In this document: positions 1 through 20,000 of the stretch, in pieces | Numbering within the stretch: position 1 is the stretch's first letter | Layout of the letters: each line of letters starts with the position of its first letter | Virus record (IMG/VR): IMGVR_UViG_3300013103_000007 | Direction: 5' to 3' (one strand) | DNA: 20,000 nt | Source of the DNA: an uncultured virus (IMG/VR IMGVR_UViG_3300013103_000007) | Lineage: Duplodnaviria; Heunggongvirae; Uroviricota; Caudoviricetes | The notes under the pieces: generated by a model | Told to the model about the DNA's origin: nothing | The model's database searches: none | The model's input: only the letters and a program-made list of their open reading frames with translations | Program-made: the position numbers and the translations under genes

Positions 1-624
1 ATTGATAATAATACACAGAATAATGGGCAAGATACAAATTATCATAATAATGATCATGCAACTGTTCATTCGACATATGATTCTTCTAATTTGGGGGGGC
101 ATGATGTTGTTGATAGATCTTCGCATAATGATGGTGTAAAAACAGCTCATTATAATTCTGATAATGGATCTGCTGATACAACACAAAAAGCAACTGACAA
201 TGGAACAGTTCTTTCCTCAAATGATAATTCTGCGCATGGTGGCTTAAATTCAAGTGTTTTAAATGGGGATGACGGATCTTATTTAAGTGGTTATAATAAC
301 GGATATGATAGTGGTGATGATTATGGTTATCACAGCACACATTATTCAGGTCGAGATAGCACCAATTATTCTGGACATGATAATGGTGATAATGGAACAG
401 TTTTAAGCACACATAATGAATCATATCATACTTCTCAAGATGTTGGGGTCGATGCATCCGCGCAGACTGGGTATGAATATACGGATCAAACTACATATAA
501 TACAAATTTATGCTCATCCCATAATAACGCTGTTTATTCCGGTTATGATAATGGGTTAAATACATCACATGATGGAACTAATGATACGACCGTCAAAGCT
601 ACTTTTGATGGTGGTTATGCATAA
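1..624 (+). CDS. Low-complexity N/D/S/T/H/Y/G periodic repeat protein, 5'-truncated; putative radical SAM/glycosyltransferase substrate (paralog 1)
   Basis: Frame 1 is open from base 1 (IDNNTQNNGQDTNYHNNDH...) to TAA at 622-624, so the TTG at 91 is probably internal. It shows a tetrapeptide register (DNGT VLSS NDNS AHGG LNSS VLNG DDGS YLSG YNNG YDSG), and its C-terminus resembles that of the next gene. Confidence 0.85.
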   Translation: MDNNTQNNGQDTNYHNNDHATVHSTYDSSNLGGHDVVDRSSHNDGVKTAHYNSDNGSADTTQKATDNGTVLSSNDNSAHGGLNSSVLNGDDGSYLSGYNNGYDSGDDYGYHSTHYSGRDSTNYSGHDNGDNGTVLSTHNESYHTSQDVGVDASAQTGYEYTDQTTYNTNLCSSHNNAVYSGYDNGLNTSHDGTNDTTVKATFDGGYA

Positions 625-655
625 ATTTTAAAATAATATAAATGGGGTTCTTATT

Positions 656-1630
656 ATGTCATATGTTTGGACTGATGATCCGTTAACCATAAACACTCAA
701 GTGTTTATGCAACATATAGTTGAATTGCGGGAAAAAATTAATATTGAAAGGCAGAATCGTTCTTTATCTAATAGCCTATGGACAGATAATAATTTAAACA
801 ATCAAAATATTAAACCTGTGCATGTCGAAGAATTAAGAACTTCAATAGATGAAGCAAAAACAATTTCAGCTTGTACTTCTCATAATGCAAATTATGATGG
901 AACTGAAAATAGTTCATTTGATAATTCTGATGATAATGTTGTATATAATAACCATGATACAGATTTTGATGGATCATTTGCAACAAATTGTACGGCTGTT
1001 GATACAACACATGATTCAATAGCCAATGGCAATCATAATATATCTGATGATGCATCTGAAAATTTAACTGTGCATTCTGGGTATAATGGAACTGATGATT
1101 CATCACAATACATATCAGTTCTAACAACACATAACTCCAACCAAGATACTACACACGATTCTTCAAATTATGGAACAAATGATGGATCCAGAAATGTATC
1201 ATATGAATCAAGTGATGATTCTGGTGCAAATAATTCTGTTTATTCATCGAATGATTCAGGAGTTGACTCATATGATAATTATTCTGTCGATTCCGGAGAT
1301 AATTATGCATATGATTCTTATGATGATGGAACAGTTCAATCAAATTATGATGGAACAGTTCAATCAAGTAATTTGGTAGGGGCTGATGCTTCTGATGATA
1401 CAACAGTTAATGCAACATATAATACAACAGTTCATGCAGCAGCGGACGGGACAAAATATTCAGGTCATTTGCAAGGTGTTTATTCAACATATAATAGCAC
1501 TGTACAATCATCACATAATAATAGTGAATTAAATGATAATCATTCTGGGTATAATAATGATTTAAATACATCAATTCATGGAAGCTATAATGGATCCGAT
1601 TGTCAGTCAGTCGGCAATGGTGGAGAATAA
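656..1630 (+). CDS. Repeat protein with duplicated WTD..HxxELR N-terminal motif and a 4/8-residue periodic core; putative modified virion-associated protein or precursor (paralog 2)
   Basis: 324-aa ORF with GGGG upstream of the ATG. The first ~70 aa contain WTDDPL..QHIVELREKIN and WTDNNL..IKPVHVEELRTSID, followed by ~250 aa of X-(D/N)-(S/T/G)-(S/T/G)-type tetrapeptides. Confidence 0.85.
   Translation: MSYVWTDDPLTINTQVFMQHIVELREKINIERQNRSLSNSLWTDNNLNNQNIKPVHVEELRTSIDEAKTISACTSHNANYDGTENSSFDNSDDNVVYNNHDTDFDGSFATNCTAVDTTHDSIANGNHNISDDASENLTVHSGYNGTDDSSQYISVLTTHNSNQDTTHDSSNYGTNDGSRNVSYESSDDSGANNSVYSSNDSGVDSYDNYSVDSGDNYAYDSYDDGTVQSNYDGTVQSSNLVGADASDDTTVNATYNTTVHAAADGTKYSGHLQGVYSTYNSTVQSSHNNSELNDNHSGYNNDLNTSIHGSYNGSDCQSVGNGGE
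1323..1367 (+). repeat. 24-nt period tandem duplication (21 bp identical, ATGATGGAACAGTTCAATCAA) encoding DGTVQS twice
   Basis: Identical copies at 1323-1343 and 1347-1367, exactly 8 codons apart. Confidence 0.9.
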
Positions 1631-1659
1631 ATTTTTTAAAAATTTAATATGGAGCAATT

Positions 1660-1992
1660 ATGAATTTTATTGAAATATTGGAAGAATCACCGAAAGATGC
1701 AGCACTGGCTTCTTTAACAGCTATTTTGTTAAAGAATAATTTTGAAGATCAAAGAAATATGTATGAGCAATTGAGGGAATATTTCAAGGCCAATAAAGAT
1801 AATTTAGATGCACATATGTCTAAAGTATTTGAAATATTTAAAATCGAAAAAGCAAACAATGAACTATTGTTAAATGCTTTGATGGTTGGTGAAAAAAATA
1901 CAACAATATTATTAAAAAACAAATATGAGCAACATGCGCCAAAATCCACGGGTGCAAAAATGTCACCTAAAATCAAACAATGGTGGGAATAA
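1660..1992 (+). CDS. Hypothetical protein (110 aa, predicted helical) within the radical SAM cluster
   Basis: GGAG Shine-Dalgarno at 1651-1654, ATG start, normal protein composition. Confidence 0.75.
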   Translation: MNFIEILEESPKDAALASLTAILLKNNFEDQRNMYEQLREYFKANKDNLDAHMSKVFEIFKIEKANNELLLNALMVGEKNTTILLKNKYEQHAPKSTGAKMSPKIKQWWE

Positions 1993-1996
1993 TATA

Positions 1997-2179
1997 ATGG
2001 AAATTAATATCGAAAAAGCTATAGCATTACGTGATATATCGAATTTTCGTAGTGAATATGAATCCACAATTGCAAATGATAAAACGACTCCTGAAATACA
2101 GGAAATAAAAAATGGATACAAAAACACATTATTGTTATCCAATATTACATTAATTCGAAATAAATATCTAAATTCTTAA
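1997..2179 (+). CDS. Hypothetical protein (60 aa)
   Basis: ATG at 1997 (MEINIEKAIALRD...) lies 4 nt after the upstream stop and is preferred over the overlapping 1925 start. The ORF fills the gap to the radical SAM gene. Confidence 0.65.
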   Translation: MEINIEKAIALRDISNFRSEYESTIANDKTTPEIQEIKNGYKNTLLLSNITLIRNKYLNS

Positions 2180-2196
2180 AGGATGCAGCGAATATT

Positions 2197-3414
2197 ATGA
2201 ATTGCATAGATGAATACCCAAAGGCCATTGAAGAAAAAATTTTAAATCGAATCTCAGGAATTGAATTAGTTGTATCTGAAAAATGTCAAAATAATTGCAA
2301 GTATTGTTATCGGGTTAAAAAACATAATGCTTCACCAATAACATATATAACACCAAGTAAAGCCAGATTGTTATTAAATAATTTTTTAGAAACATTTAAA
2401 ATCGATGTTGGTTTCTATTCATCCAGATGCGGTGAATTATTTGGTGGTGATGCTGGTGTAAATTATCAATATTTAAAAGAAATTATTCATATAATGATTT
2501 CTGAGTTCAAATTTAGAAATGTTGTTATACCAACCAATGCCAGACTTTTACAAGAATTAGCCCAACCTGATTTAATAGATTTATTGGAAGCTGGTGAAAA
2601 TAGAGTTTCATTTAGCTTGTCTGTTGATGGCAGCCCACAGGATGCACAAAGATCTCTATCCAAATTTGGTAAAATGTTATCTTATGATGAAAAGATAAAT
2701 TATCAAAAATTGGTCGCTATGGCTAAAAAATATCATTTTGGGTTTCACCCAATGTTGACTTTTGAATCTATTTCAACATGGCTTGATACTGTAAAATCAT
2801 TTTTTGATATGGGTATTGTTCCATATCTTCTGGAGGTTCGGCATCCGTTAATGAAAGATAATGCAATTGATGCTGTTAAAACTTTAGGTAAAATACGACA
2901 ATTTTTAGAACCACGAATTGATAAACAAACGCTTAGGCAATCTAATACTTTGTCTATGTCAATTGTACCACGTGGGTTGGGATGTTCGGCATTGACCACA
3001 ATATCAATTATGCCAAATGGAGATTTACCATTTTGTCATAGAGTTGTTGACCCGCCGTGGGTAAAAGGAAACGTTCTTGAAAAAACAATTAATTTTTCAA
3101 AAATGATTTCTGAAACTTCTATTTATAATCATCGTAACCATCCGTTATGTATGGCCTGTGTTATTCGTGATTTGTGTGCAGGTCAATGCGCAGGTGCATC
3201 ATATGAATACTGGGGCGATCCCTGGATTCCAATTGAATCCATTTGTAATTTTCAACGATTGAAAACTTATATCTTTGCTGAAATTTTTGATGATTGGAAG
3301 AATATATATGATAGCCATAATCAACATTCAATTGAAAAAGATACATTAAAAAATACAGTTGAGAATACATATGGTGCAGATACAATAAACAAATTATTGT
3401 CGGAGCTGCAATGA
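2197..3414 (+). CDS. Radical SAM protein with C-terminal SPASM-type domain
   Basis: CxxxCxxC (CQNNCKYC), FGGD, PTNA and SLSVDG motifs. SPASM-like Cys array: CSAL..ISIMPNGDLPFCH...CMACVIRDLCAGQC...C. Confidence 0.92.
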   Translation: MNCIDEYPKAIEEKILNRISGIELVVSEKCQNNCKYCYRVKKHNASPITYITPSKARLLLNNFLETFKIDVGFYSSRCGELFGGDAGVNYQYLKEIIHIMISEFKFRNVVIPTNARLLQELAQPDLIDLLEAGENRVSFSLSVDGSPQDAQRSLSKFGKMLSYDEKINYQKLVAMAKKYHFGFHPMLTFESISTWLDTVKSFFDMGIVPYLLEVRHPLMKDNAIDAVKTLGKIRQFLEPRIDKQTLRQSNTLSMSIVPRGLGCSALTTISIMPNGDLPFCHRVVDPPWVKGNVLEKTINFSKMISETSIYNHRNHPLCMACVIRDLCAGQCAGASYEYWGDPWIPIESICNFQRLKTYIFAEIFDDWKNIYDSHNQHSIEKDTLKNTVENTYGADTINKLLSELQ

Positions 3415-4376
3415 AATGTTTATTTATAAATTTAGATAGAGGTGCTGGGGTTTCATTAATTGGTGAATTGTTTTTAGATATTATAAAAAGATTTGGTGGA
3501 ATCAATTCGATCGATGTTTATACGACCCAATGTATAAATCAATCTAAAGAATTTATAAATTACGAATATGATATTGCAATAATAAATGATTATTCGCCTC
3601 ATGCAATGACATATAAAAATATATTTGCAAATAATAAATTCAAATATATTTTAAATATATCGCATGGTACACTATCACAAATTCCTGACTGGATGACTGG
3701 GTCAATTGATTTAAATTATGAATATGTAATTAACCCAAATCATAAAGCCCGAAATATAAATAAAATTTTTCCATTACATTTTGTACCAGGTAATATATGG
3801 GAAAATAAAGATAAACCAAGAATAAATGATAGATTTGTATACGCCGGTAGAATATCAAATGATAAATTGCCGTGTGACGTTTTACAAAAGTTGAATTGTA
3901 ATATTGATGTTTATGGTTTTATCACAGACCAAAAATACTATGAAACAATTAAACATTTGATTAATTATTGTGGTGAAGCTGACCATAAGCGATTGGTCGA
4001 TGTTTATAATTGTTACAGATATAGTATTTTATTCTCCAACACTGAATGTTTATCAATATCATTACGTGAACAAATAATGTGTGGCACAACCCCATTAATT
4101 ATTGATAAGCAAGGTTATTCAAAATCAATAAATCAATATGTCATAAATTATGATGTTGATAATTTTGGAAAAAATCGACTGCCAATAAATTTAAATTTGA
4201 ATACTTATGTATTTGATTTTAATAAAATGATTTTGAATTTTTTATTAATATTGCGTGGCATAACATTATGCAATTTAACATTTAAGAAAAATAATATTAA
4301 AGAGGTTAACCATCTACACAAACGAAGAACAGGAAATTTAGATTATTCATATGATATCGTAAATTGGAATTTTTGA
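3411..4376 (+). CDS. Glycosyltransferase, GT-B/GT4-like (divergent)
   Basis: FVYAGRISNDK motif and Ex7E motif (ECLSISLRE) followed by QIMCGTTP. ATGA overlap with the radical SAM gene indicates translational coupling. Confidence 0.75.
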   Translation: MKCLFINLDRGAGVSLIGELFLDIIKRFGGINSIDVYTTQCINQSKEFINYEYDIAIINDYSPHAMTYKNIFANNKFKYILNISHGTLSQIPDWMTGSIDLNYEYVINPNHKARNINKIFPLHFVPGNIWENKDKPRINDRFVYAGRISNDKLPCDVLQKLNCNIDVYGFITDQKYYETIKHLINYCGEADHKRLVDVYNCYRYSILFSNTECLSISLREQIMCGTTPLIIDKQGYSKSINQYVINYDVDNFGKNRLPINLNLNTYVFDFNKMILNFLLILRGITLCNLTFKKNNIKEVNHLHKRRTGNLDYSYDIVNWNF

Positions 4377-4391
4377 AGATAGAGGAATATA

Positions 4392-5972
4392 ATGGTTAAA
4401 TATGATTTAAATGATATTGGATTTAATTATAAAGGCATTTCAACATCTAAAACAAAATCAGCTAAAATTGAAGGATCTGATTGGGTGGTTGATGATATCC
4501 CAGTTGATGTAGATACTAATGATGCAATTTCTTTTGTAAAGAACTTTATAAAAGGTATTACAGCCATTGAAATACCCACGTCTTTGGTTTGTAATCTACG
4601 ATGTAGATATTGTTATATAGATGATCCTAGAATGAAAAATAAGGTTGTTTCAAGCGATGTGGTGCACAAGATATTAAAAGAAAGTTCTGAAATGTTTCCA
4701 TCGTTATCGCCGGATGAAAAAGTTAGAAAATCATTAACAAAAGATGGAAAAGTTTATTTATCTCCGTGGGGAGCCGAACCATTTGCAAATATTTCAACTC
4801 TTGAAACTATGCAACAATTTGCAAGAGAAACATATGGCAAAGGTAATTATAAATTAAATACTTCAACGAATGGAACGTTTTGGAATAAACGGATTGAAAA
4901 TTTATTTCACAATATGATTGTTGATGAAGCATTTACATCAATTCAAGTATCGTTAGATGGGCCAAAATCACTACAAGATTTTCAAAGGCCAATATTAGGC
5001 GGCGCAGGTTCATATGATAAGATTGAAAATTTTGTTGGAAATCTATCCCATTTATCAAAAGAACATAATTTAAAGAATAGACCATATACGTTTTGTTCAA
5101 CTATTCATTTAAAAGACGAAAAATTTGCAGACAATTGGATAGCAGCAGCTGAATTTTTTTCAACCCCGAATAAATGGTATACATCTTTACCCGTATTGCC
5201 GATGCGTATGTCTGGTGAAGATATGGATAATAAAGAATTAGTTAATCGATTCTTGGATGCTCAACGAAAAATGGTTGAACTTGTAAAACGTAGAACTAAA
5301 GAAAATATAACAACTATTGATTTTTATTCATATAAATTATTTGGCAACACGAGCAGTAGAAGTAAAAATGCATTTCCATATTGCTCAGCATTAAACACCC
5401 AAATTGGGGTGGACGTCGATGGATCTCTTTATCCATGCCATGGCCCAATAACAACACCAATGCAAAAACCATTTTTATGGTACGGAAATCTTTTTGATAA
5501 AGTTATTTCATATAGACAATTATATAGAAATTTCAGTTATCAATATGGAACCTTGTGGACAAGAGCCAGATGTGTTGATTGCCCGGTATATAACTATTCA
5601 AGTGGTAATGTTTGTTGGAGTTGTCCTATTCATAATTTAGGTGTTACAGAAGAGCCATCTATGGATAGTCTACATAAATGTTTTGCATATGAACAAGCGT
5701 ATAAATATTGGATTCAGATAGCAAAAATGACAATTAACAATCCAATACTAAATGATATACCCAGTGGGTGGTTTAATGACAATAGTGTAAATTTACCCAT
5801 TGTGAAAAACCCAATTGAAGCAATTGATAAGAATTCTCATTTCAACATGGCGTATGATGGAATGATTGATAGGGGCATTCGTAGATTTATTCCTGGTGGG
5901 AATTTTGAAAATGTCCAATTTAAAGATAGTTGGTGGAATTTCAATAATTATATTGAAATTATAAACAAATAA
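4392..5972 (+). CDS. Second radical SAM protein with SPASM-type domain
   Basis: CNLRCRYC, WGAEP, STNGT and VSLDGP motifs. C-terminal CSAL..IGVDVDGSLYPCH...CVDC...CWSC...C. GAGG upstream. Confidence 0.92.
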   Translation: MVKYDLNDIGFNYKGISTSKTKSAKIEGSDWVVDDIPVDVDTNDAISFVKNFIKGITAIEIPTSLVCNLRCRYCYIDDPRMKNKVVSSDVVHKILKESSEMFPSLSPDEKVRKSLTKDGKVYLSPWGAEPFANISTLETMQQFARETYGKGNYKLNTSTNGTFWNKRIENLFHNMIVDEAFTSIQVSLDGPKSLQDFQRPILGGAGSYDKIENFVGNLSHLSKEHNLKNRPYTFCSTIHLKDEKFADNWIAAAEFFSTPNKWYTSLPVLPMRMSGEDMDNKELVNRFLDAQRKMVELVKRRTKENITTIDFYSYKLFGNTSSRSKNAFPYCSALNTQIGVDVDGSLYPCHGPITTPMQKPFLWYGNLFDKVISYRQLYRNFSYQYGTLWTRARCVDCPVYNYSSGNVCWSCPIHNLGVTEEPSMDSLHKCFAYEQAYKYWIQIAKMTINNPILNDIPSGWFNDNSVNLPIVKNPIEAIDKNSHFNMAYDGMIDRGIRRFIPGGNFENVQFKDSWWNFNNYIEIINK

Positions 5973-5987
5973 TTTTTGGAGGTTAGC

Positions 5988-6272
5988 ATGACTAATTTTA
6001 TACTGAAAGATGCATCATCAACCGAAGTTGTAAATGTAAATCTTACAAATTCACAGATTAGCGGAGACACTACACGGTTAAACATTGGAATAACTTTGCC
6101 TGATGGCGTTATTACACTTGGTTCATTTTTCAGTCAATTTGGGCTGGTATGTTCTTTTACTTTGGATGGGGCACAGGTTTGCTCGGGGACTCTTCGGTCT
6201 ATTAATATTTCATCCACACAAAATGAAGCCGGAGATGATTTTGATAATTTCCAGTTTGGTGTTGAGCTTTAA
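5988..6272 (+). CDS. Hypothetical beta-rich protein (94 aa), last gene of the radical SAM cluster
   Basis: GGAGG at 5978-5982 precedes ATG 5988, a better start than TTG 5976. The gene is followed by a terminator. Confidence 0.75.
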   Translation: MTNFILKDASSTEVVNVNLTNSQISGDTTRLNIGITLPDGVITLGSFFSQFGLVCSFTLDGAQVCSGTLRSINISSTQNEAGDDFDNFQFGVEL

Positions 6273-6284
6273 ATAATATTAACT

Positions 6285-6334
6285 AATTAATATGGCTGGG
6301 TGGTATATCATGTCCAGCCATATTAATTGTTTTT
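6285..6334 (+). terminator. Intrinsic terminator-like hairpin closing the radical SAM cluster
   Basis: Perfect 15-bp inverted repeat AATTAATATGGCTGG (6285-6299) / CCAGCCATATTAATT (6314-6328), followed by GTTTTT. Confidence 0.8.
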
Positions 6335-6382
6335 ACCCCCTCCTTCCGACATCTTTCTGTAATACCCCCCATACGTTCAAAC

Positions 6383-6401
6383 AATTTAACTATATATATT
6401 A
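6383..6401 (+). promoter_or_regulatory. Candidate phage early-type promoter motif AATTTA-N4-TATATATTA
   Basis: Intergenic, upstream of the small-gene block. The same motif with the same spacing occurs on the minus strand at 16501-16483. Confidence 0.4.
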
Positions 6402-6482
6402 TTATCTAATACAATACACCCAATAATTTGAAATTTTATTATGCGGAGATACTCAATGAAAAAATATTAAATAGGAGATAAA

Positions 6483-6743
6483 ATGTTTGATCCATATAAA
6501 AATTTATCAGATAACGAAATTTTATTTCAAATATTTAATTATATTGAACCAAAATTTAAATCTAACCGCAGATTTAAATTATTAGCCCCATGTAAAAAAA
6601 CAGTTCCTAGATATACAATCAGTCAATTGGCTGTTGAATATGAAAGAAGAACTGGGTTACAATTATCAGCTAGTGTGTATGTAAATCTTTTTGAGCAGCA
6701 TAAAAAACGGTGGGAGGAATGGAAAATAAAAAAGAAAAAATAA
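6483..6743 (+). CDS. Hypothetical basic protein (86 aa)
   Basis: AGGAG Shine-Dalgarno before the ATG; Lys/Arg-rich. Confidence 0.75.
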   Translation: MFDPYKNLSDNEILFQIFNYIEPKFKSNRRFKLLAPCKKTVPRYTISQLAVEYERRTGLQLSASVYVNLFEQHKKRWEEWKIKKKK

Positions 6744-6904
6744 ATAGTGATATATTATGTTGTAATGAGTGTGCCTTATTAAACCCAATGCAACCATGTG
6801 AAGCATGTCCGAATAACCCAAACCAAGGAGAAAAAAATGATAGGTTTGTTAGAGATAGAATTAATTGTGGAACAATTAAATACGGAGATTTATACGCAGA
6901 TTGA
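6719..6904 (+). CDS. Possible small Cys-rich (2x CxxC) protein
   Basis: CCNEC...CEACPNNP falls in the otherwise empty 6744-6836 gap, but the ORF overlaps both neighbours (68 nt downstream). Confidence 0.35.
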   Translation: MENKKEKINSDILCCNECALLNPMQPCEACPNNPNQGEKNDRFVRDRINCGTIKYGDLYAD

Positions 6905-7118
6905 ACATGATGAAGTAATGGTTACAGTTACTTCAACAGGGTTCGGTATTATGATTAATTTTTTGAATATTGAATTATGGAATTCGGAAGATGATGGACG
7001 CAGTTATCTTGATGAAGAAAATGATATAATGGAAGATTTGGAAATGTATTTACGTAGTCGTATTGTTGAAGAAATCAATGTTATTTCAACAATTGACTTG
7101 GGTATAGATATAGTGTAA
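6837..7118 (+). CDS. Small highly acidic hypothetical protein (93 aa)
   Basis: AAGGAG precedes ATG 6837 (MIGLLEIE...). About 22 D/E against 3 R and no K. TAATG overlap with the next gene. Confidence 0.8.
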   Translation: MIGLLEIELIVEQLNTEIYTQIEHDEVMVTVTSTGFGIMINFLNIELWNSEDDGRSYLDEENDIMEDLEMYLRSRIVEEINVISTIDLGIDIV

Positions 7119-7639
7119 TGAATAATACAATGAAGGCTGAAATTTACGCTTTTGGTAAACATCTTTATCAAAGGCGTAAATATACAAATGAATTATATTT
7201 TACACATTTGTATAATGTAGCTGAAATTGTTAGGCAAGTTCCACATATCTCGGATATGATAGCAGCTGCATTTTTACACGATGTGGTGGAAGATACGGAT
7301 GCAACCATGGATGATATTAGAAGAATTTTCAATTGGAATATTGCAACTCTTGTTGAAATGCTAACCGATGTTAGTCGTCCAGCAGATGGTAATAGAAAAA
7401 GGCGAAAGCGTATTGATTTATTACATACCAAAATTGCAAACCCAGATGCAAAAACAATAAAACTAGCAGATTTAATTGATAACAGCAAATCCATAATAAT
7501 ATTTGACCCAAAATTTGCAAAAGTTTATATGGCAGAGAAGAAACTTTTGCTCGAAGTTTTGAAAGAAGGTGACAATACATTATGGAAAGAGGCTAAACAA
7601 ATTGTTGATAATTATTACAAGGAGAATAAAGGAGAATAA
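7118..7639 (+). CDS. HD-domain protein, RelA/SpoT-hydrolase (Mesh1/small alarmone hydrolase)-like
   Basis: HxxQRRKY...YFTH, AAFLHDVVEDT, LTD and IKLADLIDN motifs, typical of stand-alone (p)ppGpp hydrolase-type HD domains. Confidence 0.88.
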   Translation: MNNTMKAEIYAFGKHLYQRRKYTNELYFTHLYNVAEIVRQVPHISDMIAAAFLHDVVEDTDATMDDIRRIFNWNIATLVEMLTDVSRPADGNRKRRKRIDLLHTKIANPDAKTIKLADLIDNSKSIIIFDPKFAKVYMAEKKLLLEVLKEGDNTLWKEAKQIVDNYYKENKGE

Positions 7640-8185
7640 ATGTTATTAGAGAATGAAAATAATATCATGGTTGATATAGAAACAATGGATCTTTCAACAA
7701 ATGCAGCTATTGTTTCTATAGGTGCGGTTAGATTTTCAAAAGATGGAATTGTTGATACATTTCATCTTCCTGTATCATTAAAAAGTTCCATGAAAGTTGG
7801 GCTTAAAATTTCATCAGAAACTATTATGTGGTGGCTAAAACAAGATCAAAATACATCTGCATTTTTTGTTGACGCAAAGGACACCTTGCATGGAGTATTG
7901 AGGGAATTTAATTATTTTGTTAAAGAAGATTCACAAATATGGGGTAATGGATCTGATTTTGATAATGCCATTTTAACCAATGCGTATAAGAAATGTGGTA
8001 TTGAACCGAAATGGGAATATTATGATAATATGTGTTATCGAACAATTTCAAATTTGTTTAAACATTTAGGTGAGGATTATGTACACCCAACGATTCCTCA
8101 TAATGCATTGGAAGATGCAAGAAGCCAAGCTTTGTATTTAATTAAATTATGTAATCATATTAATGCGGGTATGCATAGTTTATAG
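7640..8185 (+). CDS. DEDDh 3'-5' exonuclease (RNase AS / phage exonuclease-like)
   Basis: IMVDIET (ExoI), WGNGSDFD (ExoII) and HNALEDA (ExoIII) motifs; AAGGAG Shine-Dalgarno. Confidence 0.9.
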   Translation: MLLENENNIMVDIETMDLSTNAAIVSIGAVRFSKDGIVDTFHLPVSLKSSMKVGLKISSETIMWWLKQDQNTSAFFVDAKDTLHGVLREFNYFVKEDSQIWGNGSDFDNAILTNAYKKCGIEPKWEYYDNMCYRTISNLFKHLGEDYVHPTIPHNALEDARSQALYLIKLCNHINAGMHSL

Positions 8186-8196
8186 GAGTCAGCAAT

Positions 8197-8424
8197 ATGG
8201 TGACTAATTATATAAAGAAAAATGAAGATGTTTATGTGTTTGATCTCGATGTTCATGGTAATAAAGTTCCACAAAAAGAAATATTTCGCGGGAGTATTTG
8301 TAGATATCCTGGGTGTAAAATACCGGTAGCAACTGGACATTATGTTTGTAAAATACATAAGCCGTGGTTTAAGACTATACGAAAACATGATACACATGAA
8401 TTAGAATATACAGTAAGACGTTAG
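8197..8424 (+). CDS. Small putative zinc-finger protein (Cx4C...CxxH)
   Basis: CRYPGC...YVCKIH; AGGAG upstream. Confidence 0.65.
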   Translation: MVTNYIKKNEDVYVFDLDVHGNKVPQKEIFRGSICRYPGCKIPVATGHYVCKIHKPWFKTIRKHDTHELEYTVRR

Positions 8425-8464
8425 GCCAAAATTCTTTTAACAATTAAAAACAAGGAGTTGGTGA

Positions 8465-10105
8465 ATGAATACATCATTATCAGCAGATGGTAAATTTGTA
8501 AACGATGAAAAATTATATCAAAATTTCTTAGTTATATTCCAAAATAATTTTGTTTGGCAAACACAACAATGTAAAAATCTGTTTAAAACAAAAAGCCAAA
8601 ATCTATTTGATATTTTTCTGAATAATTTACCTGTCGAAAGTGAAGAAGAAAAACAACATTTTAATTGTAATGCTTGTCGTTCATTTGTAAATAAATATTG
8701 TGGACTGGTTACAGTTGATGATAACGGCATTATAAATCCAGTTTTTTTAAATAGCTCTGGTATGTCTGAATATTATAAAACTGCTATTGATGAAATGTAT
8801 AATTATGTTAGAAAAAGTATTGTCAGCGGAGTTTTTTATACAAATAAAAAGGAATGGGGTCACCATATAACTGATGAATGGTCTCATATGGCAATTACAC
8901 CAGAGAGAAAATTTGTCTATAGAAGTTTGGTTAAAACACCTGGCCAATATTCAGCTGAAAAATTGCAAGATTATTTAATGTTAATTGCAGCAATTAAAAA
9001 ATATCCGGAAGATTCAATTGTTGAAGTAATAAAAGTTTTAACAACAAATCAGCTTATGCGTAGCGAAAAATTTATGACAAGCGCAAGTTGGTTTCTGGGT
9101 ATTCATAAGGTTATTGGTGACATGGGAAAACGTGAAACCAGTAATTATTTATGGAAAGTTGTAGCTGAAGCACCTGTTGGGTTTTGTCATATCAGTTCAT
9201 CTATGCTAGGGACATTATTGGATGGTATTAAAGAAGGTTTGTCATTTAGTCGAATTAAAGAATCATTCAATGAAAAAATGGATCCGACCCAATATCAACG
9301 GCCACAAACCCCCCCGTCAGTAGGTAATATTGACCAGGCTGAAAAAATTGTAGCTGATTTGGGGATTGAAAAATCTTTATTGCGTAAATATGCAAAAGCT
9401 GATGAAGTTATTGGTGCGTCATTTTGGGTGTCAACACGGTGCCCTGATTGTAATGAAAAGGGCCGTGAAGATGGTGTATTTTCAAAACTTAGGAAAAATA
9501 ATGTTGCATCTGTATCAAAAATAGATACACCGCCTATATCAATTTCATGGTATAAATTCGCCAAAACTATTTTACCAACTGCTCAGGAAATGAAATTTAT
9601 AATTCCAAATAGTGCACCATATTGTGGAATATTAACATGTTTGCATGATGATGCTCCACCTATTATATTGTGGGATAGTGATTCAGAAGAAAGGAATCCT
9701 TATTCATGGTATGTTTACCCACACCTAACTGATTCTTATTTATGGGGGTTGGCTCCTAATCAATCAGCTAAAGTAAAATCAATTTGTCACAAACCATCTC
9801 AATGGCAATCTGATAAATTTACAAAAATATTTGGTGATGGCGTAATTTTAATTTTAGATGGGTGCTGTGATAGTCGCTGGTTTGAAGTTGGGTCGTGTTT
9901 ATTTCCAGAAATATTAAGATCCGAGCTCAATCCAGTTAGAAAAACAATTAATGCATTTTCAGAAAAAACTAAAATAATTGGTGGGGATGGAGATGATTTA
10001 GCGTGTGGTGTCTTGTATCAAGATGATGTTAAACGAGCAATGACATTAGCTGTTAAAAGTTTAGATAATATTGAAAATAAATATTTGATTGATCGCTGGG
10101 ATTAA
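8465..10105 (+). CDS. Large uncharacterised phage-type protein (546 aa) with HxxCxxC motif
   Basis: Long ORF with AAGGAG Shine-Dalgarno; motifs QHFNCNACRSF, GFCH and DPTQYQRP. No function can be assigned by eye. Confidence 0.8.
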   Translation: MNTSLSADGKFVNDEKLYQNFLVIFQNNFVWQTQQCKNLFKTKSQNLFDIFLNNLPVESEEEKQHFNCNACRSFVNKYCGLVTVDDNGIINPVFLNSSGMSEYYKTAIDEMYNYVRKSIVSGVFYTNKKEWGHHITDEWSHMAITPERKFVYRSLVKTPGQYSAEKLQDYLMLIAAIKKYPEDSIVEVIKVLTTNQLMRSEKFMTSASWFLGIHKVIGDMGKRETSNYLWKVVAEAPVGFCHISSSMLGTLLDGIKEGLSFSRIKESFNEKMDPTQYQRPQTPPSVGNIDQAEKIVADLGIEKSLLRKYAKADEVIGASFWVSTRCPDCNEKGREDGVFSKLRKNNVASVSKIDTPPISISWYKFAKTILPTAQEMKFIIPNSAPYCGILTCLHDDAPPIILWDSDSEERNPYSWYVYPHLTDSYLWGLAPNQSAKVKSICHKPSQWQSDKFTKIFGDGVILILDGCCDSRWFEVGSCLFPEILRSELNPVRKTINAFSEKTKIIGGDGDDLACGVLYQDDVKRAMTLAVKSLDNIENKYLIDRWD

Positions 10106-10128
10106 CCAAATAAAATAGTTTAATTTTG

Positions 10129-10166
10129 CAAAAAAAATCCCCATTATATACTGGGGATTTTTTTTG
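10129..10166. terminator. Bidirectional intrinsic terminator
   Basis: Perfect 15-bp inverted repeat CAAAAAAAATCCCCA (10129-10143) / TGGGGATTTTTTTTG (10152-10166) with A8/T8 flanks. Confidence 0.9.
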
Positions 10167-10186
10167 TTAATTAACTTTATAATCTC

Positions 10187-10202
10187 GAACATAATATAAA
10201 GG
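10187..10202 (+). promoter_or_regulatory. Candidate late promoter motif GAACATAATATAAAGG (copy 1)
   Basis: Identical 16-mer at 16529-16544. Both copies are intergenic, 40-50 nt upstream of tail-type genes. Confidence 0.6.
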
Positions 10203-10244
10203 CAAGTTGTATATTTTAAAATATAATGTTGGGGGTTTTCAAAT

Positions 10245-10748
10245 ATGAAAATTTATGGTATTGATTTACATGGTGAAATAACAGTTAGCACTAATGGAAC
10301 GTATGATATTGGGGATGCAACACATCGGCTGGGGGATGTATACGGAACATCATTTGATGGTGTAGCAACCTCATCTCAATATGCTGATCTTGCGGAACGA
10401 TATACTATTAATGGTGATTACGAAAAAGGTGATGTTATTTTATTTGATCACGCAAGTACTGGCAAAGATGGTATTAAATCATATGAAACCGCTTCAAATA
10501 AAATTCTTGGAGTTGTTAGTTCTAATCCAGGATTTTTAATGGATAGCAAATTAGATGGTGGTGTGCCTATTGCTCTTACTGGAAAAGTTCCTTGTAAGGT
10601 TTTTGGAATTGTTAGGAGAGGTGATCGACTTATTAGTTCACAAGATGGCGGGGCAATTGTTGCACCCGATTCAAATGGTCAAACAGTTGGTCGTAGTTTG
10701 CAAAACAGCGAAATTATAGATGCGAAAATAATTTTAATAAAAATTTAA
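10245..10748 (+). CDS. Tail-associated protein with peptidase G2 / intramolecular-chaperone (IMC)-like autoproteolytic domain
   Basis: YADLAERY, GVVSSNPGFLM and IALTGKVPCKVFG..RRGDRLISS..VGRSL signature, usually found at phage tail-fibre C-termini. Confidence 0.75.
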   Translation: MKIYGIDLHGEITVSTNGTYDIGDATHRLGDVYGTSFDGVATSSQYADLAERYTINGDYEKGDVILFDHASTGKDGIKSYETASNKILGVVSSNPGFLMDSKLDGGVPIALTGKVPCKVFGIVRRGDRLISSQDGGAIVAPDSNGQTVGRSLQNSEIIDAKIILIKI

Positions 10749-10766
10749 CGAAAAAGGAACTCCGTA

Positions 10767-11351
10767 ATGGATATTAGATTATTGCCATATATTGCGGCAG
10801 AAAAAACAATCATATCAGGTTTGAATGAAGCATATGTTGAAAAGCTAAATAAGAAAATCAATATTTGCAAAAACAATAGTTTGATGTTAGCTAGATATAT
10901 TTTGGAAGATGAAAATATATCTGAGGTTGATGAAAAAGTAATAAAAGAAATTGAAGCTACACCAGCATATGATAGTGTTATGAAAAATCTTCAAGCTTTG
11001 AATGAAGGAAATATTTTAAGATGGTTGGGTGCTTTAACTGTGTTTCCTGTATGGGAAGCATGGCGGGTAATTACATCACAGATAGATCGGGCCGTATTTA
11101 AATGTGGAACACTTCGCATTTCCAACCAGAGACAACTTTGTATAAATCATTTCCATCTGGAAGGCGCAAAAAAAGCTCTTGACTTATTGAATAAAGAAGT
11201 TAAAAAAGTAGCTAAAGATGATGTAAAACAAACAAATGCTATAATTAATACCATTAAAAAACTTGAAGCCAAAAAAACCAATTTGGAAGAAAAGAAAAGA
11301 AAGATGGAAAATAAGTATGGTGAAAAATATAATGGTTCACACGGCATGTAA
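10767..11351 (+). CDS. Hypothetical protein with Lys/Glu-rich C-terminal coiled coil; possible virion protein
   Basis: 194-aa ORF with AAGGA upstream, an acidic N-terminal part with two LNE sites and a basic helical C-terminus. Confidence 0.75.
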   Translation: MDIRLLPYIAAEKTIISGLNEAYVEKLNKKINICKNNSLMLARYILEDENISEVDEKVIKEIEATPAYDSVMKNLQALNEGNILRWLGALTVFPVWEAWRVITSQIDRAVFKCGTLRISNQRQLCINHFHLEGAKKALDLLNKEVKKVAKDDVKQTNAIINTIKKLEAKKTNLEEKKRKMENKYGEKYNGSHGM

Positions 11352-11396
11352 ATTTGTTAAAACATTTTAAAATAATATACGAATTTCGGAGAATAC

Positions 11397-12458
11397 ATGA
11401 AAAAAATCCTCCTGTTTGATTCAGGTCAAGCATTTACTTTAAACTCTCTGAGCCATCAACCTATTGGTGGTTCAGAGAGTTCTATTCTTTTATTGGCTAA
11501 AGGTTTAACCCAATTAGGCAATTCCGTTGTACTCCTTAATAATTCAAATATCGGCGTGGAAATATCAGGTCGACTTCAAATTGACCACATTTCAAATTTT
11601 GATGCATATGCAAATGTATGTGATATTATATTGTTTAATCGAATACCTGCTTCAACATTTCGCAATTATGTTGGCCATAAAAAAATGTATATATGGTGCC
11701 ATGATGCATACGACCAGAATAATTGCAAATGGATGATAAATGCGGATCCGACTAAGTTATTTGAAAAAGTATTTTTTGTTTCTGAATGGCAGAGGGGTAC
11801 ATGCCATCGTTATTTAAACTTCAATATTTCAGCATCTGAAATTCTTCCTAATTGTTTAGATCCACATATGGATTTCTCACCCAGTCTTGAAAAATCTATG
11901 AATAGACTTATTTTTACAAGTGTTCCCTATAAAGGAATCGATGTATTAAAAGATATTTTTGATTCGTTATGTATTAAAACAAAAAGAGATGATCTCGAAT
12001 TTTATATTTACTCATCCTTGGGGCTGTATAATCAAAAAGAAAGCGATTCTCAATATGAAAAAGTATTTCATTCTTTAATAAATACATCTGGTATTCACGT
12101 GAAAGAAAGCGTACCAATGCTGGAAATTAACAAACAATATATATTATCCAATTTATTAATCCACCCTGGATTATATCATGAAACATTTGGGCGTGTGTTT
12201 ATAGATGGGATGATGTGTGGTTGTTTACCTGTTACAGTTAATAATGGTGCGTCAAAAGAAGTTATAAAAAACAATGGCTACATTTTAGATCAGCCTAATG
12301 TATTCCACGAAGGAACATTTAATAAATTTGTAGATCTAATTATTCATGCATTAAATGATCCACATCTTGAAACAAAACGAAAATCAGCAAAAGCATATTC
12401 ATTAACATATGATTATGTTAGAGTCGCGAAGAAATTTTTGGATCTTATTGAAATTTAA
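11397..12458 (+). CDS. Glycosyltransferase family 4-like (GT-B)
   Basis: N-terminal IGGSESSILLLAKGL..GNSV, WCHD, FVSEWQ, and C-terminal ETFGRVFIDGMMCG motif; GGAG Shine-Dalgarno. Confidence 0.88.
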   Translation: MKKILLFDSGQAFTLNSLSHQPIGGSESSILLLAKGLTQLGNSVVLLNNSNIGVEISGRLQIDHISNFDAYANVCDIILFNRIPASTFRNYVGHKKMYIWCHDAYDQNNCKWMINADPTKLFEKVFFVSEWQRGTCHRYLNFNISASEILPNCLDPHMDFSPSLEKSMNRLIFTSVPYKGIDVLKDIFDSLCIKTKRDDLEFYIYSSLGLYNQKESDSQYEKVFHSLINTSGIHVKESVPMLEINKQYILSNLLIHPGLYHETFGRVFIDGMMCGCLPVTVNNGASKEVIKNNGYILDQPNVFHEGTFNKFVDLIIHALNDPHLETKRKSAKAYSLTYDYVRVAKKFLDLIEI

Positions 12459-12472
12459 AAGGAGCTTAAAAA

Positions 12473-12751
12473 ATGACGAATGAAATTACAAAACACTGGG
12501 ATGGGGCTAATCTCACTGAAGAAACTAAAAAAGTTGTAGACGATATTAATGAATTATTGAAAACTATTCGTGATTCACATATCGCGGTTGGTGCAGATGA
12601 AAATGGTGATATTTCATCCACTTTTATATATGGCGATGGAGGTGCAACATTTATTGAAGGGCCAGCGAAAAAATCTTTGATTAATTTGAAGTATTTTAAG
12701 ATGGGGCTAGAATTTGCAACAGGTAATTTGACTGAAATTATTTCTGAATAA
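12473..12751 (+). CDS. Hypothetical protein (92 aa)
   Basis: AAGGAG Shine-Dalgarno; collinear with the operon. Confidence 0.75.
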   Translation: MTNEITKHWDGANLTEETKKVVDDINELLKTIRDSHIAVGADENGDISSTFIYGDGGATFIEGPAKKSLINLKYFKMGLEFATGNLTEIISE

Positions 12752-12764
12752 TAATGGAGCTTTA

Positions 12765-14396
12765 ATGAAAATTCTTCTACCACTTTTAAAAACAATTGAA
12801 ATTGAATTAAGATCATCAAGAGGTCAGCTTGAATCGAAAACAATATGGGAAGAACTATCAAATCTTTCTGATTGGGAGAATCGTATTGTAAACGATTTTA
12901 TATTGCGCGTAAGAATGTCAATTGAATCAGGAAGTATGAATTTTGTTTGGAGACATTTTGAAAAACAAATCGCAGATTCTACCATTCAAACAACCAGGCC
13001 AGGCTATGATATTTGTATTGCATCTCTTCGTCGGAGTAAGGATGACATTCCTTTAACAGACGCACGAAATCGCCTGTATATTCCAAATAATATGACTGTT
13101 GATATAATGGATATATTTGGTTTGGAAGTGGTTCAAGCGCGCAATGTGGCGGTCATTGAAGCTTTGAAAAGAGGAGCTAAGAAATTATTATTTATTGATG
13201 ATGATATATTAGTTCCTATAAATGCATTGAGCAAATTATTACATTTGATGGAATCAACTAAATCAAAAGTTGTCGCTGGAGATTATCTTAAAAAGATTGA
13301 GCCGCATGATACAGCTCATAAATTTAAATGCCCATGTCCGGTTGAAGGATTTGAAGAAGATATACATCTTTGCGATTTGTGTGCAATGGGATTTTGTTTA
13401 ATTGATTTAGATTTTGTAGCAGGAAATGTGCCCCTCCCCCTATTCTGGGCATTTGGTGATCCGCTAGATCCTAGATATTGGTTGATGGGCGAGGATGCAT
13501 TTTTTACAAAAAATCTATTGGAGTATACTGGTGAGGTTCCATTAGCAATTGATTTAAAAATTATCCATTGTGATAAGATAAATAAAAAAATATTTGGTGG
13601 CGATACAAAAAATGTAAAATATGCATCCAGCCAATTTGCGACATCCGAACAATTTGATGCATTGCGTACACCTCAAATATCTCCTAAAATTTTAATTGGT
13701 GTACCCACCCGCAAAGAGAATGACCCAATCGTTTCTAATATTCAAAAACTACCTATTCCTAGAGGGTATACTGCAGAACTTTATCAAGTTTGGGGGATGC
13801 AGGTCGATGAAGCTAGAACTGCTATTGTCAAAGAAGCAATAAAAAGAGATTGTCATTATGTATTATTTATTGATGATGATGTTGTATTACCCACGGATGC
13901 CATCTATAAGATGGTTGAACATATTGAAAAGGATGGGATAGATATTATATCTGGCGAATATACATTAAAGGGTATTCCAACACATTCAATCCATCTACAA
14001 ATAAATGATAAAAAAATGGTGGATCATATTGGAAATGTTACTCCGAAAGAGATAAGTTTATTTGAAAATAATTGGCTTGTTGGTTTGGGATGTGCTTTAA
14101 TTGATATACGATTCTTTAAGCAAGCAAGAGAGCCTTGGTTTGTATGCCATAATAAAAACAAAGATGGGGTCATGATAAGCGAAGATGCTCATATGTCTGA
14201 GCTTGCAATTCTAAATGGTTTTCATATCTGGATTGATAGGGATATAAAATGTTTGCATGTTGATTTAGAAAATCATATAATTTACACACCGTTGGAAAGT
14301 GAGTTAGGAATTGATATTAATTCCTATTCATTTAACCCTTCGATTTTTTCACCTGGTAATAAATTCACATTTAAATGCGTTGATAAGGAGAAATAA
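12765..14396 (+). CDS. Tandem double GT-A (GT2-like) glycosyltransferase
   Basis: Two homologous units: ARN..A..G..LLFIDDD...MGFCLID...GEDAFF...H and ART..A....VLFIDDD...LGCALID...SEDAHM...H. Confidence 0.85.
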   Translation: MKILLPLLKTIEIELRSSRGQLESKTIWEELSNLSDWENRIVNDFILRVRMSIESGSMNFVWRHFEKQIADSTIQTTRPGYDICIASLRRSKDDIPLTDARNRLYIPNNMTVDIMDIFGLEVVQARNVAVIEALKRGAKKLLFIDDDILVPINALSKLLHLMESTKSKVVAGDYLKKIEPHDTAHKFKCPCPVEGFEEDIHLCDLCAMGFCLIDLDFVAGNVPLPLFWAFGDPLDPRYWLMGEDAFFTKNLLEYTGEVPLAIDLKIIHCDKINKKIFGGDTKNVKYASSQFATSEQFDALRTPQISPKILIGVPTRKENDPIVSNIQKLPIPRGYTAELYQVWGMQVDEARTAIVKEAIKRDCHYVLFIDDDVVLPTDAIYKMVEHIEKDGIDIISGEYTLKGIPTHSIHLQINDKKMVDHIGNVTPKEISLFENNWLVGLGCALIDIRFFKQAREPWFVCHNKNKDGVMISEDAHMSELAILNGFHIWIDRDIKCLHVDLENHIIYTPLESELGIDINSYSFNPSIFSPGNKFTFKCVDKEK

Positions 14397-14660
14397 ATGG
14401 CTTCAATAAGTTATGATTTTATGGAAAAAATAAAAACCACATTAAATCCTGATGAACTCAATGTTGCATATTTTGATGATTATCGTCCATTGCCATTTGT
14501 TGTTGAACTAATTTGGTTTGATAAAATTAATTATAATGATGAAGTAATTAATTTGAACGATAGATTTACAATGCATTTTGGAATATATGACAATTTTACA
14601 GACCTACAATTGACACGGTTAATTGTAGATGTAGAAGGTCATTTCAATGAGCTCAGATAA
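14397..14660 (+). CDS. Hypothetical protein (87 aa)
   Basis: AAGGAG Shine-Dalgarno; ATG directly after the upstream stop. Confidence 0.7.
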   Translation: MASISYDFMEKIKTTLNPDELNVAYFDDYRPLPFVVELIWFDKINYNDEVINLNDRFTMHFGIYDNFTDLQLTRLIVDVEGHFNELR

Positions 14661-14925
14661 AAGGGGTGTGCTACAAGTTAGCAAGGATAAAATTGTTTTA
14701 ACTCCAGAAATGTATACTTTGCTTTTATCAAGCAAAGAATATGTATCATACATTGTACATAACCAAGACGGTGAAGTATTTTTAAACTTTAAGAATATTC
14801 CAAAAGATGTATATATGCCAATTAATAATGATTATATAATGGCATTGGCTTTTATTAATATTGTTAATAAATGTGAACTAGCAGATTTAATTCAAATTGT
14901 CAAAAAGGATTCTAATAATGTTTAG
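14647..14925 (+). CDS. Hypothetical protein (92 aa)
   Basis: Short overlaps with both neighbours, phage-like packing. Confidence 0.65.
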   Translation: MSSDKRGVLQVSKDKIVLTPEMYTLLLSSKEYVSYIVHNQDGEVFLNFKNIPKDVYMPINNDYIMALAFINIVNKCELADLIQIVKKDSNNV

Positions 14926-15142
14926 ATGTATAACCCCGATTGATGAAATGGTTGCTATATTCCCGGAAGCTGAAAATTTTATTATTGATAATCCAGTTAC
15001 TTTTCAGCGCGAACTTTATGACTCCAAACAAAAAACAGTTGCAATAGCTTTATCATCCCAACTAATTTGTGAGCACACATCCCCAGGTAAACCTTTTGGT
15101 TTTTATAAACATTCCTTTGCCGAAGAAAATGAAAATGACTAA
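14918..15142 (+). CDS. Hypothetical protein (74 aa)
   Basis: ATG 14918 (MFRCITP...) with AAGGA upstream and an 8-nt overlap. Confidence 0.6.
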   Translation: MFRCITPIDEMVAIFPEAENFIIDNPVTFQRELYDSKQKTVAIALSSQLICEHTSPGKPFGFYKHSFAEENEND

Positions 15143-15353
15143 TGTAATTTTTAAAGATGACAAATTAGAAAACTATGATGAATTAATGGATGAGCTAATA
15201 ACTAAAGGCCAATTAACTGGCAAAAAAGCTTTGGCTATAATGGCTGAAGAATTTGCTTCAAAAACAGATGGGATATATTATGCAGAAACTTTTTTTAATC
15301 GAATTGGTGTAGAAGCAGTTTTTGATATTACAATTACTTTGAAGGAAAAATAA
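15135..15353 (+). CDS. Hypothetical protein (~72 aa)
   Basis: ATG 15135 (or 15129) overlaps the upstream stop; the ORF ends 2 nt before the next ATG. Confidence 0.65.
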   Translation: MTNVIFKDDKLENYDELMDELITKGQLTGKKALAIMAEEFASKTDGIYYAETFFNRIGVEAVFDITITLKEK

Positions 15354-15355
15354 AA

Positions 15356-16264
15356 ATGTCACAAAATAATACAAGCGAATTAGCAGTTCATGTAAATAAC
15401 TCAATCGAAGAAACATTTAGCGGAATTATAAATTCTGAAAAATACCCGATTTCAATAAAAGAATCTTTTAAATCAACAATGAATATTTTGCAAAATGAAA
15501 TATCATTAACAGACTTATATCCAGATGAATTGGCTGAAACAAATGTATCAACCTCACAATTTCAAGATACCTGTGTTCAAATGGCTCAACATTTTACACC
15601 GCAGCGTAAAGTTAAGCAATGTTTATTGGAGTTGCAGGGTAAATTGGATGCCTTATTTTCTGCAAAAACAGGTCATAAAAAATCAATATTAAAATGCGAA
15701 AAATTAAAGATTCAAATTGATATATTGAAGCAAGAAGCTGAAGATATGATAACTTCGGCAGATTCAAAAAATGAAATATTATTAAAACGTATTGCTATTC
15801 TCGAAAAAGAAACCAAATTGGAGGAAGCCAATCGTGGTATGCAATCATCTAGTCATATGATAAAAGATGCTGCATTAAAGGTAACACAATTGCGTTCATT
15901 GATTGAAAGATATAAAGAAGAAATTGTTGAATCTGGTTTATCGTTTGAAGAAAGTGAAGCTATTTATTACGTAATGTATTTTACGTCAGATGCAGAAAGA
16001 CAGATACGTACCAGCGGTAGGGTTGACACAGGCACATTTGGGGCTATATCTCAACTGCCCGAACCATTGCGCCTAAAAGTATTATCAAATATTTCATTTA
16101 TAAAAGAAAAAGTTGAAACAGGATATCCGATTACAAAGGATTATCTACATATTGTTTATAGAGATATAATGTTGCCGAAAAAGACTGGTGATAATGAATT
16201 TGAAGGCGTGAATGTAAATGAATTTATTGGCATGGATACAATTAAAATTCTAGCATTGGGTTAA
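15356..16264 (+). CDS. Hypothetical coiled-coil protein (302 aa)
   Basis: Long ORF with AAGGA upstream, a central heptad-like K/E/L/I-rich segment and a TPQRKVKQCLLEL motif. Confidence 0.8.
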   Translation: MSQNNTSELAVHVNNSIEETFSGIINSEKYPISIKESFKSTMNILQNEISLTDLYPDELAETNVSTSQFQDTCVQMAQHFTPQRKVKQCLLELQGKLDALFSAKTGHKKSILKCEKLKIQIDILKQEAEDMITSADSKNEILLKRIAILEKETKLEEANRGMQSSSHMIKDAALKVTQLRSLIERYKEEIVESGLSFEESEAIYYVMYFTSDAERQIRTSGRVDTGTFGAISQLPEPLRLKVLSNISFIKEKVETGYPITKDYLHIVYRDIMLPKKTGDNEFEGVNVNEFIGMDTIKILALG

Positions 16265-16389
16265 AAAATAATTTTATGATGGGTCAAAGATTTAATTATC
16301 CTTGACCCATCGAATATGCCCGTGTATTCCCTCATATATTTGAAATAATCTTTTAATGTATCTTCATCTAGAAGTGAATCATCACTCAT
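16261..16389 (-). CDS. Possible small minus-strand protein (42 aa, MSDDSLLDEDTLKDYFKYMREYTGIF...)
   Basis: Coding-like frame in the 16265-16592 gap, AAGGA about 10 nt upstream, and a candidate promoter at 16501-16483. It runs through the hairpin, so it is uncertain. Confidence 0.35.
   Translation of the reverse strand: MSDDSLLDEDTLKDYFKYMREYTGIFDGSRIIKSLTHHKIIF
16278..16311. terminator. Stem-loop after the 302-aa gene; possible terminator or processing site
   Basis: GATGGGTCAA (16278-16287) / TTGACCCATC (16302-16311) plus a 3-bp extension. No U-tract on the + strand. Confidence 0.55.
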
Positions 16390-16482
16390 TCTCTTCAATT
16401 CCTTTAAAGATAATTTTGTTAAAAATCGTGTTTCATTCTTTGCTCCTTTGGTTTGTAATTAAAAGAATATTTTTTCACTTAT

Positions 16483-16501
16483 TAATATATAATGATAAAT
16501 T
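16483..16501 (-). promoter_or_regulatory. Second copy of AATTTA-N4-TATATATTA motif
   Basis: The reverse complement reads AATTTATCATTATATATTA, against AATTTAACTATATATATTA at 6383-6401. Confidence 0.4.
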
Positions 16502-16528
16502 TAGATGTATAATAAATCCATTAACACA

Positions 16529-16544
16529 GAACATAATATAAAGG
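16529..16544 (+). promoter_or_regulatory. Candidate late promoter motif GAACATAATATAAAGG (copy 2)
   Basis: Identical to 10187-10202; 48 nt upstream of the tail fibre ATG. Confidence 0.6.
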
Positions 16545-16592
16545 ATTATATGTTACGCAATCAAAAACGATTAAGGTCGGAGTTTTAAATAA

Positions 16593-19500
16593 ATGGCTAA
16601 TATTAAATTCAAAAGTGGTTCTCAAAATAACATTCCTGTATTAGGGGTAGGAGAGCCAGGATTTTGTACCGATACAAAAAAGTTTTTTATCGGAGATGGA
16701 TCTCAAAATATTGAATTCGGCGGGACCGTCAGCACCACCACAACCTTAACCAGAACAACACCAACCATTGAAGATAATTATATTGAGATTGGTTATATTC
16801 CTGGCGCATCTGTAATGGCTGCGGTTACGATTTCTGGGGATGGGAATAATACGATTGGGTCAAAGCGATTCTTATTATGCTCATATTCGGGAACTACAAC
16901 TGGTTGGGCTGAAGTATTACCTATATTAAATAGCGGTGTTTCAAATTCAAATGATTTTACGCTAGATGCAAATTGGGATAATAGCAATACAAAATTAGAA
17001 CTTCGAATACGTTTATCAAATTATGCGGCAGTTATTTCTGGGAGTTTGAAAGTATTTGTTGAGATTTATTCTGGTCAAACTCTAACCCAAACCGCATCAA
17101 CTGGCTCAACAACGGCTCCTGCTACATATTATGATTCATCAATTATCACCCAATATAATGATAAGGTTGGAATAGGAACTGATAACCCATCTGAATTATT
17201 GGATGTAAATGGTATTATACAATGTGAGAGAATAAAAACAACTCTTGATTTAGCTGATGCAACCTTACCAAGTGTTTCAATGGAAGGTATTTCAACTGAT
17301 TATGTGGGTAGCGATGTAAAAGTTCATTTTCAAGCATCTGCATCTAGAGCATTTCAATTATCATCAAATTTAGCTGGGAATGATTTAAAATTTAGATTTG
17401 GTACCTCAACTGCATGGGATGCTTGGAAAGAAATTATTCATACTGGGAATATGTCAACTGAATGTGATGCAGATACATTGGATGGGTTAAATTCATTACA
17501 ATTTATCAGAAACGATCAGGATGAAATAACAAATGGTAATTTGACAATAAGCAAATCTTCACCCAGTTTAATTTTAAATAATAATTCAACAACAACATCA
17601 GCAGGAATTAAATTAAATACCGGAAGCTCACAAAGATGGGAAATTGCTTCTGACGGAGAAGACGAAACTGGAAGTAATGTAGGATCCGATCTTGCTATTT
17701 CGAGATATAATGATTCTGGAGTATTGCAGGATACACCATTTAAAATTGATCGTGCTTCTGGCGATGTTGAAATTAATAAATTAAATATTGATAATGCAAT
17801 ATTAAATAAAATTGAAAAAATTGTTGCCTCAGTTGATGTAAAGGCTATTTGTATTCATGATGTAATTGATGATGATGACCCAGATTGGATTAATAAATGT
17901 GGGGATACTTCTTATTACAATGAGCCTTTGAATACTTCTACAAGGGGTAAGACAAGAAAGCCACCTGCAAGAGTTTTGATTACTGGTGAAAGTGATAAGG
18001 TTACTATTTATGATTTGACTGATCCAGATGTGCCGATGTGGATGGTATTATTAGGTAACTCTTATGGTAGGCTTATGGGTAAAGGGCCAATTAAAAGAGT
18101 AAAAATGATTAATGGTTGTTTATTTGTAGGAAAAGACGGAATATATAATTGTGTTACCGCTGTGAATTTTGTAGTTGATTCTGCATTCGGATATGCTCCC
18201 AATTCTTCTTATTATTCTTCTGGCGCTACTTATTGTGGCTATTACAATTGTGGTATTATAAATAGAAATGTAGCTGGATTGTTTTCTGGTGCATTATCTA
18301 CATCTCCAATTTTAGTTAACGGTTCTGTCAACGACCTCGCCGTAACCCGCCTCCCTAACGCACCTATCAATCCTGCAACTAATATGCGCTATCCTACTCC
18401 TGCTGTTGCTACTGATGGCGGTATAAGTATTATTGATGGGCCTGCTGGTGTTGGTACTGTGAAGAATATGACTTGTAGTCAGAGCGGTTATGAGCCAGCA
18501 CATATAGTTGGTTTTCGCGCTGATGGGGCATTTGTCTATGATTTTGATGGGGGTACCTCTTCCCGTAAAATCAGAGTCCAACATACATTACCTTTAACTG
18601 ATTTAGTTGTAACAGCACATAATTACTCAAAAGAAAATAGTGATGAGTTTTACCATATATCCGGGGGGGATTTATCCCTAATTCCTACCATCACAATTAG
18701 TAATTATGCCACTATGGGTAGTGATTACATAGGTTCAACAAAAGGTTTACATTTCTTCTACCCCAACCCATCTAATCCCTCAGCCGGAGCAATTGCCTAT
18801 ATAACCAACAATTACAATACTGGCGTAATGCGGGGTGATATTCAAGCTTGTCTGATGGCTGATACTGAGAGTGGTAGTGTTGGTGGTGAGCTGGTTACTA
18901 ACGGAGATGGAACAAGTCTAGCCAATTGGAGCTATTACACGACTTTAGAGGGTTTTTCTATTGATGCAGGAACATTCAAACTGACCCAAGATGCTGACGG
19001 GTACTGTTACCTTTATCAGGTGGTTCCCGTTACTATAGGAAAAACATATTGTGTTTCTGTTGACTTAAAAAATGGTACTGCCCCTAGAGCTAGACTTTAT
19101 GTAGACAATAATACTCCCTCTGGGACAACGTATGGTTATATGGATGAAACCGGGACTTCATCTTTCACAACCCACAAGCTTACTTTTACCCCCGTTTCCT
19201 CTACATTATACCTTTCGATGTCTGCGGGGAGTACTGTTGCAGGGGTTACAGCTTGGTTCGACAATATCAGTGTTACCGAAGCCGTCTCCGACCGATGTGT
19301 ACAAGGTAATCATGCTCAAGTTGTAGGCTCATTAACCAAATCTGCTGTTGCGACGGGTGCGGAGTTGATGGCGTATAGTTTTTTTCATAACACAAGACAT
19401 GTTAAGATTCCTTATACTCCTGATTTTGATTTTGATACTGGTAATTTTTGTTTTAATTGTTGGGTAAATCTTCCAGCTAGTAGCTCATCTTATGCCACAA

Positions 19501-20000
19501 TTTTTTCTAGGGAGCCTGTTGACATTACTGGTGCTTGTTTTCATTGTTGTGTGAGAGCAAGTGACGGCTACCCGTTATTAAATATGACAGATGATGGATG
19601 GTCGTCTAATGATGGCATAACTATAGAGCGAAATATTATTGATTCTAAATGGCACAAATTGGTTTTTCTGCGTGATGGGGCTACTTTTTATGGGTACCTT
19701 GATGGGATACTTTTGACAACTACACCAGTTTCATCAGTAGCAGGAAGTTTAAGTAATGCGTCTGCTATTCTTACTTTAGGAGTTAGGGCTAATATTTCTT
19801 ATTCGATGACTTCTGGTAGTATTAGTCTTTTTCAAGCTTCAGCCACAGCACCAACCCCCGAACAAATCAAAGCTGATTACCTTGCAGAATTACCAATGTT
19901 TCAGGAAAATGCTAAATGTACTCTCAGTGGTTCAAGCAACGATATTAAAGCCTCAACATTTGATAAATCAACAAATAGCGCCAATATATTTACAAATGTA
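16593..20000 (+). CDS. Large mosaic tail fibre / receptor-binding protein, 3'-truncated (>1136 aa); absent from the ORF track
   Basis: GGAG then ATG 16593, with the frame open to the window end. It has an N-terminal LGVGEPGFCTDTKKFFIGDG (Mtd_N/hyaluronidase-like anchor) and shaft motifs VGIGTDNPSELLDVNG and WKEIIHTGN..DADTLDGLNSLQFIRND. A CBM-like domain (ELVTNG...GKTYCVSV...WFDNISV) lies at ~18890-19280 and a LamG/ConA-like domain (FDTGNFCFNCWV...KWHKLVFLRDG...YLDG) at ~19420-19880. Confidence 0.88.
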   Translation, partial: MANIKFKSGSQNNIPVLGVGEPGFCTDTKKFFIGDGSQNIEFGGTVSTTTTLTRTTPTIEDNYIEIGYIPGASVMAAVTISGDGNNTIGSKRFLLCSYSGTTTGWAEVLPILNSGVSNSNDFTLDANWDNSNTKLELRIRLSNYAAVISGSLKVFVEIYSGQTLTQTASTGSTTAPATYYDSSIITQYNDKVGIGTDNPSELLDVNGIIQCERIKTTLDLADATLPSVSMEGISTDYVGSDVKVHFQASASRAFQLSSNLAGNDLKFRFGTSTAWDAWKEIIHTGNMSTECDADTLDGLNSLQFIRNDQDEITNGNLTISKSSPSLILNNNSTTTSAGIKLNTGSSQRWEIASDGEDETGSNVGSDLAISRYNDSGVLQDTPFKIDRASGDVEINKLNIDNAILNKIEKIVASVDVKAICIHDVIDDDDPDWINKCGDTSYYNEPLNTSTRGKTRKPPARVLITGESDKVTIYDLTDPDVPMWMVLLGNSYGRLMGKGPIKRVKMINGCLFVGKDGIYNCVTAVNFVVDSAFGYAPNSSYYSSGATYCGYYNCGIINRNVAGLFSGALSTSPILVNGSVNDLAVTRLPNAPINPATNMRYPTPAVATDGGISIIDGPAGVGTVKNMTCSQSGYEPAHIVGFRADGAFVYDFDGGTSSRKIRVQHTLPLTDLVVTAHNYSKENSDEFYHISGGDLSLIPTITISNYATMGSDYIGSTKGLHFFYPNPSNPSAGAIAYITNNYNTGVMRGDIQACLMADTESGSVGGELVTNGDGTSLANWSYYTTLEGFSIDAGTFKLTQDADGYCYLYQVVPVTIGKTYCVSVDLKNGTAPRARLYVDNNTPSGTTYGYMDETGTSSFTTHKLTFTPVSSTLYLSMSAGSTVAGVTAWFDNISVTEAVSDRCVQGNHAQVVGSLTKSAVATGAELMAYSFFHNTRHVKIPYTPDFDFDTGNFCFNCWVNLPASSSSYATIFSREPVDITGACFHCCVRASDGYPLLNMTDDGWSSNDGITIERNIIDSKWHKLVFLRDGATFYGYLDGILLTTTPVSSVAGSLSNASAILTLGVRANISYSMTSGSISLFQASATAPTPEQIKADYLAELPMFQENAKCTLSGSSNDIKASTFDKSTNSANIFTNV

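What the first reader, a model, noticed from the sequence alone, without database searches (positions are those of the whole stretch)
1..6334. Candidate phage-encoded RiPP-like modification system: periodic repeat proteins + two radical SAM/SPASM enzymes + glycosyltransferase
Seen: a co-oriented, tightly spaced cluster of at least two paralogous N/D/S/T/H/Y/G repeat proteins, 110- and 60-aa ORFs, rSAM-SPASM, a translationally coupled GT4-like gene, a second rSAM-SPASM and a 94-aa ORF, closed by a terminator. Established: SPASM-domain radical SAM enzymes are typically peptide/protein maturases (thioether and C-C cross-links, epimerisation, formylglycine) encoded beside their substrates, and these substrates often have a leader plus a low-complexity core. 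Inference: the repeat proteins are the substrates and are modified iteratively, possibly also glycosylated. The precursors are unusually long (324 aa), Cys-poor and in a phage structural context, so they do not match any RiPP class I recognise. The product could be a chemically modified virion fibre rather than a small natural product.
Basis: partly seen in the sequence, partly recalled or inferred. Interest (0 to 1): 0.92.

Follow-up and report, generated by a model that had tools for sequence, protein, structure and literature searches.

The report
Phage radical-SAM cassette for repeat fibre proteins
An uncultivated phage carries a gene set, shared with related uncultivated phages, in which two iron-sulfur radical enzymes and a sugar-adding enzyme sit beside long His/Tyr repeat proteins that they most likely modify chemically, a kind of virus-protein finishing not yet described in print.

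Summary
Window 1-6334 holds a tight, co-oriented operon that ends in a strong terminator. It encodes two paralogous repeat proteins, three small ORFs, two unrelated radical SAM/SPASM enzymes and a GT-B/GT4-fold glycosyltransferase.

Of 33 sources holding the second rSAM, the first rSAM lies beside it in 29. All 15 sources with at least 2 kb on both flanks carry one or more repeat-protein genes within 1.9 kb. In relatives the cassette lies among tail-fibre genes.

The cores are [H/Y]-[D/N]-[S/T]-x tetrads with significant period 4/8. A conserved Cys-x-x-[H/Y] marks the start of the core.

The "WTD..HxxELR leader" is not a private leader. It is one unit of a widespread domain that normally has three tandem units, mostly in multidomain bacterial proteins. 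The phage proteins have one or two units, which suggests trimerisation.

No curated family cut-off is met. The closest analogues are the bacterial HXS system (two rSAMs, a small protein and a His-x-Ser repeat protein) and triceptide cyclophane synthases.

Modification, its chemistry and virion location remain inferred. The four literature searches aimed at a phage version listed no paper describing it.

The parts
1..624 (+). 3' part (207 codons) of repeat-protein paralogue 1; its start lies outside the window
   Evidence: Open frame from base 1. N/S/D/G/T/Y/H make up 162 of 207 residues. 32% identical to the next gene over 188 aa. Lag-8 periodicity z 4.5.
656..1630 (+). Repeat-protein paralogue 2 (324 aa). 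It has two N-terminal WTD..HxxELR units (656-766, 767-889), a junction Cys73-x-x-His76 (872-883), and a core of about 245 aa made of [H/Y]-[D/N]-[S/T]-x tetrads.
   Evidence: No Pfam or NCBIfam family above cut-off.
1660..1992 (+). Small protein of 110 aa with no known family; candidate helper
   Evidence: Relatives lie just upstream of rSAM1 in L001, L004, L005, L006, L012, L013, L014 and L015 (phmmer E 4.5e-4 to 3.5e-8). No Pfam family.
1997..2179 (+). Small protein of 60 aa (84 aa if it starts at 1925); candidate helper
   Evidence: Relatives in L001, L004, L006, L008, L011-L015, always directly before rSAM1. No Pfam family.
2197..3414 (+). Radical SAM/SPASM enzyme 1 (405 aa)
   Evidence: C30-x3-C34-x2-C37 and the canonical SPASM set C263, G275-x4-C280, C318-x2-C321-x5-C327-x3-C331 and C350 are invariant in 20 of 20 sequences. 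TIGR04085 SPASM scores 36 bits against a cut-off of 27. Best family is QhpD, 65 bits against a cut-off of 453.
3411..4376 (+). GT-B/GT4-fold glycosyltransferase (321 aa); its start overlaps the rSAM1 stop by 4 nt
   Evidence: AF2 pLDDT 84.3, pTM 0.87. Foldseek gives 159 PDB matches at E<=0.001, led by GT4 enzymes (7fga_A E 1.6e-7, BshA, WbnH, MshA; GtfA at rank 50). E212 and E220 are invariant in 20 of 20.
4392..5972 (+). Radical SAM/SPASM enzyme 2 (526 aa)
   Evidence: C67, C71 and C74 plus C331, C349, C394, C397, C408, C411 and C430 are invariant in 49 of 49 sequences. Best family is PapB, 91 bits over residues 56-420 against a cut-off of 340. Only 27% identical to enzyme 1, over 86 aa.
5976..6272 (+). 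Small protein of 98 aa (94 aa from the ATG at 5988), unknown function
   Evidence: 30% identical to the ORF directly after rSAM2 in L004 (E 4e-7). No detectable match to the small ORFs of L003. No Pfam family.
6284..6329 (+). Intrinsic-terminator-like hairpin that closes the operon
   Evidence: 19-bp stem, 8-nt loop, then a T-run.

Best explanation
This is a dedicated protein-maturation cassette of an uncultivated phage lineage.

Substrates: the two (or more) paralogous repeat proteins. Each has one or two N-terminal WTD..HxxELR units, a conserved Cys-x-x-[H/Y] junction, and a long core of [H/Y]-[D/N]-[S/T]-x tetrads.

Enzymes: two different radical SAM/SPASM enzymes modify the core repeatedly by hydrogen-atom abstraction. 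The most likely products are side-chain cross-links at the regularly spaced His/Tyr-x-Ser/Thr motifs (triceptide/HXS-like). One enzyme may act at the junction Cys. In most lineages a GT4 glycosyltransferase adds sugar to the Ser/Thr-rich core. The small ORFs probably serve as helpers.

Product: it stays protein-sized and is probably a trimeric fibre-module (virion) component rather than a diffusible peptide.

Shown here: the gene content, enzyme motifs and GT fold, the periodicity, and the conserved linkage.

Inferred: that modification occurs, its chemistry, trimerisation, and virion location.
For: **Linkage.** The rSAM2 family has 52 members at E<=5.2e-55 including the window's own protein, then a gap to generic maturases at E 2.4e-8. 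In 33 sources (32 loci plus the window), rSAM1 lies beside rSAM2 in 29. A repeat-protein ORF lies 3-1863 nt from the pair in 15 of 15 sources with at least 2 kb on both flanks, and in 10 of the 18 shorter ones.

**Enzymes.** The best HMM matches of both are peptide/protein maturases: QhpD, PapB, SCIFF, nif11, DynA and HxsB. SPASM cysteines are invariant.

**Substrates.** The tetrad consensus comes from 47 ORFs. In 34 cores from other loci, aromatic-aromatic spacing has z 8.7 at lag 4 and z 15.8 at lag 8. The junction Cys is conserved after the last unit. Substrates diverge faster than enzymes: 29-37% against 46-63% for window vs L004, and 89-90% against 98-100% (rSAM1, rSAM2; GT 92%) for L022 vs L023.

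**Protein-sized fibre context.** Tail-fibre genes flank the cassette in L001, L002, L003 and L014. One substrate is fused to Gly_rich_2 (35.4 bits, cut-off 24.3) and one to a Hint domain (37.8 bits, cut-off 32.1).

**N-terminal units.** The unit is normally present three times in tandem: 140 of the 150 best hits. A three-unit protein is predicted with pLDDT 89.8. Phage proteins carry only 1-2 units.

**Glycosyltransferase.** GT fold and invariant E212/E220.

**Precedent.** The HXS system shows that two rSAMs plus a small protein mature a His-x-Ser repeat protein (PMC13128918, abstract and sections 9-10 read).
Against: - No experiment or proteome shows any modification, or that these proteins are in virions.
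- Neither rSAM reaches any curated family cut-off. Pfam Radical_SAM is just under its gathering score for both: 26.4 and 27.8 bits against 29.5.
- The best-scoring families (PapB, QhpD) make Cys thioethers, but the cores hold only 1.5% Cys, so the chemistry cannot be copied from them.
- No RRE/PqqD-like domain, protease or exporter was found in the cassette.
- The N-terminal unit is a generic domain unit of many bacterial proteins, not a private leader.
- The GT is absent from the held flanks of three long loci, L002, L013 and L030.
- In the window itself, the genes directly downstream are an HD hydrolase and an exonuclease. The nearest fibre-like genes start at 10245 and 16593.
Confidence: 0.6

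Rival explanations
1. The matured repeat proteins are not virion parts. They are effectors made in the infected cell. One option is a phage version of the HXS idea: a modified His-x-Ser array that blocks DNA entry of competing phages (superinfection exclusion). Another is a released RiPP-like product.
For: The architecture parallels HXS: small protein, rSAM, rSAM, H-x-S repeat protein. In many loci the gene order is the same, with substrates directly after rSAM2 in L002, L008-L010, L012, L014 and L016 (PMC13128918 section 10). In the window, the cassette sits next to non-structural genes.
Against: - No HxsA, HxsB or HxsC membership: HxsB scores 40 bits against a cut-off of 370, and there is no HxsA hit at E<=1 in 26 substrates.
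- No family match of any kind at the N-termini, so no peptidoglycan-binding domain was detected. By eye, the N-termini (MSYVWTDD...) show no signal peptide.
- There are 2-4 fast-evolving paralogues per locus, set among tail-fibre genes.
- Fusions to Gly_rich_2 and Hint domains.
Confidence: 0.15
2. The repeat proteins are ordinary, unmodified fibre or decoration proteins. The rSAMs and GT act on something else, such as another tail protein, a host envelope glycan or a small molecule.
For: The 8-residue periodicity and polar composition could simply reflect a beta-structured fibre. No recognition domain for the repeat proteins was found in either enzyme.
Against: - The linkage is to the repeat proteins specifically, across lineages whose other neighbours differ.
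- In 11 sources a repeat-protein ORF begins within 50 nt of an rSAM gene.
- SPASM enzymes of the best-matching families act on peptides or proteins encoded beside them (family descriptions).
Confidence: 0.15
3. The rSAMs belong to a DNA-base hypermodification or cofactor pathway of the phage, and the repeat genes are bystanders.
For: Phages do use rSAM enzymes in thymidine hypermodification (PMC8989533, search listing and abstract only). The window also encodes an HD hydrolase, an exonuclease and further GTs.
Against: - Among the families shown (all 21 for rSAM1; the best 25 of 38 for rSAM2), the only cofactor or antiviral matches are weak: MoaA (E 2e-4) and viperin (E 3e-5) for rSAM1, and a tungsten-cofactor maturase (E 6e-7) for rSAM2.
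- The HD and exonuclease genes are not seen beside the cassette in L001-L004, read in full or in part.
- Both enzymes carry full SPASM domains.
Confidence: 0.03

Closest known systems
HXS antiphage system (HxsA effector with His-Xaa-Ser repeats; rSAM enzymes HxsB and HxsC; small protein HxsD). Li et al., Nat Commun 2026, PMC13128918
   Same: Two adjacent rSAM enzymes, a small protein and a whole protein (not a short peptide) carrying His-x-Ser repeats. The usual order, small protein, rSAM, rSAM, repeat protein, also occurs in many of the phage loci. rSAM1 gives a partial HxsB match (E 2e-10).
   Different: - No membership: HxsB scores 40 bits against a cut-off of 370, HxsC is not among the 25 best families of rSAM2, and there is no HxsA hit.
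- Phage-encoded and sited in tail-fibre modules.
- Tens of tetrads with His or Tyr rather than five HxS repeats.
- 2-4 substrate paralogues, a GT4 enzyme, and no peptidoglycan-binding domain.
Triceptide (three-residue cyclophane) synthases such as HtkB, HaaB, YhhB, ChlB and OscB (PMC11499958, first third of the text read)
   Same: Substrates carry repeated aromatic-X-X motifs, including His and Tyr motifs, and the enzymes are rSAM/SPASM. The phage tetrads read [H/Y]-[D/N]-[S/T], which is an aromatic1-X2-X3 pattern.
   Different: - YhhB (39.5 bits, cut-off 445) and GrrM/OscB (29.6 bits, cut-off 310) match only the rSAM core of rSAM2.
- Substrates are 87-374 aa proteins with structured N-terminal units rather than short peptides.
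- Two enzymes per cassette.
- The chemistry here is untested.
PapB (ranthipeptide) and QhpD (quinohaemoprotein amine dehydrogenase maturase), the best-scoring curated families
   Same: Full-length similarity that includes the SPASM part: PapB model positions 2-325 of 330 align to rSAM2 residues 56-420.
   Different: Scores are far under the cut-offs (91 against 340; 65 against 453). Those enzymes join Cys to Asp/Glu, whereas the phage cores hold only 1.5% Cys.
Glycosylation of serine-rich repeat adhesins by GT-B enzymes such as pneumococcal GtfA (PDB 4pqg). The biology is recalled, not tested.
   Same: A GT-B enzyme encoded beside a long Ser/Thr-rich repeat protein. GtfA is among the fold matches of the phage GT (rank 50).
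   Different: The fold match is generic for GT-B/GT4. No sequence-level family hit. The sugar and acceptor are unknown.

Membership tests
Radical SAM superfamily | CxxxCxxC motif for the SAM-binding 4Fe-4S cluster | tested here: met
   rSAM1 C30/C34/C37 are invariant in 20 of 20. rSAM2 C67/C71/C74 are invariant in 49 of 49. Pfam PF04055 lies just under its gathering score: 26.4 and 27.8 bits against 29.5.
SPASM-domain rSAM enzymes | C-terminal seven-Cys motif for two auxiliary clusters (TIGR04085) | tested here: met
   rSAM1: TIGR04085 scores 36 bits against a cut-off of 27, with canonical spacing. rSAM2: seven invariant Cys with variant spacing (C-x2-C-x10-C-x2-C) and alignment across the whole PapB model. 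TIGR04085 itself is not among its 25 listed families.
PapB / ranthipeptide maturases (NF047865) | Score at or above the curated cut-off, and a Cys- and Asp/Glu-containing core | tested here: not met
   91.3 bits (rSAM2) and 54.3 bits (rSAM1) against a cut-off of 340. Cores hold 1.5% Cys.
HXS system (HxsB TIGR03978, HxsC TIGR03977, HxsA) | Equivalog-level matches of both enzymes and of the HxS repeat protein | tested here: not met
   HxsB scores 40.1 bits against 370 for rSAM1. HxsC is not among the 25 best families of rSAM2. None of 26 substrates gives an HxsA hit at E<=1.
HXS system | Architecture: two adjacent rSAMs, a small protein and a protein with His-x-Ser repeats | tested here: met
   Gene order. 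After an aromatic residue, position +2 is S 20%, T 20%, N 14%. Compared with PMC13128918 sections 9-10.
Triceptide synthase/precursor pairs | Enzyme in a cyclophane-synthase family (YhhB NF041707, GrrM/OscB TIGR04261) | tested here: not met
   39.5 bits against 445, and 29.6 bits against 310; N-terminal rSAM core only.
Triceptide synthase/precursor pairs | Aromatic-to-C-beta cross-link (-2 Da) on aromatic1-X2-X3 motifs | not testable with these tools
   The motif pattern is present. The cross-link needs mass spectrometry or NMR.
GT4 retaining glycosyltransferases (GT-B) | GT-B two-Rossmann fold | tested here: met
   AF2 pLDDT 84.3. Top PDB matches are GT4 enzymes with probability 1.00 and TM about 0.6.
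GT4 retaining glycosyltransferases (GT-B) | E-x7-E motif (the motif itself is recalled, not from a call) and a Pfam Glycos_transf_1 hit | tested here: inconclusive
   E212 and E220, seven residues apart, are invariant in 20 of 20. There is no Pfam hit at E<=0.01.
Classical RiPP gene cluster | Short precursor with a private leader, an RRE, and a leader protease and/or exporter | tested here: not met
   Substrates are 87-374 aa. The N-terminal unit is a generic domain unit. No RRE, protease or transporter family was found in window 1-6334.

The most novel reading that the evidence does not exclude
These phages build a new kind of virion fibre. The model is a trimer nucleated by a split three-unit domain, with one or two WTD..HxxELR units contributed per chain. 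Its shaft would be a ladder of up to about 60 His/Tyr tetrads, stapled residue by residue by two radical SAM enzymes and then glycosylated. That would be natural-product (cyclophane-type) chemistry used to harden or tune a host-recognition structure, with the fast-evolving core acting as the specificity element.
Probability: 0.3. Interest if true: 0.9.

Novelty: new variant of a known kind. Interest (0 to 1): 0.8.

Why it matters
Radical SAM/SPASM maturases are known for small bacterial peptides. The 2026 HXS work added one bacterial defence protein.

A conserved viral cassette acting on long, fast-evolving repeat proteins in the tail-fibre module would extend this chemistry to virus particles. 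It would also offer very long iterative substrates (tens of motifs per chain) and two new enzyme families for cross-linking chemistry.

It gives a concrete, testable system: co-expression followed by mass spectrometry. It also defines a widespread, unannotated three-unit domain (4472 representative proteins).

Tried and rejected
**Searches that gave nothing**
- No whole genome is held for the window.
- No DNA match of 1-6400 in 50,697 phage records.
- No tblastn match of the repeat protein there.
- rSAM2 finds only remote relatives (20-26% identity) in 16 phage records, among them Campylobacter phages.
- A single-protein locus search in viral contigs found nothing.
- The word-based homologue search with residues 1-78 of the repeat protein found nothing: 5 candidates, none scored.
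- The rSAM2 profile found no relative in 185,579 prokaryote genomes, so no host or prophage could be named.
- The rSAM1 profile in viral contigs returned the same three contigs plus one cut near-copy of L003.

**Trimer test**
- Three copies of the 113-aa L002 substrate, given with an alignment, gave no verdict: score 0.20 against a mark of 0.42. This is neither support nor evidence against.

**Fold of the three-unit domain**
- No Foldseek PDB match at E<=0.001.
- VIA-align best Z is 7.7, to a designed filament. Z is 6.2 and 5.7 to the beta-alpha-repeat BARA domains of Atg6 and Beclin. All are below the level that separates real matches from common helical arrangements.

**Family scans**
- The small ORFs have no Pfam family at E<=0.1 that recurs between relatives.
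- The weak Trans_reg_C hit on the first unit (18.5 bits against 26.2) is taken as chance.

**ESM Atlas**
- The nearest feature clusters are viral. One has 52% of members carrying an rSAM-target CXXX-repeat family. Scores of 0.81-0.85 make these leads only.

**Composition filter**
- It flagged 49 ORFs. Two (L002 3167-4438, Kelch-like; L003 2-820, lectin-like) were judged false by eye and dropped before the counts.

**Rejected reading**
- DNA hypermodification; see rival explanations.

Full report
**What is there**

Window 1-6334 carries nine co-oriented features on the + strand:
- The last 207 codons of a repeat protein (1-624).
- A 324-aa paralogue (656-1630).
- ORFs of 110 aa (1660-1992) and 60 aa (1997-2179; 84 aa if read from 1925).
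- A 405-aa radical SAM enzyme (2197-3414).
- A 321-aa gene whose start overlaps that stop by 4 nt (3411-4376).
- A 526-aa radical SAM enzyme (4392-5972).
- A 98/94-aa ORF (5976-6272).
- A 19-bp hairpin with a T-run (6284-6329).

Gaps between genes are 3-31 nt. The two repeat proteins align at 32% identity over 188 aa, E 1e-8.

**The enzymes**

rSAM1 has C30-x3-C34-x2-C37 and a canonical seven-Cys SPASM motif, all invariant in 20 of 20 relatives. It passes the SPASM domain model, 36 bits against a cut-off of 27.

rSAM2 has C67/C71/C74 and seven further Cys, invariant in 49 of 49 sequences, with unusual spacing.

Their best curated matches are peptide or protein maturases:
- rSAM1: QhpD 65 bits, ScfB-like 57, PapB 54, HxsB 40.
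- rSAM2: PapB 91 bits, nif11 70, DynA 68, SCIFF 63.

Every score is far below the family cut-offs of 340-855 bits. The two enzymes share only 27% identity over 86 aa of the SPASM part. They are therefore two distinct new families, not recent duplicates.

The 321-aa protein has no Pfam hit. A 20-sequence AF2 model (pLDDT 84.3, pTM 0.87) matches GT-B/GT4 glycosyltransferases: 159 PDB chains at E<=0.001, best 7fga_A at E 1.6e-7. E212 and E220, seven residues apart, are invariant.

The rSAM2 family has 52 members at E<=5.2e-55, all from metagenomes or unnamed assemblies. There is then a gap to generic SPASM maturases at E 2.4e-8.

A profile of 49 members recovered 3 loci in viral contigs and 29 in metagenome contigs. 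It recovered none in 185,579 prokaryote genomes.

In the 33 sources (32 loci plus the window):
- rSAM1 lies beside rSAM2 in 29. The four without it (L007, L009, L024, L025) have at most 2025 nt upstream.
- A composition filter for repeat-protein ORFs flagged 49 ORFs. Two were dropped by eye as false.
- All 15 sources with at least 2 kb on both flanks have one or more such ORFs 3-1863 nt from the rSAM pair.
- Ten of the 18 shorter sources have one too.
- The eight without (L005, L011, L017, L019, L027, L028, L029, L031) all lack sequence on at least one side. In L005 the upstream space is filled by the GT.

Several sources are near-copies: L015 of L001; L021, L022, L023, L025 and L032 of one another. 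About 12 distinct lineages have full flanks.

The GT is common but is absent from the held flanks of L002, L013 and L030, so it is accessory. Relatives of the 110-aa and 60-aa ORFs sit directly before rSAM1 in 8 and 9 other loci. The 98-aa ORF has a relative after rSAM2 in L004.

**Context**

In L001 the cassette lies between a baseplate-like gene, a 1000-aa protein and a 553-aa fibre on one side, and a 350-aa fibre on the other. In L002, L003 and L014 fibre-like genes also adjoin it.

In the window the upstream side is cut off. Downstream come an HD hydrolase, an exonuclease, a widespread phage protein of unknown function, a fibre-C-terminus-like ORF, two more glycosyltransferase-like genes and a fibre gene of more than 1136 aa.

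**The substrates**

Across 47 ORFs the cores (4374 residues) are S 12%, N 12%, T 11%, D 10%, H 8.5%, Y 8.4%, G 7% and C 1.5%. After an aromatic residue:
- Position +1 is D/N/S.
- Position +2 is S/T/N.
- Position +3 is T/G/H.
- Positions +4 and +8 are again enriched in H/Y.

This gives [H/Y]-[D/N]-[S/T]-x tetrads.

Periodicity is significant:
- Window core: z 6.9 at lag 8.
- 34 cores from other, non-duplicate loci: aromatic pairs give z 8.7 at lag 4 and z 15.8 at lag 8, and z -7 at lags 2 and 6.

A Cys followed three residues later by H or Y is conserved right after the last N-terminal unit: C73 and H76 in the window protein, and NYCRTH[YN] in another subfamily.

None of 26 substrates gave a match above a curated cut-off in their N-terminal or core parts. 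In particular there is no HxsA hit.

Substrates diverge faster than the enzymes:

| Pair | Substrates | rSAMs and GT |
|---|---|---|
| Window vs L004 | 29-37% | 46-63% |
| L022 vs L023 | 89-90% | 92-100% |

**The "leader" is a unit of a widespread domain**

A profile of 19 WTD..HxxELR units found 4472 representative proteins at E<=0.001 and 1908 at E<=1e-10.

Of the 150 best, 140 have three tandem units, 7 have two, 1 has four and 2 have five. In the 25 proteins scanned, the units sit at an end of bacterial proteins with Ig-like, fn3, TIG, peptidase or RHS parts, or form the whole of proteins of about 105-175 aa. Pfam does not cover them.

A three-unit protein is predicted confidently (pLDDT 89.8) with one long helix per unit. 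No convincing PDB fold match was found.

Six of the seven two-unit proteins are members of the phage substrate family. Because the phage proteins carry one or two units, I infer that three chains complete the domain. This is an inference only.

One database protein (P0159) has three units followed by a Cys-rich CxC tail. The units can therefore precede other maturase-type tails.

**Protein-sized product**

One substrate (L014 9175-10281) continues into a Gly_rich_2 domain, 35.4 bits against a cut-off of 24.3. Another (L003 12545-13495) continues directly into a Hint domain, 37.8 bits against 32.1. A third ends in a proline-rich tail.

**Comparison with what is known**

The closest analogue is the HXS system (PMC13128918; abstract and sections 9-10 read). 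In it, rSAM enzymes HxsB and HxsC and the small HxsD mature HxsA. HxsA is a whole protein with five His-x-Ser repeats and a +8 Da change on an SHRSS motif. The usual gene order is D-B-C-A.

Triceptide synthases cross-link aromatic1-X2-X3 motifs, including His and Tyr motifs (PMC11499958; abstract, introduction and first results read).

The phage tetrads fit both patterns, but no membership test is met. I therefore file the cassette as working like these systems, not as a member of them.

I recall, without a call, that octapeptide repeats build the triple beta-helix of the T4 gp5 needle. That fits the period of 8 but was not tested.

**Novelty**

Five full-text searches were run. Four were aimed at a phage-encoded rSAM cassette acting on tail-module repeat proteins. 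None of the listings showed such a paper. Only titles and abstract starts were seen, apart from the two papers read.

Earlier unchecked notes of this scan report similar cassettes in other phage genomes, several with Cys-His-x-Ser tetrads. One of them pointed me to the HXS paper.

**Verdict**

Modification, chemistry, trimer state and virion location remain to be shown.

Noticed in passing
window 656-889; database proteins P0074-P0222: The WTD..HxxELR unit belongs to a widespread domain of three tandem ~35-aa units. There are 4472 representative proteins at E<=0.001. It is not covered by Pfam in the 25 proteins scanned, is predicted with pLDDT 89.8, and has no convincing PDB fold match.
   Followed up: partly
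L003 12545-13495: A substrate-family protein whose repeat core runs straight into a Hint (intein-like) domain. This suggests self-cleavage or transfer at the C-terminal end of the core.
   Followed up: partly
L014 9175-10281; L008 5543-6424: Substrate-family proteins fused to a Gly_rich_2 domain (L014) or ending in a long proline-rich tail (L008).
   Followed up: partly
database protein P0159 (148 aa): Three WTD..HxxELR units followed by a Cys-rich CxC-type tail. This may be another maturase substrate class that uses the same N-terminal units.
   Followed up: no
window 8465-10105: A 546-aa protein of PHROG 1735 (E 5.7e-92), function unknown. It has relatives in 528 phage records (101 covering at least 80%), among them Rhizobium, Ralstonia, Xanthomonas and Brevibacillus phages.
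   Followed up: no
window 11397-12458 and 12765-14396: Two further glycosyltransferase-like genes: a GT4-like one (PHROG 2170, E 2.4e-17) and a 543-aa protein with weak GT2-type matches in both halves. Together with the cassette GT, this phage has unusual glycosylation capacity near its fibre genes.
   Followed up: no
window 7118-8185: An HD_4 phosphohydrolase (E 7.7e-14) and an Rv2179c-like 3'-5' exoribonuclease (E 1e-44) lie directly after the cassette. They are not seen next to it in the relatives L001-L004, read in full or in part.
   Followed up: no
window 10245-10748: A 167-aa ORF matching the C-terminal parts of tail-fibre PHROGs (22593, 19602). By eye, the same module ends the fibre genes beside the cassette in L001, L002, L003 and L014.
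   Followed up: no
L023 3056-4251: rSAM1 is split into two ORFs (135 and 257 aa) in this locus, while its near-copies L021, L022 and L032 have it whole. This is either a frameshift or an assembly error.
   Followed up: no
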